Shown: positions 1 through 64,000 of the stretch, piece by piece
Layout of the letters: every line of letters starts with the position of its first letter
How positions within the stretch are numbered: the stretch's first letter is position 1
From: Escherichia coli
Lineage (GTDB): Bacteria; Pseudomonadota; Gammaproteobacteria; Enterobacterales; Enterobacteriaceae
Direction: 5' to 3' (one strand)
Length of the DNA stretch: 64,000 nucleotides
Assembly: GCF_003334815.1 (NCBI RefSeq)
Contig: NZ_QOWO01000006.1
Notes under the pieces: model-generated
Database searches by the model: none
Told to the model about the DNA's origin: nothing
Seen by the model: the letters and a program-made list of their open reading frames with translations, nothing else
Position numbers and translations under genes: made by a program

Positions 1-237
1 GATCCAACGATCGGCGTCGCCAGGCGGCACCACGTCGGTATGCCCGGCAAAGGCTAACGTTTCACCCTGCCCACGCCATGCCCAAAAATTCTGCGTATCG
101 GCAAAGTCCATGCGTTCAACGGTAAAACCGATCGCCTGCAAACGTTCAATCAACAAAGCCTGGCATCCTGCATCATCAGGACTCAGGGAAGGGCGGCGAA
201 TAAGCTGTTGTGTCAGCTCAATAACCGGGCACGACAT
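1..237 (-). CDS. dapE: Succinyl-diaminopimelate desuccinylase, N-terminal 79 codons only (gene continues past window start)
   Basis: Reverse complement of 1-237 translates to [38 protein letters not shown]..., the DapE N-terminus as I recall it; start codon complement at 235-237. Confidence 0.88.
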
Positions 238-240
238 AGA

Positions 241-615
<375 letters not shown>

Positions 616-977
616 TTATGAGAATAAATACTCATTTAAGGGTGAAAACATTTTGCCTGCAAATGATTATCAGGAAATATAACATTATCGAAGTATTCAA
701 ATTAACAACTATTAAATAATATTAAACATTTTTAACGTAAACATTAAGAATATTCATCTTGTTATCTGTCTGTATTTTAACCAGAATTAAATCAGTATTA
801 GATGCCGTATGAATATCTCGAAATGTTGCTGTGTATCACATACAAATCATCACCGCAGGACCATAGTATTTACATAAGATTTGTCCCCCGGAGGTAGTCA
901 TCGCAGCAATCGAGTAAATTAGCTTCACCACGGTATATTGTTTCCGTAGAATACCCATAATTATAAGAGAGGTTGTT

Positions 978-1037
978 ATGATTGAACGTGAACTGGGGAA
1001 CTGGAAAGACTTTATCGAAGTTATGCTTCGTAAGTAA
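978..1037 (+). CDS. ypfM: Tiny 19-aa protein YpfM (MIERELGNWKDFIEVMLRK)
   Basis: ATG at 978 preceded by GAGAGG RBS; below the 60-aa track cutoff; peptide matches the known K-12 small protein as recalled. Confidence 0.65.
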   Translation: MIERELGNWKDFIEVMLRK

Positions 1038-1102
1038 TTCCTGAGACAAAGTACAAACAGCAAGAACCCGCTGAGCAGGTTCTTAATCGGAAAGTTGAAA
1101 AA

Positions 1103-1130
1103 GGCGACACATTGGCATGTCGCCTTTTTT
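1103..1130. terminator. Bidirectional rho-independent terminator between ypfM and acrD
   Basis: Hairpin GGCGAC-acattggcat-GTCGCC flanked by an A-run and a T-run. Confidence 0.6.
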
Positions 1131-1135
1131 ATTGC

Positions 1136-4100
1136 TTATTCCGGGCGCGGCTTCAGCGGGAAGCGGCGGCGCACCAGCACAAAGAACAGCGGCACGAAGT
1201 AAATAGCCAGAATAGTGGCCGAAATCATCCCGCCCATTACGCCAGTACCCACCGCATGCTGACCACCGGAACCGGCACCCGTGCTGGTTGCCATTGGCAA
1301 TACGCCGAAGATAAATGCCAGCGAGGTCATCAGAATCGGGCGTAAACGCTGACGGCAGGCGTGGAGCGTCGCTTCAAACAGGTCGTGGCCTTTTTGGTTC
1401 ATCTCGTTAGCAAACTCGACGATCAGGATGGCGTTTTTCGCCGATAAACCAATGACCGTTAACAGGCCCACCTGGAAGTAAACGTCGTTTTCCAGCCCGC
1501 GCATCCAGGTTGCCAGCAGCGCGCCGATTACCCCCAGCGGCACGACCAGCATTACCGAGAACGGCACCGACCAGCTTTCATACAACGCAGCCAGACACAG
1601 GAATACCACCAGCAAGGAAATGGCGTACAGCGCCGGAGCCTGCGCGCCGGAAAGCCGCTCCTGATACGACATCGCCGTCCACTCCAGACCAAAGCCGTTT
1701 GGCAGCTGCTTCACTAACGATTCCATAATATCCATCGCCGTACCGGTACTGACCCCCGGTGCGGCTTCCCCAACAATCTCAACCGCAGAATAACCGTTAT
1801 AGCGTTCCAGACGCGGCGAGCCTGTTTCCCAGCGTGAGGTCGCGAAAGCAGAGAAGGGCACCATGCCGCCATCTTTATTTCGGACATACCAGAGATTGAT
1901 GTCATCTGGCAGCATGCGATACGGCGCAGCTGCCTGCACATAGACTTTCTTCACGCGACCGCGATCCATAAAGTCATTCACATAGCTCGAACCCCAGGCG
2001 GTTTGCAGTGTGTCGTTAATATCGTCGATAGCAACGCCCAGCGCCTGAGCTTTACGCTGGTCGATATCAATCTGCAACTGCGGACTGTCGTCGAGGCCGT
2101 TATGGCGCACACGGGTTAGCTCCGGGTTTTCCGCCGCCAGCGCCAGCAACTGATTACGTGCTGCCATCAGCGCATCGTGACCCGCTCCAGCGTGGTCCTG
2201 CAACTCCATATCAAAACCTGCAGAACTACCAAGACCGCTAATTGCTGGCGGGCTGCTGGCGATAACGCGAGCTTCTTTAATTTGGTTAAACGCCTTCGTT
2301 GCACGCTCGATAATGGCAAACGAGGTGCCGGTCTTACTGTCGCGTTCGCTCCAGTCTTTCAGGCGGATAAACATTCGCGCCACGTTTTGCCCGTTACCCC
2401 CAGGGCCAGAACCAACGGTGGCAAACACCGACATGATGTTGTCTTTTTCATGGGTGAAGTAGTATTTCTCGATTTGCTCAACGACTTTCAGGGTCTGTTG
2501 TTGCGTTGAACCGCTGGGCAACTGTACCGAGGTAGTAAACATGCCACGGTCTTCCAGCGGTAAGAACGACGTCGGCAAACGCAGGAACAGGAACACCATG
2601 CCGCCAAGCAGCAGGACATAAATCACAATCCAGCGCAGGCTACGGTGGAGAATTTTCGCCACCCCTTTTTCGTAGCGTTCGGCGTTGCGGTTAAACATCT
2701 GGTTAAACCAGGCAAAAAAGCCTTTTTGCCCATGATGCTCACCTTTTTTCAGTGGCTTAAGTAGTGTGGCACACAGAGCCGGAGTGAGGATCATCGCTAC
2801 CAGTACTGACAGCACCATCGCCGCAACAATGGTAATAGAGAACTGGCGATAGATGGCACCGGTGGTGCCGCCGAAGAAGGCCATTGGTACAAATACCGCC
2901 GAAAGAACCATCGCAATCCCGACCAGTGCCCCCTGGATCTGCCCCATCGATTTACGTGTGGCTTCGCGAGGAGTGAGTCCTTCCTCACTCATAATACGTT
3001 CGACGTTTTCCACCACCACGATGGCGTCATCCACCAGCAGACCGATCGCCAGCACCATCGCGAACATGGTTAAGGTGTTGACGCTGTAACCGAAGGCGTA
3101 AAGTACGGAGAAGGTTCCCATCAACACCACCGGCACGGCGATAGTGGGTATCAGCGTGGCGCGGAAGTTTTGCAGGAACAGATACATAACGAGGAAAACC
3201 AGAGCGATAGCTTCCAGCAGCGTTTTCACCACGTCTTCAATGGAGGCTTTAACAAACGAGGTGGTTTCATACGCCACCTTGTATTCCAGTCCATGCGGGA
3301 AATACTGCGCCAGCTCGTCGAGACGATTGAGCACCAGCTCCGCTGTCGCCATTTCGTTAGCGCCGGAGGCCAGTTTTACCCCCAGCCCGGAGGCTGGCTT
3401 ACCATTGAAGCGGCTAAGATAATCGTATTTCTCCGCCCCCATTTCGACGGTGGCGACATCGCCCAGCCTTACCTCTGAGCCGTCCTGATTGACCCGCAAG
3501 GTGATATCGCGGAACTGTTCTGGTGTTTGCAGCAGTGACTGGGCGTTAATGGTGGCGTTGAGCGCCTGCTTATCGACGGAAGGTGTACCACCAAGTTGCC
3601 CAACCGCAATCTGCGCGTTCTGTGACTCAATGGCATCAGTGACATCTTTAGCCGTCATCTGGAAACTGTTGAGTTTCGCCGGGTCCAGCCAGATACGCAT
3701 GGAATATTGCGAACCATAGGCATCGATATCCCCGACGCCATTCACGCGGCTTAACGGGTCCTGAATATTACTGGCAACATAATCAGCAATATCCTGTTTA
3801 TCCATCGAACCATCGGTAGAGACGAAGGCAATGGTCAGAATGTTGGTATCGCCGGTTTTACGCACCGTCACGCCCTGATTTTGCACCGCCTGCGGTAACT
3901 TTCGCATGGCTGATTGCAGCTGGTTTTGTACTTGCTGCACGGCTTCGTCCGGATCGGTGCCTGCTTTAAAACTTAAAGTGACAGATGCCTGACCGGTGCC
4001 ACTGCTCTGAGATGACATATACATGAGATTATCGAGGCCGGTCATATTTTGCTCGATAACCTGGGTCACGGTGTTTTCCAGCGTCTGGGCCGATGCGCCG

Positions 4101-4249
4101 GGATAGTTAGCGGTCACTCGCACATTCGGTGGCGCGAGATCGGGGTATTGTTCAACGGGCAATGAAAAAATCGCCAGGGTACCTGTCAGACACAACAGGA
4201 TTGCCAGCACCCAGGCAAAAATGGGGCGATCAATAAAGAAATTCGCCAT
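1136..4249 (-). CDS. acrD: RND-family aminoglycoside/multidrug efflux pump AcrD (1037 aa)
   Basis: Full-length 12-TM RND transporter; N-terminus [18 protein letters not shown]. Confidence 0.96.
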
Positions 4250-4317
4250 TAAAAGAGGACCTCGTGTTTCTGCGTATCGTTGTAGGCTTGACTTGCTTCA
4301 CTGTAGCGGCAAGGTAC

Positions 4318-4339
4318 GAGCCAATCGTGGAGAAAAAAA
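4318..4339 (-). promoter_or_regulatory. Candidate BaeR response-regulator box upstream of acrD
   Basis: Minus-strand sequence TTTTTTTCTCCACGATTGGCTC resembles the published BaeR consensus TTTTTCTCCATDATTGGC (1 mismatch), about 70-90 bp upstream of the acrD start. Confidence 0.45.
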
Positions 4340-4412
4340 GGAGTTAATGTAAATTATCATGCCCTTTTATACTGAACCTTAAGTGCAAGTATTCTTTGGT
4401 CAGTAGGAGGCA

Positions 4413-6113
4413 TTACATTAACTGACTTTCCTCACCCTCCGCAGAGCGAAAGCTAATACTCACTAACGTGCCGCCGCCGGAAGGTTGTGAAAAAGTCAGC
4501 GTCCCACCTAGCCGTTCCGCGCGTTCGCGCATGATATTCAGACCATAATGACCTTCGGGTTCTTTCGGTTCACCGATACCAATCCCGTTATCACGGATAT
4601 AAACCGTGTGATTGCCGTCCGGCGCGGTGACGCAACTGACGGCGATTTCGCTGGCGTTGGCGTGCTTCATCGCATTCAGCACCGCTTCGCGAATAATTTG
4701 CAACAAATGCACCTGCATTTGCGCATCCAGTGCCAGGGTTGGCAGACGGCAGTCGAGGGTCAGTTTGGCGCTGGTTTGATTTTGTAACGTATCCAGCATT
4801 TCCCTCAATGCGGAGGGGAGATCCGCCTGCTGCAGCGTCAGGCGGAAAGTAGTCAACAGCTCGCGTAACTGCCGATAAGCATCATTCAACGCCTGGGAAA
4901 AATCGGCCATGATACTTTGTGCGGTGGCGTTATCTTCCGGTATCGAACGCTTCAGTAACGTCAACTGGATACGTAAGTAAGAAAGTACCTGAGCCAGCGA
5001 GTCGTGCAATTCGCGGGCGATGGTCGCACGTTCTTCCATCAACAATAATTGCTGAAAATGCTTCTGCGCCTGATTAAAGTACAAACCGCGTCCCAGCATC
5101 GACGAAACGCTGTTAAGCAGCGGTTCTGATGATGAAACGTGACTATTTTGCCAGTGCAGTTCGCCGTAAACCGTCTCTTGCATTGTCACCGGTAAAATCT
5201 GCATCGGCAATTCCGGGTTTGGTTGCCCTTCGCTAATCCGCCAGTTTTCACCGACATTTAACTCCAGATATTCAGCCGCTTCATTGTCGCGAACAATCTG
5301 CAAAATATGGCGGAAACAATGCACATCAATCTGGCTAGTGTTCAGCGCCTGCGAACACTGATACAACACCTCCAGACGACGCTTGGCCTCGTGGAGATCG
5401 CGGGTCTTTTCTTCTACTGACGCTTCCAGCGAACGGTACAATTTATGCAGCTCGCTCGACATCTGGTTAAAGGTTTTTGCAAGCAGACCAAGCTCATTCG
5501 GCAGGTTGGTATCCAGCGGCGGCGAGTCGAACTGCCCGTGTTCAATACGCTGACTGGCGGTAACCAGCTGATTCAGCGGGGCAACCACCTGATGGCGTAT
5601 GCGGCGCAAAGTAAAAAAGACCAGCGTGAAAATACCGATGCCGCCAGCCAGGGAAATCGCCACCACCAGCAGCATTTTGCGTTCAGCGTAGTGCTGTAAA
5701 GCCAGTACGAACAGGTCTATCTGATTAACATAATTATTAATATTGGCCTGATACCACGGCAAATCGCCCTTGCTGAGCCGATTATTCATCTCCAGCCAGT
5801 TGGCATTCAGATGCGCATAGCGAGTTTTTACTGCTTCTGGCACATACCAGACGTTGAGGTTGGTTAATACCGGTGAATGCAGTGCCTGCTGAAATAACTG
5901 GCGATGTGCATTGAGTTGTGGACTGCCACTTTGCAAGTCGTAGCCCAGGCGGTAACTCTGCATACGCAGCGATCCGGCAATATTGATAGCCTCAGCGTCG
6001 CGCAAACTGCTCGCCAGAGTTAGCAGAGCGATACCCGTGGAAAGAATCGACAGCAGCACAATGTAAAAAAAGGCCCGGGCCAGACTGGCCGAGACGGGTC
6101 GTTTAACAATCAC
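4413..6113 (-). CDS. narQ: Nitrate/nitrite sensor histidine kinase NarQ (566 aa, GTG start)
   Basis: Track ORF extends to an ATG at 6137, but the known NarQ N-terminus MIVKRPVSASLARAFFYIVL corresponds to a GTG at 6111-6113; HAMP and HisKA_3/HATPase motifs present. Confidence 0.93.
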   Translation of the reverse strand: MIVKRPVSASLARAFFYIVLLSILSTGIALLTLASSLRDAEAINIAGSLRMQSYRLGYDLQSGSPQLNAHRQLFQQALHSPVLTNLNVWYVPEAVKTRYAHLNANWLEMNNRLSKGDLPWYQANINNYVNQIDLFVLALQHYAERKMLLVVAISLAGGIGIFTLVFFTLRRIRHQVVAPLNQLVTASQRIEHGQFDSPPLDTNLPNELGLLAKTFNQMSSELHKLYRSLEASVEEKTRDLHEAKRRLEVLYQCSQALNTSQIDVHCFRHILQIVRDNEAAEYLELNVGENWRISEGQPNPELPMQILPVTMQETVYGELHWQNSHVSSSEPLLNSVSSMLGRGLYFNQAQKHFQQLLLMEERATIARELHDSLAQVLSYLRIQLTLLKRSIPEDNATAQSIMADFSQALNDAYRQLRELLTTFRLTLQQADLPSALREMLDTLQNQTSAKLTLDCRLPTLALDAQMQVHLLQIIREAVLNAMKHANASEIAVSCVTAPDGNHTVYIRDNGIGIGEPKEPEGHYGLNIMRERAERLGGTLTFSQPSGGGTLVSISFRSAEGEESQLM

Positions 6114-6317
6114 ACGCGTCTTCTCCACAAAAATCATTAATGTTCCAGTTCGCTGAAACGCAATTTAGTCAGTGATGGGATTATTTGATCTGCCACAGTT
6201 TATAGCGAAATAGTTACTTATTCTGGGCACATGAACATTGCCGATTCCCCTGTAAGTCGGGTAATAACAACACTCATATAAAGAATAAGGTTTTTACAAC
6301 CAAAAAAGAAGGTCGTT

Positions 6318-8297
6318 ATGAATCGTTTTATTATGGCCAACAGTCAGCAATGTCTGGGTTGTCATGCTTGTGAAATCGCCTGTGTCATGGCTCACAATGA
6401 TGAGCAACATGTCCTGAGCCAACACCATTTTCATCCCCGAATTACGGTTATCAAACATCAACAGCAACGTAGTGCAGTGACCTGTCACCATTGTGAAGAT
6501 GCGCCCTGCGCCCGTAGCTGCCCTAATGGCGCAATCAGCCACGTTGATGACAGCATTCAGGTCAATCAGCAAAAGTGTATTGGCTGTAAATCCTGCGTGG
6601 TGGCCTGTCCTTTTGGTACGATGCAAATCGTCCTGACACCCGTCGCGGCAGGAAAAGTAAAAGCCACGGCGCATAAATGCGACCTTTGTGCGGGGCGCGA
6701 AAACGGTCCTGCCTGTGTTGAGAATTGCCCGGCGGACGCGCTGCAACTGGTCACTGACGTCGCACTCTCCGGCATGGCGAAATCCCGCCGCTTGCGCACC
6801 GCGCGTCAGGAACATCAACCGTGGCATGCCAGTACCGCGGCGCAAGAAATGCCGGTAATGAGTAAAGTCGAACAAATGCAGGCAACGCCCGCGCGTGGCG
6901 AGCCGGATAAACTGGCGATTGAAGCGCGCAAAACCGGTTTTGATGAAATTTATCTGCCATTTCGCGCCGACCAGGCACAACGGGAAGCCTCGCGCTGCCT
7001 TAAGTGCGGCGAGCACAGCGTTTGTGAATGGACCTGCCCGCTGCATAACCATATACCGCAGTGGATTGAACTGGTGAAAGCCGGAAACATCGACGCCGCC
7101 GTCGAGCTTTCTCACCAGACCAACACCCTGCCGGAAATTACCGGACGCGTTTGTCCGCAAGACCGTTTGTGTGAAGGTGCCTGTACTATTCGCGATGAGC
7201 ACGGCGCGGTAACTATCGGCAACATTGAACGCTACATTTCAGATCAGGCGTTGGCGAAAGGTTGGCGTCCTGACTTAAGCCATGTCACCAAAGTGGACAA
7301 GCGGGTGGCGATTATCGGTGCAGGTCCGGCAGGGCTGGCCTGTGCGGATGTTCTGACCCGCAATGGCGTGGGGGTGACGGTGTACGATCGCCATCCAGAA
7401 ATCGGTGGCTTGCTCACTTTCGGCATTCCTTCTTTCAAACTGGATAAATCCCTGCTGGCACGCCGTCGGGAAATCTTCAGCGCGATGGGGATTCACTTCG
7501 AACTCAATTGTGAAGTGGGTAAAGATGTCTCTTTGGATTCGCTTTTGGAACAATACGACGCGGTCTTCGTTGGCGTAGGCACTTACCGTTCCATGAAAGC
7601 GGGTTTACCCAATGAAGATGCGCCGGGCGTTTATGACGCGCTGCCGTTCCTCATTGCCAACACTAAACAGGTGATGGGGCTCGAAGAGCTACCGGAAGAG
7701 CCGTTTATCAATACCGCCGGACTTAACGTCGTGGTACTGGGCGGCGGCGACACCGCGATGGACTGTGTGCGTACCGCACTGCGCCACGGCGCGAGTAACG
7801 TCACCTGCGCTTATCGTCGTGATGAAGCTAACATGCCAGGCTCGAAGAAAGAAGTGAAGAACGCCCGCGAAGAGGGGGCCAACTTCGAATTTAACGTCCA
7901 GCCGGTGGCGCTTGAGCTGAATGAACAAGGTCACGTCTGCGGGATTCGTTTCCTGCGCACGCGTCTTGGAGAGCCGGATGCCCAGGGGCGTCGGCGTCCA
8001 GTGCCGGTGGAAGGCAGTGAATTTGTCATGCCAGCCGACGCGGTGATTATGGCGTTTGGCTTCAATCCGCACGGGATGCCGTGGCTGGAGTCGCACGGTG
8101 TAACGGTAGACAAATGGGGCCGCATCATCGCGGATGTGGAAAGCCAGTACCGTTACCAGACCACCAATCCGAAAATCTTCGCTGGTGGTGACGCCGTGCG
8201 TGGTGCGGATCTGGTGGTTACCGCAATGGCAGAAGGACGTCATGCGGCACAGGGGATTATTGACTGGCTGGGGGTAAAATCAGTCAAATCTCACTGA
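6318..8297 (+). CDS. aegA: Fe-S cluster oxidoreductase AegA (glutamate synthase small-subunit-like, 659 aa)
   Basis: N-terminal 4Fe-4S ferredoxin cysteine clusters (CxxCxxCxxxCP repeats) followed by a GltD-like FAD/NAD(P) domain (IIGAGPAGLACA). Confidence 0.93.
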   Translation: MNRFIMANSQQCLGCHACEIACVMAHNDEQHVLSQHHFHPRITVIKHQQQRSAVTCHHCEDAPCARSCPNGAISHVDDSIQVNQQKCIGCKSCVVACPFGTMQIVLTPVAAGKVKATAHKCDLCAGRENGPACVENCPADALQLVTDVALSGMAKSRRLRTARQEHQPWHASTAAQEMPVMSKVEQMQATPARGEPDKLAIEARKTGFDEIYLPFRADQAQREASRCLKCGEHSVCEWTCPLHNHIPQWIELVKAGNIDAAVELSHQTNTLPEITGRVCPQDRLCEGACTIRDEHGAVTIGNIERYISDQALAKGWRPDLSHVTKVDKRVAIIGAGPAGLACADVLTRNGVGVTVYDRHPEIGGLLTFGIPSFKLDKSLLARRREIFSAMGIHFELNCEVGKDVSLDSLLEQYDAVFVGVGTYRSMKAGLPNEDAPGVYDALPFLIANTKQVMGLEELPEEPFINTAGLNVVVLGGGDTAMDCVRTALRHGASNVTCAYRRDEANMPGSKKEVKNAREEGANFEFNVQPVALELNEQGHVCGIRFLRTRLGEPDAQGRRRPVPVEGSEFVMPADAVIMAFGFNPHGMPWLESHGVTVDKWGRIIADVESQYRYQTTNPKIFAGGDAVRGADLVVTAMAEGRHAAQGIIDWLGVKSVKSH

Positions 8298-8364
8298 TAG
8301 CCTGCGCAGACAAACCCGACTTCACAGCGTAAGATAATTGTTCATTTCGCGCTGTGGAGTCGGT

Positions 8365-8940
8365 ATGACGCAACAAATCACCCTCATTAAAGACAAAATT
8401 CTCTCCGATAACTATTTCACCCTGCACAACATTACTTACGATCTCACGCGCAAAGACGGCGAAGTTATCCGCCATAAACGTGAAGTGTACGATCGCGGCA
8501 ATGGTGCGACGATCCTCCTGTACAACACGAAGAAAAAGACCGTGGTTCTGATTCGTCAGTTCCGTGTCGCTACCTGGGTTAATGGCAATGAAAGCGGGCA
8601 GCTGATTGAAAGCTGCGCCGGGCTGCTGGATAACGACGAACCGGAAGTGTGTATTCGCAAAGAAGCGATTGAAGAGACGGGCTATGAAGTGGGTGAAGTG
8701 CGCAAATTATTTGAACTGTATATGTCGCCAGGCGGTGTGACTGAGCTAATCCACTTTTTTATCGCCGAATACAGTGACAATCAGCGCGCTAACGCCGGTG
8801 GCGGTGTCGAAGATGAAGATATTGAAGTGCTCGAGCTGCCGTTCAGCCAGGCGCTGGAGATGATCAAAACCGGCGAGATACGTGACGGTAAGACGGTGTT
8901 ATTGCTTAACTATTTGCAAACGTCACATTTAATGGACTGA
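8365..8940 (+). CDS. nudK: Nudix hydrolase NudK (GDP-mannose pyrophosphatase, 191 aa)
   Basis: Track ORF trimmed to the ATG at 8365 ([13 protein letters not shown]); Nudix box present ([21 protein letters not shown]). Confidence 0.9.
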
Positions 8941-9065
8941 AAAATAACAATAATATTTCGTTGTTTATTATTGGCTCAATCCGACAAATCCGATTGAGCC
9001 GCGCTACCTGCGCAACGAAGATACGACTTGTGCTGTTTGTTTGAACTTCTGGGGTCGTACCGTCC

Positions 9066-10109
9066 ATGCGCTATCGCATTTTCCTTCTCTTTTTTTTCGC
9101 TTTGTTGCCGACGTCTTTGGTGTGGGCGGCACCAGCGCAACGGGCGTTTTCCGACTGGCAGGTCACCTGTAATAACCAAAATTTCTGCGTGGCGCGTAAT
9201 ACGGGCGATCATAATGGACTGGTGATGACCCTGAGCCGCAGCGCCGGGGCGCATACCGATGCCGTTTTACGTATTGAGCGCGGCGGATTGAAGTCGCCGG
9301 AGGCGTCAGAAGGGGAGATAGCGCCACGGCTGCTGTTAGATGGCGAGCCGTTGGCGTTAAGTGGTGACAAGTGGCGGATTTCACCATGGTTATTAGTAAC
9401 CGATGATACGGCAACCATCACCGCGTTTTTGCAGATGATTCAGGAAGGGAAGGCAATCACCTTACGCGATGGCGATCAGACCATTTCTCTGAGTGGCTTA
9501 AAAGCAGCGTTGTTGTTTATTGATGCTCAGCAAAAGCGCGTTGGCAGTGAAACCGCGTGGATCAAGAAAGGGGACGAACCGCCGCTCAGCGTACCGCCCG
9601 CGCCTGCGCTGAAAGAGGTCGCGGTGGTTAACCCAACGCCGACGCCACTCTCACTCGAAGAACGCAACGATTTGCTGGATTATGGAAACTGGCGGATGAA
9701 TGGTCTGCGCTGCTCGCTTGATCCATTGCGTCGTGAGGTGAATGTCACTGCGCTGACTGATGATAAAGCGCTGATGATGATTAGCTGTGAGGCAGGGGCC
9801 TATAACACCATTGATTTGGCATGGATTGTGTCGCGTAAAAAGCCACTAGCTTCGCGCCCGGTTCGGTTGCGTTTGCCGTTCAACAACGGTCAGGAGACGA
9901 ATGAACTGGAACTGATGAACGCAACATTTGATGAGAAATCGCGTGAACTGGTGACCTTAGCGAAAGGGCGCGGATTAAGCGATTGTGGCATTCAGGCGCG
10001 CTGGCGCTTTGACGGTCAGCGTTTTCGCCTGGTGCGTTACGCCGCAGAACCCACCTGCGATAACTGGCATGGGCCAGACGCCTGGCCCACGTTGTGGATC
10101 ACCCGTTAA
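9066..10109 (+). CDS. ypfG: DUF1176-family periplasmic protein YpfG (signal peptide)
   Basis: N-terminal signal peptide MRYRIFLLFFFALLPTSLVWA; matches K-12 YpfG as recalled. Confidence 0.85.
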   Translation: MRYRIFLLFFFALLPTSLVWAAPAQRAFSDWQVTCNNQNFCVARNTGDHNGLVMTLSRSAGAHTDAVLRIERGGLKSPEASEGEIAPRLLLDGEPLALSGDKWRISPWLLVTDDTATITAFLQMIQEGKAITLRDGDQTISLSGLKAALLFIDAQQKRVGSETAWIKKGDEPPLSVPPAPALKEVAVVNPTPTPLSLEERNDLLDYGNWRMNGLRCSLDPLRREVNVTALTDDKALMMISCEAGAYNTIDLAWIVSRKKPLASRPVRLRLPFNNGQETNELELMNATFDEKSRELVTLAKGRGLSDCGIQARWRFDGQRFRLVRYAAEPTCDNWHGPDAWPTLWITR

Positions 10110-10125
10110 ACAAAATGGCGGGACA

Positions 10126-10203
10126 TGTAGGCCGGATAAGACGCTGTAGGCCGGATAAGACGCGTCAGCGTCGCATCCGGCAATCAGCATCCGGCAATCA
10201 CCA
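10126..10203. repeat. REP (repetitive extragenic palindrome) cluster between ypfG and tktB
   Basis: Two GTAGGCCGGATAAGACGC units plus inverted GCGTCGCATCCGGCA units. Confidence 0.8.
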
Positions 10204-12207
10204 TCAGGCACCTTTCACTCCCAGCACCTTATGCGCTTTTGCCACAATATTCTCGGCGGTAAAGCCAAAGAACGGGAACAGCTTATCCGCCGGAGCAGAT
10301 TCCCCGTAACCCGTCATCCCGACAATTGCCCCTTTCAGACCAACATACTTGTACCAGTAATCGGCAATACCTGCTTCCACCGCCACGCGAGCCGCAACGT
10401 TAGAAGGCAACACCGACTCCCGATATTCCTCATCCTGGGCGTCGAAAATATCGGTCGAGGGCAGGGAAACTACGCGTACATTGCGACCTTCTCCTGCTAA
10501 TTTCTCTGCCGCTTGCAGGGTAATTTCCATCTCTGAACCGGTGGCAATCAGAATAATATCTGGCTTACCGCCGCTGTCTTTCAGCACATAACCGCCACGA
10601 GCAATCTCTTTAACCTGATCCGGCGTACGTTCCACCTGGGCCAGATTCTGCCTTGAGAGGATCAGTGCCGTCGGTCCGTTGTGGCGCTCAACCGCCAGCT
10701 TCCAGCCCACCGCCGCTTCCACCTGATCGCACGGTCGCCAGGTGCTGAAATTTGGCGTTAAGCGCAGGCTGGCCAGTTGCTCAACAGCCTGGTGCGTCGG
10801 ACCATCTTCGCCCAGGCCAATTGAGTCGTGGGTATAAACCATAATCTGCCGCGCTTTCATCAGTGCCGCCATCCGCGCGGCGTTACGGGCGTATTCAACA
10901 AACATCAGGAACGTCGCGGTATACGGCACAAAGCCGCCGTGGTGCGCGATGCCGTTGGCGATAGCGGTCATGCCAAATTCACGCACCCCGTAGTGAATGT
11001 AGTTGCCCGCTGGATCTTCCTTCAGCGAAACAGAACCTTTCCAGATGGTCAGGTTGCTGGGAGCCAGATCCGCCGAACCGCCGAGCAACTCAGGCAGCAT
11101 CGGCCCGTAAGCGTTAAGCGTATTTTGCGAAGCCTTACGGGTAGCGATTTTCGCCGGATTTGCCTGTAACTCATTGATATATTTCTGAGTCGTTTTCTCC
11201 CAGTCCTTCGGTAAACCACCGCTCATCCGTCGGGTAAACTCTTCTGCCAGTTGCGGATGAGCCTTTTTATAGGCGGCAAACTTCTCATTCCAGCTCTGCT
11301 GCGCTTTTTCGCCTTTTTCACGGGCATCCCAGGCGTGATAAATCTCTTTAGGGATCTCAAATGGCGGATGGTGCCAGCCCAGTTTTTGCCGTGCCAGCGC
11401 CACTTCTTCTTCCCCCAGTGGTGCGCCGTGCGCCTCTTCCTTACCTGCTTTATTCGGCGAACCAAAGCCAATCACCGTACGGCAGATAATCAGCGACGGC
11501 TTATCTTTCACGCTTTGCGCTTCAAGGATCGCTTCCTTCACCGCCTGCGGATCGTGACCGTCGATTTCATGGATCACATGCCAGTGATAGGCTTCAAAAC
11601 GTTTTGCCGTATCGTCGGTAAACCAGCCTTCTGTTTCACCGTCGATGGAAATACCGTTGTGATCGTAAAAACCAATCAGCTTGCCCAGTCCCAGCGTGCC
11701 TGCCAGCGAACAGACTTCGTGGGAAATACCTTCCATCAGGCAGCCGTCGCCCATAAACACATAGGTGAAGTGATCGACGATCTCATGGTCTGGCTGGTTA
11801 AACTGCGCCGCCAGTGTACGCTCTGCTATCGCCAGCCCGACGGCGTTCGCCAAACCTTGTCCAAGCGGGCCGGTGGTGGTTTCAACGCCTGGCGTATAGC
11901 CAATCTCCGGGTGGCCTGGGGTTTTCGAATGCAACTGACGGAAGTTCTTCAGTTCTTCCAGCGGCAGGTCGTAACCGGTCAGATGTAGCAAACTGTAGAG
12001 CAGCATCGACGCGTGACCGTTGGAAAGAATAAAGCGGTCGCGATCATACCAGGTTGGGTCGGTAGGGTTATGTTTAAGAAAATCGTTCCACAGCACTTCG
12101 GCAATATCAGCCATGCCCATCGGCGCGCCGGGATGACCAGAGTTGGCTTTTTGTACCGCATCCATACTGAGTGCGCGAATCGCATTGGCAAGGTCTTTTC
12201 GGGACAT
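10204..12207 (-). CDS. tktB: Transketolase 2 (667 aa)
   Basis: Track ORF trimmed to [31 protein letters not shown]; adjacent to talA as in the K-12 talA-tktB operon. Confidence 0.95.
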
Positions 12208-12226
12208 ATAACACTCCGTGGCTGGT

Positions 12227-13177
12227 TTATAGTTTGGCGGCAAGAAGATCTTCCAGTTTGCGTTGATCAACGGCGAACAGACGAATGCCTTCAGACAGTT
12301 TTTCTACCGCCATCGCATCCTGATTGTGCTCCCAACGGAACTCCGCTTCGCTCATGGGAGCTGGGCGTGGGAACGTCTGAGAAGGTGGGATTAATTTACG
12401 TACCACTGGCGAAACTTTTTCCTGCAGCTCCTTCAGTAAATTCGGTGCGATAGTCAGTCGATCGCAGCCGGTTAAGGCGAGGATTTGTTCGGTGCGACGG
12501 AAGCTCGCGCCCATCACAATGGTTTCATAGTGGTGTTGCTTATAGTAGTCGTAGATATTGCGCACCGATTTAACGCCCGGATCTTCTTCCACCACATACG
12601 GGTCCATCGGCTTGCGTGCCTGATACCAGTCATAAATACGCCCGACAAACGGCGAAATCAGAAAAACGCCTGCTTCCGCACAGGCCCGTGCCTGTGCAAA
12701 AGAAAACAGCAGCGTCAGGTTGCAGTTAATACCTTCTTTTTCCAGCTCTTCTGCCGCGCGAATTCCTTCCCAGGTCGAAGCCAGCTTGATCAGAATGCGT
12801 GATTTCTCAACGCCTTGTTGCTGATACAAGTCCACCAGATGGCGCGCCTTCTCAATACTCTTTTCTTTATCAAAAGAGAGGCGTGCATCAACTTCTGTTG
12901 ACACGCGACCGGGTACGATTTTGAGGATTTCAGCACCGAAATTGACCGCCAGTTTGTCACACGCTGCGACCACCTGTTGTTCCTGGGTCTTGCCATTTTT
13001 TTTACCCCAGGCGATAGCATCGTCTATTAAATGCTCATATTGTGATAATCCGGCAGCTTTGAGTAACAGCGAAGGATTGGTGGTGGCATCCTGGGGATGA
13101 TAATGGCGAATGGACTCAATATCGCCGCTGTCTGCCACGACAGTGGTGAACTGTTTGATGCCGTCTAACTCGTTCAT
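12227..13177 (-). CDS. talA: Transaldolase A (316 aa)
   Basis: Transaldolase family sequence; [23 protein letters not shown]. Confidence 0.95.
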
Positions 13178-13465
13178 AGGAAATACTCCTTGAAAAGTAA
13201 AGTGTTAGATGAGTGCGTTAATTCACACTTCTGAGAAATTTCGCTAAACGCATCAAAAAAGCATAGCAGACAGGCATGGTATTGCTGGATTAAGCAGGTA
13301 ACATCAGTGTTATAGGATTATTACCAAAACATTATATTAATGGTGAGAGTTTGGACTTGCTCAAAGTCTGTAGACTCCGGCAGGGTAATAATGTGCGCCA
13401 CGTTGTGGGCAGGGGCTGTTGCCCACACACTTTATTTGTGAACGTTACGTGAAAGGAACAACCAA

Positions 13466-15745
13466 ATGGATGACCAGTTAAAACAAAGTGCACTTGATTT
13501 CCATGAATTTCCAGTTCCAGGGAAAATCCAGGTTTCTCCAACCAAGCCTCTGGCAACACAGCGCGATCTGGCGCTGGCCTACTCACCAGGCGTTGCCGCA
13601 CCTTGTCTTGAAATCGAAAAAGACCCGTTAAAAGCCTACAAATATACCGCCCGCGGTAACCTGGTGGCGGTGATCTCTAACGGTACGGCGGTGCTGGGGT
13701 TAGGCAACATTGGCGCGCTGGCAGGCAAACCGGTGATGGAAGGCAAGGGCGTTCTGTTTAAGAAATTCGCCGGGATTGATGTATTTGACATTGAAGTTGA
13801 CGAACTCGACCCGGACAAATTTATTGAAGTTGTCGCCGCGCTCGAACCAACCTTCGGCGGCATCAACCTCGAAGACATTAAAGCGCCAGAATGTTTCTAT
13901 ATTGAACAGAAACTGCGCGAGCGGATGAATATTCCGGTATTCCACGACGATCAGCACGGCACGGCAATTATCAGCACTGCCGCCATCCTCAACGGCTTGC
14001 GCGTGGTGGAGAAAAACATCTCCGACGTGCGGATGGTGGTTTCCGGCGCGGGTGCCGCAGCAATCGCCTGTATGAACCTGCTGGTAGCGCTGGGTCTGCA
14101 AAAACATAACATCGTGGTTTGCGATTCAAAAGGCGTTATCTATCAGGGCCGTGAGCCAAACATGGCGGAAACCAAAGCCGCATATGCGGTGGTGGATGAC
14201 GGCAAACGTACCCTCGATGATGTGATTGAAGGCGCGGATATTTTCCTGGGCTGTTCCGGCCCGAAAGTGCTGACCCAGGAAATGGTGAAGAAAATGGCTC
14301 GTGCGCCAATGATCCTGGCGCTGGCGAACCCGGAACCGGAAATTCTGCCGCCGCTGGCGAAAGAAGTGCGTCCGGATGCCATCATTTGCACCGGTCGTTC
14401 TGACTATCCGAACCAGGTGAACAACGTCCTGTGCTTCCCGTTCATCTTCCGTGGCGCGCTGGACGTTGGCGCAACCGCCATCAACGAAGAGATGAAACTG
14501 GCGGCGGTACGTGCGATTGCAGAACTCGCCCATGCGGAACAGAGCGAAGTGGTGGCTTCAGCGTATGGCGATCAGGATCTGAGCTTTGGTCCGGAATACA
14601 TCATTCCAAAACCGTTTGATCCGCGCTTGATCGTTAAGATCGCTCCTGCGGTCGCTAAAGCCGCGATGGAGTCGGGCGTGGCGACTCGTCCGATTGCTGA
14701 TTTCGACGTCTACATCGACAAGCTGACTGAGTTCGTTTACAAAACCAACCTGTTTATGAAGCCGATTTTCTCCCAGGCTCGCAAAGCGCCGAAGCGCGTT
14801 GTTCTGCCGGAAGGGGAAGAGGCGCGCGTTCTGCATGCCACTCAGGAACTGGTAACGCTGGGACTGGCGAAACCGATCCTTATCGGTCGTCCGAACGTGA
14901 TCGAAATGCGCATTCAGAAACTGGGCTTGCAGATCAAAGCGGGCGTTGATTTTGAGATCGTCAATAACGAATCCGATCCGCGCTTTAAAGAGTACTGGAC
15001 CGAATACTTCCAGATCATGAAGCGTCGCGGCGTCACTCAGGAACAGGCGCAGCGGGCGCTGATCAGTAACCCGACAGTGATCGGCGCGATCATGGTTCAG
15101 CGTGGGGAAGCCGATGCAATGATTTGCGGTACGGTGGGTGATTATCATGAACATTTTAGCGTGGTGAAAAATGTCTTTGGTTATCGCGATGGCGTTCACA
15201 CCGCAGGTGCCATGAACGCGCTGCTGCTGCCGAGTGGTAACACCTTTATTGCCGATACATATGTTAATGATGAACCGGATGCAGAAGAGCTGGCGGAGAT
15301 CACCTTGATGGCGGCAGAAACTGTCCGTCGTTTTGGTATTGAGCCGCGCGTTGCTTTGTTGTCGCACTCCAACTTTGGTTCTTCTGACTGCCCGTCGTCG
15401 AGCAAAATGCGTCAGGCGCTGGAACTGGTCAGGGAACGTGCACCAGAACTGATGATTGATGGTGAAATGCACGGCGATGCAGCGCTGGTGGAAGCGATTC
15501 GCAACGACCGTATGCCGGACAGCTCTTTGAAAGGTTCCGCCAATATTCTGGTGATGCCGAACATGGAAGCTGCCCGCATTAGTTACAACTTACTGCGTGT
15601 TTCCAGCTCGGAAGGTGTGACTGTCGGCCCGGTGCTGATGGGTGTGGCGAAACCGGTTCACGTGTTAACGCCGATCGCATCGGTGCGTCGTATCGTCAAC
15701 ATGGTGGCGCTGGCCGTGGTAGAAGCGCAAACCCAACCGCTGTAA
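13466..15745 (+). CDS. maeB: NADP-dependent malic enzyme (malic enzyme domain fused to a PTA-like domain, 759 aa)
   Basis: Full-length match to MaeB architecture; [23 protein letters not shown]. Confidence 0.95.
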
Positions 15746-16037
15746 TTTTTTTTAACTCTCACGCTTACCCTGAATATTCAGGGTAAGCAGTTTAGCTGCA
15801 ATATATTAGTAAAGCTTATTACTGAGTTTGCGAATAATAAAAAAAAGCAGTCTATATAATATCTCGATATTATTTTATTTATATTCATGCGTTGCATATG
15901 AAAGTTTATGCACCACAGCGAATATCTCTCCATTCTTAGTGATCTACCTCACCTTTTAAACGCGCTTGCCGAATTTTGTTATTTACTCTGACGAAAAATT
16001 GTCACGATACACGAAAGTTTTTCACAGGCGGCGACTC

Positions 16038-16373
16038 ATGGATAAAGAACGCATCATTCAGGAATTTGTGCCCGGCAAACAGGTCACACTGGCGCATCTC
16101 ATCGCGCATCCCGGTGAGGAACTGGCGAAGAAAATCGGCGTTCCGGATGCGGGCGCAATTGGCATTATGACGCTAACTCCCGGCGAAACGGCGATGATCG
16201 CCGGTGATTTAGCGCTGAAAGCCGCTGATGTGCATATCGGTTTTCTCGACCGATTCAGCGGTGCATTGGTGATTTATGGCTCGGTGGGCGCAGTAGAAGA
16301 AGCGTTATCACAAACCGTCAGCGGTTTAGGTCGCTTATTAAATTATACGCTTTGTGAAATGACCAAAAGTTAA
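16038..16373 (+). CDS. eutS: Ethanolamine microcompartment shell protein EutS (111 aa)
   Basis: Track ORF trimmed to the ATG at 16038 ([14 protein letters not shown]); BMC-domain protein, first gene of the eut operon. Confidence 0.9.
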
Positions 16374-16385
16374 TACGAGGCATTC

Positions 16386-16865
16386 ATGAAACGAATTGCG
16401 TTTGTGGGTAGCGTCGGGGCAGGAAAAACAACGTTATTTAATGCGTTGCAGGGGAATTATACCCTCGCCAGAAAAACACAGGCCGTGGAATTTAATGATA
16501 AGGGCGATATTGATACGCCGGGTGAATATTTTAACCATCCCCGCTGGTATCACGCCTTAATTACCACGCTACAGGATGTAGACATGCTGATCTTTGTCCA
16601 TGGCGCAAATGACCCGGAAAGTCGGTTGCCTGCCGGGTTGCTGGATATTGGCGTCAGCAAACGGCAAATCGCCGTCATCAGTAAAACGGACATGCCAGAT
16701 GCTGACGTCGCCGCAACGCGAAAGTTATTGCTTGAGACGGGCTTCGAAGAGCCGATTTTCGAGCTAAACAGCCACGACCCGCAAAGCGTGCAGCAACTGG
16801 TGGATTATCTGGCATCTCTCACCAAACAGGAGGAAGCAGGTGAAAAAACTCATCACAGCGAATGA
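16386..16865 (+). CDS. eutP: EutP (P-loop GTPase/acetate kinase-like)
   Basis: Walker A GSVGAGKTTL; position in eut operon. Confidence 0.9.
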   Translation: MKRIAFVGSVGAGKTTLFNALQGNYTLARKTQAVEFNDKGDIDTPGEYFNHPRWYHALITTLQDVDMLIFVHGANDPESRLPAGLLDIGVSKRQIAVISKTDMPDADVAATRKLLLETGFEEPIFELNSHDPQSVQQLVDYLASLTKQEEAGEKTHHSE

Positions 16866-17541
16866 TATTCGTGAAGCACACGCGCGCGGCGAACAGGCAA
16901 TGTCCGTGGTTCTGCGCGCCAGCATTATTACCCCGGAAGCCCGTGAAGTGGCGGATCTACTGGGTTTTACCATCACCGAATGTGATGAATCGATCCCGGT
17001 AACGGCGTCCGTGCCCGCCAGCGTGCCAGCCGACAAAACCGAAAGCCAGCGCATCCGCGAAACCATCATTGCCCAGCTGCCGGAAGGCCAGTTTACCGAA
17101 AGCCTGGTCGCACAGCTGATGGAAAAAGTGATGAAGGAAAAACAGTCGCTGGAGCAGGGCGCAATGCAGCCGAGCTTCAAATCGGTGACCGGCAAAGGCG
17201 GCATCAAAGTGATTGATGGCAGTAGCGTCAAGTTTGGTCGTTTCGACGGCGCAGAGCCGCATTGCGTGGGCTTGACTGATCTTGTGACCGGAGACGACGG
17301 CAGCAGCATGGCCGCCGGTTTTATGCAGTGGGAGAACGCATTCTTCCCGTGGACCCTGAACTACGACGAAATCGACATGGTGCTGGAAGGGGAGCTGCAT
17401 GTTCGCCACGAAGGCCAAACCATGATCGCCAAAGCAGGCGACGTGATGTTTATCCCGAAAGGCTCCAGCATCGAATTTGGTACGACATCCAGCGTGAAAT
17501 TCCTGTATGTCGCCTGGCCGGCTAACTGGCAATCCCTATGA
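16840..17541 (+). CDS. eutQ: EutQ (cupin-fold acetate kinase); GTG start overlapping eutP by 26 nt
   Basis: MKKLITANDIREAHARGEQ; AGGAGG RBS upstream of the GTG. Confidence 0.9.
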   Translation: MKKLITANDIREAHARGEQAMSVVLRASIITPEAREVADLLGFTITECDESIPVTASVPASVPADKTESQRIRETIIAQLPEGQFTESLVAQLMEKVMKEKQSLEQGAMQPSFKSVTGKGGIKVIDGSSVKFGRFDGAEPHCVGLTDLVTGDDGSSMAAGFMQWENAFFPWTLNYDEIDMVLEGELHVRHEGQTMIAKAGDVMFIPKGSSIEFGTTSSVKFLYVAWPANWQSL

Positions 17542-18341
17542 AAGATTTCATCACCGAAGCATGGCTAAGAGCGAACCATACGCTCAGCGAAGGCGCAGAG
17601 ATCCATCTCCCTGCGGACAGTCGCCTGACGCCCTCTGCCCGGGAGTTGCTGGAAAGCCGCCATCTGCGCATCAAGTTTATTGACGAGCAGGGCCGCCTGT
17701 TTGTTGACGATGAACAGCAGCAGCCGCAGCCCGTTCATGGGCTGACCAGTAGCGATGAACATCCGCAGGCGTGCTGCGAACTGTGTCGCCAGCCGGTGGC
17801 AAAAAAGCCGGATACGCTGACTCACCTGTCGGCGGAAAAAATGGTCGCCAAAAGCGATCCGCGTCTGGGTTTTCGCGCGGTTCTCGACAGCACCATTGCG
17901 CTGGCAGTGTGGCTGCAAATTGAACTGGCGGAACCGTGGCAGCCGTGGCTGGCGGATATCCGTTCGCGTCTTGGCAACATTATGCGCGCCGATGCGCTGG
18001 GGGAACCGCTGGGCTGCCAGGCGATTGTCGGGCTTTCTGACGAAGATCTGCATCGGCTTTCTCATCAGCCGCTGCGCTATCTCGACCACGATCATCTGGT
18101 GCCGGAAGCCAGCCACGGGCGCGATGCTGCGTTGCTCAATCTGCTACGCACCAAAGTGCGGGAAACCGAAACCGTAGCGGCGCAGGTCTTTATCACCCGC
18201 AGCTTTGAAGTATTACGCCCGGACATTTTGCAGGCGCTGAACCGCCTTTCGAGCACGGTCTACGTGATGATGATCCTGAGCGTAACGAAGCAGCCGCTAA
18301 CGGTGAAGCAGATCCAACAACGACTGGGGGAAACGCAATGA
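17538..18341 (+). CDS. eutT: EutT corrinoid adenosyltransferase
   Basis: Sequence and operon position; 4-nt overlap with eutD. Confidence 0.9.
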
Positions 18342-19354
18342 TTATTGAACGTTGTCGTGAACTGGCGTTGCGAGCGCCCGCCAGAGTGGTTTTTCCGGAT
18401 GCGTTAGACCAACGTGTGCTGAAAGCCGCGCAATATTTACATCAACAAGGTCTGGCAACGCCCATTCTGGTCGCCAATCCGTTTGAACTTCGTCAGTTTG
18501 CGCTCAGTCACGGCGTGGCGATGGACGGGCTACAGGTGATTGATCCGCATGGCAACCTCGCAATGCGGGAAGAATTTGCTCATCGCTGGCTGGCCCGCGC
18601 GGGCGAAAAAACGCCGCCGGATGCGCTGGAAAAACTTACCGACCCTCTGATGTTCGCCGCAGCAATGGTCAGCGCCGGTAAAGCGGATGTCTGTATCGCG
18701 GGCAACCTCTCTTCCACGGCAAATGTGCTGCGTGCCGGATTACGCATTATCGGCTTGCAGCCAGGCTGTAAAACGCTCTCTTCCATTTTCCTGATGTTGC
18801 CACAGTACAGCGGCCCGGCGTTGGGCTTTGCCGATTGCAGCGTGGTGCCACAGCCGACGGCGGCGCAGCTGGCGGATATCGCGCTTGCCAGTGCCGAAAC
18901 CTGGCGCGCCATCACCGGAGAAGAGCCGCGCGTGGCGATGCTGTCGTTTTCCAGCAATGGTAGCGCCCGTCACCCCTGTGTTGCTAACGTCCAGCAGGCG
19001 ACAGAAATCGTCCGTGAGCGCGCACCAAAGCTGGTGGTGGATGGCGAGTTACAGTTTGACGCCGCCTTCGTGCCGGAAGTGGCGGCGCAAAAAGCGCCTG
19101 CCAGCCCGCTACAGGGCAAGGCCAATGTGATGGTTTTTCCGTCGCTGGAAGCCGGAAATATTGGTTACAAAATCGCACAACGACTCGGCGGATATCGTGC
19201 CGTCGGGCCACTGATACAAGGACTTGCCGCGCCGATGCACGATCTCTCTCGTGGTTGTAGCGTGCAGGAAATTATCGAGCTGGCGCTGGTGGCAGCTGTG
19301 CCGCGTCAGACAGAAGTGAACCGCGAAAGCAGTTTACAAACACTGGTTGAATGA
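18338..19354 (+). CDS. eutD: EutD phosphotransacetylase
   Basis: PTA-family sequence; operon position. Confidence 0.92.
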
Positions 19355-19392
19355 ACGGTCCCGTTCTGGACCCTGATAAAGAGGAAAGCACA

Positions 19393-19686
19393 ATGGAAGC
19401 ATTAGGAATGATCGAAACCCGGGGCCTGGTTGCACTGATTGAGGCTTCTGACGCGATGGTGAAAGCTGCGCGCGTCAAGCTGGTTGGTGTTAAGCAGATT
19501 GGCGGCGGCCTGTGTACTGCCATGGTTCGTGGTGATGTTGCAGCCTGTAAAGCCGCGACCGATGCAGGTGCCGCAGCGGCACAGCGTATCGGCGAGCTGG
19601 TATCTGTACACGTTATCCCGCGTCCGCACGGCGACCTGGAAGAAGTCTTCCCGATCGGCCTGAAAGGCGATAGCAGCAACCTGTAA
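19393..19686 (+). CDS. eutM: EutM major BMC shell protein (97 aa)
   Basis: Track ORF trimmed to [26 protein letters not shown], a canonical BMC-H domain. Confidence 0.93.
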
Positions 19687-19792
19687 TCACCCTGTGTGAC
19701 GTCGATTCGGGCGTCACGCTCTCTCCTTTTTCATTTTACCTTCTGCGGAGGGTAGGGGGAGCTTTTACCTGAAATACGCCACGGAGGCGGGT

Positions 19793-20080
19793 ATGAAACT
19801 GGCAGTCGTCACTGGACAAATTGTTTGTACCGTACGCCATCACGGACTGGCGCATGACAAATTGCTGATGGTGGAAATGATTGATCCACAAGGTAATCCT
19901 GACGGGCAATGCGCCGTCGCCATCGACAATATTGGCGCGGGAACCGGGGAGTGGGTGTTACTGGTGAGTGGCAGTTCCGCCCGCCAGGCGCATAAAAGCG
20001 AAACGTCACCGGTCGATCTGTGCGTGATTGGCATTGTCGATGAGGTGGTGTCTGGCGGTCAGGTAATTTTCCACAAATAA
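19793..20080 (+). CDS. eutN: EutN BMC vertex (pentamer) protein
   Basis: EutN/CcmL-family sequence MKLAVVTGQIVCTVRH. Confidence 0.92.
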   Translation: MKLAVVTGQIVCTVRHHGLAHDKLLMVEMIDPQGNPDGQCAVAIDNIGAGTGEWVLLVSGSSARQAHKSETSPVDLCVIGIVDEVVSGGQVIFHK

Positions 20081-20091
20081 GGCAGAACATC

Positions 20092-21495
20092 ATGAATCAA
20101 CAGGATATTGAACAGGTGGTGAAAGCGGTACTGCTGAAAATGCAAAGCAGTGACACGCCGTCCGCCGCCGTTCATGAGATGGGCGTTTTCGCGTCCCTGG
20201 ATGACGCCGTTGCGGCAGCCAAAGTCGCCCAGCAAGGGTTAAAAAGCGTGGCAATGCGCCAGTTAGCCATTGCTGCCATTCGTGAAGCAGGCGAAAAACA
20301 CGCCAGAGATTTAGCGGAACTTGCCGTCAGTGAAACCGGCATGGGGCGCGTTGAAGATAAATTTGCAAAAAACGTCGCTCAGGCGCGCGGCACACCAGGC
20401 GTTGAGTGCCTCTCTCCGCAAGTGCTGACTGGCGACAACGGCCTGACCCTAATTGAAAACGCACCCTGGGGCGTGGTGGCTTCGGTGACGCCTTCCACTA
20501 ACCCGGCGGCAACCGTAATTAACAACGCCATCAGCCTGATTGCCGCGGGCAACAGCGTCATTTTTGCCCCGCATCCGGCGGCGAAAAAAGTCTCCCAGCG
20601 GGCGATTACGCTGCTCAACCAGGCGATTGTTGCCGCAGGTGGGCCGGAAAACTTACTGGTTACTGTGGCAAATCCGGATATCGAAACCGCGCAACGCTTG
20701 TTCAAGTTTCCGGGTATCGGCCTGCTGGTGGTAACCGGCGGCGAAGCGGTAGTAGAAGCGGCGCGTAAACACACCAATAAACGTCTGATTGCCGCAGGCG
20801 CTGGCAACCCGCCGGTAGTGGTGGATGAAACCGCCGACCTCGCCCGTGCCGCTCAGTCCATCGTCAAAGGCGCTTCTTTCGATAACAACATCATTTGTGC
20901 CGACGAAAAGGTACTGATTGTTGTTGATAGCGTAGCCGATGAACTGATGCGTCTGATGGAAGGCCAGCACGCGGTGAAACTGACCGCAGAACAGGCGCAG
21001 CAGCTGCAACCGGTGTTGCTGAAAAATATCGACGAGCGCGGAAAAGGCACCGTCAGCCGTGACTGGGTTGGTCGCGACGCAGGCAAAATCGCGGCGGCAA
21101 TCGGCCTTAAAGTTCCGCAAGAAACGCGCCTGCTGTTTGTGGAAACCACCGCAGAACATCCGTTTGCCGTGACTGAACTGATGATGCCGGTGTTGCCCGT
21201 CGTGCGCGTCGCCAACGTGGCGGATGCCATTGCGCTAGCGGTGAAACTGGAAGGCGGTTGCCACCACACGGCGGCAATGCACTCGCGCAACATCGAAAAC
21301 ATGAACCAGATGGCGAATGCTATTGATACCAGCATTTTCGTTAAGAACGGACCGTGCATTGCCGGGCTGGGGCTGGGCGGGGAAGGCTGGACCACCATGA
21401 CCATCACCACGCCAACCGGTGAAGGGGTAACCAGCGCGCGTACGTTTGTCCGTCTGCGTCGCTGTGTATTAGTCGATGCGTTTCGCATTGTTTAA
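20092..21495 (+). CDS. eutE: EutE CoA-acylating acetaldehyde dehydrogenase
   Basis: Aldehyde dehydrogenase family sequence; operon position. Confidence 0.95.
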   Translation: MNQQDIEQVVKAVLLKMQSSDTPSAAVHEMGVFASLDDAVAAAKVAQQGLKSVAMRQLAIAAIREAGEKHARDLAELAVSETGMGRVEDKFAKNVAQARGTPGVECLSPQVLTGDNGLTLIENAPWGVVASVTPSTNPAATVINNAISLIAAGNSVIFAPHPAAKKVSQRAITLLNQAIVAAGGPENLLVTVANPDIETAQRLFKFPGIGLLVVTGGEAVVEAARKHTNKRLIAAGAGNPPVVVDETADLARAAQSIVKGASFDNNIICADEKVLIVVDSVADELMRLMEGQHAVKLTAEQAQQLQPVLLKNIDERGKGTVSRDWVGRDAGKIAAAIGLKVPQETRLLFVETTAEHPFAVTELMMPVLPVVRVANVADAIALAVKLEGGCHHTAAMHSRNIENMNQMANAIDTSIFVKNGPCIAGLGLGGEGWTTMTITTPTGEGVTSARTFVRLRRCVLVDAFRIV

Positions 21496-21505
21496 GGAGT
21501 AACAG

Positions 21506-22342
21506 ATGGCGCACGACGAACAATGGCTCACCCCACGTCTGCAAACGGCGGCAACGCTGTGTAACCAGACGCCCGCCGCGACGGAATCTCCGCTGTGGCT
21601 GGGGGTGGATCTGGGCACCTGCGATGTGGTGTCGATGGTTGTCGACCGCGACGGTCAGCCAGTGGCGGTATGCCTCGACTGGGCCGATGTGGTTCGCGAC
21701 GGCATCGTCTGGGATTTCTTCGGCGCTGTCACCATTGTTCGTCGCCATCTCGACACGCTCGAGCAGCAATTCGGTCGTCGTTTTAGCCATGCGGCGACTT
21801 CATTTCCTCCAGGTACGGACCCGCGTATTTCCATCAACGTGCTGGAATCTGCCGGACTGGAAGTGAGCCATGTGCTGGATGAGCCAACCGCAGTTGCGGA
21901 TCTGCTGCAACTGGACAACGCCGGTGTAGTGGATATCGGCGGCGGCACTACCGGCATTGCCATCGTGAAAAAGGGCAAGGTGACGTACTCGGCGGATGAA
22001 GCCACCGGCGGACATCACATCTCTCTGACTCTCGCCGGAAATCGCCGTATTTCGCTGGAAGAGGCGGAGCAGTACAAGCGCGGTCACGGTGAAGAGATTT
22101 GGCCTGCGGTGAAACCGGTGTACGAAAAAATGGCGGACATTGTCGCCCGGCATATTGAAGGGCAGGGCATTACTGATTTATGGCTGGCGGGCGGCTCTTG
22201 TATGCAACCGGGCGTGGCGGAACTGTTTCGCAAACAATTCCCGGCGTTACAGGTGCATTTACCGCAGCACAGTTTGTTTATGACCCCGCTGGCGATCGCC
22301 AGTAGTGGGCGAGAGAAAGCGGAGGGGCTATATGCAAAATGA
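21506..22342 (+). CDS. eutJ: EutJ (DnaK/actin-fold chaperone-like)
   Basis: Sequence and operon position. Confidence 0.92.
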   Translation: MAHDEQWLTPRLQTAATLCNQTPAATESPLWLGVDLGTCDVVSMVVDRDGQPVAVCLDWADVVRDGIVWDFFGAVTIVRRHLDTLEQQFGRRFSHAATSFPPGTDPRISINVLESAGLEVSHVLDEPTAVADLLQLDNAGVVDIGGGTTGIAIVKKGKVTYSADEATGGHHISLTLAGNRRISLEEAEQYKRGHGEEIWPAVKPVYEKMADIVARHIEGQGITDLWLAGGSCMQPGVAELFRKQFPALQVHLPQHSLFMTPLAIASSGREKAEGLYAK

Positions 22343-23519
22343 ATTGCAGACCGCGCTCTTTCAGGCGTTCGATACCCTGAATCTGCAACGGGTAAAAACA
22401 TTTAGCGTTCCACCGGTGACGCTTTGCGGTCCGGGCTCGGTGAGCAGTTGCGGACAGCAAGCGCAAACGCGTGGGCTGAAACATCTGTTCGTGATGGCAG
22501 ACAGCTTTTTGCATCAGGCAGGGATGACCGCCGGGCTGACGCGTAGCCTGACCGTTAAAGGTATCGCCATGACGCTCTGGCCATGTCCGGTGGGCGAACC
22601 GTGCATTACCGACGTGTGTGCAGCCGTGGCGCAGTTGCGTGAGTCAGGCTGTGATGGGGTGATCGCGTTTGGCGGCGGCTCGGTGCTGGATGCGGCGAAA
22701 GCCGTGACGTTGCTGGTGACGAACCCGGATAGCACGCTGGCAGAGATGTCAGAAACCAGCGTTCTGCAACCGCGCTTGCCGCTGATTGCCATTCCAACTA
22801 CCGCAGGAACCGGCTCTGAAACCACCAATGTAACGGTGATTATCGACGCGGTGAGCGGGCGCAAGCAGGTGTTAGCCCATGCCTCGCTGATGCCGGATGT
22901 GGCGATCCTCGACGCCGCATTGACCGAAGGTGTGCCGTCGCATGTCACGGCGATGACCGGCATTGATGCGTTAACCCATGCCATTGAAGCATACAGCGCC
23001 CTGAACGCTACACCGTTTACCGACAGTCTGGCGATTGGTGCCATTGCGATGATTGGCAAATCGCTGCCGAAAGCGGTGGGCTACGGTCACGACCTTGCCG
23101 CGCGCGAGAGCATGTTGCTGGCTTCATGTATGGCGGGAATGGCGTTTTCCAGTGCGGGTCTTGGGTTGTGCCACGCGATGGCGCATCAGCCGGGCGCGGC
23201 GCTGCATATTCCGCACGGTCTCGCGAACGCCATGTTGCTGCCAACGGTGATGGAATTTAACCGGATGGTTTGTCGTGAACGCTTTAGTCAGATTGGTCGG
23301 GCACTGCGAACTAAAAAATCCGACGATCGTGACGCTATTAACGCGGTAAGTGAGCTGATTGCGGAAGTTGGGATTGGTAAACGACTGGGCGATGTTGGTG
23401 CGACATCTGCGCATTACGGCGCATGGGCGCAGGCCGCGCTGGAAGATATTTGTCTGCGCAGTAACCCGCGTACCGCCAGCCTGGAGCAGATTGTCGGCCT
23501 GTACGCAGCGGCGCAATAA
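22332..23519 (+). CDS. eutG: EutG iron-containing alcohol dehydrogenase (395 aa)
   Basis: Track ORF trimmed to MQNELQTALFQAFDTLNLQ; 11-nt overlap with eutJ. Confidence 0.92.
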   Translation: MQNELQTALFQAFDTLNLQRVKTFSVPPVTLCGPGSVSSCGQQAQTRGLKHLFVMADSFLHQAGMTAGLTRSLTVKGIAMTLWPCPVGEPCITDVCAAVAQLRESGCDGVIAFGGGSVLDAAKAVTLLVTNPDSTLAEMSETSVLQPRLPLIAIPTTAGTGSETTNVTVIIDAVSGRKQVLAHASLMPDVAILDAALTEGVPSHVTAMTGIDALTHAIEAYSALNATPFTDSLAIGAIAMIGKSLPKAVGYGHDLAARESMLLASCMAGMAFSSAGLGLCHAMAHQPGAALHIPHGLANAMLLPTVMEFNRMVCRERFSQIGRALRTKKSDDRDAINAVSELIAEVGIGKRLGDVGATSAHYGAWAQAALEDICLRSNPRTASLEQIVGLYAAAQ

Positions 23520-23521
23520 AT

Positions 23522-23705
<184 letters not shown>

Positions 23706-23735
23706 ATAAATAACAACTAACAGGGAGTAAAGGCG

Positions 23736-24962
23736 ATGGGAATTAACGAAATCATCATGTACATCATGATGTTCTTTATGCTGATAGCTGCCGTAGACAG
23801 GATCCTGTCGCAGTTCGGCGGTTCTGCTCGTTTCCTCGGTAAGTTCGGTAAAAGTATCGAAGGATCAGGCGGTCAGTTCGAAGAAGGCTTTATGGCAATG
23901 GGCGCACTGGGCCTGGCGATGGTCGGTATGACCGCGCTGGCACCGGTACTGGCTCACGTTCTCGGGCCGGTAATTATTCCGGTTTACGAAATGCTCGGCG
24001 CTAACCCATCGATGTTCGCCGGAACACTGCTGGCGTGCGATATGGGCGGCTTCTTCCTCGCCAAAGAGCTGGCGGGCGGCGACGTAGCCGCGTGGCTATA
24101 CTCTGGGTTAATTCTCGGGTCGATGATGGGGCCAACGATTGTGTTTTCCATTCCGGTGGCGCTCGGCATTATCGAACCTTCTGACCGTCGTTATCTGGCG
24201 CTCGGCGTGCTGGCGGGCATTGTGACCATTCCGATTGGTTGTATCGCTGGTGGTCTGGTTGCTATGTACTCCGGTGTGCAGATCAACGGCCAGCCGGTGG
24301 AATTCACTTTCGCCCTGATCCTGATGAACATGATCCCGGTGATCATTGTTGCGATTCTGGTGGCGCTGGGGCTGAAATTCATCCCGGAAAAAATGATCAA
24401 CGGCTTCCAGATCTTCGCCAAATTCCTCGTTGCATTGATCACCCTCGGTCTTGCCGCTGCGGTAGTGAAATTCCTGCTTGGCTGGGAACTGATCCCCGGT
24501 CTGGATCCTATCTTTATGGCCCCTGGCGATAAACCCGGTGAGGTGATGCGCGCCATTGAAGTTATCGGTTCTATCTCCTGCGTTCTGTTAGGGGCGTATC
24601 CGATGGTGCTGCTGCTGACTCGCTGGTTTGAAAAACCGCTGATGAGCGTCGGTAAAGTACTGAATATGAACAACATCGCGGCAGCCGGCATGGTGGCAAC
24701 GCTTGCCAACAACATCCCGATGTTCGGCATGATGAAGCAGATGGATACCCGCGGCAAAGTCATCAACTGCGCCTTCGCCGTTTCCGCTGCTTTCGCCCTG
24801 GGCGACCACTTAGGCTTCGCCGCTGCCAACATGAACGCCATGATCTTCCCGATGATTGTCGGCAAGTTGATCGGCGGCGTAACGGCGATTGGCGTGGCGA
24901 TGATGCTGGTGCCAAAAGAAGACGCGACCGCGACTAAAACCGAAGCGGAGGCACAATCGTGA
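23736..24962 (+). CDS. eutH: EutH ethanolamine permease
   Basis: Polytopic membrane protein; operon position. Confidence 0.93.
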   Translation: MGINEIIMYIMMFFMLIAAVDRILSQFGGSARFLGKFGKSIEGSGGQFEEGFMAMGALGLAMVGMTALAPVLAHVLGPVIIPVYEMLGANPSMFAGTLLACDMGGFFLAKELAGGDVAAWLYSGLILGSMMGPTIVFSIPVALGIIEPSDRRYLALGVLAGIVTIPIGCIAGGLVAMYSGVQINGQPVEFTFALILMNMIPVIIVAILVALGLKFIPEKMINGFQIFAKFLVALITLGLAAAVVKFLLGWELIPGLDPIFMAPGDKPGEVMRAIEVIGSISCVLLGAYPMVLLLTRWFEKPLMSVGKVLNMNNIAAAGMVATLANNIPMFGMMKQMDTRGKVINCAFAVSAAFALGDHLGFAAANMNAMIFPMIVGKLIGGVTAIGVAMMLVPKEDATATKTEAEAQS

Positions 24963-26362
24963 ACACTCGCCAGCTATTGAGCGTCGGTATCGATATCGGC
25001 ACCACCACCACCCAGGTGATTTTCTCCCGGCTGGAGCTGGTTAACCGTGCGGCGGTGTCGCAGGTGCCGCGCTACGAATTCATTAAACGCGAAATTAGCT
25101 GGCAAAGTCCGGTGTTCTTTACCCCTGTCGATAAACAGGGCGGTTTAAAAGAAGCGGAACTGAAAACCTTAATACTCGAGCAATATCATGCTGCGGGTAT
25201 TGAGCCGGAAAGCGTTGATTCTGGTGCCATCATCATCACCGGTGAAAGCGCGAAAACCCGCAATGCTCGCCCGGCGGTGATGGCGCTCTCTCAGTCGCTG
25301 GGCGATTTTGTCGTTGCCAGCGCCGGGCCGCACCTCGAATCCGTGATCGCCGGTCACGGAGCCGGGGCACAAACCCTTTCTGAACAACGGCTGTGTCGGG
25401 TACTGAATATCGACATCGGCGGTGGCACCGCGAACTACGCCCTGTTCGATGCCGGAAAAATCAGCGGCACTGCCTGCCTCAACGTCGGTGGTCGCCTGCT
25501 GGAAACCGACAGCCACGGGCGCGTGGTTTACGCTCATAAACCGGGGCAGATGATTGTGGATGAGTGCTTCGGTGCAGGCACCGACGCCCGTTCGCTGACC
25601 GGCGCGCAGCTGGTGCAGGTGACCCGGCGGATGGCAGAACTGATTGTCGAAGTGATTGACGGAACGCTCTCACCGCTCGCGCAGGCATTGATGCAAACCG
25701 GTTTGCTGCCCGCAGGTGTTACGCCCGAAATCATTACGCTTTCTGGCGGCGTGGGCGAATGTTATCGCCACCAGCCCGCCGACCCGTTCTGTTTTGCCGA
25801 TATTGGCCCGCTGCTGGCAACTGCGCTGCATGACCATCCGCGCCTGCGTGAGATGAACGTACAGTTTCCGGCGCAAACCGTGCGCGCCACGGTGATTGGC
25901 GCGGGCGCGCATACCCTTTCGCTCTCTGGCAGCACAATCTGGCTTGAGGGCGTACAACTGCCGCTGCGCAATTTGCCGGTGGCGATCCCGATTGATGAAA
26001 CGGATCTGGTGGGGGCCTGGCAACAGGCGCTGATTCAGCTGGATCTTGATCCCAAAACTGACGCGTACGTGCTGGCGCTTCCCGCCTCGCTGCCTGTGCG
26101 TTACGCCGCGGTACTGACGGTCATCAACGCGTTGGTCGATTTCGTCGCGCGTTTTCCGAATCCGCATCCCCTGCTGGTGGTGGCCGGGCAGGACTTTGGT
26201 AAAGCTCTGGGCATGTTGTTGCGCCCACAGCTACAACAACTCCCGTTGGCAGTCATTGACGAAGTGATTGTCCGCGCGGGGGACTATATCGACATTGGTA
26301 CGCCTCTTTTTGGCGGATCGGTTGTGCCGGTGACGGTGAAATCACTCGCATTTCCTTCCTGA
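24959..26362 (+). CDS. eutA: EutA ethanolamine ammonia-lyase reactivase (GTG start)
   Basis: MNTRQLLSVGIDIGTTTTQVIFSRL. Confidence 0.93.
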   Translation: MNTRQLLSVGIDIGTTTTQVIFSRLELVNRAAVSQVPRYEFIKREISWQSPVFFTPVDKQGGLKEAELKTLILEQYHAAGIEPESVDSGAIIITGESAKTRNARPAVMALSQSLGDFVVASAGPHLESVIAGHGAGAQTLSEQRLCRVLNIDIGGGTANYALFDAGKISGTACLNVGGRLLETDSHGRVVYAHKPGQMIVDECFGAGTDARSLTGAQLVQVTRRMAELIVEVIDGTLSPLAQALMQTGLLPAGVTPEIITLSGGVGECYRHQPADPFCFADIGPLLATALHDHPRLREMNVQFPAQTVRATVIGAGAHTLSLSGSTIWLEGVQLPLRNLPVAIPIDETDLVGAWQQALIQLDLDPKTDAYVLALPASLPVRYAAVLTVINALVDFVARFPNPHPLLVVAGQDFGKALGMLLRPQLQQLPLAVIDEVIVRAGDYIDIGTPLFGGSVVPVTVKSLAFPS

Positions 26363-26373
26363 GGGAACGACTT

Positions 26374-27735
26374 ATGAAACTAAAGACCACATTGTTCGGC
26401 AATGTATATCAGTTTAAGGATGTAAAAGAGGTGCTGGCTAAAGCCAACGAACTGCGTTCGGGGGATGTGCTGGCGGGCGTCGCAGCGGCAAGCTCACAGG
26501 AGCGCGTGGCGGCAAAGCAGGTGTTGTCGGAAATGACCGTAGCGGACATCCGCAATAATCCGGTGATTGCCTATGAAGATGACTGCGTGACGCGGCTGAT
26601 TCAGGACGATGTTAACGAAACGGCCTACAACCAGATTAAAAACTGGAGCATCAGCGAACTGCGTGAGTATGTGCTGAGCGATGAAACCAGCGTGGACGAC
26701 ATTGCCTTTACCCGCAAAGGGCTGACCTCGGAAGTGGTCGCGGCGGTAGCGAAGATTTGCTCCAACGCGGACCTGATCTACGGCGCGAAGAAAATGCCGG
26801 TAATCAAAAAGGCCAATACCACCATCGGTATTCCGGGCACCTTTAGCGCCCGTTTGCAGCCAAATGACACCCGTGACGACGTGCAAAGTATCGCCGCGCA
26901 AATCTACGAAGGGCTTTCCTTCGGGGTGGGCGATGCGGTGATCGGCGTTAACCCGGTGACTGACGACGTGGAAAACTTAAGCCGCGTGTTGGATACCATC
27001 TATGGCGTGATCGACAAATTCAACATCCCAACTCAGGGCTGTGTACTGGCGCACGTCACCACCCAGATCGAAGCGATCCGTCGTGGCGCACCGGGCGGGC
27101 TGATTTTCCAGAGTATCTGTGGCAGCGAAAAAGGGCTGAAAGAGTTTGGCGTGGAGCTGGCGATGCTCGACGAAGCGCGCGCAGTGGGCGCGGAGTTCAA
27201 CCGTATCGCCGGGGAAAACTGCCTCTACTTCGAAACCGGACAAGGCTCTGCGCTATCCGCTGGCGCTAACTTCGGCGCAGACCAGGTAACGATGGAAGCA
27301 CGTAACTACGGGCTGGCGCGTCATTACGATCCGTTTATCGTCAACACCGTGGTCGGCTTTATTGGGCCGGAGTATCTCTACAACGACCGCCAGATTATCC
27401 GTGCTGGCTTAGAAGATCACTTTATGGGCAAGCTGAGCGGCATCTCTATGGGCTGTGACTGCTGTTATACCAACCACGCTGACGCTGACCAGAACCTCAA
27501 CGAAAACCTGATGATCCTGCTCGCCACCGCAGGCTGCAACTACATCATGGGGATGCCGCTGGGTGATGACATCATGCTCAACTACCAGACCACCGCATTC
27601 CACGATACCGCCACTGTGCGTCAGTTACTCAACCTGCGCCCGTCACCGGAGTTTGAACGCTGGCTGGAAAGCATGGGCATTATGGCAAACGGTCGCCTGA
27701 CCAAACGGGCGGGCGATCCGTCACTGTTCTTCTGA
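26374..27735 (+). CDS. eutB: EutB ethanolamine ammonia-lyase large subunit
   Basis: MKLKTTLFGNVYQFKDVKEVLAKANELRSGD; begins 12 bp after the eutA stop. Confidence 0.96.
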   Translation: MKLKTTLFGNVYQFKDVKEVLAKANELRSGDVLAGVAAASSQERVAAKQVLSEMTVADIRNNPVIAYEDDCVTRLIQDDVNETAYNQIKNWSISELREYVLSDETSVDDIAFTRKGLTSEVVAAVAKICSNADLIYGAKKMPVIKKANTTIGIPGTFSARLQPNDTRDDVQSIAAQIYEGLSFGVGDAVIGVNPVTDDVENLSRVLDTIYGVIDKFNIPTQGCVLAHVTTQIEAIRRGAPGGLIFQSICGSEKGLKEFGVELAMLDEARAVGAEFNRIAGENCLYFETGQGSALSAGANFGADQVTMEARNYGLARHYDPFIVNTVVGFIGPEYLYNDRQIIRAGLEDHFMGKLSGISMGCDCCYTNHADADQNLNENLMILLATAGCNYIMGMPLGDDIMLNYQTTAFHDTATVRQLLNLRPSPEFERWLESMGIMANGRLTKRAGDPSLFF

Positions 27736-27755
27736 TGACGCGGAGATAACATATC

Positions 27756-28643
27756 ATGGATCAAAAACAGATTGAAGAAATTGTACGCAGCGTGATGGCG
27801 TCAATGGGACAAGCGGCCCCCGCGCCGTCAGAAGCAAAGTGCGCCACCACCAACTGTGCGGCACCGGTGACCTCGGAAAGCTGTGCGCTGGATTTAGGTT
27901 CCGCTGAAGCAAAAGCGTGGATTGGTGTTGAAAATCCGCATCGCGCAGACGTATTAACAGAACTGCGCCGCAGCACCGTGGCCCGCGTTTGTACCGGTCG
28001 TGCCGGTCCGCGTCCACGTACGCAGGCGCTGCTGCGTTTCCTGGCCGATCACTCTCGTTCGAAAGATACCGTACTGAAAGAAGTGCCGGAAGAGTGGGTG
28101 AAAGCGCAGGGCTTGCTGGAAGTACGCTCTGAAATTAGCGACAAAAATCTCTACCTGACTCGCCCGGATATGGGCCGCCGCCTGTGTGCAGAAGCTGTTG
28201 AAGCGCTGAAAGCGCAGTGTGTTGCCAATCCGGACGTACAGGTCGTTATTTCTGATGGCCTGTCAACTGATGCGATCACCGTGAACTACGAAGAGATCCT
28301 GCCACCGCTGATGGCGGGCCTGAAACAGGCCGGGCTGAAAGTCGGTACACCATTCTTTGTTCGTTATGGTCGCGTGAAGATTGAAGATCAGATCGGTGAG
28401 ATCCTCGGCGCGAAAGTAGTGATCCTGCTGGTGGGCGAACGTCCGGGGTTGGGTCAGTCAGAAAGCCTCTCCTGCTACGCCGTTTACTCGCCGCGTATGG
28501 CGACCACCGTTGAGGCCGATCGCACCTGTATCTCTAACATTCACCAGGGCGGCACGCCGCCGGTTGAAGCCGCAGCCGTCATTGTGGATTTGGCGAAACG
28601 TATGCTGGAGCAGAAAGCATCCGGCATCAACATGACCCGATAA
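27756..28643 (+). CDS. eutC: EutC ethanolamine ammonia-lyase small subunit
   Basis: Sequence and operon position. Confidence 0.95.
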
Positions 28644-28652
28644 GGAGGCATC

Positions 28653-29312
28653 ATGCCAGCTTTAGATTTGATTCGACCGTCTGTCACCGCTATGCGGGTG
28701 ATTGCCTCCGTTAACGCCGATTTTGCGCGTGAACTGAAATTGCCGCCGCATATTCGTAGCCTCGGTCTGATTTCTGCCGACTCCGATGACGTCACCTACA
28801 TTGCCGCTGATGAAGCGACCAAGCAGGCGATGGTGGAAGTGGTGTATGGCCGCTCGCTATATGCGGGCGCTGCACACGGCCCGTCACCGACTGCCGGTGA
28901 AGTGCTGATTATGCTTGGTGGGCCAAACCCGGCGGAAGTGCGTGCAGGTCTGGATGCGATGATTGCGCATATTGAAAATGGCGCAGCTTTCCAGTGGGCT
29001 AATGACGCGCAAGATACGGCATTCCTGGCACATGTAGTTTCGCGTACCGGTTCTTATCTCTCATCAACCGCCGGGATCACGCTTGGCGATCCGATGGCGT
29101 ATCTGGTGGCACCGCCGCTGGAAGCGACCTATGGCATTGATGCAGCCCTGAAGTCTGCCGACGTACAGCTGGCGACCTATGTCCCGCCACCGTCTGAAAC
29201 CAACTACTCGGCAGCATTTTTAACCGGTAGCCAGGCAGCGTGTAAAGCAGCCTGTAACGCCTTTACCGATGCAGTGCTGGAAATCGCGCGTAATCCAATC
29301 CAGCGTGCGTAA
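28653..29312 (+). CDS. eutL: EutL BMC shell protein (tandem BMC domain)
   Basis: Sequence and operon position. Confidence 0.93.
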
Positions 29313-29324
29313 CGGAGGTTGCCG

Positions 29325-29825
29325 ATGATCAATGCACTGGGATTGCTGGAAGTGGACGGCATGGTCGCCGCGATAGATGCAGCGGATGCCATGCTCAAAG
29401 CAGCTAACGTTCGTCTGCTCAGTCACGAAGTGCTTGACCCTGGTCGCTTAACGCTGGTGGTGGAAGGCGATCTGGCGGCGTGTCGTGCGGCGCTGGACGC
29501 AGGTTGTGCTGCCGCGATGCGTACCGGGCGTGTCATCAGCCGCAAGGAGATCGGTCGGCCAGACGATGACACCCAGTGGCTGGTTACTGGCTTTAACCGC
29601 CAGCCGAAGCAACCCGTAAGGGAACCCGACGCGCCAGTTATCGTCGCGGAATCTGCTGACGAGTTGTTGGCGCTGTTAACATCAGTACGTCAGGGAATGA
29701 CGGCAGGAGAAGTGGCTGCCCACTTTGGCTGGCCGCTGGAAAAAGCCAGAAATGCGCTCGAACAGCTCTTTTCTGCCGGGACGTTACGTAAACGCAGTAG
29801 TCGTTATCGTCTCAAGCCCCATTAA
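29325..29825 (+). CDS. eutK: EutK BMC shell protein with C-terminal helix-turn-helix-like domain (166 aa)
   Basis: ATG at 29325 (MINALGLLEVDGMVAAIDA) preceded by GGAGG; the track ORF begins two codons upstream at a TTG. Confidence 0.9.
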   Translation: MINALGLLEVDGMVAAIDAADAMLKAANVRLLSHEVLDPGRLTLVVEGDLAACRAALDAGCAAAMRTGRVISRKEIGRPDDDTQWLVTGFNRQPKQPVREPDAPVIVAESADELLALLTSVRQGMTAGEVAAHFGWPLEKARNALEQLFSAGTLRKRSSRYRLKPH

Positions 29826-29870
29826 CCTGTCGGAGGTGCCGGGTGTCCTACAACACCCGGCATTAACATC

Positions 29871-30923
29871 ATGAAAAAGACCCGTACAGCCAATTTGCAC
29901 CATCTTTATCATGAACCCTTACCCGAAAACCTGAAGCTCACGCCGAAGGTCGAAGTGGATAATGTTCATCAACGACAGACAACGGATGTCTATGAACATG
30001 CTTTAACGATTACCGCCTGGCAGCAGATTTACGATCAGCTGCATCCGGGCAAGTTTCATGGTGAATTTACGGAAATTCTACTCGATGATATTCAGGTTTT
30101 TCGTGAATACACCGGTCTGGCGCTGCGTCAGTCGTGCCTGGTCTGGCCGAACTCGTTCTGGTTTGGCATTCCGGCGACGCGCGGTGAGCAGGGATTTATC
30201 GGTTCGCAATGTCTGGGAAGCGCGGAAATCGCCACCCGCCCTGGTGGCACTGAATTTGAACTGAGCACGCCGGATGATTACACGATCCTGGGCGTGGTGC
30301 TTTCTGAAGATGTCATCACCCGGCAGGCTAACTTTTTGCATAACCCGGATCGGGTATTACATATGTTGCGTAACCAGTCGGCGCTGGAAGTGAAAGAGCA
30401 GCATAAAGCCGCGCTGTGGGGCTTTGTCCAACAGGCGCTGGCGACGTTTTGCGAGAATCCGGAAAATCTCCATCAGCCTGCAGTGCGAAAAGTGCTGGGG
30501 GATAATTTGCTAATGGCGATGGGGGCCATGCTGGAAGAAGCGCAACCAATGGTGACGGCGGAAAGCATCAGTCATCAGAGTTACCGTCGATTGCTTTCCC
30601 GCGCCCGTGAATATGTGCTGGAAAACATGTCCGAACCGGTGACGGTGCTGGATTTGTGTAATCAACTGCATGTCAGCCGCCGCACGCTACAAAACGCGTT
30701 TCACGCTATTTTAGGCATTGGCCCGAACGCGTGGCTGAAACGCATTCGCCTGAACGCCGTACGCCGCGAACTGATAAGTCCGTGGTCGCAAAGTATGACG
30801 GTAAAAGACGCCGCCATGCAGTGGGGATTCTGGCATCTGGGGCAATTTGCCACGGATTACCAGCAGCTGTTTTCCGAGAAGCCGTCACTGACGCTGCATC
30901 AGCGGATGCGGGAGTGGGGGTGA
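29871..30923 (+). CDS. eutR: EutR AraC-family activator of the eut operon
   Basis: C-terminal AraC-type HTH; last gene of the operon. Confidence 0.93.
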
Positions 30924-30928
30924 GGGAG

Positions 30929-31831
<903 letters not shown>

Positions 31832-32701
31832 TTATCGCTTTTTCGAATGTGCTTTCTGGTTGTCGAACCAGTGGAAATAACTGATCACGCCTTCAGCAAT
31901 CGCTGTGGCGATTTTCTGACGAAACGCCGCCGTGCCTAACAGCCGTTCTTCTTCCGGGTTGGTGATAAACGAGGTTTCCACCAGCACCGAAGGAACCGAC
32001 GGTGATTTCAACACCACAAATGCCGCTTGTTCGGTGTTGCGGCTGTGCAGTTTATGCACCGGCTTAATCTTCTTCAGAATATGCGAGCCGAGCGTCAGAC
32101 TATTTTTAATGGTATCTGTTTGCACCAGATCAAACAGCACTTGTTGCAATAGGTGATCCTTGTCAGTCGTCTTTTTACCGGCAACTTCATCGGCGCGGTT
32201 TTCGCGTTCAGACAGGTATTTCGCCATTGCGCTACTTGCCCCACGGTTAGAGAGGGCAAATACCGAAGCACCGGCAGCTTTCGGGTTGGTAAAGCCATCG
32301 GCATGAATTGACATAAACAGATCTGCGCCATGTTTATGGGCGATTTCAACGCGATCGTAAAGTGGGATAAACGTATCGCCAGAACGCGTTAAACGCGCAT
32401 CAATCCCATGATTACGCAAAATGGAACGGACGTTTTTAGCAATCGCCAGCACCACATGTTTTTCTTTCGAACCGTTGCGTCCGATCGCTCCGGTATCAAT
32501 TCCGCCGTGACCTGGATCGAGAACAACGACACGTTTGCCGCCAGATTTTTTGGCTTTCGGCTTGCTGTGTCCGTTGCTGGTTTTTAAAAGTTCGTCTTTG
32601 GCGATGGCTTGCGACATTCCTGACAACGTCAGGGCAGCCAAACCGGCTTTCAGCACCTGGCGGCGCGAAGTGAGTGTTTTTAGTGGTTTAAAAGTGCTCA
32701 T
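31832..32701 (-). CDS. amiA: N-acetylmuramoyl-L-alanine amidase AmiA (Tat signal peptide)
   Basis: N-terminal RRQVLKAG twin-arginine motif; Amidase_3 domain. Confidence 0.95.
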   Translation of the reverse strand: MSTFKPLKTLTSRRQVLKAGLAALTLSGMSQAIAKDELLKTSNGHSKPKAKKSGGKRVVVLDPGHGGIDTGAIGRNGSKEKHVVLAIAKNVRSILRNHGIDARLTRSGDTFIPLYDRVEIAHKHGADLFMSIHADGFTNPKAAGASVFALSNRGASSAMAKYLSERENRADEVAGKKTTDKDHLLQQVLFDLVQTDTIKNSLTLGSHILKKIKPVHKLHSRNTEQAAFVVLKSPSVPSVLVETSFITNPEEERLLGTAAFRQKIATAIAEGVISYFHWFDNQKAHSKKR

Positions 32702-32914
32702 ACGGCCTGAGTTGTAATAATAAAGTTCCAGATGTTATATCGTATCGCGTAATCCGTTACGACGGTTTGCTGTTGAGAATTGTTTTACTTTTCATTTCAA
32801 TAGTTGACAACTCCCCATTATGCCACTTTTTCAACCGATTTTCGTCAGATATTGGCTAATTCGACCGTTCACGCCATAATCAGCCTTTTAACCCGCAAAA
32901 AGGTAACGAATACC

Positions 32915-33340
32915 ATGGAGATACGCGTATTTCGCCAGGAAGATTTCGAAGAGGTCATCACCCTTTGGGAGCGTTGCGACTTGCTGCGTCCGTGGAACGA
33001 TCCGGAAATGGACATCGAGCGTAAGATGAACCATGACGTCAGTTTGTTTTTGGTCGCTGAGGTAAACGGTGACGTGGTCGGAACGGTGATGGGCGGTTAT
33101 GACGGGCATCGCGGGTCTGCTTATTATCTTGGCGTGCATCCAGAGTTTCGTGGGCGTGGGATTGCCAATGCGTTGCTTAATCGGCTGGAGAAAAAGCTGA
33201 TTGCTCGTGGCTGCCCGAAAATTCAGATCAATGTGCCGGAAGATAACGACATGGTGCTCGGAATGTATGAACGCCTGGGATATGAACACGCCGACGTGCT
33301 GAGTCTGGGTAAGCGTTTGATTGAAGATGAAGAGTACTGA
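32915..33340 (+). CDS. ypeA: GNAT-family acetyltransferase YpeA (141 aa)
   Basis: Track ORF trimmed to the ATG at 32915 ([14 protein letters not shown]); GNAT motif [10 protein letters not shown]. Confidence 0.88.
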
Positions 33341-33776
33341 GTTTCATCCTGTCCATTATGATGCGCACGGTCGCCTGCGTTTACCCTTGCTCTTCTGGCT
33401 TGTGCTATTGCTTCAGGCGCGAACCTGGGTGCTGTTTGTCATTGCCGGTGCGTCGCGCGAGCAGGGTACTGCGCTGCTAAATCTGTTTTATCCCGATCAC
33501 GATAATTTCTGGCTGGGGCTGATTCCTGGCATTCCGGCGGTGCTGGCGTTTTTGTTGAGCGGTCGGCGGGCTACGTTTCCTCGCACCTGGCGTGTACTCT
33601 ATTTTCTGTTGCTGTTGGCGCAGGTGGTTTTACTTTGCTGGCAACCGTGGCTGTGGCTGAACGGTGAATCCGTTAGCGGTATCGGTCTGGCGCTGGTAGT
33701 GGCGGATATTGTGGCGTTAATCTGGCTGCTGACCAATCGACGTTTACGCGCTTGTTTTAATGAAGTAAAAGAATAA
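33327..33776 (+). CDS. yfeZ: Inner-membrane protein YfeZ (149 aa)
   Basis: ATG at 33327 ([11 protein letters not shown]); overlaps the ypeA 3' end by 14 nt; hydrophobic helices. Confidence 0.82.
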
Positions 33777-33836
33777 CGGCACTTTTTGGTGAATTTGCAC
33801 TCCAAGCAACGTTATTGAATAACCAAAGGAAGTGAC

Positions 33837-34412
33837 ATGAAATCGCTGCGTTTAATGTTATGCGCTATGCCATTGATGCTGACCGGCTGTTCCACGATGT
33901 CGTCAGTTAACTGGTCTGCCGCTAACCCGTGGAACTGGTTTGGGTCGTCCACCAAAGTGAGCGAGCAGGGCGTGGGTGAATTAACGGCGTCCACACCACT
34001 GCAAGAACAAGCTATTGCCGATGCGCTTGATGGCGATTATCGCCTGCGCAGCGGAATGAAAACCGCGAACGGCAACGTGGTGCGCTTTTTTGAAGTGATG
34101 AAGGGCGACAACGTGGCGATGGTGATTAACGGCGATCAAGGCACGATCAGTCGCATTGACGTGCTGGATAGCGATATTCCTGCTGACACCGGTGTTAAAA
34201 TCGGTACACCGTTTAGCGACCTTTACAGCAAAGCATTTGGCAATTGCCAAAAAGCTGATGGTGATGATAATCGTGCCGTCGAATGTAAAGCCGAAGGCAG
34301 TCAACATATTAGCTACCAGTTCAGCGGGGAATGGCGTGGTCCTGAAGGGTTAATGCCTTCGGACGATACCCTGAAAAACTGGAAAGTCAGTAAAATTATC
34401 TGGCGGCGTTAA
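33837..34412 (+). CDS. yfeY: Lipoprotein YfeY (DUF1131)
   Basis: Lipobox LTGC after signal peptide. Confidence 0.88.
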   Translation: MKSLRLMLCAMPLMLTGCSTMSSVNWSAANPWNWFGSSTKVSEQGVGELTASTPLQEQAIADALDGDYRLRSGMKTANGNVVRFFEVMKGDNVAMVINGDQGTISRIDVLDSDIPADTGVKIGTPFSDLYSKAFGNCQKADGDDNRAVECKAEGSQHISYQFSGEWRGPEGLMPSDDTLKNWKVSKIIWRR

Positions 34413-34423
34413 TTTGCGTCTGA

Positions 34424-35407
<984 letters not shown>

Positions 35408-35430
35408 GCGTTTCTGATTCATTGATTAAA

Positions 35431-35460
35431 GGCCAGGCAGTAACATTACTGACTGGCCTC
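35431..35460 (+). terminator. yfeX-proximal terminator hairpin, first copy of a duplicated hairpin (no T-run)
   Basis: 28-nt near-perfect hairpin GGCCAGGCAGTAAC/ATTACTGACTGGCC 24 bp after the yfeX stop; a second copy at 35613-35640 carries the TTTTT tract. Confidence 0.5.
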
Positions 35461-35489
35461 AGATTGTTGACCAAGTGCGCGTTGTACAC

Positions 35490-35605
35490 GCCGGATGCGG
35501 CGTGAACGCCTTATCCGGCCTACGAAATCGTGCTAATTCAATATATTGTGGGCTCCACGTAGGCCTGATAAGCGTAGCGCATCAGGCAGTTTTGCGTTTG
35601 TCAGC
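35490..35605. repeat. BIME (REP - linker - inverted REP) between yfeX and yfeW
   Basis: GCCGGATGCGGCGTGAACGCCTTATCCGGCCTAC ... GTAGGCCTGATAAGCGTAGCGCATCAGGC. Confidence 0.85.
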
Positions 35606-35646
35606 ACTCTCAGACCAGCCAGTAACATTACTGACTGGCCTTTTTA

Positions 35647-36951
35647 TTACTTCTGCTTTAACGCCGCATACACCTGATCAACTACCCAACCATAAGTTGC
35701 AATCGGCAACTGACCGCTTTCGAACATATTGGGATTCTTTTGCGGATCGGCAACCGGCGAATGTGGCTTGTTGCTTAACATCACAATCGTCATATGATTC
35801 ACCGGATCGATAACGGTCACCGTTCCGGTCCAGCCAGTGTGACCGTAGGTTTGCGGGCTTGCCAGCGTGCCAAACGTCGGCGTCATGGTGGCATTACCAT
35901 TCACGCGCCAGCCGAGGCCAAAAGTGGCATCTTCCTTAGAGCTGGTGGTGAACATCTTCACCGTTTCCGCATTGAACAGCTGCACATCACCATAGCCCCC
36001 GCCGTTCAGCATCGTTTGCATTAACACCGCAATATCGCCGGTATTGGAAAACAAACCTGCGTGCCCGGAAACGCCGCCCATCGAATAAAAGGCTTTTTCA
36101 TCGTGCACCTGACCCCAGAGAGTGGAGGTGCGGATATTCGGGAAATGGATCACGCCATCGCGGGTATTGCCGTTCAATTCCGTGGCGGCAATTTGTTGCG
36201 GTTTAAAGCCTTTCAGCAGCGGGTTAAATACCGTATGTGTCAGGCCGAGCGGGCGATAAATCGACTCTTCAACATAGCGGTCAAGCGGCTGACCGGTAAC
36301 CGACTCGACGATAAATCCAAGCAGCATATAATCGACATCGCTGTAGATATGTTTGCTGCCGGGCTGATATTCCAGCGGCGTGCGCTTGATCATCTCCAGC
36401 GTCTGGCCTTTATCCTGGGAATATAACGCGCCCGCGACCGCTTTATTCGGGTATTGCGGATCTGCCGGGAAACCGCCGCTGTGATGCAGCAGGTCAGAAA
36501 TCCGCAGGGTGTTTTTGCCTTTAATGGTGTCATTTGGACTATCGGCAAACCCCGGAATATATTTCGCAATCCGATCGTCAGGATGCAGTTTGCCTTCGCT
36601 CATCAGCTTTTGCAGGGCGAAGTTCGTGGCGTACATTTTGGTGTTTGAGGCCAGGTCATACAGCGTCCCGGTGGTGGCTTTGACAGGCTGTTCCATCAAC
36701 ACGCTGCCATCGTACTTTTTCGCCGCTCCCCAGGCTTTGCGATACACAATCTGATTATCTTTAATGATCAGCAGGTTTACGCTGGGATAACCGACATCAA
36801 CTTGCTGGCTAATCCAGCGATCCATCTGGTTAAGCCGTTCGACGTTAAACCCTGCTTTCTCTGGCGAGCTTTCTGTCAGAACAGGGTATTTTGCGGCGCT
36901 GACGCTACAACTAACAGCCAGCAGAGAAAGATAGAGCATTGTCCGTTTCAT
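35647..36951 (-). CDS. yfeW: Penicillin-binding protein 4B (class C beta-lactamase-fold, 434 aa)
   Basis: Track ORF trimmed to MKRTMLYLSLLAVSCSVSA (signal peptide); SxxK active-site motif (ASNTK) present. Confidence 0.9.
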   Translation of the reverse strand: MKRTMLYLSLLAVSCSVSAAKYPVLTESSPEKAGFNVERLNQMDRWISQQVDVGYPSVNLLIIKDNQIVYRKAWGAAKKYDGSVLMEQPVKATTGTLYDLASNTKMYATNFALQKLMSEGKLHPDDRIAKYIPGFADSPNDTIKGKNTLRISDLLHHSGGFPADPQYPNKAVAGALYSQDKGQTLEMIKRTPLEYQPGSKHIYSDVDYMLLGFIVESVTGQPLDRYVEESIYRPLGLTHTVFNPLLKGFKPQQIAATELNGNTRDGVIHFPNIRTSTLWGQVHDEKAFYSMGGVSGHAGLFSNTGDIAVLMQTMLNGGGYGDVQLFNAETVKMFTTSSKEDATFGLGWRVNGNATMTPTFGTLASPQTYGHTGWTGTVTVIDPVNHMTIVMLSNKPHSPVADPQKNPNMFESGQLPIATYGWVVDQVYAALKQK

Positions 36952-36955
36952 GATA

Positions 36956-38380
<1,425 letters not shown>

Positions 38381-38383
38381 GGG

Positions 38384-39280
38384 TTATTCCTTGTCTAAAA
38401 CCTGACGAATAAAGCCGCCGTGTTGATCCAGGCGTTTTTTAGCTTCTGCGGCATCGAGATTTTTCAGCACCATCACAATGGCCGTTTTACAGTTGCGCTC
38501 GCAAGCAATTAACGCCGCTTCCGCTTGCTCTGCGCTACATCCGGTGGCGTTTTTAACAATATTGACCTGTCGCACATGCAGTTTTTCGTTGGTGGCGACC
38601 ACATCGACCATCAGGTTGCCGAACACTTTGCCGGATTTAATCATCAGCCCGGTGGAAAGCATATTGAGCACCAGTTTCTGCGCTGTACCTGCTTTCATCC
38701 GCGAAGAACCGGTAACAACTTCGGCACCTACAATCGGTGTAATGGCAAACTCAGCGGTGGTTGAAACGGCGCTCCCCGGATTACAGGAAATTCCCACTGT
38801 GCGGCAGCCGAGCTGGCGTGCGTATTCCAGTCCGGCAATCACATACGGCGTGCGACCGCTGGCAGCAATGCCAACCACCACATCCTGTGCCGTTAAATTA
38901 ATATTTTTCAGATCATTAACACCGCCTTCCCGGCTATCTTCCGCGCCTTCCACCGCGTGCTGAATGGCATATTCGCCGCCAGCAATCAAACCAACCACCA
39001 GACCCGGTTTCACGCCGTAGGTGGGCGGACATTCGCTGGCATCCAGAATCCCCAGACGACCGGATGTTCCCGCACCGAGGTAAATCAGACGCCCGCCGCC
39101 GCTTACCTGGGCGTGGATAACATCGATCGCCGCGGCGATATCCGGCAGTACGCGCTCAACGGCAAGCGGTACGGTTTTATCTTCATCGTTGATAATCCGG
39201 CACATTTCCAGCGTCGATACGCGGTCAATTTCAGCCGAGGCGGTGTTCGAGCCTTCAGTAATCATCTTTTCAAATTGCAT
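38384..39280 (-). CDS. murQ: N-acetylmuramic acid 6-phosphate etherase
   Basis: SIS-domain etherase sequence. Confidence 0.95.
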
Positions 39281-39443
39281 CGGTGGTGACCTTACTATTT
39301 ACGATCAAATAATTGCAGATGTATGGAATCATATATCCCGAATTGACAGGCTTAAAGGAATCATTGAGTCTACACTCGCAGAGTGTGAAGAGCGTCATAA
39401 GAACTTAAGCGGAATTTATGCTGCCAGCCCAGGAGAGTGGAAG

Positions 39444-40301
39444 ATGTTGTACCTGACGAAAATAAGCAATGCGGGGAGTGAATTCACCGAAAACGAGCAA
39501 AAAATCGCTGACTTTCTGCAGGCCAACGTGAGTGAGCTGCAATCCGTTTCTTCACGGCAGATGGCGAAACAGCTCGGCATTAGCCAGTCGAGCATAGTGA
39601 AATTTGCCCAAAAACTCGGCGCGCAAGGATTTACTGAATTGCGTATGGCGTTAATAGGCGAATACAGTGCCAGCCGGGAGAAAACGAATGCCACGGCACT
39701 GCACCTGCACAGTTCGATTACCAGTGATGATTCGCTGGAAGTGATCGCGCGCAAACTGAATCGCGAAAAAGAGCTGGCGCTGGAGCAAACCTGCGCGTTG
39801 CTCGATTACGCGCGGCTGCAAAAAATCATTGAGGTCATCAGTAAAGCACCGTTTATCCAGATAACGGGCCTGGGCGGATCGGCGCTGGTGGGGCGCGATC
39901 TGTCGTTCAAACTGATGAAAATTGGCTATCGCGTGGCCTGCGAAGCCGACACGCACGTACAAGCCACCGTTTCCCAGGCGTTGAAAAAAGGCGATGTACA
40001 AATCGCTATCTCTTACAGCGGCAGTAAAAAAGAGATTGTCTTGTGCGCAGAAGCGGCACGAAAGCAGGGGGCAACGGTGATTGCCATTACTTCTCTGACT
40101 GACTCTCCGCTGCGGCGGCTGGCGCATTTCACCCTCGATACCGTTTCCGGAGAAACCGAATGGCGTAGCTCGTCGATGTCTACCCGCACGGCGCAAAATT
40201 CTGTTACCGATTTACTGTTTGTTGGCCTTGTGCAACTCAATGATGTGGAGTCATTGAAAATGATTCAGCGCAGCAGTGAGCTAACACAACGCCTGAAATG
40301 A
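39444..40301 (+). CDS. murR: RpiR/MurR-family repressor of murQP (285 aa)
   Basis: Track ORF trimmed to the ATG at 39444 ([11 protein letters not shown]); HTH_6 plus SIS domains; divergent from murQ. Confidence 0.92.
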
Positions 40302-40429
40302 TGCATAAAGCAGCGACTGGATTGAGATTTTCCTGAATTAGTGAGCTGATCCGCAGCAATATTTTGTTTATCCTGTATTTTCAGAGGGAATGGAGTGTAA
40401 CGCTCTGTATTAACAAGGAGAGCATTAAA

Positions 40430-41221
40430 ATGGGTAAACTCACGGGCAAGACAGCACTGATTACGGGCGCATTGCAGGGAATTGGCGAAGGAATTGCCAG
40501 AACTTTTGCACGTCATGGCGCGAACCTAATCTTGCTGGATATCTCCCCTGAGATCGAAAAGCTGGCGGACGAACTGTGTGGTCGTGGTCATCGCTGTACG
40601 GCGGTTGTCGCCGATGTGCGTGACCCGGCGTCGGTAGCCGCAGCTATCAAACGCGCGAAGGAAAAAGAAGGGCGCATTGATATCCTGGTGAATAACGCAG
40701 GCGTTTGTCGTCTGGGCAGTTTCCTCGATATGAGCGATGACGATCGCGATTTCCATATTGACATCAATATTAAAGGCGTATGGAACGTCACGAAGGCGGT
40801 GCTGCCGGAGATGATTGCCCGCAAAGATGGTCGCATTGTGATGATGTCTTCAGTCACTGGTGATATGGTGGCCGATCCTGGCGAAACGGCGTACGCCTTA
40901 ACGAAAGCGGCGATTGTTGGCCTGACAAAATCGCTGGCGGTGGAGTACGCGCAGTCTGGTATTCGCGTTAACGCCATTTGCCCGGGATACGTGCGCACAC
41001 CAATGGCGGAAAGCATTGCCCGCCAGTCGAACCCGGAAGATCCAGAGTCGGTGCTGACTGAAATGGCGAAAGCAATCCCGATGCGTCGCCTCGCCGATCC
41101 GCTGGAAGTCGGCGAACTGGCGGCCTTCCTCGCATCGGATGAATCCAGCTATTTAACCGGTACACAGAATGTGATTGATGGCGGCAGCACACTGCCGGAG
41201 ACGGTTAGCGTCGGTATCTGA
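40430..41221 (+). CDS. ucpA: Short-chain dehydrogenase/reductase UcpA (263 aa)
   Basis: Track ORF trimmed to MGKLTGKTALITGALQGIGEG (Rossmann TGxxxGIG). Confidence 0.92.
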   Translation: MGKLTGKTALITGALQGIGEGIARTFARHGANLILLDISPEIEKLADELCGRGHRCTAVVADVRDPASVAAAIKRAKEKEGRIDILVNNAGVCRLGSFLDMSDDDRDFHIDINIKGVWNVTKAVLPEMIARKDGRIVMMSSVTGDMVADPGETAYALTKAAIVGLTKSLAVEYAQSGIRVNAICPGYVRTPMAESIARQSNPEDPESVLTEMAKAIPMRRLADPLEVGELAAFLASDESSYLTGTQNVIDGGSTLPETVSVGI

Positions 41222-41524
41222 TTCACCTCTGTTTCCTCCCTGCATTTGTGGGGAGGATTTCGTCTTGAACTAAGTTCACCAGGCTATTTTATTTGTCATT
41301 TTGGCCCCGGGCAGTGCTCGAAATCCTCACGTACTATGTGTACGCTCCGGTTTCTCCGCGCTGTTCGTGTCCAAACTGACTGCAACAATTACGCCTGTTG
41401 AACCAAGTTCTTATTCCCTTTTCAACTTCCAAATCACCAAACGGTATATAAAACCGTTACTCCTTTCACGTCCGTTATAAATATGATGGCTATTAGAAAG
41501 TCATTAAATTTATAAGGGTGCGCA

Positions 41525-42541
41525 ATGGCCGTTAACTTACTGAAAAAGAACTCACTCGCGCTGGTCGCTTCTCTGCTGCTGGCGGGCCATGTACAGGCAA
41601 CGGAACTGCTGAACAGTTCTTATGACGTCTCCCGCGAGCTGTTTGCCGCCCTGAATCCGCCGTTTGAGCAACAATGGGCAAAAGATAACGGCGGCGACAA
41701 ACTGACGATAAAACAATCTCATGCCGGGTCATCAAAACAGGCGCTGGCGATTTTACAGGGCTTAAAAGCCGACGTTGTCACTTATAACCAGGTGACCGAC
41801 GTACAAATCCTGCACGATAAAGGCAAGCTGATCCCGGCCGACTGGCAGTCGCGCCTGCCGAATAATAGCTCGCCGTTCTACTCCACCATGGGCTTCCTGG
41901 TGCGTAAGGGTAACCCGAAGAATATCCACGATTGGAACGACCTGGTGCGCTCCGACGTGAAGCTGATTTTCCCGAACCCGAAAACGTCGGGTAACGCGCG
42001 TTATACCTATCTGGCGGCATGGGGCGCAGCGGATAAAGCTGACGGTGGTGACAAAGGCAAAACCGAACAGTTTATGACCCAGTTCCTGAAAAACGTTGAA
42101 GTGTTCGATACTGGCGGTCGTGGCGCGACCACCACTTTTGCCGAGCGCGGCCTGGGCGATGTGCTGATTAGCTTCGAATCGGAAGTGAACAACATCCGTA
42201 AACAGTATGAAGCGCAGGGCTTTGAAGTGGTGATTCCGAAAACCAACATTCTGGCGGAATTCCCGGTGGCGTGGGTTGATAAAAACGTGCAGGCCAACGG
42301 TACGGAAAAAGCCGCCAAAGCCTATCTGAACTGGCTCTATAGCCCGCAGGCGCAAACCATCATCACCGACTATTACTACCGCGTGAATAACCCGGAGGTG
42401 ATGGACAAACTGAAAGACAAATTCCCGCAGACCGAGCTGTTCCGCGTGGAAGACAAATTTGGCTCCTGGCCGGAAGTGATGAAAACCCACTTCACCAGCG
42501 GCGGCGAGTTAGACAAGCTGTTAGCGGCGGGGCGTAACTGA
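41525..42541 (+). CDS. cysP: Thiosulfate/sulfate periplasmic binding protein
   Basis: Signal peptide; full-length match. Confidence 0.95.
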
Positions 42542-43374
42542 TGTTTGCTGTCTCCTCCAGACGCGTGCTGCCGGGCTTTACCTTAAGCCTCGGCACCAGT
42601 CTGCTGTTTGTGTGCCTGATTTTGCTGCTGCCGCTCTCCGCGCTGGTGATGCAACTGGCCCAGATGAGCTGGGCGCAGTACTGGGAGGTGATCACCAACC
42701 CGCAGGTGGTCGCGGCCTACAAAGTAACGCTGCTGTCGGCGTTTGTGGCATCGATTTTTAACGGCGTTTTCGGTCTGCTGATGGCGTGGATCCTAACCCG
42801 CTATCGCTTCCCAGGCCGCACGCTGCTTGATGCGCTGATGGATTTACCCTTTGCGCTGCCAACGGCTGTCGCCGGTTTAACGCTGGCCTCGCTCTTTTCC
42901 GTAAACGGTTTTTACGGTGAATGGCTGGCGAAGTTTGATATCAAAGTCACCTATACATGGCTGGGGATTGCGGTGGCTATGGCCTTTACCAGCATTCCGT
43001 TTGTGGTGCGTACCGTGCAGCCGGTGCTGGAAGAGTTAGGCCCGGAATATGAAGAAGCGGCGGAAACGCTTGGTGCAACGCGCTGGCAGAGTTTCTGCAA
43101 AGTGGTGCTGCCGGAGCTTTCTCCGGCGCTGGTGGCGGGCGTGGCGCTGTCGTTTACCCGTAGTCTTGGTGAATTTGGCGCGGTGATTTTTATCGCCGGA
43201 AATATCGCGTGGAAGACGGAAGTGACGTCGCTGATGATTTTTGTGCGCTTACAGGAGTTTGATTACCCGGCAGCGAGCGCGATTGCTTCGGTGATCCTCG
43301 CGGCATCTCTGCTGCTGCTGTTCTCAATTAACACTCTGCAAAGTCGCTTTGGTCGGCGTGTGGTAGGTCATTAA
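42541..43374 (+). CDS. cysU: Sulfate/thiosulfate ABC transporter permease CysU (CysT)
   Basis: Sequence and operon position. Confidence 0.95.
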   Translation: MFAVSSRRVLPGFTLSLGTSLLFVCLILLLPLSALVMQLAQMSWAQYWEVITNPQVVAAYKVTLLSAFVASIFNGVFGLLMAWILTRYRFPGRTLLDALMDLPFALPTAVAGLTLASLFSVNGFYGEWLAKFDIKVTYTWLGIAVAMAFTSIPFVVRTVQPVLEELGPEYEEAAETLGATRWQSFCKVVLPELSPALVAGVALSFTRSLGEFGAVIFIAGNIAWKTEVTSLMIFVRLQEFDYPAASAIASVILAASLLLLFSINTLQSRFGRRVVGH

Positions 43375-44249
43375 TGGCGGAAGTTACCCAATTGAAGCGT
43401 TATGACGCGCGCCCGATTAACTGGGGCAAATGGTTTCTGATTGGCATCGGGATGCTGGTTTCGGCGTTCATCCTGCTGGTGCCGATGATTTACATCTTCG
43501 TGCAGGCATTCAGCAAGGGGCTGATGCCGGTTTTACAGAATCTGGCCGATCCGGACATGCTGCACGCCATCTGGCTGACGGTGATGATCGCGCTGATTGC
43601 CGTACCGGTAAACCTGGTGTTCGGCATTCTGCTGGCCTGGCTGGTGACGCGCTTTAACTTCCCTGGACGCCAGTTACTGCTGACGCTACTGGACATTCCG
43701 TTTGCCGTATCGCCGGTGGTTGCCGGTCTGGTGTATTTGCTGTTCTACGGCTCTAACGGCCCGCTCGGCGGTTGGCTCGACGAGCATAACCTGCAAATTA
43801 TGTTCTCCTGGCCGGGAATGGTGCTGGTCACCATCTTCGTGACGTGTCCGTTTGTGGTGCGCGAACTGGTGCCGGTGATGTTAAGCCAAGGCAGCCAGGA
43901 AGACGAAGCGGCGATTTTGCTTGGCGCGTCCGGCTGGCAGATGTTCCGTCGCGTCACATTACCGAACATCCGCTGGGCGCTGCTTTATGGCGTGGTGTTG
44001 ACCAACGCCCGCGCAATTGGCGAGTTTGGCGCGGTGTCGGTGGTTTCCGGCTCGATTCGCGGCGAAACCCTGTCGCTGCCGTTACAGATTGAATTGCTGG
44101 AGCAGGACTACAACACCGTCGGCTCCTTTACCGCTGCGGCGCTGTTAACGCTGATGGCGATTATCACCCTGTTTTTAAAAAGTATGTTGCAGTGGCGCCT
44201 GGAGAATCAGGAAAAACGCGCACAGCAGGAGGAACATCATGAGCATTGA
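43374..44249 (+). CDS. cysW: Sulfate/thiosulfate ABC transporter permease CysW
   Basis: Sequence and operon position. Confidence 0.95.
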
Positions 44250-45336
44250 GATTGCCAATATTAAGAAGTCGTTTGGTCGCACCCAGGTGCTGAACGATAT
44301 CTCACTGGATATTCCTTCAGGTCAGATGGTCGCGTTGCTGGGGCCGTCCGGTTCCGGGAAAACCACGCTGCTGCGCATTATCGCCGGGCTGGAGCATCAA
44401 ACCAGCGGGCATATTCGCTTCCACGGCACCGACGTGAGCCGCCTGCACGCACGTGATCGTAAAGTCGGTTTCGTGTTCCAGCATTACGCGCTGTTCCGCC
44501 ATATGACGGTGTTCGACAATATCGCTTTTGGCCTGACGGTGCTGCCGCGTCGCGAGCGCCCGAATGCCGCAGCCATCAAAGCGAAAGTGACAAAATTGCT
44601 GGAAATGGTCCAGCTTGCCCATCTGGCGGATCGTTATCCGGCGCAGCTTTCCGGCGGCCAGAAACAGCGCGTGGCGCTGGCGCGCGCGCTGGCTGTGGAA
44701 CCGCAAATTCTGCTGCTTGATGAACCGTTTGGCGCGCTGGATGCGCAGGTGCGTAAAGAGCTGCGTCGCTGGCTGCGTCAACTCCATGAAGAACTAAAAT
44801 TCACCAGCGTTTTTGTGACCCACGATCAGGAAGAAGCGACCGAAGTAGCTGATCGTGTAGTTGTGATGAGCCAGGGCAATATTGAACAGGCTGACGCGCC
44901 GGATCAGGTATGGCGCGAACCGGCGACCCGTTTTGTGCTCGAATTTATGGGCGAAGTGAACCGCCTGCAGGGAACCATTCGCGGCGGGCAGTTCCATGTT
45001 GGCGCGCATCGCTGGCCGCTGGGCTACACACCTGCGTATCAGGGGCCGGTGGATCTCTTCCTGCGCCCTTGGGAAGTGGATATCAGCCGCCGTACCAGCC
45101 TCGATTCGCCGCTGCCGGTACAGGTACTGGAAGCCAGCCCGAAAGGTCACTACACCCAATTAGTGGTGCAGCCGCTGGGGTGGTACAACGAACCGCTGAC
45201 GGTCGTGATGCATGGCGACGATGCCCCGCAGCGTGGCGAGCGTTTATTCGTTGGTCTGCAACATGCGCGGCTGTATAACGGCGACGAGCGTATCGAAACC
45301 CGCGATGAGGAACTTGCTCTCGCACAAAGCGCCTGA
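44239..45336 (+). CDS. cysA: Sulfate/thiosulfate ABC transporter ATPase
   Basis: Walker [10 protein letters not shown]; signature LSGGQKQRV. Confidence 0.96.
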
Positions 45337-45356
45337 TAGGTTGAGTGAATGTTAAA

Positions 45357-45390
45357 CGCCCGGAGGCGCTTCCCGCGATCCGGGCTTTTT
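45357..45390 (+). terminator. Rho-independent terminator after cysA
   Basis: Hairpin CCCGG-aggcgcttcccgcgat-CCGGG followed by TTTTT. Confidence 0.6.
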
Positions 45391-45410
45391 AATGGCAAGG
45401 TTTGTAACCT

Positions 45411-45446
45411 GTAGACCTGATAAGACGCGCAAGCGTCGCATCAGGC
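45411..45446. repeat. Single REP element between cysA and cysM
   Basis: GTAGACCTGATAAGACGCGCAAGCGTCGCATCAGGC. Confidence 0.75.
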
Positions 45447-45469
45447 AACACCACGTATGGATAGAGATC

Positions 45470-46381
45470 GTGAGTACATTAGAACAAACAATAGGCAATA
45501 CGCCTCTGGTGAAGTTGCAGCGAATGGGGCCGGATAACGGCAGTGAAGTGTGGTTAAAACTGGAAGGCAATAACCCGGCAGGTTCGGTGAAAGATCGTGC
45601 GGCACTTTCGATGATCGTCGAGGCGGAAAAGCGCGGGGAAATTAAACCGGGTGATGTCTTAATCGAAGCCACCAGTGGTAACACCGGCATTGCGCTGGCA
45701 ATGATTGCCGCGCTGAAAGGCTATCGCATGAAATTGCTGATGCCCGACAACATGAGCCAGGAACGCCGTGCGGCGATGCGTGCTTATGGTGCGGAACTGA
45801 TTCTTGTCACCAAAGAGCAGGGCATGGAAGGTGCGCGCGATCTGGCGCTGGAGATGGCGAATCGTGGCGAAGGAAAGCTGCTCGATCAGTTCAATAATCC
45901 CGATAACCCTTATGCGCATTACACCACCACTGGGCCGGAAATCTGGCAGCAAACCGGCGGGCGCATCACTCATTTTGTCTCCAGCATGGGGACGACCGGC
46001 ACTATCACCGGCGTCTCACGCTTTATGCGCGAACAATCCAAACCGGTGACCATTGTCGGCCTGCAACCGGAAGAGGGCAGCAGCATTCCCGGCATTCGCC
46101 GCTGGCCTACGGAATATCTGCCGGGGATTTTCAACGCTTCTATGGTGGATGAGGTGCTGGATATTCATCAGCGCGATGCGGAAAACACCATGCGCGAACT
46201 GGCGGTGCGGGAAGGAATATTCTGTGGCGTCAGCTCCGGCGGCGCGGTTGCCGGAGCACTGCGGGTGGCAAAAGCTAACCCTGACGCGGTGGTGGTGGCG
46301 ATCATCTGCGATCGTGGCGATCGCTACCTTTCTACCGGGGTGTTTGGGGAAGAGCATTTTAGCCAGGGGGCGGGGATTTAA
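45470..46381 (+). CDS. cysM: Cysteine synthase B (O-acetylserine sulfhydrylase B, 303 aa, GTG start)
   Basis: Track ORF trimmed to the GTG at 45470 giving (M)STLEQTIGNTPLVKLQRMG; PLP-lysine motif SVKDRAA. Confidence 0.93.
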   Translation: MSTLEQTIGNTPLVKLQRMGPDNGSEVWLKLEGNNPAGSVKDRAALSMIVEAEKRGEIKPGDVLIEATSGNTGIALAMIAALKGYRMKLLMPDNMSQERRAAMRAYGAELILVTKEQGMEGARDLALEMANRGEGKLLDQFNNPDNPYAHYTTTGPEIWQQTGGRITHFVSSMGTTGTITGVSRFMREQSKPVTIVGLQPEEGSSIPGIRRWPTEYLPGIFNASMVDEVLDIHQRDAENTMRELAVREGIFCGVSSGGAVAGALRVAKANPDAVVVAIICDRGDRYLSTGVFGEEHFSQGAGI

Positions 46382-46398
46382 GGATTAATAGCATCGGA

Positions 46399-46520
<122 letters not shown>

Positions 46521-46569
46521 AAACAAAGCGCACTTTTTTAACAGTTGTTGCTGCCGACAAATGCAGTAT

Positions 46570-47304
46570 TTAATTTTCGTGAGGAAACGCCGTAAGGTCA
46601 TCAATCATTTTTTGAAGTATTGGTGAGTCCTGACCGTCACCCCATTGAAGAATTTTTGCGGTAAGCTGATGACGCGCTAGTGCATTGAGTCCCATCTTTT
46701 TAAGTTTATGGGAGATTTTACCCATGACTTTAATCTGACCGAATGCAGTTGCGTAGGTAATCATATTGCTCTGGATAGTGCTCATTTCATCGACTAGTAA
46801 TTGCGCACGAACATCCTCTTCAAGAATACTGTCCATAGCGATGTATTTCATACCCCACATAGTTTCAATTAACATTTGAGGGAAATCAGCACAGTCCAGA
46901 TCCGGCTCTTTACGGAGGCTATTTTCAAGAACGTTTAGAGCATCAGCACCTTCATCGCTGCCAAAAGGAGATTCTTCATCCCAGCAACACATATAAAGTG
47001 GATCAGTAAAATGGCACTGGAAGTTTGGGTGTGACGTTTTAACATGTAACCCAATTTCTTCATCATCAAAATAGTAGCGATCCATGAAGTTAAACTTTGG
47101 ATCTTCTTGATAGCCTTTCTTCATTTTTGCGGCAATCAATTTACTGGCTTCTTTCAGACACTGTTCTTCATTATCGAACTCTTTTGTCTGGAATTTACCA
47201 ATACTACCTACCTTGCCATAGTTGACAGCTAAACTATCCCCTTCGTAATCTATCCACCAAAATTTATTCGATTTTTCATCGTGATAAATAAAGCGTTTTT
47301 TCAT
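46570..47304 (-). CDS. yfeS: Uncharacterised protein YfeS (WGR-like N-terminal domain, 244 aa)
   Basis: Track ORF; N-terminus KFWWIDYEGDSLAVNYGKVGSIGKFQ resembles a WGR fold; clearly AT-rich coding sequence. Confidence 0.85.
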   Translation of the reverse strand: MKKRFIYHDEKSNKFWWIDYEGDSLAVNYGKVGSIGKFQTKEFDNEEQCLKEASKLIAAKMKKGYQEDPKFNFMDRYYFDDEEIGLHVKTSHPNFQCHFTDPLYMCCWDEESPFGSDEGADALNVLENSLRKEPDLDCADFPQMLIETMWGMKYIAMDSILEEDVRAQLLVDEMSTIQSNMITYATAFGQIKVMGKISHKLKKMGLNALARHQLTAKILQWGDGQDSPILQKMIDDLTAFPHEN

Positions 47305-47336
47305 GTTACCTCCTGTAAATGCCTTCCCAAAGCGGA

Positions 47337-47711
47337 TTAATTTCCTTCCGCAGGCACCGTTTTATCCGTCTGCGCAATTAACGCATGTAAAAAAGGCTGT
47401 GCGTTCTCATCGCTCTTACCGGGGATCTTCACAATATACGGCTTCCCAGTAATCGATGACGACGAAGCAACCTTATCAATAAACTGCTCGGCAGTGTCAA
47501 TGCGGTTACGGGTATTGCCGAGCTTCAGACGCAGATGAGAAACCGCTTCATAGCAGGTATGTTCATCACCGTTGCGCACAAATATCAAATCCTTTTTCTG
47601 TGCTAATCCCTCCAGCATGGCGTTGATGCGGGCTTCTTCATGGGCAGTTAACTTCGCGTAAACGGGGAGTGTCATTAGTAGTGTAATGACCAGACAAATG
47701 ATTTTCTTCAT
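47337..47711 (-). CDS. yfeK: Uncharacterised secreted protein YfeK (signal peptide, 124 aa)
   Basis: Signal peptide [19 protein letters not shown]. Confidence 0.85.
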
Positions 47712-47736
47712 TGAATTACCTTATCCTTGTTTTGTG

Positions 47737-47779
<43 letters not shown>

Positions 47780-47815
47780 TTACGATGAGGATCATCGGCA
47801 AGGAGAAAAAATTAA

Positions 47816-48667
47816 ATGAGTAGTTTGTTGTTGTTTAACGATAAGAGTAGGGCACTGCAGGCGGATATCGTCGCCGTGCAGTCGCAGGTGGTTTACGGCA
47901 GCGTGGGCAACAGCATTGCCGTGCCTGCTATCAAACAGAACGGCCTGAATGTCTTTGCCGTGCCGACGGTATTGCTGAGCAATACGCCGCATTATGACAC
48001 TTTCTACGGTGGTGCGATTCCGGACGAATGGTTTAGCGGCTATTTGCGTGCGCTTCAGGAGCGTGATGCGCTGCGCCAACTTCGTGCTGTAACCACGGGC
48101 TATATGGGAACGGCATCGCAAATCAAAATCCTTGCCGAGTGGCTGACTGCGCTACGCAAAGACCATCCTGACCTATTGATCATGGTCGATCCGGTGATTG
48201 GCGATATTGATAGCGGAATTTATGTCAAACCTGACCTTCCCGAAGCGTATCGACAATATTTACTGCCGCTGGCGCAGGGAATTACCCCCAATATCTTTGA
48301 GTTGGAAATCCTGACCGGTAAAAATTGCCGCGATCTCGACAGTGCCATTGCTGCCGCAAAAAGTCTGCTTTCAGACACATTAAAATGGGTGGTGGTTACC
48401 AGCGCCTCCGGTAATGAAGAAAATCAGGAGATGCAGGTTGTGGTGGTCACTGCCGACAGCGTGAATGTCATTTCCCATTCACGGGTAAAAACCGACCTGA
48501 AAGGGACTGGCGACCTGTTTTGTGCTCAGCTCATCAGTGGCTTGCTGAAAGGGAAGGCGTTAACCGATGCAGTGCACCGAGCGGGGTTGCGCGTACTGGA
48601 AGTGATGCGCTACACCCAGCAGCATGAGAGCGATGAATTGATTTTGCCGCCGCTGGCGGAAGCATAA
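47816..48667 (+). CDS. pdxK: Pyridoxal/pyridoxine/pyridoxamine kinase
   Basis: Full-length match; [32 protein letters not shown]. Confidence 0.95.
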
Positions 48668-48695
48668 AAAAATGGCGCCGATGGGCGCCATTTTT
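48666..48695. terminator. Bidirectional terminator between convergent pdxK and crr
   Basis: AAAAAA-ATGGCGCC-gatg-GGCGCCAT-TTTTT. Confidence 0.7.
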
Positions 48696-48709
48696 CACTG
48701 CGGCAAGAA

Positions 48710-49219
48710 TTACTTCTTGATGCGGATAACCGGGGTTTCACCCACGGTTACGCTACCGGACAGTTTGATCAGTTCTTTGATTTCGTCCATGTTGGAGATA
48801 ACAACCGGAGTCAGGGTAGACTTGGCTTTCTCTTCCAGCAGCGGCAGATCAAATTCAATGACAGTATCGCCAACTTTCACGCGCTGACCTTCTTCAGCAA
48901 TACGCTTGAAGCCTTCGCCTTTCAGTTCAACGGTGTCGATACCGAAGTGGACGAACAGTTCAACGCCGCTATCAGATTCGATAGAGAATGCGTGGTTGGT
49001 TTCAAAGATTTTACCAATGGTGCCGTCTACTGGCGCGACCATTTTGTTACCCGTTGGTTTGATAGCAATACCATCACCAACGATTTTTTCCGCAAAAACG
49101 ACATCCGGCACGTCTTCGATATTGACGATCTCGCCAGAGAGCGGAGCAATGATCTCAATAGTTCCGGTATCCTTCTTGTCGTCGGAAACCAGAGATTTCA
49201 GTTTATCGAACAAACCCAT
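48710..49219 (-). CDS. crr: PTS glucose-specific EIIA component (EIIA-Glc)
   Basis: Full-length match, 169 aa. Confidence 0.97.
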
Positions 49220-49259
49220 GATCTTCTCCTAAGCAGTAAATTGGGCCGCATCTCGTGGA

Positions 49260-62575: not shown

Positions 62576-63460
62576 ATGGAACGCGTATACAGAACAGATC
62601 TTAAGTTGCTCCGTTATTTTCTTGCCGTAGCGGAAGAGTTGCATTTTGGCCGCGCAGCAGCGCGTTTAAATATGTCTCAGCCTCCGCTCAGCATTCATAT
62701 TAAAGAGCTGGAAAATCAACTCGGCACGCAGCTTTTTATTCGCCATTCGCGCAGCGTCGTACTGACACACGCGGGCAAAATCTTGATGGAAGAATCGCGT
62801 CGATTGCTGGTGAATGCTAATAATGTATTGGCTCGGATTGAACAAATAGGTCGGGGAGAAGCAGGGCGGATTGAACTCGGCGTAGTGGGAACGGCAATGT
62901 GGGGACGGATGCGCCCGGTTATGCGGCGATTCCTCAGGGAAAATCCTAACGTTGACGTTCTTTTTCGCGAAAAGATGCCCGCGATGCAAATGGCCTTGCT
63001 GGAACGCCGCGAACTTGATGCCGGGATCTGGCGAATGGCGACAGAACCACCGACTGGTTTTACCAGCTTACGGTTGCATGAATCGGCGTTTCTGGTGGCG
63101 ATGCCTGAAGAGCATCATCTCTCATCATTTTCCACCGTCCCGCTGGAAGCGCTACGTGACGAGTATTTTGTTACAATGCCGCCCGTTTACACTGACTGGG
63201 ATTTTTTGCAGCGAGTTTGCCAGCAGGTGGGATTTTCACCGGTTGTTATTCGCGAAGTTAATGAACCGCAAACGGTACTCGCTATGGTCAGTATGGGCAT
63301 TGGTATCACATTGATAGCGGACAGCTACGCACAAATGAACTGGCCAGGTGTCATTTTCCGTCCGCTCAAACAGCGCATCCCTGCAGATTTATATATTGTT
63401 TATGAAACACAGCAGGTGACGCCCGCGATGGTTAAGCTGTTGGCTGCATTGACACAGTAG
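62576..63460 (+). CDS. xapR: LysR-family activator of xapAB (294 aa)
   Basis: Track ORF trimmed to the ATG at 62576 (MERVYRTDLKLLRYFLAVAEELHFGRAA). Confidence 0.93.
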   Translation: MERVYRTDLKLLRYFLAVAEELHFGRAAARLNMSQPPLSIHIKELENQLGTQLFIRHSRSVVLTHAGKILMEESRRLLVNANNVLARIEQIGRGEAGRIELGVVGTAMWGRMRPVMRRFLRENPNVDVLFREKMPAMQMALLERRELDAGIWRMATEPPTGFTSLRLHESAFLVAMPEEHHLSSFSTVPLEALRDEYFVTMPPVYTDWDFLQRVCQQVGFSPVVIREVNEPQTVLAMVSMGIGITLIADSYAQMNWPGVIFRPLKQRIPADLYIVYETQQVTPAMVKLLAALTQ

Positions 63461-63537
63461 GTGAGGAGACAGGAATTGCCGGAAATAGTAGTCTGCTAAG
63501 TGAAGCGCATCAGGCAATTTCGCAAATCGCAGATAGC

Positions 63538-63564
63538 AAAAAAGCGCCTTTAGGGCGCTTTTTT
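63538..63564. terminator. Bidirectional terminator downstream of xapR (copy A); an identical copy B lies at 63694-63720 next to tRNA-Lys
   Basis: AAAAAA-GCGCC-ttta-GGGCGC-TTTTTT. Confidence 0.65.
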
Positions 63565-63724
63565 ACATTGGTGGGTCGTGCAGGATGACTCGCTTCGCTC
63601 GCCCTTCGGGCCGTCGCCGCGAGCGGCTCCGTTGTTTCGCTGCGCTCAACTCAAACCTGCTGCAGGTTCGAATCTTTGAGTATCGCAGATAGTAAAAAAG
63701 CGCCTTTAGGGCGCTTTTTTACAT

Positions 63725-63800
63725 TGGTGGGTCGTGCAGGATTCGAACCTGCGACCAATTGATTAAAAGTCAACTGCTCTACCAACTGAGCTAACGACCC
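63725..63800 (-). tRNA. lysV: tRNA-Lys (anticodon UUU), 76 nt
   Basis: Reverse complement gives GGGTCGTTAGCTCAGTTGGTAGAGCAGTTGACTTTTAATCAATTGGTCGCAGGTTCGAATCCTGCACGACCCACCA. Confidence 0.95.
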
Positions 63801-63803
63801 GAG

Positions 63804-63879
63804 TGGTGGGTGATGACGGGATCGAACCGCCGACCCCCTCCTTGTAAGGGAGGTGCTCTCCCAGCTGAGCTAATCACCC
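63804..63879 (-). tRNA. valY: tRNA-Val (anticodon UAC), 76 nt
   Basis: Reverse complement gives GGGTGATTAGCTCAGCTGGGAGAGCACCTCCCTTACAAGGAGGGGGTCGGCGGTTCGATCCCGTCATCACCCACCA. Confidence 0.95.
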
Positions 63880-63935
63880 ACTTCGGTACTTCACATTTTT
63901 ACAAGAAATTTAGCTGGCGAGAAAGTGGTGGGTGA

Positions 63936-64000
63936 TGACGGGATCGAACCGCCGACCCCCTCCTTGTAAGGGAGGTGCTCTCCCAGCTGAGCTAATCACC
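63936..64000 (-). tRNA. valX: tRNA-Val (anticodon UAC), 5' end truncated by the window edge
   Basis: Same sequence as the preceding tRNA-Val up to the window end. Confidence 0.9.

Follow-up and report, generated by a model that had tools for sequence, protein, structure and literature searches.

A probable BaeR operator upstream of acrD in Escherichia coli overlaps a larger conserved element

Introduction

The BaeSR core regulon comprises mdtABCD-baeSR, acrD, and spy (PMC3915751), and the DNA site of BaeR has been described in two ways. An 18-mer consensus, TTTTTCTCCATDATTGGC, is attributed to Nishino et al. 2005 in PMC3915751, PMC3799227, and PMC11644481, and a short BaeR box, TCTNCANAA, to Yamamoto et al. 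2008 in PMC3799227, a paper that also singles out the CTNCA core of the box. In E. coli and S. enterica, the promoter regions of acrD and mdtA are stated to be bound by BaeR (PMC3915751); the same paper reports an electrophoretic mobility shift of Erwinia acrD DNA by BaeR and notes the low basal expression of acrD. BaeR has further been described as the primary regulator of acrD, and CpxR as an enhancer (PMC4107485).

The closest described systems outside the BaeR regulon control other efflux pumps. AdeR, which acts on adeABC in A. baumannii, binds AAGTGTGGAG-N-AAGTGTGGAG, or CTCCACACTT-N-CTCCACACTT when read on the other strand, and its crystal structure places one DNA-binding domain on each repeat (PMC5766154). 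The footprint of DzrR on desAB of Dickeya and Burkholderia is TTCTCCATCATATCTCCATATT (PMC10052836). Like BaeR, AdeR and DzrR are OmpR/PhoB-type regulators of RND pumps, and in each case two direct repeats with a CTCCA core and an 11-bp period lie next to the pump promoter; the proteins themselves and the bases flanking the repeats differ. A further comparison is offered by PhoB, which activates transcription in a class-II manner from a pho box that takes the place of the −35 hexamer.

The site upstream of acrD in E. coli is compared here with these systems. It is an already known member of the BaeR regulon that has been in the literature since 2005, so that the finding itself is ordinary, as a preliminary description of the locus had stated in saying that nothing new was revealed. 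The analysis is concerned with how far the site stands out from chance, how much of the surrounding DNA is conserved with it, and which other readings of the same bases have to be weighed.

The acrD upstream region and its match to the BaeR consensus

The DNA analysed (the window) is a stretch of 64,000 nucleotides from an E. coli K-12-type chromosome, and the features that frame the site are the following.

1136 to 4249, minus strand: acrD coding sequence, an RND permease of 1037 amino acids and the regulated gene (open reading frame list and RefSeq annotation of identical DNA)
4260 to 4263, minus strand: GAGG, Shine-Dalgarno sequence of acrD (columns with little or no variation among 17 Enterobacteriaceae aligned with MAFFT)
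4318 to 4339, minus strand: the flagged 22-mer, TTTTTTTCTCCACGATTGGCTC (read directly)
4320 to 4337, minus strand: 18-mer TTTTTCTCCACGATTGGC, identical to the consensus at 17 of 18 positions (consensus scan and leave-one-out matrix)
4413 to 6113, minus strand: narQ coding sequence, the upstream neighbour on the strand of acrD (start according to the MG1655 annotation)

The 401 bases around the motif are 100% identical to those of E. coli K-12 derivatives, and of 5426 complete E. coli genomes, 5425 carry this region as a single copy, annotated as narQ followed by acrD. The spacer between the two genes measures 163 bp. Read directly, its plus strand at 4318–4339 is GAGCCAATCGTGGAGAAAAAAA, the reverse complement of which is exactly the minus-strand 22-mer that had been reported; the motif lies on the coding strand of acrD, 69–90 nt 5' of the ATG, and its suitable placement upstream of the gene is thereby borne out. 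The spacer is flanked by two copies of a 13-nt direct repeat, TGACTTGCTTCAC and TGACTTTCCTCAC, at 4289–4301 and 4423–4435 (plus strand), with 85% identity; with two copies only, this repeat is probably due to chance.

The acrD 18-mer is the sole match to the consensus at up to three mismatches in the window, and it departs from the consensus at position 11 alone, where it has C in place of T. At up to one mismatch, the analytic expectation is 2e-4 matches per window and 0.016 per 4.64-Mb genome. Because the published consensus may derive in part from the acrD site itself, a leave-one-out matrix was built from the K-12 mdtA and spy sites only (TTTTTCTCCCTTATTGGC and TTTTTCTCCATAATTGGC), with the acrD site excluded. 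With this matrix the acrD site reaches 23.0 bits, the next best of the 128,000 positions in the window reaches 10.8, and 20 shuffled windows gave at most 17.9; by the exact tail probability, 4e-4 sites with the acrD score are expected per window and 0.03 per genome. The site is far beyond chance. The preliminary description had asserted a close match to the BaeR consensus, had named a score that is low against the genomic background as the result that would overturn it, and had proposed a comparison with the spy and mdtA promoters; the match holds, the score is anything but low, and the acrD 22-mer shares 19 of its 22 positions with the spy site and 16 with the mdtA site. All three sites share the frame TTTTTCTCC..ATTGGC and the same orientation relative to the gene.

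The short BaeR box is matched only at eight of nine positions, which counts against the BaeR reading: the acrD sequence TCTCCACGA has G rather than A at position 8 and is not among the exact matches in the window. The CTNCA core is present. The short box TCTNCANAA itself occurs 13 times in the window, against 6.5 expected from dinucleotide shuffles, and the pattern GTAAA-N5-GTAAA occurs 63 times in the whole window at up to two mismatches, against 43 in dinucleotide shuffles. Since most of these matches lie inside genes, the excess of both short patterns probably reflects coding composition and not binding sites.

Conservation upstream of AcrD orthologues

A scan with the first 500 residues of AcrD, using one genome per species, yielded 80 loci separated by a sharp break in identity. 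The 35 AcrD-orthologue loci (77–100% identity) come from Enterobacteriaceae, Erwiniaceae, Pectobacteriaceae, Yersiniaceae, Hafniaceae, and Budviciaceae, and the remaining 45 are AcrB-like paralogue loci with at most 69% identity to the AcrD query. The coding strand was searched up to 400 nt upstream of the start codon for the 9-mer TTCTCCA[CT]G, allowing one substitution, and the 9-mer was found in 33 of the 34 usable orthologue loci as opposed to one of the 45 paralogue loci. The genera that keep this core range from Escherichia to Erwinia, Pectobacterium, Yersinia, Serratia, Rahnella, Hafnia, and Edwardsiella. The element is absent from a single orthologue locus, that of Budvicia diplopodorum (L032).

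Two alignments delimit what is conserved. When 17 Enterobacteriaceae are aligned with MAFFT, the invariant columns between the genes are almost all confined to one block, a hexamer downstream of it, and the Shine-Dalgarno sequence together with the ATG. The extent of the block across the wider set is given by 34 sequences aligned without gaps on the 9-mer, in which the spacer DNA flanking the element is randomised. A composite pattern describing the whole element is found in 30 of 34 orthologue loci and in none of the 45 AcrB-like paralogue loci, a count that is descriptive, as the pattern was composed after the data had been seen. It occurs once per 6.5-kb locus, always 5' of acrD and on the acrD strand. 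As only 12 of the 35 orthologue loci have narQ upstream of acrD, the element belongs to acrD and not to its neighbour. Judged from the aligned loci, the core upstream of acrD shows purifying selection.

These counts also bear on the simplest alternative, namely that AT-rich DNA between two genes happens to resemble a BaeR site. Nothing speaks for it except the general AT-richness of spacers, and it is set against an expectation of 4e-4 per window, the strong conservation among orthologues, and paralogues that are devoid of the composite element; on the consensus scan, the leave-one-out matrix, and the orthologue and paralogue counts it was rejected, and its probability is negligible.

Extent and anatomy of the conserved element

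The conserved unit, at about 4323–4357, consists of TTTAC and two CTCC cores and is larger than the 22 nt originally flagged. Its parts are as follows.

4323 to 4357, minus strand: whole conserved element, consensus aTaaTTTACAtTaTCTCCTt.tTTTCTCCACGtTT (34 sequences aligned without gaps on the 9-mer; MAFFT alignment of 17)
4326 to 4334, minus strand: proximal repeat TTCTCCACG, CTCC core at 4329–4332 (near-invariant columns in both alignments)
4336 to 4346, minus strand: distal repeat TTAACTCCTTT, CTCC core at 4340–4343 (conserved columns in both alignments)
4349 to 4357, minus strand: upstream block ATAATTTAC, TTTAC at 4349–4353 (high information content in the 34 sequences)

The two CTCC cores are spaced by 11 bp, and both are conserved across the 34 sequences, so that the element has the tandem direct-repeat layout expected for a dimer of the OmpR/PhoB family. 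As a delimitation of the BaeR box, the 22-mer stands in part: it takes in the proximal repeat and the T-rich spacer, but it leaves the distal half (4340–4357) outside, and it includes a 3' tail, GGCTC, that has no conservation outside Escherichia. The ATTGGC tail is common to the three E. coli sites, yet at acrD it is conserved only in Escherichia, and other genera have GTTTGAC, GATTGCT, and similar sequences in its place.

A second CTCC core is also found upstream of the proximal core at the two other E. coli sites, at a distance of 10 nt at mdtA and 22 nt at spy, compared with 11 nt at acrD. Measured against the short BaeR box, the distal repeat of acrD, ACTCCTTTT, fits less well than the proximal one. 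The AdeR repeats are perfect 10-mers, whereas those of acrD are degenerate outside CTCC.

The upstream block ATAATTTAC is conserved as strongly as the two CTCC repeats and resembles neither of them; on the plus strand it contains one GTAAA, at 4349–4353, which is half of a CpxR box. An operator for another regulator of the OmpR family, whether CpxR or some other protein that binds CTCC repeats, is a reading of the element that would draw on this conserved TTTAC (GTAAA on the other strand) adjoining the repeats, on the very similar repeats recognised by AdeR and DzrR, and on the decrease of acrD by log2 1.9 in a cpxR knockout (supplement of PMC7657598). Against this, no tandem CpxR box, GTAAA-N5-GTAAA, was found in the spacer (4250–4412) at up to two mismatches, where GTAAA occurs only singly; the effect of CpxR on acrD has been reported to depend on BaeSR (PMC4107485); and the three E. 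coli genes that carry the 18-mer are exactly the BaeR core regulon. Recognition by such a regulator instead of BaeR is rated as highly improbable.

Predicted promoter geometry

Downstream of the element, the alignments reveal one further conserved intergenic feature.

4300 to 4305, minus strand: predicted −10 hexamer TACAGT, TAnAGT across taxa (T, A, and the final T invariant in the MAFFT alignment of 17 sequences)

The distance from the 9-mer TTCTCCACG to TAnAGT is 20 nt in every one of the 34 sequences, the 17 nt between the conserved element and the hexamer are without conservation, and the distance from the 9-mer to the ATG is variable, ranging from 79 to 348 nt. In about 30 genera, the element is thus conserved along with its distance from the −10-like hexamer. 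In Pectobacterium (L023, 2134–2187, and L035, 2205–2258), the unit formed by operator and −10 hexamer lies 277–348 nt before the acrD ATG, a distance that implies a long 5' leader. At the other sites in K-12, the spy promoter has TACACT (L002, 2245–2250, minus strand) exactly 20 nt after the BaeR 9-mer, the same spacing as that of TACAGT at acrD, and the mdtA promoter has TACACT (L001, 668–673, plus strand) 10 nt after it, one helical turn less.

A consensus scan of 4100–4600 found no sigma-70 consensus promoter, and a −35 hexamer is not recognisable, which fits activator dependence of acrD. If TACAGT serves as the −10 hexamer, transcription would start at about 4293 (MG1655 about 2,587,551), and from that start the element would extend from about −64 to −30, with the repeats centred near −41.5. 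No entry for an acrD start near MG1655 2,587,54x–56x was found in Cappable-seq supplements, and the literature search found no paper combining acrD, BaeR, and a transcription start site. From the geometry of the conserved bases we infer a class-II-type, activator-dependent acrD promoter, and the low basal expression of the gene noted in PMC3915751 would agree with it. The pho box and the acrD element are alike in having tandem 11-bp direct repeats over the −35 region (a predicted one at acrD), no −35 consensus, and a fixed distance to the −10 hexamer; they differ in that the predicted BaeR element lies some 8–10 bp further upstream of the −10 hexamer, and in that the class-II mechanism at acrD is putative.

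The narQ hairpin and the derived A at 4344

The T-run of the element and the bases next to it have a second possible role at the 3' end of narQ, where folding and an inverted repeat point to one more feature.

4342 to 4423, minus strand: terminator-like RNA hairpin extending from the narQ stop codon (folding and inverted repeat)

The hairpin has a predicted free energy of −21.7 kcal/mol (z = −2.9), and one of 200 shuffles is as good. Its 3' arm, 4342–4351, is TTTACATTAAC and overlaps part of TTTAC and of the distal repeat; it is followed by CC and a run of seven U residues (4333–4339). This arrangement, a hairpin from the stop codon to 4342 with a U-tract behind it, is what could make the T-run and adjoining bases primarily an intrinsic terminator of narQ, with U-tract and 3' stem arm, and the likeness to a BaeR box secondary. 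Several observations weigh against that reading: a simple terminator scan of 4100–4600 gave no matches; the hairpin has an AU-rich outer stem around a long interior; acrD keeps the conserved block in the 23 loci with a different upstream neighbour; other taxa have a broken run (TTTATTT, TTAATTT, and TCAATTT), so that the U-tract is not conserved; and spy and mdtA have an equal T-run without the hairpin context. It is judged unlikely. A narQ terminator as the cause of the conservation was rejected, given that narQ adjoins acrD in only 12 of the 35 loci. In E. coli the T-run may nevertheless serve narQ as a terminator as well, one that has bases in common with the BaeR operator.

Within the distal repeat, E. 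coli differs from most of its relatives at a single base. On the acrD strand, position 4344, directly 5' of the distal CTCC, is A (TAACTCC), whereas most taxa have T (TATCTCC); T occupies the equivalent position in at least 80% of the 34 Enterobacterales sequences, among them those of E. albertii and of a divergent genome that bears the label 'E. coli'. The K-12 81-mer is found exactly in 4899 of 5425 E. coli records, while the T haplotype of the locus L004 is found exactly in none of 5426, and a laboratory mutation of K-12 was rejected as the origin of A4344 on these two counts. A4344 is to be regarded as derived and nearly fixed in E. coli. The same base adds a U–A pair that lengthens the stem of the terminator-like hairpin 3' of narQ.

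BaeR control of acrD

The acrD site lies upstream of a BaeR-dependent gene and is oriented like it, as would be asked of a BaeR operator, and the site at 4318–4339 is very probably the BaeR operator of the E. coli acrD promoter. The agreement with known BaeSR control of acrD that had been pointed out earlier is found in the literature, in which both BaeSR dependence and binding of BaeR are reported for E. coli, Salmonella, and Erwinia (PMC3915751 and PMC4107485). The dependence of acrD on BaeR is clear, and the word 'direct' rests on older in vitro work cited elsewhere.

The evidence in vivo comes from a ChIP-exo study of MG1655 in 5% ethanol, which found BaeR peaks at spy and mdtA and none at acrD, and whose authors concluded that acrD is regulated indirectly by BaeR (PMC7657598). 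RNA-seq data in the supplement of the same paper show that acrD is down by log2 2.9 (7.5-fold, p = 2e-39) in a baeR knockout under ethanol and unchanged in the knockout without stress. Under indirect control the consensus match would be real but unoccupied in vivo in E. coli K-12, and BaeR would act through another factor, a reading that takes its force from the absent peak at a gene that is BaeR-dependent in the same study, and also from the derived A that the E. coli distal repeat carries at 4344. It has to contend with a site that is expected 0.03 times per genome and is nevertheless located exactly upstream of a BaeR-dependent gene, with the conservation of the element, at a constant distance from the −10-like hexamer, in about 30 genera, and with the in vitro binding to E. 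coli, Salmonella, and Erwinia acrD that is reported in PMC3915751. Indirect control is considered quite improbable. Among weakly occupied sites in general, negative ChIP-exo results are common. Because the acrD site is both rare and conserved, a missed weak peak is judged more likely than indirect control.

Under direct control, BaeR would bind as a head-to-tail dimer to the two CTCC direct repeats 11 bp apart, a distal repeat, TAACTCCTTTT, and a proximal repeat, TTTCTCCACGA, and the flagged 22-mer would represent the proximal repeat with its flanks. Bound at roughly −64 to −30, BaeR would recruit RNA polymerase in the class-II manner known from PhoB and its pho boxes, with the operator placed 20 nt before the weak −10 hexamer TACAGT and no usable −35 hexamer. 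Binding would turn on acrD, an otherwise near-silent efflux-pump gene, in envelope stress.

Implications for the BaeR regulon

A more far-reaching proposal is that the acrD operator across Enterobacterales is a composite of about 35 bp, made up of TTTAC and two CTCC repeats and locked 20 nt before TAnAGT. This is put forward tentatively, as possible rather than probable. Were it true, the published 18-mer consensus would be a mixture of a universal core, TTTCTCCAC, and an ATTGGC tail specific to Escherichia, and the distal half of the operator would be left out of it. The derived A4344 could in that case weaken the occupancy of the site by BaeR, which would explain the absent acrD ChIP-exo peak despite BaeR-dependent expression.

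AcrD is an efflux pump for aminoglycosides and amphiphiles, and its induction by BaeSR contributes to adaptive drug tolerance. To what was known of this control the analysis makes modest additions, namely how far the conserved element really extends, its constant distance from the −10-like hexamer, a consensus tail confined to one lineage, and the derived A4344, and these could aid genome scans for the BaeR regulon and help to reconcile the negative ChIP-exo result at acrD.

Follow-up and report, generated by a model that had tools for sequence, protein, structure and literature searches.

The nudK-ypfG intergenic palindrome of Escherichia coli contains a predicted RcsB box next to the -35 hexamer of the ypfG promoter

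A palindrome located at positions 8973-9000 of the analyzed window (the whole stretch of 64,000 nt of E. coli DNA) is centered on a predicted RcsB box, TCCGACAAATCCGA, on the plus strand at 8980-8993. The box consists of two TCCGA half-sites 4 bp apart, has its center at -43.5 relative to the mapped transcription start of ypfG and is predicted, with a probability of roughly 0.75, to be an RcsB site activating the ypfG promoter. The palindrome would make up the upstream half of this promoter, with the TCCGA-CAAA-TCCGA box in its center and the -35 hexamer TTGAGC in its right arm. Following envelope stress, the Rcs phosphorelay would become active and a phosphorylated RcsB dimer would occupy the box, positioned directly against the -35 hexamer as at rprA, where it would recruit or stabilize RNA polymerase at the weak ypfG promoter. 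This would then switch on ypfG, the product of which is an exported DUF1176 protein.

Damage to the outer membrane or to lipoprotein traffic repeatedly places the uncharacterized gene ypfG among the top-induced genes, and a conserved RcsB-type box at -43.5 would provide a direct mechanistic link between this gene and the Rcs envelope-stress pathway. The box is one more, previously undescribed, member of a well-understood class of sites, and no concept is changed by it. No earlier description of a ypfG RcsB box was found in the searchable literature, curated databases being outside this search, and the same literature yielded neither EMSA, footprint or ChIP results on RcsB at this box nor clean genetic evidence on ypfG.

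Sequence and copy number of the palindrome

In a sequence-only reading of the window, a palindrome with a 9-bp stem and an internal AATCCGA direct repeat had been pointed out between nudK and ypfG, and direct reading of the window agrees with this description. The inverted repeat, GGCTCAATC-CGACAAATCC-GATTGAGCC, has perfect 9-bp arms, copies of AATCCGA are present at 8978-8984 and 8987-8993, and in the RefSeq annotation the palindrome is indeed flanked by nudK (8365-8940, plus strand) upstream and ypfG (9066-10109, plus strand) downstream. Using a repeat search, the arms could be extended to 12 nt with 92% complementarity around a CAAA loop; going inward, the 9 bp are followed by a C.C mismatch, 2 bp and the loop. 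As RNA, a 38-nt segment containing the palindrome folds with a predicted energy of -15.7 kcal/mol (z = -4.07 compared to shuffled sequences).

Like intrinsic terminators and REP elements, the palindrome is an intergenic inverted repeat located 3' of a gene. Unlike these elements, it lacks a U-tract, is present as a single copy, has no REP or Rfam match and has a stem that is not conserved. It was not listed in an intrinsic terminator scan, and the bases directly 3' of it, GCGCTACCTG, contain no T-run. An Rfam scan of positions 8000-10500 returned only a chance-level match to a plant microRNA at the palindrome (E = 8.6), whereas a true REP-type palindrome at 10149-10191, between ypfG and tktB, gave a partial match to naRNA4 (RF02564) on both strands. 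The palindrome is present exactly once in each of 5426 complete E. coli genomes (5426/5426). A search for the same palindrome elsewhere, as proposed in the sequence-only reading, yielded no second copy, either in these genomes or in the 64-kb window, and with a single copy and no REP-type Rfam match at the site the palindrome does not belong to the REP/BIME elements. The terminator scan, the Rfam scan and the copy count thus all support its description as not REP-like and lacking a terminator U-tract.

About 37% of the E. coli genomes differ from the window by one base within the 34-nt query. In both variant genomes sampled, the difference is C8991T, a common E. coli variant. This base is located in the C.C mismatch of the hairpin and at position 12 of the box, where the RcsB consensus permits C or T, and the substitution is neutral for the hairpin reading and the box reading alike.

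Perfect hairpins of at least 9 bp with loops of 3-12 nt were counted in the window and in dinucleotide shuffles. About 11 distinct hairpins, mostly terminators, are present in the window, compared to about 3.5 per 64-kb shuffled window. A single 9-bp hairpin is therefore not improbable by chance, and the case for the palindrome rests on its conservation and not on its stem. The hairpin census also contained a perfect palindrome without T-run at 15763-15788, GCTTACCCTGAATATTCAGGGTAAGC, with 11-bp arms and a 4-nt center.

The ypfG promoter and conservation of the intergenic region

Orthologous regions were collected by a NudK-based scan using one genome per species, resulting in 80 enterobacterial loci, in 77 of which ypfG directly follows nudK. 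A gap-free alignment was made of 74 distinct Enterobacteriaceae sequences representing about 20 genera; helix pairing was counted on 72 rows. Conserved sequence is confined to blocks comprising the box (8980-8993), the abutting TTGAGC (8994-8999) and, following a variable spacer of 17 nt (9000-9016), GAAGAT (9017-9022). In 74 of 75 tabulated sequences, T(C/G)(C/T)GA-N4-TC(C/T)(G/T)A followed by TTGAG is found upstream of ypfG, at -82 to -96 from the ATG. The information content is near 2 bits per column in the core (8979-8998) and 1.2-2.0 bits per column at 9017-9024 (GAAGATAC), compared to 0.07-0.8 bits in the spacer and only 0.5-1.1 bits in the left stem arm (8973-8978). Invariant columns are T1, G4, A5, T10, C11 and A14 of the box, one spacer A, the TTG of the -35 hexamer and the last T of the -10 hexamer. 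Conservation across species, proposed as a check in the sequence-only reading, is therefore present at the level of sequence, the inner part of the palindrome being nearly invariant.

Together, these blocks very probably form the ypfG promoter. All elements of a sigma-70 promoter are present on the plus strand: the -35 hexamer TTGAGC, which accounts for the larger part of the palindrome's right arm, a spacer of 17 nt, the -10 hexamer GAAGAT, and 7 nt to a start at 9030. All 74 sequences have the TTG of the -35 hexamer and 73 each have its A and its G; in the -10 hexamer, T6 is found in all of them and A2 and A5 in 71 each. The spacer is variable in sequence and constant in length across genera, with 18 nt in three loci. 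GAAGAT agrees with the -10 element at only three of six positions, for which reason a simple promoter scan left the TTGAGC/GAAGAT pair unreported. Such a weak -10 hexamer is consistent with activator dependence.

A start near 9029-9030 was predicted from the conserved hexamer geometry. In the supplementary transcription start table of Kim et al. 2012 (PMC3415461), a ypfG (b2466) start with a 36-nt 5' UTR is listed, based on only 14 reads. The upstream sequence given there, TCCGACAAATCCGATTGAGCCGCGCTACCTGCGCAACGAAGATACGACTTG, is identical to window positions 8980-9030, and the experimentally mapped start is G9030 on the plus strand. This start places the box at -50 to -37, the -35 hexamer at -36 to -31 and the -10 hexamer at -13 to -8. 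A sigma-28 promoter (TCCGATAA, resembling GCCGATAA) was also considered and rejected, because the mapped start disagrees with it and a TAAA -35 element is missing where the spacing would require one.

The 36-nt 5' UTR (9030-9065, plus strand) carries a conserved CTGGGGTYGTRCCGTYC block ahead of the ATG. Positions 9047-9068, CTGGGGTCGTACCGTCCATG, up to and including the ypfG start codon, are almost invariant across genera (consensus CTGGGGTYGTRCCGTYCATG). The sole Shine-Dalgarno-like run before ypfG, GGGG, is about 11-14 nt away from the ATG, an unusually long distance, and the 9047-9068 block may be conserved because of translational control or as the target of a small RNA. Within ypfG, TGGCAGGTCACCTGTAAT at 9156-9173 corresponds to an intragenic site bound by sigma-54 that was reported in Salmonella ypfG, TGGCAGGTCACCTGCAAT (PMC3844500). 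In the -12 element, the E. coli copy has GT and not the critical GC.

Transcription of ypfG from the mapped start at 9030 begins 30 nt past the palindrome, which is therefore located entirely upstream and is absent from the ypfG mRNA. Two functions had been suggested for the palindrome in the sequence-only reading, a protein-binding site and an RNA structure in the ypfG 5' UTR. The former is favored here, the core of the palindrome being a deeply conserved RcsB-type box against the -35 hexamer. The latter, a riboregulator or protein-binding hairpin in the leader, has next to no probability: the position upstream of ypfG and the predicted stability speak for it, but it is contradicted by the mapped start, the conserved -35/-10 geometry puts the start there in all genera, Rfam gave nothing beyond the chance-level microRNA match, and the covariation expected of a structured cis-regulatory RNA is absent.

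Conservation of the stem in closely related genomes, whose absence was named as a refutation in the sequence-only reading, fails at the level of structure. Pair 6-33 (alignment numbering) is unpaired in 64 of 72 rows, pair 8-31 in 56, pair 11-28 in 46 and pairs 7-32 and 9-30 in 38 each, the outer pairs being mostly unpaired outside Escherichia and Kluyvera. In a covariation test on the 74-sequence alignment, no measure exceeded that of shuffles, and the fraction of paired stem cells (66.9%) was below the shuffled mean. The 38-mers equivalent to the E. coli segment have a median folding energy of -3.7 kcal/mol over the 74 sequences, versus -15.7 kcal/mol in E. coli, and -10 kcal/mol or below is reached by only six of 74. 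In per-species folding, a stable stem was restricted to Escherichia, a single Kluyvera and a small number of others. Because the outer pairs are broken in most sequences and folding is weak elsewhere, the stem is not a conserved structure, and the unvarying pairs are no more than symmetric positions within a conserved DNA motif. For genome scanning, this means that a perfect palindrome near a gene start can be a dimeric transcription factor site fused to a -35 hexamer and not a hairpin.

In E. coli, the dyad center of the hairpin coincides with the center of the RcsB-type box, itself a dyad-symmetric site, and the inner stem of 5 bp (CAATC/GATTG) follows partly from the symmetry of this site. 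The left flank C-A/T-A (8977-8979), semi-conserved throughout the genera, is complementary to the invariant TTG, and this pairing accounts for the 3-5 flank pairs in Salmonella, Citrobacter, Pseudocitrobacter and others. The outermost four pairs, GGCT/AGCC (8973-8976/8997-9000), are not conserved and are shared only by Escherichia and its closest relatives. Citrobacter has GGC-CAA, and part of GGCT/AGCC is thus ancestral to that clade. These four pairs are probably incidental: the chance of four extra pairs is about 1 in 256 per lineage, some twenty lineages are involved and the site was picked for its perfection, so no special explanation is needed.

The 9-bp hairpin of Escherichia might in addition act on nudK read-through RNA, as a protective hairpin at the 3' end or as a weak terminator. 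It starts 33 nt past the nudK stop codon and is stable in E. coli, no terminator-like site is present between nudK and ypfG, nudK lacks a canonical intrinsic terminator, and the intergenic RNA folds better than shuffles (z = -3.3). Such an additional role is nevertheless improbable, considering the missing U-tract, the absence of the stem from most genera with nudK-ypfG synteny and of covariation within it, the lack of a Term-seq 3' end near the hairpin in the supplementary tables of Adams et al. 2021, and the fact that the element is not kept in genomes having nudK without ypfG.

This last point is illustrated by loci in which ypfG is missing. None of the three nudK loci without ypfG (L004, L057 and L058) contains an intact box. 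Among genomes of this kind, two from Pluralibacter have nudK next to tktB and no box. In E. albertii (locus L004, 3576-3740), ypfG has been lost and the equivalent of window positions 9026-10145 is replaced by REP sequence. The promoter remnant in this species carries a 9-nt deletion by which one half-site is gone, together with changes at otherwise invariant positions (GATTGAG to GGTTGAA and GAAGAT to GAATAT). As the box is lost where ypfG is lost and does not travel with nudK, the element belongs to ypfG and not to nudK. The same loss, and the near-invariance of the core amid intergenic flanks that are saturated with changes across genera, make it highly improbable that the palindrome is a functionless product of chance, even though shuffled windows readily yield perfect 9-bp hairpins and the four outermost pairs are lineage-specific.

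In ten loci (Klebsiella, Raoultella and related ones), nudK is 3-7 codons longer (about 3569-3600 in the locus). In these loci, the end of the nudK reading frame contains or overlaps the ypfG box and the -35 hexamer, and the nudK-ypfG intergenic region measures only 65-79 nt.

The Escherichia left arm, GGCTCAA, is a mirror image of the -35 hexamer, so that TTGAGC flanks the box on both strands. The left arm thereby creates a promoter-like TTGAGC-18 nt-TATTAT, with a good -10 hexamer, on the minus strand (8979 to 8950), directed antisense into the 3' end of nudK. That one RcsB dimer fires divergent promoters, for ypfG and for a lineage-specific antisense RNA, is a long shot. No antisense start for the minus-strand site is among the starts listed by Kim et al. 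2012, a table that seems to hold gene-assigned starts only. If true, the divergent RNA would tie envelope stress to mRNA control of nudK, which encodes a GDP-mannose hydrolase, and this control would possibly affect the supply of colanic-acid precursors.

Comparison of the box with RcsB sites

The structure-derived RcsB consensus, TN(G/A)GAN4TC(T/C)NA, consists of two inverted pseudo-repeats 4 bp apart (PMC7913699). The ypfG box agrees with seven of its eight specified positions, the exception being C instead of a purine at position 3. All six fixed positions of the consensus coincide with invariant columns of the 74-sequence alignment, and the only bases found at position 12 are the permitted C and T, so that the contacted positions of the box are conserved in orthologous ypfG promoters. 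The box also occupies the position expected for activation, immediately 5' of the -35 hexamer with no gap between them.

At position 3, every genus carries a pyrimidine (T in Klebsiella). Since the consensus requires a purine here, a search with the strict RcsB pattern gave no match at the ypfG box, and strict scans (TNRGA...) will in general miss real candidates with a pyrimidine at position 3 of the distal half-site. Accepted boxes, among them those of osmB, bdm and Salmonella rcsA, have one such mismatch to the consensus as well. In mutagenesis of the RcsB recognition triplets, non-consensus variants such as TGA diminished binding, and the distal half-site of the ypfG box is probably weak, or read with a partner.

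The rprA box, TGAGACGAATCTGA (MG1655), is located at -49 to -36 and directly abuts the hexamer TCGACG. Both the rprA and the ypfG box are 14-bp pseudo-palindromes with 5-bp half-sites 4 bp apart, both abut the -35 hexamer at positions only one base apart, and the Rcs phosphorelay turns on expression of both genes. Toward the promoter, the half-site reads TCTGA in rprA; in ypfG it reads TCCGA or TCTGA. The distal halves differ, being TGAGA (consensus) at rprA and TCCGA, with its pyrimidine at position 3, at ypfG. DNA of the rprA box has been co-crystallized with RcsB and binding was proven by the crystal structure and EMSA, whereas for ypfG we infer both RcsB binding at the box and activation through it. 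The gene products differ as well, rprA specifying a small RNA and ypfG an exported protein.

Boxes scoring 7-8 out of 8 were found upstream of bdm, osmB, ycfJ and ygaC, the ycfJ box being predicted here. A right half-site TC(C/T)GA is common to the ypfG, rprA, ycfJ and ygaC boxes, and in ycfJ it is TCCGA, as at ypfG. In the osmB (TAAGATGATTCCTG) and bdm (TAAGATTAGTCCTG) boxes, the left half is the consensus AGA and the mismatch is at position 14, whereas the ypfG box deviates at position 3; the distances of the osmB and bdm boxes to the start codon also differ from that of ypfG. The RcsAB box of the capsule and rcsA promoters, TaAGaatatTCctA, has the same overall 14-bp geometry as the ypfG box. 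RcsAB boxes are usually located far upstream of the promoter and need RcsA. In contrast, the ypfG box lies directly next to the -35 hexamer, as in RcsA-independent promoters. The right half of the Salmonella rcsA box, TAAGGTTTATCCGA, is TCCGA, as in the ypfG box (PMC7913699).

A second, canonical RcsB-like box of the AGA-TAAA-TCT type, TCAGATAAATCTAT, is present 13 bp upstream of the main box, overlapping it by one base, in six loci and others of the Enterobacter/Lelliottia/Phytobacter group, and is absent from Escherichia. A second upstream box was rejected as a general feature because it is lineage-restricted: in the Enterobacter group it is at offset -13, and where it is at offset -9 it reuses the conserved half-site.

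ypfG expression and other candidate regulators

According to published transcriptome data, expression of ypfG tracks RcsB and activation of the Rcs pathway. Upon exposure to a LolCDE inhibitor, ypfG is upregulated 38-44-fold, along with osmB, ycfJ, bdm, wca genes, ypeC and rcsA; it is among the genes most strongly induced and is listed between ypeC and yaiY. In an rcsB-disrupted O157:H7 isolate, ypfG is downregulated 4.6-fold, as are bdm (-11.5), ycfJ (-25), ypeC (-24) and yjbE (-20), the isolate carrying a spontaneous disruption of rcsB rather than a clean deletion and the evidence being correlative, from transcriptome lists. osmB, bdm and ycfJ thus behave like ypfG in being up with Lol inhibition and down in the rcsB-disrupted strain. 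Exposure to complement upregulates ypfG, ycfJ and ygaC alike; in the study concerned, a Fur box was proposed for ypfG and no link to Rcs was drawn (PMC4145685).

Several features of the box leave room for a protein other than an RcsB homodimer. C2 and G13 are nearly invariant among the 74 sequences, beyond what the RcsB consensus requires, and the half-sites can be read as a direct repeat of TCYGA with a 9-bp period as well as an inverted one. These properties could point to a different or additional protein. The box might accordingly be bound by an RcsB heterodimer, with a partner such as RcsA, or by an unrelated regulator recognizing TCYGA-N4-TCYGA. The departure from the consensus at position 3 in every genus agrees with this, as does the observation that known RcsB partners change the distal half-site, with RcsB facing the promoter, and the published Fur box would be another candidate. 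We nonetheless consider these options unlikely. ypfG is co-regulated with the RcsA-independent targets osmB, bdm and ycfJ and is down in the rcsB-disrupted strain, and its layout is almost identical to that of the homodimer site at rprA. BglJ-RcsB sites are centered at about -57 to -79, compared to -43.5 for the ypfG box. Using simple pattern searches, no match to CpxR, PhoP, CRP, sigma-E, sigma-28 or Fur-hexamer patterns was found in the ypfG promoter region.

Activation by an RcsB dimer at 8980-8993 would correct the published guess of Fur control. The Fur-box prediction (PMC4145685) probably refers to the AT-rich stretch at 8948-8973, between the nudK stop codon and the palindrome. This stretch contains an AT-rich inverted repeat, CAATAATA/TATTATTG, of 8 bp with a 10-nt loop, and at the corresponding region ATATTTCTTTAC is common to Citrobacter and Salmonella.

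Follow-up and report, generated by a model that had tools for sequence, protein, structure and literature searches.

A conserved stem-loop in the eutM–eutN spacer of Escherichia coli as a candidate intercistronic stabiliser and/or leaky attenuator

A microcompartment shell contains many hexamers and very few vertex pentamers, and a wrong ratio between the two yields elongated or open shells. Loss of eutN in Salmonella (ΔeutN) gives elongated Eut assemblies (PMC12487888). An earlier note on this locus contrasted abundant EutM hexamer with rare EutN pentamer, and proteomics agrees, with EutM at 96 and EutN at 1 (PMC11334477). In eut, adjacent genes of one operon deliver a ratio of about 100:1. 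What, then, does the DNA between eutM and eutN encode, and how much of the ratio might it account for?

The window (the whole 64,000-nt stretch of E. coli DNA that was analysed) carries the eut operon on its + strand. Open reading frame lists place eutS at about 16038–16373, eutP at 16386–16865, eutQ at 16840–17541, eutT at 17538–18341, eutD (annotated pta) at 18338–19354 and eutE at 20092–21495, all on the + strand. Beyond eutE the order is eutJ, eutG, eutH, eutA, eutB, eutC, eutL, eutK and eutR, the last gene, which ends at 30923. The coding sequences of eutM (19393–19686, +; major BMC-H shell hexamer) and eutN (19793–20080, +; vertex pentamer) are supported by the same lists and by the RefSeq annotation of E. 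coli DNA that is identical (100% for eutM). The 901 bases around the feature are 100% identical to many RefSeq E. coli chromosomes, in which the eut genes are annotated and the eutM–eutN spacer carries no annotated feature. Junctions in the operon mostly overlap or span 20 nt or less; the only long ones are eutM–eutN (106 nt), eutG–eutH (216 nt) and eutK–eutR (45 nt). The end of eutA (26362) and the start of eutB (26374) are directly adjacent in the window (region 24959–27735). K-12 strains have the CPZ-55 prophage between these two genes, and the window is therefore probably of non-K-12 origin.

The spacer and its predicted structures

The eutM–eutN spacer occupies 19687–19792, immediately after the eutM stop codon (TAA, 19684–19686, +). 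Folding identifies a hairpin, P1, at 19694–19719 (+), which begins 7 nt 3′ of the stop codon. Its 10-bp stem pairs GUGUGACGUC (19694–19703) with GGCGUCACGC (19710–19719), includes six G-C pairs and closes a hexaloop, GAUUCG. The conserved core of the stem is 8 bp long (19696–19703 with 19710–19717). The earlier note had recognised the inverted repeat as GTGACG (19696–19701) and CGTCAC (19712–19717), and both arms are present; its reading of a 6-bp stem with an 11-nt loop gives way to 10 bp and a 6-nt loop.

P1 is predicted to fold at −17.4 kcal/mol, a z-score of −4.79, and 200 dinucleotide shuffles yielded no structure of equal stability. Comparable stability is found in only 0.11% of 30-nt windows (22 clusters) across the 64-kb window. 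Pair probabilities in P1 are 0.89–1.0 when it is folded in a 261-nt context. The window contains a single match to the pattern GTGACGYC-N(3-30)-GRCGTCAC, where shuffled sequence predicts 0. P1 is well beyond chance.

P1 is followed by a G-free, pyrimidine-rich tract, UCUCUCCUUUUUCAUUUU (19720–19737, +), the first part of which forms the 5′ strand of the outer stem of a second hairpin. This hairpin, P2 (19721–19761, +), is present in both the MFE and centroid structures, has the loop UGCG and is itself followed by CUUUUAC. Its outer stem pairs CUCUCCU (19721–19727) with GGGGGAG (19755–19761), and its inner stem pairs UACCUUC (19737–19743) with GAGGGUA (19748–19754). With the eutM coding RNA included in the fold, the inner stem keeps a probability of 0.88–1.0 and the outer stem only about 0.2. 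The T-rich run CCTTTTTCATTTT lies at 19725–19737, which is 7 nt past CGTCAC and 5 nt past the full P1 stem, closer than the roughly 10 nt given previously. The "T-rich tract" thus belongs for the most part to a single strand of P2.

Folded as a whole, the spacer reaches −43.5 kcal/mol (z = −3.0); besides P1 and P2, the fold has a small hairpin displaying the Shine-Dalgarno sequence of eutN. This last hairpin, GCC-ACGGA-GGC, belongs to the eutN translation initiation region (19778–19795, +), with GGAGG at 19783–19787 and the AUG at 19793–19795. Between P2 and the initiation region is a segment, CUUUUACCUGAAAUAC (19762–19777, +), that is unpaired in the folds and predicted to be single-stranded; it is conserved in an alignment of the type-A spacers described below. 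Within it, UACCUGAA is invariant in all type-A spacers, including those of Buttiauxella and Entomohabitans. The segment is possibly an entry site for an endonuclease. Its GC|UUU fits the loose RNase E motif RN|WUU.

We found no promoter on either strand of the spacer in a promoter scan; the sole nearby match, at 19854–19881 inside eutN, is at chance level. A small open reading frame or leader peptide is ruled out by the absence of a start codon in frame. Pairing between the CU tract and the eutN Shine-Dalgarno sequence is absent from the computed ensemble.

Several known identities for P1 were considered and rejected. Covariance-model searches of Rfam over 19000–20500 returned 0 matches at E <= 10. 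The REP consensus (of the GCCGGATG...CTTATCCGGCCTAC type) is absent from both P1 and P2, which excludes a REP/BIME element. P1 is also not a dispersed repeat: 5,408 of 5,426 E. coli genomes have just one copy of the spacer (search at E <= 10; median one place per genome), and the P1 motif occurs once per locus, always at the eutM–eutN junction. A DNA-level site such as that of CRP (TGTGA-N6-TCACA) does not fit arms spaced 14 nt apart in E. coli and 5–25 nt elsewhere. An ANTAR antiterminator target would consist of two neighbouring hairpins with a conserved hexaloop apiece; P1 has an unconserved loop of 5–25 nt and P2 the tetraloop UGCG. Literature searches found no described stem-loop or terminator between eutM and eutN.

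Six clusters of P1-like stability fall within the eut operon, four of them in its three long spacers. Both clusters of the eutG–eutH spacer are REP elements. This spacer (23520–23735, 216 nt) is a BIME in which a REP pair is tandemly duplicated about 100 nt apart; GGCGGATAAGGCGTTCACGCCGCATCCGCC, for example, occurs at 23575–23604 and 23675–23704. RNA levels in strain LF82 are 3-fold higher for eutH than for eutG (106 versus 35 and 514 versus 168 RPKM; PMC6379400). REPs usually favour the upstream gene; this order runs the other way, hinting at either an internal promoter or a difference in stability. The eutK–eutR spacer contains a very stable hairpin, GUGCCGGGUGU...ACACCCGGCAU (29835–29864, −20.7 kcal/mol), which lacks a U tract. 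Pairing in it ends 8 nt upstream of the eutR start codon (29871), and the predicted structure may affect eutR read-through or translation. Elsewhere in the window, a bidirectional terminator-like hairpin with T runs on either side, GCGCCTTTAGGGCGC, occurs in two identical copies 156 nt apart (63544–63558 and 63700–63714); the copies adjoin a tRNA-Lys/tRNA-Val/tRNA-Val cluster on the minus strand (63725–64001).

Conservation of P1 and P2

A scan for EutN in one genome per species identified 48 loci, and the eutM–eutN spacer was extracted from 42 species. All 42 have a spacer of 52–211 nt with a strong fold (−0.34 to −0.53 kcal/mol per nt). Two architectures dominate, which we call type A (with P1) and type B (with REP elements). 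Type A is found in four Escherichia species, the C. freundii complex, the Citrobacter sp. R56 group, K. spallanzanii, Buttiauxella, Entomohabitans and Yokenella. Type B is found in Salmonella, K. pneumoniae, K. oxytoca, K. michiganensis, K. grimontii, C. amalonaticus, C. koseri, C. sedlakii, Pseudocitrobacter and Pluralibacter. Klebsiella is thus split, with four of five sampled species REP-type and K. spallanzanii type A. Type B spacers contain one to three REP elements and neither P1 nor P2, and only the eutN ribosome-binding sequence is kept. This distribution suggests that REPs replaced P1 in the type B genera.

P1 starts 5–9 nt past the stop codon in type A spacers. The core GUGACGYC/GRCGUCAC is invariant across 20 type-A spacers except at one pair, which is C-G in nine, U-G in six and U-A in five. 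The first pair of P1 changes from G-C to A-U in Yokenella. The loop varies from 5 to 25 nt, and loop sequences are unrelated; such hypervariable spacing of the arms argues for an RNA stem and against a dimeric DNA-binding site.

The 16-nt P1 core is identical at 15 of 16 positions between E. coli and Buttiauxella or Entomohabitans, and the four-fold degenerate sites of eutM and eutN are 45–53% identical in the same comparisons. Between E. coli and Citrobacter, four-fold degenerate sites of the flanking genes are 62–66% identical. In sampled E. coli strains P1 is invariant and flanking positions vary. Judged by this sequence comparison, P1 is under purifying selection.

P2 shows compensatory changes in four of seven inner and four of seven outer pairs, with species variants such as ACCUUC/GAGGGU, GUUCUC/GAGAGC and GCCCUC/GAGGGC. 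Taking the structure as a whole, pairing holds in 91.7% of cells, compared with 43–60% when partners are slid by one to three columns, and the observed covariation score was reached by 0 of 500 shuffles.

Two E. coli strains carry larger changes at this junction. Strain 90-1 has an IS911 element in the spacer just past P2, with CTT duplicated (L054, 1580–2860), which puts about 1.3 kb between eutN and P1/P2. In strain EC931, a deletion joins a truncated eutM to a truncated eutE, removing the spacer and eutN (L003, 3094–3917), and both fused genes are annotated as pseudogenes.

Terminator scores and expression across the junction

One explanation of P1 is a leaky intrinsic (Rho-independent) terminator, in which P1, possibly together with P2 and its UUUU, releases some RNA polymerases before eutN. 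A simple consensus scan ranks 19694–19719 as the top terminator-like site in the 15–25 kb region, and the P1 stem is GC-rich with a hexaloop. The same scan, however, returned 12 sites in total against 11.8 by chance. P1 has the GC-rich, short-loop stem of 5–14 bp expected of a canonical intrinsic terminator and lacks the adjoining U-rich tract; tracts containing U follow both hairpins, but the P1 tail, UCUCUCCUU, has no U run beside the stem. The d'Aubenton-Carafa score of P1 is d = −20.1, with a tail score nT of 2.0, where terminators are called at d > 0. For P2, counted with its UUUU tail, the score is about −18 to −42; terminators at operon ends in this window range from +5 to +45. The T-rich tract therefore does not look like a functional terminator tail, and it is conserved mainly as a P2 strand.

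The comparison across species points the same way. The best terminator score in the spacer is below zero in 40 of 42 species, and Yokenella and the REP-type spacers have no U tract. P1 of Buttiauxella noackiae, with a near-canonical tail and d = +4.5, is on the side of termination. Because the stem-loop is kept while terminator scores are negative, the conserved property is the stable stem-loop rather than a hairpin with a U tract.

Published expression data allow the consequences to be bounded. In W3110 grown on ethanolamine, quantitative proteomics (iBAQ) gives EutQ 100, EutM 96, EutL 39, EutB 37, EutE 27 and EutC 24, followed by EutS 11, EutD 10, EutK 8, EutG 7, EutP 7 and EutN 1 (PMC11334477). 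EutN is thus about 1% of EutM and about 4% of EutE, the product of the next gene. The downstream products EutE, EutB and EutL (27–39) also exceed the upstream products EutD and EutP. Set against EutM at 96, EutE, EutB and EutL imply that transcript attenuation at P1 explains about 3-fold at most; these downstream proteins are far above EutN, so the remaining difference between EutM and EutN is specific to eutN. An attenuator that sets the EutM:EutN ratio, as first proposed, is at odds with these values.

RNA-seq of the AIEC strain LF82 gives the following RPKM values in minimal medium and with bile salts: eutT 13 and 83, eutD 108 and 357, eutM 55 and 177, eutN 5 and 62, eutE 14 and 149, eutJ 13 and 147 (PMC6379400). 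The step from eutM to eutN is the largest adjacent drop in this operon (11-fold and 2.9-fold), in data of low expression and unstated strandedness. We regard the step at the P1 junction as suggestive; with bile salts, eutE (149) and eutJ (147) come back nearly to the level of eutM (177), leaving little net attenuation. The eutM–eutN spacer of APEC O1 is identical to that of the window. APEC O1 presumably shares a phylogroup with LF82, and the LF82 spacer is therefore probably identical too. RNA-seq of EHEC reports fold changes only, and these are equal on both sides of the junction (PMC6199705).

No sense-strand RNA 3′ end was found at the spacer in MG1655 Term-seq, in which eut was uninduced (Adams et al. 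2021). The same non-inducing data contain an antisense RNA 3′ end in the 3′ part of eutM, at about 19616 on the minus strand (MG1655 coordinate 2572217, + strand; Adams et al. 2021, supplementary file 1). This places an antisense transcript across, or with its start close to, the eutM–eutN spacer; no convincing antisense promoter was found within the spacer.

Intrinsic termination would fit the LF82 drop at eutN. It fits less well with eutE and eutJ RNA and downstream protein, which are not below those of upstream genes, and together with the negative scores this makes a leaky intrinsic terminator unlikely. Of the original proposal of a weak attenuator, what survives is a stable, conserved hairpin between the genes for the commonest and the scarcest shell proteins, at the position of the largest LF82 drop; a terminator-like tail is absent.

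Explanations of the spacer

The limit specific to eutN raises the alternative that the spacer acts on translation. Its structure could stop ribosomes that finish eutM from re-initiating at eutN, with the eutN site occluded either locally or through long-range pairing, so that EutN is made at a small, fixed fraction of EutM. The protein levels, with EutN so far below both EutM and EutE, suit such a limit. Opening the eutN site is predicted to cost 11–13 kcal/mol, one of the highest values in the operon, against a minimum of 5–6 kcal/mol for eutM. Protein abundance (iBAQ) tends to fall as this cost rises (rho = −0.59, p = 0.045, n = 12), a weak and post hoc relation. In addition, CCACGGAGGCGGGTATG is kept even in spacers otherwise occupied by REPs. 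A fold that extends into the eutM coding RNA predicts a 17-bp helix between eutM codons 74–81 (the VIPRPHG codons; 19613–19633, +) and 19777–19796, the eutN Shine-Dalgarno/AUG region, with probability 0.84–1.0 and −28.0 kcal/mol (top 0.28% of background windows). This weakly supported helix is kept only in Escherichia, some Citrobacter and K. spallanzanii, with no compensatory changes seen. It is lost without compensation in C. werkmanii, C. portucalensis and C. braakii, and is also lost in Salmonella (−13 to −16 kcal/mol), Klebsiella and Buttiauxella. Ribosomes on the heavily translated eutM would moreover hold it open. We therefore treat the long-range helix as a weak, lineage-limited possibility and a minor rival. 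A translational insulator or repressor, which also leaves the conservation of the P1 stem unexplained, seems doubtful as the main role of the spacer.

The degree of sequence conservation could instead reflect specific recognition, in which P1, alone or together with P2 and UACCUGAA, serves as a regulated switch through binding of a protein or sRNA or cleavage by RNase III. Recognition would explain why the stem sequence is invariant beyond what pairing alone demands: seven of eight core pairs never vary across genera in which synonymous sites are near saturation, and UACCUGAA is equally invariant in type-A spacers. The P1 loop is hypervariable, however, no Rfam family matches even at E <= 10, no candidate partner is known, and the loops do not suit the ANTAR two-hexaloop rule. 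Many eut-proficient genera also lack the module and have generic REPs at the junction. We consider such recognition highly unlikely. A broader version, that P1, P2 and UACCUGAA form a dedicated, sequence-specific enterobacterial eut RNA element (a protein, sRNA or RNase III site, or a switch) that fixes hexamer:pentamer stoichiometry, is improbable; in it, the CU-rich strand would possibly toggle, pairing now with its G-rich partner and now with the Shine-Dalgarno sequence of eutN, or the long-range helix would cooperate. At the other extreme, P1 might be a neutral relic, for example a decayed palindromic insertion, in a spacer that tolerates IS911 in one strain and wholesale replacement by REPs in other genera. 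This is hardly credible given a core that is 15/16 identical where four-fold degenerate sites are about 50% identical, the presence of compensatory changes, and the invariance of P1 among sampled E. coli strains whose flanks vary.

The explanation that we favour, with middling confidence, is that P1 is a non-REP intercistronic stabiliser and/or leaky attenuator that holds eutM mRNA a few-fold above downstream mRNA. On the polycistronic eut transcript, P1 would follow the eutM stop codon after 7 nt, and P1 and P2 together would make the spacer a structured, untranslated region that uncouples eutN from eutM. As documented for REP/BIME elements and for hairpins of selective RNA processing and stabilisation, the stem-loop would block 3′-to-5′ exonucleases, so that the upstream segment containing eutM outlives the downstream RNA, and it may add some leaky, probably factor-assisted, termination. 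Either the barrier or the termination would leave eutM mRNA a few-fold above eutN mRNA. P1 alone cannot explain a protein ratio of roughly 100:1 and is one contributor only; reaching about 100:1 would need an extra limit specific to eutN, most plausibly at translation initiation. The structure expected of a stabiliser hairpin is present, namely a stable stem-loop 3′ of the cistron for the most abundant shell protein, EutM; the stabilising or attenuating activity itself we infer. On the other side stand the recovery of eutE and eutJ in LF82 under bile salts, the downstream protein levels above those of EutD and EutP, and two further points. The P1 stem is closer to invariant in sequence than a generic barrier demands. 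REPs located at most 15 nt from a stop codon reportedly lower expression of the upstream gene, a result attributed to Liang, Rudd and Deutscher (2015); if this effect applied to P1, it would work against eutM.

Operons with an internal REP/BIME element, such as malE–malF, offer the closest comparison. Like these elements, P1 is a stable intercistronic stem-loop directly past the more highly expressed upstream gene, and REPs fill this very junction in Salmonella, Klebsiella and several Citrobacter, as well as the eutG–eutH junction in the window. P1 differs in that its sequence is single-copy and inherited vertically with the operon rather than dispersed. In yjdM–yjdN, the element REP325 acts as an exonuclease barrier that stabilises the upstream mRNA and as a partial, partly Rho-dependent attenuator, and tandem gene pairs with a REP are biased towards upstream expression (bioRxiv 10.64898/2026.03.23.713779). 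Protective structures more generally reshape mRNA ratios in E. coli operons (PMC5927463). In the cip-cel operon of the C. cellulolyticum cellulosome, stem-loops 3′ of abundant cistrons set complex stoichiometry (PMC4423207). As there, the eut hairpin is 3′ of the cistron for the most abundant structural subunit and a minor subunit gene is downstream; unlike there, downstream eut genes are not uniformly lower, and the eutM hairpin is known from sequence rather than from mapped processing. The Rhodobacter puf and E. coli pap operons likewise use selective RNA processing and stabilisation hairpins to set stoichiometry.

Other systems are more distant. The intra-operon attenuator of rplL–rpoB makes a partial stop between abundant and less abundant products; P1 is unlike it in having no adequate U tract; its terminator score is −20. 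In the MS2 coat–replicase system, the downstream ribosome-binding site pairs with an upstream coding segment. The predicted pairing of the eutN ribosome-binding site with a eutM coding segment resembles this arrangement, but its conservation stops at Escherichia and some Citrobacter, and it shows no covariation. The EutV/ANTAR-controlled terminators of Enterococcus and Listeria are also eut-locus hairpins, and they modulate read-through (PMC5821096), whereas enteric eut is controlled by EutR and has no eutV/W partner.

P1 is most likely a conserved, unannotated member of the well-known class of intercistronic hairpins, engaged in ordinary operon fine-tuning. Mechanisms of this class (intercistronic hairpin or REP) are textbook ones, and the effect is likely to be no more than a few-fold. 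The spacer is usually deleted when Eut shells are rebuilt in synthetic operons. As a conserved, structured segment, it would provide a mutable handle for testing the RNA-level share of the EutM:EutN ratio.

Follow-up and report, generated by a model that had tools for sequence, protein, structure and literature searches.

An uninterrupted eutA-eutB junction with an empty CPZ-55 attachment site in Escherichia coli closely related to K-12

The DNA analysed (the window) is a 64,000-nt stretch of E. coli sequence that holds a eut operon, the features of which are listed in Table 1 together with those of the junction between eutA and eutB. Junction boundaries were read directly from the sequence: the eutA stop codon TGA occupies 26360-26362 and the eutB start codon ATG occupies 26374-26376, and the letters run ...ATTTCCTTCCTGA GGGAACGACTT ATGAAA... 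or, taken more widely, ...GCATTTCCTTCCTGA GGGAACGACTT ATGAAACTAAAG... The earlier note on this DNA had placed eutB 12 bp after the eutA stop, a figure that holds as the offset from the last base of the stop codon to the first base of the start codon; as a spacer length it does not hold, the spacer being 11 nt. Both genes (eutA, 1404 nt; eutB, 1362 nt) show 0 nucleotide differences from their counterparts in MG1655, b2451 and b2441 respectively. A Shine-Dalgarno-like GAGGG at 26361-26365 overlaps the eutA stop codon, ends 8 nt ahead of the eutB ATG and probably serves as the eutB ribosome-binding site. In a scan of the whole window for RNA families and tRNAs, no match fell at the eutA-eutB junction, all matches lying elsewhere.

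Table 1. Coordinates of the eut operon and of the eutA-eutB junction in the window
Feature	Position	Strand	Basis or details
Complete 17-gene eut operon, eutS P Q T D M N E J G H A B C L K R	16038-30923	+	MG1655 genes mapped onto the window
eutA (ethanolamine ammonia-lyase reactivase)	24959-26362	+	GTG start, TGA stop, 467 aa
Extended imperfect att similarity, 23 nt of the eutA 3' end	26340-26362	+	Aligns to both MG1655 junctions
Single core copy CTTCCTGA, unoccupied attB of CPZ-55/intZ-type elements	26355-26362	+	Comparison with the MG1655 and CE0021a junctions
eutA-eutB spacer GGGAACGACTT	26363-26373	+	11 nt, read from the sequence
eutB (ethanolamine ammonia-lyase large subunit)	26374-27735	+	ATG start, 453 aa

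The operon was delimited by its first and last mapped genes, eutS (16038-16373) and eutR (29871-30923). All 17 genes of the EUT1-type operon of E. coli/Salmonella are present in order, on one strand and at full length; each agrees with MG1655 in length and in start and stop codons and has 0 internal stops, as the earlier note had described in reporting 17 contiguous, full-length eut genes. The RefSeq annotation of near-identical loci gives the identical 17 gene names. Across the whole operon the window differs from MG1655 at 4 nucleotides, and of the 17 Eut proteins EutP alone is altered in amino-acid sequence, by Y70F and M124I. The former arises from the SNP at 16594 in eutP (16386-16865) and is absent from the compared genomes; M124I (SNP 16757) is common to the wild isolates 52F4 and NCTC9041. 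Intergenic distances in the operon are short or overlapping except for eutM-eutN (106 nt) and eutG-eutH (216 nt), the latter containing REP-type sequence. Within the eutG-eutH spacer (23520-23735), two 85-nt REP-type repeats lie at 23521-23605 and 23621-23705, and a match to the Rfam family naRNA4 (REP325-type nucleoid-associated RNA) extends over 23574-23655 with a score of 71.8 bits.

In the MG1655 reference sequence (NC_000913.3), the cryptic prophage CPZ-55 is annotated at 2558691-2565480 (6,790 bp) between eutB (b2441) and eutA (b2451), with intZ and yffL-yffS encoded on the opposite strand from eut. The earlier note had placed the prophage at this position, and correctly so: MG1655 was checked for a contiguous eutA-eutB junction and does not have one, the 6,790-bp element lying there instead. 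The final 8 nt of eutA, including the stop codon, form a core (CTTCCTGA) that flanks CPZ-55 on either side in MG1655; PMC6379469 also reported this 8-bp duplication, giving it as TCAGGAAG. BLAST alignment of the window to the MG1655 flanks covered positions 1-26362 at 99.977% identity and 26340-64000 at 99.968%, and the two alignments overlap at 26340-26362. This 23-nt segment is a gapped match to the eutB-proximal end of CPZ-55, the eutB-side copy having 4 single-base gaps. In the window a single core is found at the eutA stop, and on both sides its flanking sequence is collinear with that of occupied sites. BLAST of the window against CPZ-55 gave this att similarity as its only match, running on through the shared spacer into the beginning of eutB; neither an integrase nor any other part of an element was detected by it at or near 26355-26362, and sequence reading and BLAST found no element remnant or scar at the junction. 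By these comparisons, 26355-26362 is the empty chromosomal attB of the CPZ-55/IntZ tyrosine integrase element family, and the operon of the window is whole because CPZ-55 is absent. An intact junction is a structural fact of the sequence, so chance is not the relevant null. Integration of CPZ-55 keeps eutA intact, as well as the 11-nt spacer with GAGGG before eutB, and separates the two genes by 6.8 kb. MG1655 and BW25113 are very similar to the window in their flanks (99.97-99.98% identical), in eutA and eutB (nucleotide-identical) and in the core at the eutA stop, but carry the 6,790-bp prophage between the two genes, which the window does not.

The frequency of the two states was estimated among complete E. 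coli genomes. Of the 5,424 genomes with the locus, 4,965 (~91.5%) contain at least 80% of a 2-kb query, centred on the junction, at a single place; this count joins pieces up to ~1.5 kb apart and therefore excludes larger insertions only, so that the share of strictly identical junctions can be at most ~91.5%. The intact eutA-eutB junction is the majority state of E. coli, is already documented and is nothing unusual. Full-length CPZ-55 was present in 213 of 5,426 complete genomes, and nearly all of the carriers sampled were recognisable K-12 laboratory derivatives, the rest having no informative label; MG1655 variants, MC4100, MC1061, J53 and NBRC 3301 were among those sampled. A further ~200 complete genomes possess only an intZ-like integrase (83-95% identity) with non-CPZ-55 cargo.

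One such non-CPZ-55 element was found in the bovine isolate CE0021a (NZ_CP119006.1), where a different, 10.9-kb intZ island occupies the same CTTCCTGA core and has the core at both ends. The island lies between eutB and eutA (20081-30966 of locus L008) and carries an intZ of ~86% nucleotide identity, an AIPR-family (abortive-infection-like) gene, IS1 and yffS. Its position at the same core agrees with the label "prophage insertion hot spot" given to the eutA/eutB site in a report on UPEC U71 (PMC6652756). The intZ islands of CE0021a and UPEC U71 share the attB core of the window; theirs is occupied and that of the window is empty. A separate oddity at this junction was seen in AG100 (NZ_LN832404.1), a K-12 derivative without CPZ-55 that has a 91-bp tandem duplication (12924-13105 of locus L004, corresponding to window positions 26285-26375) running from the eutA 3' end across the spacer to the second base of eutB, from which a 24-aa "EutA" fragment is annotated in RefSeq. 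The same duplication is present in LT615377 and LT615378. It could be a real att-site rearrangement or an assembly artefact.

The earlier note had also taken the empty site as a sign of a non-MG1655 strain background. That conclusion is right, the window differing from MG1655 over 64 kb by 12 SNPs and 2 single-base indels besides lacking the prophage between eutA and eutB, but the logic is unsound, as many K-12 strains share the empty site. When a 10.7-kb query from XL10-Gold (K-12 alleles, intact junction) was searched, the 60 highest-ranking records included no fewer than 57 exact single-piece matches, a lower bound only on the number of K-12-haplotype genomes without CPZ-55. The exact matches include W3110 (NC_007779.1), EMG2, DH1, DH5alpha/NEB 5-alpha, C600, RR1, RV308, ER2796/ER3413 and S17-1, as well as several records that bear the name MG1655. 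Published accounts describe EMG2 and W3110 as strains that "have lost" CPZ-55 (PMC9997739), list "CPZ-55 (6.8 kb, precise excision)" for ER2796 (PMC4444293) and give XL1-Blue as lacking it (PMC11148124). XL10-Gold has the MG1655 allele at every SNP site that distinguishes the window, yet its junction is identical to that of the window. The presence of an intact junction in W3110, EMG2, DH1, DH5alpha, C600 and XL10-Gold means that an empty site is no proof of a non-K-12 background. For strain typing, CPZ-55, when present, is a marker of some K-12 sublines (MG1655, BW25113, MC4100, MC1061 and J53), and its absence is uninformative, being shared by W3110, EMG2, DH1, DH5alpha, C600 and about nine-tenths of E. 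coli genomes. RefSeq records CP010438-CP010444 and CP097883, labelled "K-12 MG1655", have an intact junction and no CPZ-55; the label is thus no guarantee of the reference configuration at this locus.

The case for a non-K-12 origin comes from the flanking SNP haplotype and not from the junction. At 6 sites (13654, 16742, 16757, 33759, 35087 and 39974) the window has the allele of 52F4 and NCTC9041, and the other allele is carried by MG1655, XL10-Gold and, where its locus covers the site, AG100. At 22805 and 32170 the window matches 52F4 only, and 4 SNPs (16594, 34013, 43889 and 46142) are private to the window among the compared loci. XL10-Gold is the same as MG1655 at all 12 SNP sites, as is AG100 at the 9 sites that its locus covers; at the sites by which the K-12 lineage can be told from close wild relatives in this region, the window thus does not have the K-12 alleles. 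Among the 5,426 complete E. coli genomes none matches the window exactly: even the best, compared over 24 kb, differ at 4 positions. All of these top matches are isolates from animals, humans or the environment, and K-12 records are not among them. The closest sequences found, 52F4 (from a calf) and NCTC9041, likewise have an uninterrupted operon and show 6-8 differences in ~49.8 kb; the window differs from them in adding its 4 private SNPs. The source of the window, judged by this haplotype, is a wild-type-like E. coli outside the K-12 laboratory lineage, although its relationship to K-12 is extremely close (99.97-99.98% identity to MG1655).

The whole is very probably explained as an ordinary uninterrupted eut operon with an empty CPZ-55/IntZ attB, in a wild-type-like, near-K-12 strain outside the laboratory lineage; no observation speaks against this reading. 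With nothing integrated at 26355-26362, eutA and eutB lie 11 nt apart. From published work on eut regulation, the 17 genes would be transcribable as one unit from a promoter upstream of eutS, and translation of eutA and eutB may be coupled, as established eut biology and the spacing would suggest. Most probably no element ever entered the site in this lineage, or one was present and has since been lost. Because precise excision regenerates the same attB, sequence alone cannot separate a site that was never occupied from one that was vacated, and the strongest of the alternatives is that CPZ-55 or a related intZ element was once present and was removed by precise integrase-mediated excision, as in several K-12 sublines. 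Precise loss of CPZ-55 is documented within K-12 for ER2796 (PMC4444293) and for EMG2 and W3110 (PMC9997739), XL10-Gold, of K-12 haplotype, shares the exact junction of the window, and the background of the window is the closest kind of K-12 relative. Prior occupancy is nevertheless considered unlikely, as the flanking haplotype is that of wild isolates whose sites are also empty and as full CPZ-55 was confined almost entirely to K-12 laboratory derivatives among the carriers sampled; the window also has no scar, though precise excision would leave none.

A CPZ-55-free K-12 laboratory strain such as W3110, DH5alpha, DH1 or C600 was also considered as the source. The eut locus of W3110, EMG2, DH1, DH5alpha and XL10-Gold has the junction and the 17 full-length genes of the window, with a 2-kb junction region that is 100% identical, and the identity to MG1655 (99.97-99.98%) and the many K-12 strains with exactly this junction would fit such a source. 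The SNP haplotype decides against it: relative to these strains, 12 SNP sites over 64 kb carry an allele in the window that is not the K-12 one (all 12 distinguish it from MG1655 and XL10-Gold, and the 9 covered sites from AG100), 6 of the 12 alleles are those of wild isolates, and K-12 records are absent from the best 24-kb matches. A K-12 source was rejected on these grounds despite the identical junction, and very little probability is assigned to it. That the contiguous junction is an assembly artefact, in which an inserted element was collapsed or dropped, has nothing direct in its favour beyond the odd 91-bp duplication of AG100 as a sign that assemblies can misbehave here, and is hardly credible given that the junction is base-for-base identical in thousands of independent complete genomes.

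The window strain, on the preferred reading of an ordinary uninterrupted operon, would be expected to be eut+, with ethanolamine use and Eut microcompartments, unlike MG1655 and BW25113; this expectation is drawn from published experiments that show the cost of the prophage in BW25113. In BW25113, ethanolamine elicits a response of eutS and eutR but not of eutB, and microcompartments are not formed (PMC7617246). The prophage is reported to abolish ethanolamine use in this strain, and its scarless removal gives a eut+ strain (PMC11334477). Jallet et al. compared the eut+ strain W3110 with BW25113 eut::prophage (PMC11334477). Strains with an intact operon that are eut+ comprise W3110 and BW25113 eut+ (PMC11334477) and Nissle (PMC7617246). 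A more far-reaching proposal, considered highly unlikely, is that the window strain ranks among the closest wild relatives of K-12 and keeps the state before CPZ-55 was acquired. If true, such a relative could help to date or trace the acquisition of CPZ-55 by K-12, and could also help to show that IntZ-type islands with defence cargo, like the AIPR-family gene of CE0021a, generally use the eutA 3' end as a landing site.

Several features were recorded elsewhere in the window. A ~140-nt intergenic repeat occurs in two copies that are 89% alike, at 35473-35611 in the yfeX/pbp4b spacer and at 46394-46535 in the cysM/yfeS spacer, the second overlapping a match to Rfam ES036 (CssrF) at 46442-46484. 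The minus strand of 63569-64000 contains a tRNA-Lys(UUU) gene and two tRNA-Val(UAC) genes, corresponding to lysV, valY and valX, with valX cut by the window end. An RtT element (63569-63694) lies in the same segment, and MG1655 has 1 nt more in the valY-lysV spacer (window position 63803).

Follow-up and report, generated by a model that had tools for sequence, protein, structure and literature searches.

In the K-12 form of Escherichia coli, the spacer between the convergent genes yfeX and yfeW carries a 28-nt terminator palindrome twice, with one complete BIME-1 element lying between the two copies. Judged by its sequence, this palindrome is a two-way terminator which is common to both genes and not a feature of yfeX alone. 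Together, hairpin and BIME constitute a 182-bp unit, which occurs in 0, 1, 2 or 7 copies across Escherichia genomes. The explanation as a whole, combining a shared terminator, an old insertion of BIME-1 and the repeat-mediated loss and gain of the resulting unit, is regarded as likely, with a probability of roughly 0.75.

Structure of the yfeX-yfeW spacer

All positions refer to the window, i.e., the whole 64-kb stretch of DNA that was analysed (Table 1). They are converted to MG1655 coordinates by subtraction from 2585053, which agrees with the RefSeq annotation of yfeW and yfeX. The two convergent stop codons of the K-12 form are separated by 239 bp. Since yfeW converges on yfeX, the hairpins are located between two stop codons and are relevant to both genes. 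The yfeX-proximal copy (H1) starts at the 24th base past the yfeX stop and is directly followed by TCAGATTGTTGA, which leaves no T-run there. The yfeW-proximal copy (H2) differs from it by two mismatches at positions 2 and 7 (26/28 identical) and is followed by TTTTT, one further base and the minus-strand stop codon of yfeW, which thus lies 6 nt from H2. The gap between the hairpins amounts to 154 bp, with a start-to-start spacing of 182 bp. Accordingly, the arrangement described by the sequence-only reading, a 28-nt hairpin without a T-run 24 bp past the yfeX stop, a second copy with two mismatches about 155 bp on and followed by TTTTT, and a BIME between both, was recovered in every part, with the intervening element being a full-length BIME-1 of 154 bp.

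Table 1. Features of the yfeX-yfeW spacer and its flanking genes in the window
Feature	Position	Strand	Basis and remarks
yfeX CDS, porphyrinogen peroxidase	34508-35407	+	ORF list; RefSeq MG1655 2549646-2550545; stop TAA 35405-35407
AAA run 5' of H1	35428-35430		Read on the minus strand, a short U-run UUUAAUCAAU after H1 in yfeW-sense RNA
47-nt imperfect inverted repeat	35428-35643 (arms 35428-35474 and 35597-35643)		Repeat search; 81% complementary
H1, yfeX-proximal 28-nt terminator palindrome copy, GGCCAGGCAGTAACATTACTGACTGGCC	35431-35458		Without U-run in the yfeX sense
BIME-1, full-length, 154 bp (EcoCyc REP176)	35459-35612		REP matches, linker, alignment to second BIME-1
Left outer motif of BIME-1	35459-35489		Alignment to second BIME-1 of the window
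Y REP	35490-35523		REP consensus match
Long linker with conserved AATTCAATATATTG (35535-35548)	35524-35558		Linker match
Inverted Z1 REP	35559-35587		REP consensus match
Right outer motif of BIME-1	35588-35612		Alignment to second BIME-1 of the window
H2, yfeW-proximal 28-nt palindrome copy, GACCAGCCAGTAACATTACTGACTGGCC	35613-35640		Repeat search, folding
In-vitro Rho-binding region, yfeX-sense RNA	35629-35743	+	MG1655 2549310-2549424, minus strand; supplement of preprint 10.64898/2026.03.23.713779
T-run TTTTT, makes H2 terminator-like for yfeX-sense transcription	35641-35645	+	Sequence
yfeW (pbp4B) CDS, convergent with yfeX	35647-36951	-	ORF list; MG1655 2548102-2549406; stop 35647-35649

The repeat search extended the similarity of H1 and H2 to 30 nt with 93% identity. 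The loop AACATT is not palindromic and shows the same orientation in all hairpin copies seen, so that H1 and H2 are direct repeats. A degenerate pattern of the 28-nt hairpin found two sites in the 64-kb window, H1 and H2, compared to 0 expected from 100 shuffles. This expectation and the presence of the structure in approximately 1,410 complete genomes dismiss a chance or artefactual origin of the pair. Likewise, the hairpin is not a member of a dispersed repeat family, as it is found at this locus only, once or twice per genome.

BIME-1, also known as the RIP element, is a REP doublet with an IHF-binding long linker and corresponds to a REPIN in the terminology of Bertels and Rainey. The published architecture comprises a Y REP, an inverted Z1 REP and a conserved long linker (PMC3333891), and all three were identified between the hairpins. 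The name REP176 and its coordinates are given in the supplement of preprint 10.64898/2026.03.23.713779. A second BIME-1 of the window (46397-46543, minus strand) is 88% identical to the one between yfeX and yfeW over 147 nt, and the alignment spans around 25 nt beyond each REP, stopping just short of H1 and H2. As both outer motifs are shared with this second element, the DNA between the hairpins represents one complete BIME-1 and nothing else. Rfam yielded only sub-threshold matches of the REP type for the element, namely naRNA4 and ES036. The 47-nt inverted repeat which encloses the whole structure results from the palindromic nature of the hairpin copies together with the inverted outer motifs of BIME-1. 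An origin by inverted duplication or fold-back, at which this repeat might hint, was therefore discarded, because the outer motifs account for the extension and the loops are direct. The idea that the hairpin is an excision footprint of a REPIN, taken from PMC3337134, was dismissed as well, since the hairpin is unlike REP and also occurs in Citrobacter, where A and T runs flank it.

Occupied and empty alleles in E. coli

A 551-bp query across the spacer matched all complete E. coli genomes (5,426/5,426), from which 40 evenly spaced rows were listed. The full K-12 form was obtained for 1,401 genomes, and an E-value-gated query for the junctions of BIME and hairpin matched 1,410 of the 5,426 (approximately 26%). 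About 74% feature no BIME and exactly one hairpin. Based on the 40 evenly spaced rows, it is estimated that approximately 48% of the genomes give a match of 369 bp, short of the full query by exactly 182 bp, and that approximately 23% possess one hairpin and have lost most of yfeW, e.g., BL21 and Ecol_656. All but one of these rows (39 of 40) belonged to the one-unit or zero-unit class, the other being a 34-nt REP match on a plasmid. The empty junction was matched in one piece in at least 3,294 of the 5,426 complete genomes by an E-value-gated junction query. A query with the hairpin alone gave 6,837 places in 5,420 of the 5,426 genomes; the median genome has one copy, and around 26% have two. 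The BIME-less form reads AAA-hairpin-TTTTT, as illustrated by the spacer of EDL933, ...GATTAAA-GGCCAGGCAGTAACATTACTGACTGGCC-TTTTTATTAC..., in which a single hairpin occurs without BIME. H1 of K-12 is identical to the single hairpin of both EDL933 and BL21.

A BIME-less allele with two hairpins was not seen by the spacer and junction queries in the 5,426 complete E. coli genomes, which ties the duplication of the hairpin to the BIME. The sequence-only reading had proposed exactly this comparison with BIME-less genomes, which turned out to carry a single hairpin with its T-run and to be 182 bp shorter. Its statement that the length of the yfeX 3' UTR is altered thus holds, with the BIME-bearing form being 182 nt longer than the single-hairpin form. 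Its interpretation as a yfeX terminator split or duplicated by insertion of a BIME is supported by the comparison of filled and empty alleles, but it needs to be refined insofar as the hairpin appears to act in both directions and to be shared by yfeX and yfeW.

Outgroups and age of the insertion

Orthologous loci were gathered by a search with the YfeX protein. Three Citrobacter species have one hairpin, flanked by A and T runs, and no BIME; after it comes what remains of the 3' end of yfeW. This hairpin, AAAGGCCAG[T/C]CAGTGAT[G/A]TCACTGACTGGCCTTTTT, shares 23 of 28 positions with H1 and likewise with H2, and that of Citrobacter sp. R56, which has a stem of 16 pairs, is recognised as a canonical terminator in a scan. 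The gene yfeW itself is lost in the single-hairpin Citrobacter species. A single two-way hairpin probably represents the ancestral state. No demonstrably pre-insertion allele was found among the Escherichia loci compared, so that the polarity rests on the yfeW-deficient Citrobacter outgroup.

The same insertion of BIME-1, with the junctions hairpin/TCAGATTG and CTYTCA/hairpin, is present in four other Escherichia species. One unit is found between yfeX and yfeW in E. whittamii, two in Escherichia sp. E1V33 and seven in Escherichia sp. MOD1-EC7003, and in E. albertii, hairpin and BIME are followed by a deletion into yfeW. Compared to K-12, the units differ at 4-8 positions per 182 bp in E1V33 and MOD1-EC7003, at 9 in E. 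whittamii and at 11 in E. albertii (2-6%), and the nucleotide identities of yfeX to K-12 are approximately 95.7% for E1V33 and MOD1-EC7003, 93.7% for E. whittamii and 92.0% for E. albertii. As the divergence of the units scales with that of yfeX, the insertion looks old, genus-wide and vertically inherited. Consequently, the BIME-less E. coli alleles are probably not never-occupied sites, as the simplest form of the sequence-only reading would have it; they are most likely precise secondary losses from an insertion that four other species share.

The strains WP8-S17 (0 units) and LR-72 (1 unit) exemplify such a pair of alleles. They differ at only 1 of 1,150 positions of the left flank and 9 of 1,100 of the right flank, have identical protein accessions for YfeY, YfeX and PBP4B, and the spacer of WP8-S17 equals that of LR-72 minus exactly one unit. 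Furthermore, ACATTA and ACACAA, two variants of the hairpin loop, are each found with as well as without the BIME. Near-identical flanks and loop variants agree with recurrent loss, and homologous allelic replacement could yield some of these patterns. Excision by a transposase-type activity is an unlikely source of the empty alleles, because two adjacent hairpins would be expected to remain and none were seen by the spacer and junction queries in E. coli.

Copy-number variation of the 182-bp unit

Tandem Repeats Finder reported 7.2 copies of 182 bp with 96% identity for MOD1-EC7003 and 2.2 copies of 181 bp for E1V33, both being draft short-read assemblies, for which copy numbers of seven and two are possibly inexact. 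The units of MOD1-EC7003 differ from one another by 2-9 substitutions, which argues against a trivial assembly collapse as the source of the array. Every allele, whatever its copy number, begins with AAA-hairpin and ends with hairpin-TTTTT. An internal BIME-hairpin-BIME junction, which would indicate two or more units, did not occur among the 5,426 complete E. coli genomes at E <= 1e-22, and a metagenome scan gave no matches to the internal junction. The head-to-tail arrangement of the unit and its differing copy number among genomes are those of a variable-number tandem repeat, and we infer from the allele series that the unit is exactly revertible to the compact terminator. The rule of a single BIME-1 per locus holds for K-12 and is broken in the draft assemblies of E1V33 and MOD1-EC7003, and the amplification of this BIME-1 is ascribed to its position between repeats of host sequence. 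In addition, another BIME-1 forms a 130-bp x 3 array between yfeZ and yfeY of MOD1-EC7003, and the unit of this array takes in the region of the yfeZ stop.

Predicted RNA structures and transcription termination

Both H1 and H2 are GC-rich stem-loops just past a stop codon, as is typical of intrinsic terminators. Their fold energies were calculated as -18.6 kcal/mol (yfeX sense) and -19.7 kcal/mol (yfeW sense) for H1 and as -11.3 and -20.8 kcal/mol, respectively, for H2, with hairpin z-scores from -3.5 to -5.4 over both senses. In the yfeX sense, the stem of H2 is weakened by A-C and C-A mismatches and followed by UUUUUAUUA; in the yfeW sense, it forms a perfect 13-bp stem including two G-U pairs and has no U-run. 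H1 in the yfeW sense is followed only by UUUAAU. The yfeX-sense RNA of K-12 therefore presents H1 without a U-run, two REP hairpins and H2 with its U-run in this order, and the yfeW-sense RNA presents H2 without a U-run, the REPs and H1 with UUUAAU. A scan for consensus terminators called none in K-12 or EDL933, due to the internal mismatch in the hairpin, and called the Citrobacter orthologue. In the minimum free energy fold of the whole 3' UTR, H1 is predicted to pair with H2 around the BIME and to form a super-hairpin of about 215 nt, with energies of -98.8 and -105.6 kcal/mol and z-scores of -6.1 and -7.9.

Published data on RNA ends and Rho were compared with these predictions. The curated Term-seq table of Adams et al. 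(2021) lists no curated RNA 3' end in the yfeX-yfeW spacer, and the TERMITe supplements hold no entries for yfeX or yfeW. On the yfeX strand (minus in MG1655), a bicyclomycin-sensitive Rho region was reported with its peak at 2549195, around 210 nt past H2 (Adams et al., 2021). Its coverage upstream and downstream was 114/26 without and 89/77 with the drug (p = 2.7e-7), values which derive from coarse windows of 800 nt at low coverage. Moreover, an in-vitro Rho-binding region starts inside H2 and continues antisense into yfeW (Table 1), the site being located 43 nt from REP176 (supplement of preprint 10.64898/2026.03.23.713779). Taken together, the Rho region and the binding site past H2 point to a leaky intrinsic termination of yfeX at H2, with Rho acting as a backup just downstream, which fits the reported Rho-dependent attenuation at REPs.

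The BIME-less alleles and Citrobacter combine the features expected of a bidirectional terminator, i.e., a symmetric hairpin with A-run and T-run between convergent genes, and in the BIME-less allele of E. coli, the stronger hairpin of the H1 type directly precedes the U-run. Compared to this form, the K-12 form is predicted to feature longer 3' UTRs of both genes and weaker intrinsic termination. It is further predicted to provide extra protection of 3' ends and to cause more yfeX read-through antisense to yfeW, the much less expressed of the two genes. Expression of yfeX is approximately 18-fold above that of yfeW (DESeq2 base means of 13,794 and 772; supplement of preprint 10.64898/2026.03.23.713779).

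Origin of the duplication

According to the proposed course of events, the convergent genes yfeX and yfeW would originally have shared one palindromic two-way terminator, AAA-hairpin-TTTTT, which a full-length BIME-1 would have entered in the ancestor of the genus Escherichia, with the hairpin becoming a direct repeat on either side. The resulting hairpin-BIME-hairpin structure would constitute a repeat unit of 182 bp. By recombination or by slippage in replication from one hairpin copy to another, this unit could then be lost precisely, which would bring back the compact terminator, as in approximately 74% of E. coli, and could likewise be amplified to two or seven units in other Escherichia species. 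Transcripts of K-12 would contain a stable hairpin without U-run first, then the REP hairpins and finally the second hairpin with its U-run. In the yfeX sense, this second hairpin is weakened, so that intrinsic termination is probably leaky and Rho would complete termination just downstream.

How the second hairpin came into being is a separate matter. A one-step origin, in which the duplication was made by the insertion event, is a tentative proposal with somewhat less than even odds. Like a target-site duplication, the repeat abuts both ends of the element and is single at the empty site. It does not have the short, fixed length typical of a transposase, since its 28-30 bp correspond to the length of the palindrome. 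The duplication might be a direct footprint of BIME-1/REPIN integration, with breaks at both feet of the extruded hairpin or cruciform and a fill-in that copies the palindrome; put so specifically, the proposal is rather doubtful. Neither a later tandem duplication of hairpin plus BIME nor a template-switch copy accounts for the alleles seen. Breaks at the feet of the hairpin are the most economical reading. To our knowledge, a target duplication of 28-30 bp lies outside the range of known transposases. Y1 transposases of the IS200/IS605 type, which are relatives of the REP-associated RAYT, make no target duplication. The mechanism of REP/BIME insertion in vivo is described in the literature as not established.

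Other insertions were consulted as comparators. Three other Escherichia species carry an independent BIME-1 insertion between yfeZ and yfeY, 1.7 kb away, at a site that is empty in K-12; its flanking repeat measures at most 5 bp (TAACG). No flanking repeat was detectable at the BIME-1 between cysM and yfeS. This locus was unusable as a second test of filled and empty sites, as the absence of the element is tied to a larger indel of yfeS. At the remaining REP loci of the window (about 10.1, 23.5 and 45.4 kb), no stretch of non-REP sequence is repeated on the two sides. In strain 98227, IS200C lies right after the T-run of the hairpin with a duplication of 0 bp. An IS1 in the 3' end of yfeW shows the usual duplication of 9 bp. 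According to the comparators at yfeZ-yfeY, cysM-yfeS, the other REP loci and IS200C, a duplication of palindrome length is no general property of the elements involved.

These comparators are also the main argument for an origin in two steps, in which BIME-1 would have inserted beside the hairpin while duplicating little or nothing of the target and the second hairpin would have been added by a later local duplication or gene conversion, perhaps being selected for restoring a hairpin next to the T-run. Other BIME-1 insertions with flanking repeats of at most 5 bp or none point in this direction, as do the absence of a duplication with Y1-type elements, including the IS200C at this very terminator, and the 130-bp x 3 array of MOD1-EC7003, which demonstrates that segments containing a BIME can be duplicated in tandem along with flanking DNA. 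However, a simple tandem duplication of hairpin and BIME would end in a BIME, yet all alleles end with hairpin-TTTTT; intermediates of the form hairpin-BIME-TTTTT or AAA-BIME-hairpin were not seen among these alleles; and a copy made by fold-back or template switching would be inverted, whereas the loops are direct. This course of events is therefore considered unlikely.

Two further scenarios dispense with a duplication by insertion or with its age. If each convergent gene originally had its own terminator and the BIME landed between them, the single-hairpin alleles, including those of Citrobacter, would be deletions. The hairpin-BIME-hairpin structure of every non-coli Escherichia lineage in which both flanks are kept is in line with this, and the single-hairpin Citrobacter species, having lost yfeW, could have lost a second hairpin too. 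Such a history is quite improbable in view of the lack of a two-hairpin BIME-less allele among the matches obtained and the single-hairpin junction matched in one piece in at least 3,294 genomes, and H1 and H2 resemble each other (26/28) more closely than the Citrobacter hairpin (23/28), with the BIME filling the space between them exactly and leaving no spare spacer. A recent insertion in the K-12 lineage, by which BIME-less E. coli would retain a never-occupied ancestral state, appears suggested by the roughly 74% of E. coli genomes without the BIME and by the identity of K-12 H1 to the single hairpin of EDL933. It is contradicted by identical junctions in four other Escherichia species with a divergence scaling with species distance, by zero-unit and one-unit alleles interleaved on near-identical flank haplotypes and by the loops ACATTA and ACACAA, each occurring in occupied as well as empty alleles, and is thus highly improbable. 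The old insertion into a shared terminator, with later losses and gains, is hence retained as the preferred reading.

Relation to known repeat systems

The element between yfeX and yfeW resembles other BIME-1 in being extragenic, located between convergent genes and polymorphic in presence and absence among strains, but differs from them by the bracketing 28-30-bp direct repeat of a host terminator palindrome. Bachellier and co-workers are said to have noted 'excisions' of whole BIME-1 among natural isolates in 1997. BIME-1 'occur as single copies' and BIME-2 occur in tandem (PMC3333891); unlike such single copies, the element described here is repeated, together with the host hairpin, two and seven times in tandem in two Escherichia draft genomes. 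In this respect, it is comparable to BIME-2 arrays and tandem REPIN clusters, which feature a head-to-tail amplification of REP-containing units with a strain-variable copy number. A tandem REP array with a period of 100 bp at 23518-23705 of the window is an example of such amplification. Whereas the units of BIME-2 and REPIN clusters consist of REPs and their own linkers, the repeat boundary is here formed by a non-REP host hairpin, so that ordinary homology among the hairpins can account for both gain and loss of units, and no enzyme specific to REPs needs to be invoked.

Bidirectional intrinsic terminators between convergent genes were reportedly described by Ju and colleagues in 2019, and a number of 306 is cited for them in the REP preprint of 2026. 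The BIME-less allele conforms to this type by its symmetric hairpin, which is GC-rich and lies between an A-run and a T-run, and by stop codons 58 bp apart. In contrast, the module of K-12 is split into an AAA-hairpin and a hairpin-TTTTT half which are 154 bp apart, the activity of both being predicted.

The usual length of target-site duplications is 2-14 bp. Like those of IS elements and MITEs, the repeat is direct, adjoins both ends of an inserted repeat element and is single at the empty site, but unlike them, it comprises 28-30 bp and coincides with a palindrome. The precise loss and gain of whole units bounded by repeats of 28-30 bp corresponds to deletion and expansion between short direct repeats, such as slippage and variable-number tandem repeats. 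Such deletion and expansion in E. coli, by RecA-independent slippage or unequal exchange, is described in general terms in PMC5426353. Different from an ordinary minisatellite, the 182-bp unit carries a terminator hairpin and a REP doublet. As the unit contains these regulatory elements, any change of its copy number affects the 3' UTRs of both genes together.

Significance

All parts of the locus are of known kinds: BIME-1 or REPIN, a two-way terminator, repeat-mediated deletion and expansion, and the presence/absence polymorphism of BIME-1. The combination of a host terminator palindrome duplicated around BIME-1 with a variable-number unit of 182 bp appears to be new, and a full-text search of a limited literature collection returned no paper in which yfeX and yfeW are both named. 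This locus leaves the basic view of REPs unchanged. What it offers is a clean comparison of filled and empty sites, in which the host sequence duplicated around BIME-1 has exactly the length of the palindrome. Moreover, it represents a natural allelic series for the effect of BIMEs on convergent genes, ranging from a compact two-way terminator to one split by one BIME and further to forms with two and seven units. Being reversible by simple repeat-mediated deletion, the arrangement could work as a switch of 3' UTR structure that is slow and heritable. If the duplication is indeed a footprint of integration, it would provide a concrete clue to the mechanism of REP insertion in vivo. Palindromes of terminators would then be structural targets of insertion, which would explain the accumulation of REPs at the 3' ends of genes and between convergent genes.

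Repeats and Hairpins Around yfeX

The BIME-1 between yfeX and yfeW is not the only such element in this neighborhood, as a BIME-1 also occupies the yfeZ–yfeY spacer in three Escherichia species other than E. coli, while being absent from K-12; its flanking repeat does not exceed 5 bp (TAACG), and it is an insertion independent of the one at yfeX–yfeW. In MOD1-EC7003, this element is expanded to a tandem array of three 130-bp units, with the region of the yfeZ stop codon lying inside the unit.

The window also contains a second BIME-1, and REP sequences at 10.1 and 23.5 kb (see table). The K-12 form of the cysM–yfeS region was found in 1,382 of the 5,426 complete E. coli genomes, which nearly equals the number carrying the yfeX BIME, and in genomes without this form yfeS is missing and yfeK adjoins cysM. 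The near-equal counts at both BIME-1 loci, together with the absence of yfeS elsewhere, thus suggest that one long K-12-type haplotype spans 35–46 kb of the window.

The yfeX leader contains a strong hairpin of its own. Abundant RNA 3' ends were reported at MG1655 2550560/61 (Adams et al., 2021), which corresponds to about 34492–34493 in the window; the yfeX start follows 15–16 nt downstream. The hairpin is presumably the yfeY terminator, situated inside the yfeX leader.

Features at yfeX and at related or additional repeat loci (L-numbers, loci from other genomes in their own coordinates)
Feature	Position	Genome	Remarks
REP	10126–10200	window	two internal micro-duplications, both exact (19 nt x 2; 14 nt x 2)
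BIME-2-like tandem	23518–23705	window	typical; 88-nt repeat, 100-bp period, 97% identity
yfeZ–yfeY BIME-1, empty site	33777–33836	window	
yfeZ–yfeY BIME-1, filled	L007/L008 about 1625–1765; L009 1357–1746		
Leader hairpin	34466–34497	window	AATGCCACGGATTGCGTGGCATT, then ATTATTTT; immediately upstream of yfeX ribosome-binding site
Second BIME-1	46397–46543	window	between cysM and yfeS
yfeW remnant, 87 bp	L002 1047–1133; L004 1047–1133	BL21(DE3); Ecol_656	annotated as partial pseudogene
IS200C	L087 about 315–1005	E. coli 98227	directly 3' of terminator T-run
IS1B	L088 about 535–1285	E. coli F5656C1	last yfeW codons, just beyond second hairpin copy (H2) and T-run

Gene Loss and Insertion Sequences at the yfeX–yfeW Terminator

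In about one quarter of the E. coli genomes, as estimated from evenly spaced rows of the genome search, yfeW/pbp4B is almost wholly gone, and in the two deleted loci listed the single terminator hairpin now lies between convergent yfeX and murP. In E. albertii NBRC 107761, an internal part of yfeW directly abuts the right end of BIME-1 (L010, about 1110–1130), with H2 and the yfeW 3' end deleted; this decay is an independent event.

Insertion sequences have also entered at or beside the terminator. In strain 98227 the junctions read GGCCTTTTT, IS200C, ATTACTGC, without a target duplication. As IS200C lies directly after the T-run, the hairpin and T-run at which BIME-1 resides have also been the target of an element with a Y1 transposase. 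The IS1B of strain F5656C1 is flanked by a 9-bp target duplication (ACTTCTGCT).

In a small number of E. coli genomes the hairpin matches at three places, and one match is on a plasmid. These cases are probably segmental duplications, and a junction of two tandem units was found in none of the E. coli genomes searched.

The Spacer Downstream of yfeX in Other Genomes

Two public assemblies, the L006/L042 pair, have probable contamination or labelling problems: a "Citrobacter sp." MAG contig is E. coli-like at the yfeX locus, its yfeX being 97.7% identical to K-12 vs. 85–86% for the Citrobacter species compared, and the yfeX found in a "Chryseobacterium sp." assembly is of Enterobacteriaceae type (91% protein identity). 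SCPM-O-B-8794, labelled E. coli, is a divergent Escherichia (yfeX 94.7% identical) with a degenerate BIME-1 (75% identity) directly 3' of yfeX (L005, 3400–3560), where both the hairpin copies and yfeW are absent. This BIME-1 may represent the yfeX–yfeW insertion after decay, or else may have been inserted independently.

Several Citrobacter and Enterobacter species show differing REP/BIME arrangements 3' of yfeX (L012, L013, L017, L026, and L035, just after 3397), among them an array with a period of roughly 110 bp in C. amalonaticus (L017). These arrangements are independent colonizations, and the spacer after yfeX appears to be a place where REPs have landed repeatedly.

Follow-up and report, generated by a model that had tools for sequence, protein, structure and literature searches.

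The spacer between lysV and xapR is a lysV-linked member of the tRNA-linked repeats (TLRs), the RNA family RtT of Rfam (RF00391); it is an ordinary member, already described and annotated. It was studied within a 64,000-nucleotide stretch of Escherichia coli DNA (the window). We put the probability at about 0.9 that the spacer is the TLR rlV, arranged as a tandem array of 1.39 copies with a period of 156 bp that starts within lysV. Each period is made up of the 18-nt 3′ end of tRNA-Lys, a trailer of 43 nt that contains an intrinsic terminator, and a structured core of 95 nt. A preliminary description of this DNA, which had noticed a duplicated tRNA end, considered the scar of an integrase-mediated insertion or excision and, as an alternative, a tandem duplication. 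For the DNA itself the latter is nearly right: the repeat is a 1.39-unit tandem array with its start in the tRNA gene.

Anatomy of the lysV trailer

The tRNA-Lys(UUU) gene lysV lies on the minus strand at 63725-63800 (ARAGORN; 79.2 bits with the Rfam tRNA model) and corresponds to K-12 lysV, b2404. It is the final gene of the valU-valX-valY-lysV operon, and the repeat unit begins with its last 18 nt. The neighbouring tRNA-Val(UAC) genes are on the same strand: by ARAGORN and operon context, valY occupies 63804-63879 and valX occupies 63926-64000, where it is truncated by the end of the window. On the other side, the xapR ORF (62561-63460, plus strand, with its stop codon at 63460) is convergent with the tRNA operon.

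The 61-bp direct repeat that had been reported at 63526-63586 and 63682-63742 was confirmed. Its copies are identical at 60 of 61 positions and have a start-to-start spacing of 156, and the single C/T difference is C63537 versus T63693. Folding and sequence also bore out that each copy holds a terminator hairpin together with the last 18 nt of tRNA-Lys. The proximal copy (copy B, 63682-63742) comprises the real 18-nt tRNA-Lys 3′ end and the 43-nt trailer with the first terminator, T1; it does run into lysV, the overlap at 63725-63742 being the last 18 nt of the tRNA gene as delimited by ARAGORN and Rfam. The distal copy (copy A, 63526-63586) comprises a pseudo-3′ end and a trailer with the second terminator, T2. 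This pseudo-3′ end (AUCCUGCACGACCCACCA, 63569-63586, minus strand) matches the last 18 nt of tRNA-Lys at 63725-63742 in 18 of 18 positions and forms the 3′ end of the TLR. With up to three mismatches allowed, these are the two places in the 64-kb window where the 18-mer TGGTGGGTCGTGCAGGAT is found, and there is no third copy (chance expectation 0.04). Further towards xapR, a strain-variable xap segment of 4.4 kb begins 3 bp outside copy A.

Between the copies lies the core (63587-63681, minus strand), a 95-bp segment that is indeed GC-rich, with 62% G+C compared with 53% for the window. Folds and covariation delimit two conserved hairpin domains on the tRNA strand, at ∼63640-63688 and ∼63583-63630. 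The motif in the spacer that had been called T-arm-like, at 63662-63674 on the plus strand (GCAGGTTCGAATC), matches the lysV T-arm (63740-63752) exactly over 13 nt in inverted orientation. A T-arm-derived palindrome at 63651-63674 (minus strand) forms the first hairpin of the core. Read on the tRNA strand, it consists of GAUUCGAACCUGC, the antisense of the tRNA-Lys T-arm, followed by A and by GCAGGUUUGA, which equals the sense 5′ strand of the T-stem and the beginning of the T-loop.

Membership of the RtT family

The full RtT covariance model (positions 1-130) matches 63569-63694 on the minus strand with 47.3 bits, which exceeds the gathering score of 45 by a small margin of ∼2 bits (E value 1.7e-8 to 4.7e-6). 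Elsewhere, other Lys-type copies score 46.7-60.6 bits and Tyr-type copies 133-137 bits. The match starts at 63694, which is 31 nt past the lysV 3′ end at 63725 and on the same strand, and RefSeq carries the label ‘RtT sRNA’ at the homologous position in other E. coli genomes. The outer closing helix of the Rfam consensus, an auxiliary rather than a defining criterion for TLR membership, is degenerate in the window copy, where four of the six pairs are formed. Of 39 orthologous units, 9 have all six pairs; these come from Erwinia, Pantoea, Klebsiella sp., Mixta and Enterobacter sp. The lysV unit has the position after a tRNA gene, the 18-nt identity, the covariance-model score and the entry in the K-12 catalogue by which the family is recognised.

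[quoted passage not shown] 2021, PMC8144298). The supplement of that study lists ‘rIV’ (rlV) as a 96-bp element at 2519426-25[19]521 in the old MG1655 numbering, alongside TLRs at the lysT, tyrT, serW, serX, arg, proK and rrnA/B/D loci (PMC8144298). The current K-12 record places the end of lysV at 2521328 and the start of xapR at 2521593. The difference presumably reflects an offset of ∼2 kb between versions of the MG1655 record, which places rlV in the lysV-xapR spacer.

Two terminators around the core

Both terminators were recognised as inverted repeats and by MFE folding. T1 (63692-63722, minus strand) comes directly after lysV and has a 13-bp stem, a 5-nt loop and a U6 tail. T2 (63536-63566, minus strand) is the second copy of the hairpin and lies 76 nt downstream of the xapR stop codon. 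A scan with a consensus terminator pattern detected neither hairpin, probably because the A and T tracts lengthen the stem, while MFE folding showed both. Since T1 has an A tract on the opposite side, it could terminate in the reverse direction too, and T2 is probably the terminator of the convergent xapR as well. For the valU operon and xapR, which converge here, the duplicated terminator would be a double stop that may work in both directions. No promoter-like site was found in 63300-64000.

Related repeats behind other genes

The same pseudo-3′ end recurs behind the other K-12 tRNA-Lys genes. The spacers after lysT, lysW, lysY and lysZ end in ...CAACGGCCCG[A/T]AGGGCGAG...GAGTCATCCTGCACGACCCACCA, and lysQ is followed by T1, core, 18-mer and T2, in a stretch that is identical to the lysV end at 267 of 268 positions. 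Thus, all six K-12 tRNA-Lys genes precede a TLR with the same 18-nt pseudo-end. The identity between the terminal lysQ and lysV units spans the tRNA, T1, the core and the pseudo-3′ end and extends into T2, although the distal repeat copy of lysQ is 7 nt shorter than that of lysV. The internal TLRs of the lysT operon share with the lysV unit the 3′ half of the core and the 18-nt end. However, they are only ∼100 nt long, contain neither terminators nor the T-arm palindrome, and have kept a Lys-specific outer helix. The lysT-operon TLRs bear the names rtT, rtW, rtY, rtZ and rtQ (PMC8144298).

A likeness is also found behind tRNA-Tyr genes. The tyrT/tyrV repeats (rtT RNA, rttR) are tandem units placed directly after the tRNA gene on the same strand, like the lysV unit, and each terminates with the final 18-19 nt of the tRNA that precedes it. 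They contain a homologous GC-rich core (...CGRCCCGAAGGGCGA...), their 5′ part resembles an antisense T-arm, and an arginine-rich pseudo-ORF runs in the same frame. The K-12 tyrT locus has four RtT units, each of which ends in the tRNA-Tyr 3′ end AATCCTTCCCCCACCACCA. Egan and Landy are said to have reported a ‘178-bp repeat’ of tyrT/tyrV in 1978, and the tyrT units have a period of 178 bp compared with 156 bp for the lysV unit, along with higher model scores (133-137 versus 47 bits). The tyrT units also have an intact outer helix and no intrinsic terminator, whereas the lysV copy has a terminator and a degenerate outer helix. Judged from the K-12 sequences, this helix of the Rfam model appears to switch with tRNA identity: it reads GGGGAAGGAU/AUCCUUCCCC in Tyr-type units and CGUGAAGGAU/AUCCUGCACG in the internal Lys-type units.

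A match in layout is found behind rRNA genes. The TLRs rrA, rrB and rrF lie between the dual terminators T1 and T2 of rrnA, rrnB and rrnD; in rrnB, which has the order 5S-T1-TLR-T2 and two copies of an 18-bp repeat at a distance of 150 bp, the TLR is transcribed by read-through of T1 and processed (PMC8144298). The lysV unit has the same arrangement of gene, T1, TLR and T2, with its repeat at 156 bp instead of ∼150 bp, but it stands behind a tRNA gene whereas the upstream gene of rrA, rrB and rrF is that of 5S rRNA. The RrA, RrB and RrF RNAs bind Hfq and CsrA via GGA motifs in hairpin loops, and the 19 tRNA-linked TLRs scored <0.01 in a prediction of CsrA binders (PMC8144298).

Distribution across Enterobacterales

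The junction GTCATCCTGCACGACCCACCA revealed Lys-type TLRs at at least 120 loci in Enterobacterales, among them loci in Citrobacter, Enterobacter, Klebsiella, Atlantibacter, Kosakonia, Erwinia, Mixta, Pectobacterium, Dickeya, Edwardsiella and Photorhabdus; in Photorhabdus the pseudo-ends form runs of 8-9. These loci, at least 120, contain at least 186 Lys pseudo-ends, which fall into an internal and a terminal class. Among the matches listed, internal pseudo-ends are located 98-101 nt past the tRNA and have no terminator, and terminal ones are located 154-157 nt past the tRNA and are followed by a second terminator. Terminal units stand behind a Val-Lys pair, as in the window, in 20 of the matches listed and in a lysT-type arrangement in 9. 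Since this layout is conserved in many genera, the order lysV-T1-core-T2 is older than E. coli.

Covariation in the terminator and core hairpins

An alignment of 39 distinct terminal units, with a mean column identity of 85%, was used to examine the RNA structure. In the terminator and core hairpins, 98.5% of the cells are paired, compared with 35-49% when the partners are slid, although the structure was derived from the same sequences as the pair counts, which favours it in this control. Compensatory changes were seen at 8 pairs, compared with 0-3 in the controls, though the common ancestry of the 39 units can inflate the shuffle control. Examples are GC/AU exchanges in the terminator, where two pairs of the T1 stem are affected, UA/CG, CG/UA and AU/GC exchanges in one core hairpin, and a CG/UA exchange in another. 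G.U pairs are compatible with the tRNA strand only. The T-arm palindrome is kept in 27-37 of the 39 units. A long-range GCAG/CUGC pairing proposed by RNAalifold is invariant across the units, and pairs were counted with the local hairpin. The compensatory changes in the hairpins suggest that a structured read-through RNA is likely.

Copy-number variation in E. coli

Among E. coli strains, the xapR-lysV site contains 0, 1 (as in the window) or 2 units, in exact 156-bp register. The xapR flank adjoins lysV in ∼3,945 of 5,426 complete E. coli genomes, and 1,911 of the 5,426 have at least one unit at this site. The exact two-unit allele was found in at least 40 genomes, and in 2 of 60 in an evenly spaced sample; the frequencies of the 0-unit and 2-unit alleles are estimates obtained by subtraction and from evenly spaced samples, as only the 1-unit and core-only queries discriminate between alleles. 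Anywhere in the genome, the 95-bp core occurs in 3,243 genomes (60%), with 5,148 copies in all and 1-5 per genome, and it is wholly missing from the remaining 40%. The lysQ site is variable too: JNE25-003 has two units there. Deletion would be the simplest explanation for the 0-unit alleles.

The structure of these alleles suggests, as the most economical cause, that units are gained and lost by unequal homologous recombination or by replication slippage between the 61-bp repeats, and gene conversion between the lysV and lysQ units may keep them identical. An integrase would not be needed for either gain or loss of a unit.

In the E. coli genomes aligned to look for an island between the repeat copies, whole 156-bp units were found and no island. 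Evenly spaced samples of 40 and of 60 genomes, together with the best 40 matches, showed no cargo other than TLR sequence between the copies. One suspected larger insert, in which the xapR-side repeat was not joined to lysV, proved to be a plain two-unit allele. The preliminary description had proposed that the same two-copy arrangement in all Escherichia genomes, with no strain carrying cargo, would point to an old, fixed duplication. The expected uniformity does not hold, as the unit is polymorphic, but what varies is the number of copies and not the presence of an island.

Neutral duplication and other explanations

The array could also be a functionless by-product of slippage or unequal crossing-over, kept uniform solely through gene conversion with the tRNA genes. 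We consider this rather improbable, although several observations agree with it. Copy number varies from 0 to 2, 40% of E. coli genomes are without any unit, and the near-identity of the lysV and lysQ units is what conversion predicts. TLRs are without known function in the literature, the sole reported phenotype, an early one, having been retracted, and a strain deleted for all 22 TLRs has been constructed (PMC8144298). Given this strain and the absence of the unit from 40% of genomes, any function must be dispensable. However, the 85% mean column identity is maintained across Erwinia, Mixta, Klebsiella and Citrobacter, three core helices contain compensatory changes, and the distance to the tRNA is conserved, a combination that would be unexpected for unconstrained intergenic DNA. 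Furthermore, conversion with a tRNA gene accounts for the 18-nt end only and not for the core.

It is very improbable that the unit is a decayed additional tRNA-Lys gene whose 5′ two-thirds were replaced, leaving the T-arm and the acceptor end. The appropriate pieces are present: the sense 5′ strand of the T-stem with the start of the T-loop (GCAGGUUYGR) and, ∼75 nt later, the remaining T-loop, the T-stem and the acceptor 3′ strand. However, neither ARAGORN nor the Rfam tRNA model finds a tRNA in the unit, and the same design exists behind 5S rRNA (PMC8144298). The homology of the core to the Tyr-type cores points to a shared family module instead of decay specific to one locus.

The attL/attR scar, in which insertion or excision by a tyrosine integrase at the lysV 3′ end would have duplicated the tRNA end, was not supported and has next to no likelihood. 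A resemblance to tRNA att sites exists, since the direct repeat includes the 3′ end of a tRNA gene, but it is superficial. It is also true that some strains have the unit and others lack it, and that the variable xap segment starts so close to copy A. However, what lies between the copies is the 95-bp core of a known RNA family, without a conserved ORF, and the 0-, 1- and 2-unit alleles are whole-unit multiples only. The same pseudo-3′ end stands behind all six tRNA-Lys genes, with analogues behind tRNA-Tyr and 5S rRNA, and the arrangement is kept across genera at a distance of 154-157 nt. Unlike att sites, the unit is accompanied by neither integrase nor cargo; it is a conserved structured module behind every tRNA-Lys gene.

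Comparison of the 95-bp segment with mobile-element att regions gave no meaningful match to a phage or a true plasmid. Among phages there were two partial matches only, of 41-42 nt at 88% identity, in unannotated records of 1.6-2 kb, and nearly all plasmid matches were in non-mobilizable records of 0.28-4.9 Mb that are most likely pieces of chromosome. Also against a scar, the window holds no third 18-mer, and the edges of the variable xap segment showed no att-like repeats of 8 nt or longer. In a mobilome-sequencing preprint, raised coverage at tyrT/rttR was ascribed to RNA/DNA heteroduplexes and not to circles. The genes eutH-eutA-eutB-eutC are contiguous in the window, so that the K-12 prophage CPZ-55 and its integrase are absent. 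A duplicated tRNA 3′ end beside a terminator in Enterobacterales is best taken as the signature of a TLR/RtT element, and as an integration scar only if cargo is present.

A functional small protein, a Tpr-like, ‘protamine-like’ peptide from the 28-codon arginine-rich ORF running from 63649 to 63563 on the minus strand, has a practically negligible probability: the ORF is present with a TTG start and has an RRxRPEGR stretch in common with K-12 Tpr of the tyrT repeat, but that similarity stems from the conserved RNA core CGGCCCGAAGGGCGAG, and the ORF was rejected as a gene because start, frame and stops are unconserved in the 39 units, with TTG in 5 of 39 (TCG, CCG, TCT, TGA and others in the rest), segment lengths of 77-83 nt that break the reading frames, and in-frame stops in several units.

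A probable read-through RNA from the lysV unit

For the TLR rlV, the anatomy, the covariation and the precedent of rrnB suggest that the core would be transcribed solely by RNA polymerase that passes T1 and that transcription would halt at T2. Besides the rrnB precedent, the absence of a promoter-like site and the G.U pairs specific to the tRNA strand indirectly support co-transcription with lysV. With the pseudo-3′ end ...ACGACCCACCA, the spacer RNA would share its 3′ terminus with the tRNA. Because this end is tRNA-like, the ordinary enzymes of tRNA 3′ maturation could release a hairpin-rich RNA of ∼125-155 nt. Its amount would track transcription of the operon and the leakiness of T1; as T1 looks strong, read-through is perhaps rare.

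A more speculative reading, which we regard as a long shot, is that the terminal Lys-type TLR is a selectively maintained RNA, a mimic of the tRNA 3′ half made by read-through of T1, with its dose set by the number of units. In this architecture the cognate T-arm would be split in its loop by an insert of ∼75 nt with two hairpins and would be followed by an authentic acceptor-strand-CCA tail. Such a mimic might be a decoy or sensor for factors of tRNA 3′ processing or of the CCA end, or a sponge like 3′ETS-leuZ. The latter, as far as it is summarised in the TLR study, is a sponge sRNA that arises by processing of the glyW-cysT-leuZ tRNA transcript (Lalaouna et al. 2015, via PMC8144298). On that account it is a functional RNA released by RNase from the 3′ external spacer of a tRNA operon, a type of role that a TLR RNA could have. 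It differs in being of unrelated sequence, in having no duplication of a tRNA 3′ end, in not forming a repeat family and in lying before the operon terminator.

The analysis also has modest by-products: the 0/1/2-unit polymorphism at lysV and lysQ with the core missing from 40% of E. coli genomes, and the tRNA-T1-core-T2 layout with compensatory changes across genera. With its natural alleles of 0, 1 and 2 copies, the lysV/lysQ unit should lend itself well to tests of TLR function.

Strain variation around lysV

The tandem tRNA-Val genes upstream of lysV (63804-64000 in the window) differ in number among strains, as seen also at loci L003, from a strain without a tRNA-linked repeat (TLR) unit, and L006. 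K-12-like genomes have three tRNA-Val genes in front of lysV, whereas 2011EL-1370-2 has two and O157 Xuzhou21 has one; this variation is an unequal-recombination polymorphism of the same kind as that of the TLR units. The valY-lysV spacer (63801-63803) has 3 nt in the window and 4 nt in all the strains aligned with it, K-12 MG1655 included. The missing nucleotide is the sole gap in a 1.65-kb alignment of the window with K-12, in which the two are otherwise 99.94% identical. The window is K-12-like, but it is not MG1655. Based on ORF sizes and order only, eutH, eutA, eutB and eutC are uninterrupted at 23736-28643, and the CPZ-55 prophage, which interrupts the eut operon of K-12 MG1655, is therefore absent from the window.

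On the other side of the repeat, a 4.4-kb segment (59125-63522, 47% G+C) carries yfeN, xapA, xapB, a small DUF1427 gene and xapR. In E. coli TW10722 and O157 Xuzhou21 its place is taken by 404 bp with a FlxA-like gene. The right breakpoint lies 3 bp beyond repeat copy A, and the two boundaries share no direct or inverted repeat of at least 8 nt. The xapR flank does not adjoin lysV in ∼27% of the complete genomes.

Lys-type repeats at other loci

Lys-type TLRs appear to be much more expanded in Photorhabdus species than in E. coli, with long arrays of 5-9 Lys-type pseudo-3' ends spaced at 174-179 bp (loci L011, L046, L047 and L087). These arrays appear to be tRNA-Lys genes alternating with internal-type TLRs, and some of the tRNA-Lys genes have changed 5' ends, e.g. 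GATAGATCGTTAGC. For the internal TLRs of the K-12 lysT operon (L008), Rfam RtT matches were found at 1062-1230, 1351-1517, 1655-1821 and 1877-2044 of the locus. They begin within the preceding tRNA-Lys gene, at position 8, and are 167-169 nt long, compared with 130 positions in the model; the annotated extents overlap tRNA genes and should not be read as RNA boundaries.

The 95-bp core was found at full length, 96.8% identical, in NZ_CP098226.1 (50,485 bp; match H176). No other plasmid-sized record contained the full-length core; the remaining matches of the plasmid search lay in records of 0.28-4.9 Mb.

An arginine-rich ORF in the repeat unit

A 28-codon arginine-rich ORF on the minus strand (63563-63649; MSAAKQRSRSRRRPEGRAKRVILHDPPM) has the motif RRxRPEGR in common with K-12 Tpr, the annotated protein of the tyrT repeat. 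This Tpr-like ORF is not conserved in other genera, which casts doubt on the status of tpr itself as a true gene, as opposed to a side effect of the conserved RNA core.

Other Rfam families in the window

Two further matches exceeded the Rfam thresholds: naRNA4 (RF02564; 23574-23655, plus strand, 71.8 bits) and ES036 (RF02751; 46442-46484, minus strand, 40.9 bits). Both families are based on REP-type repeats.
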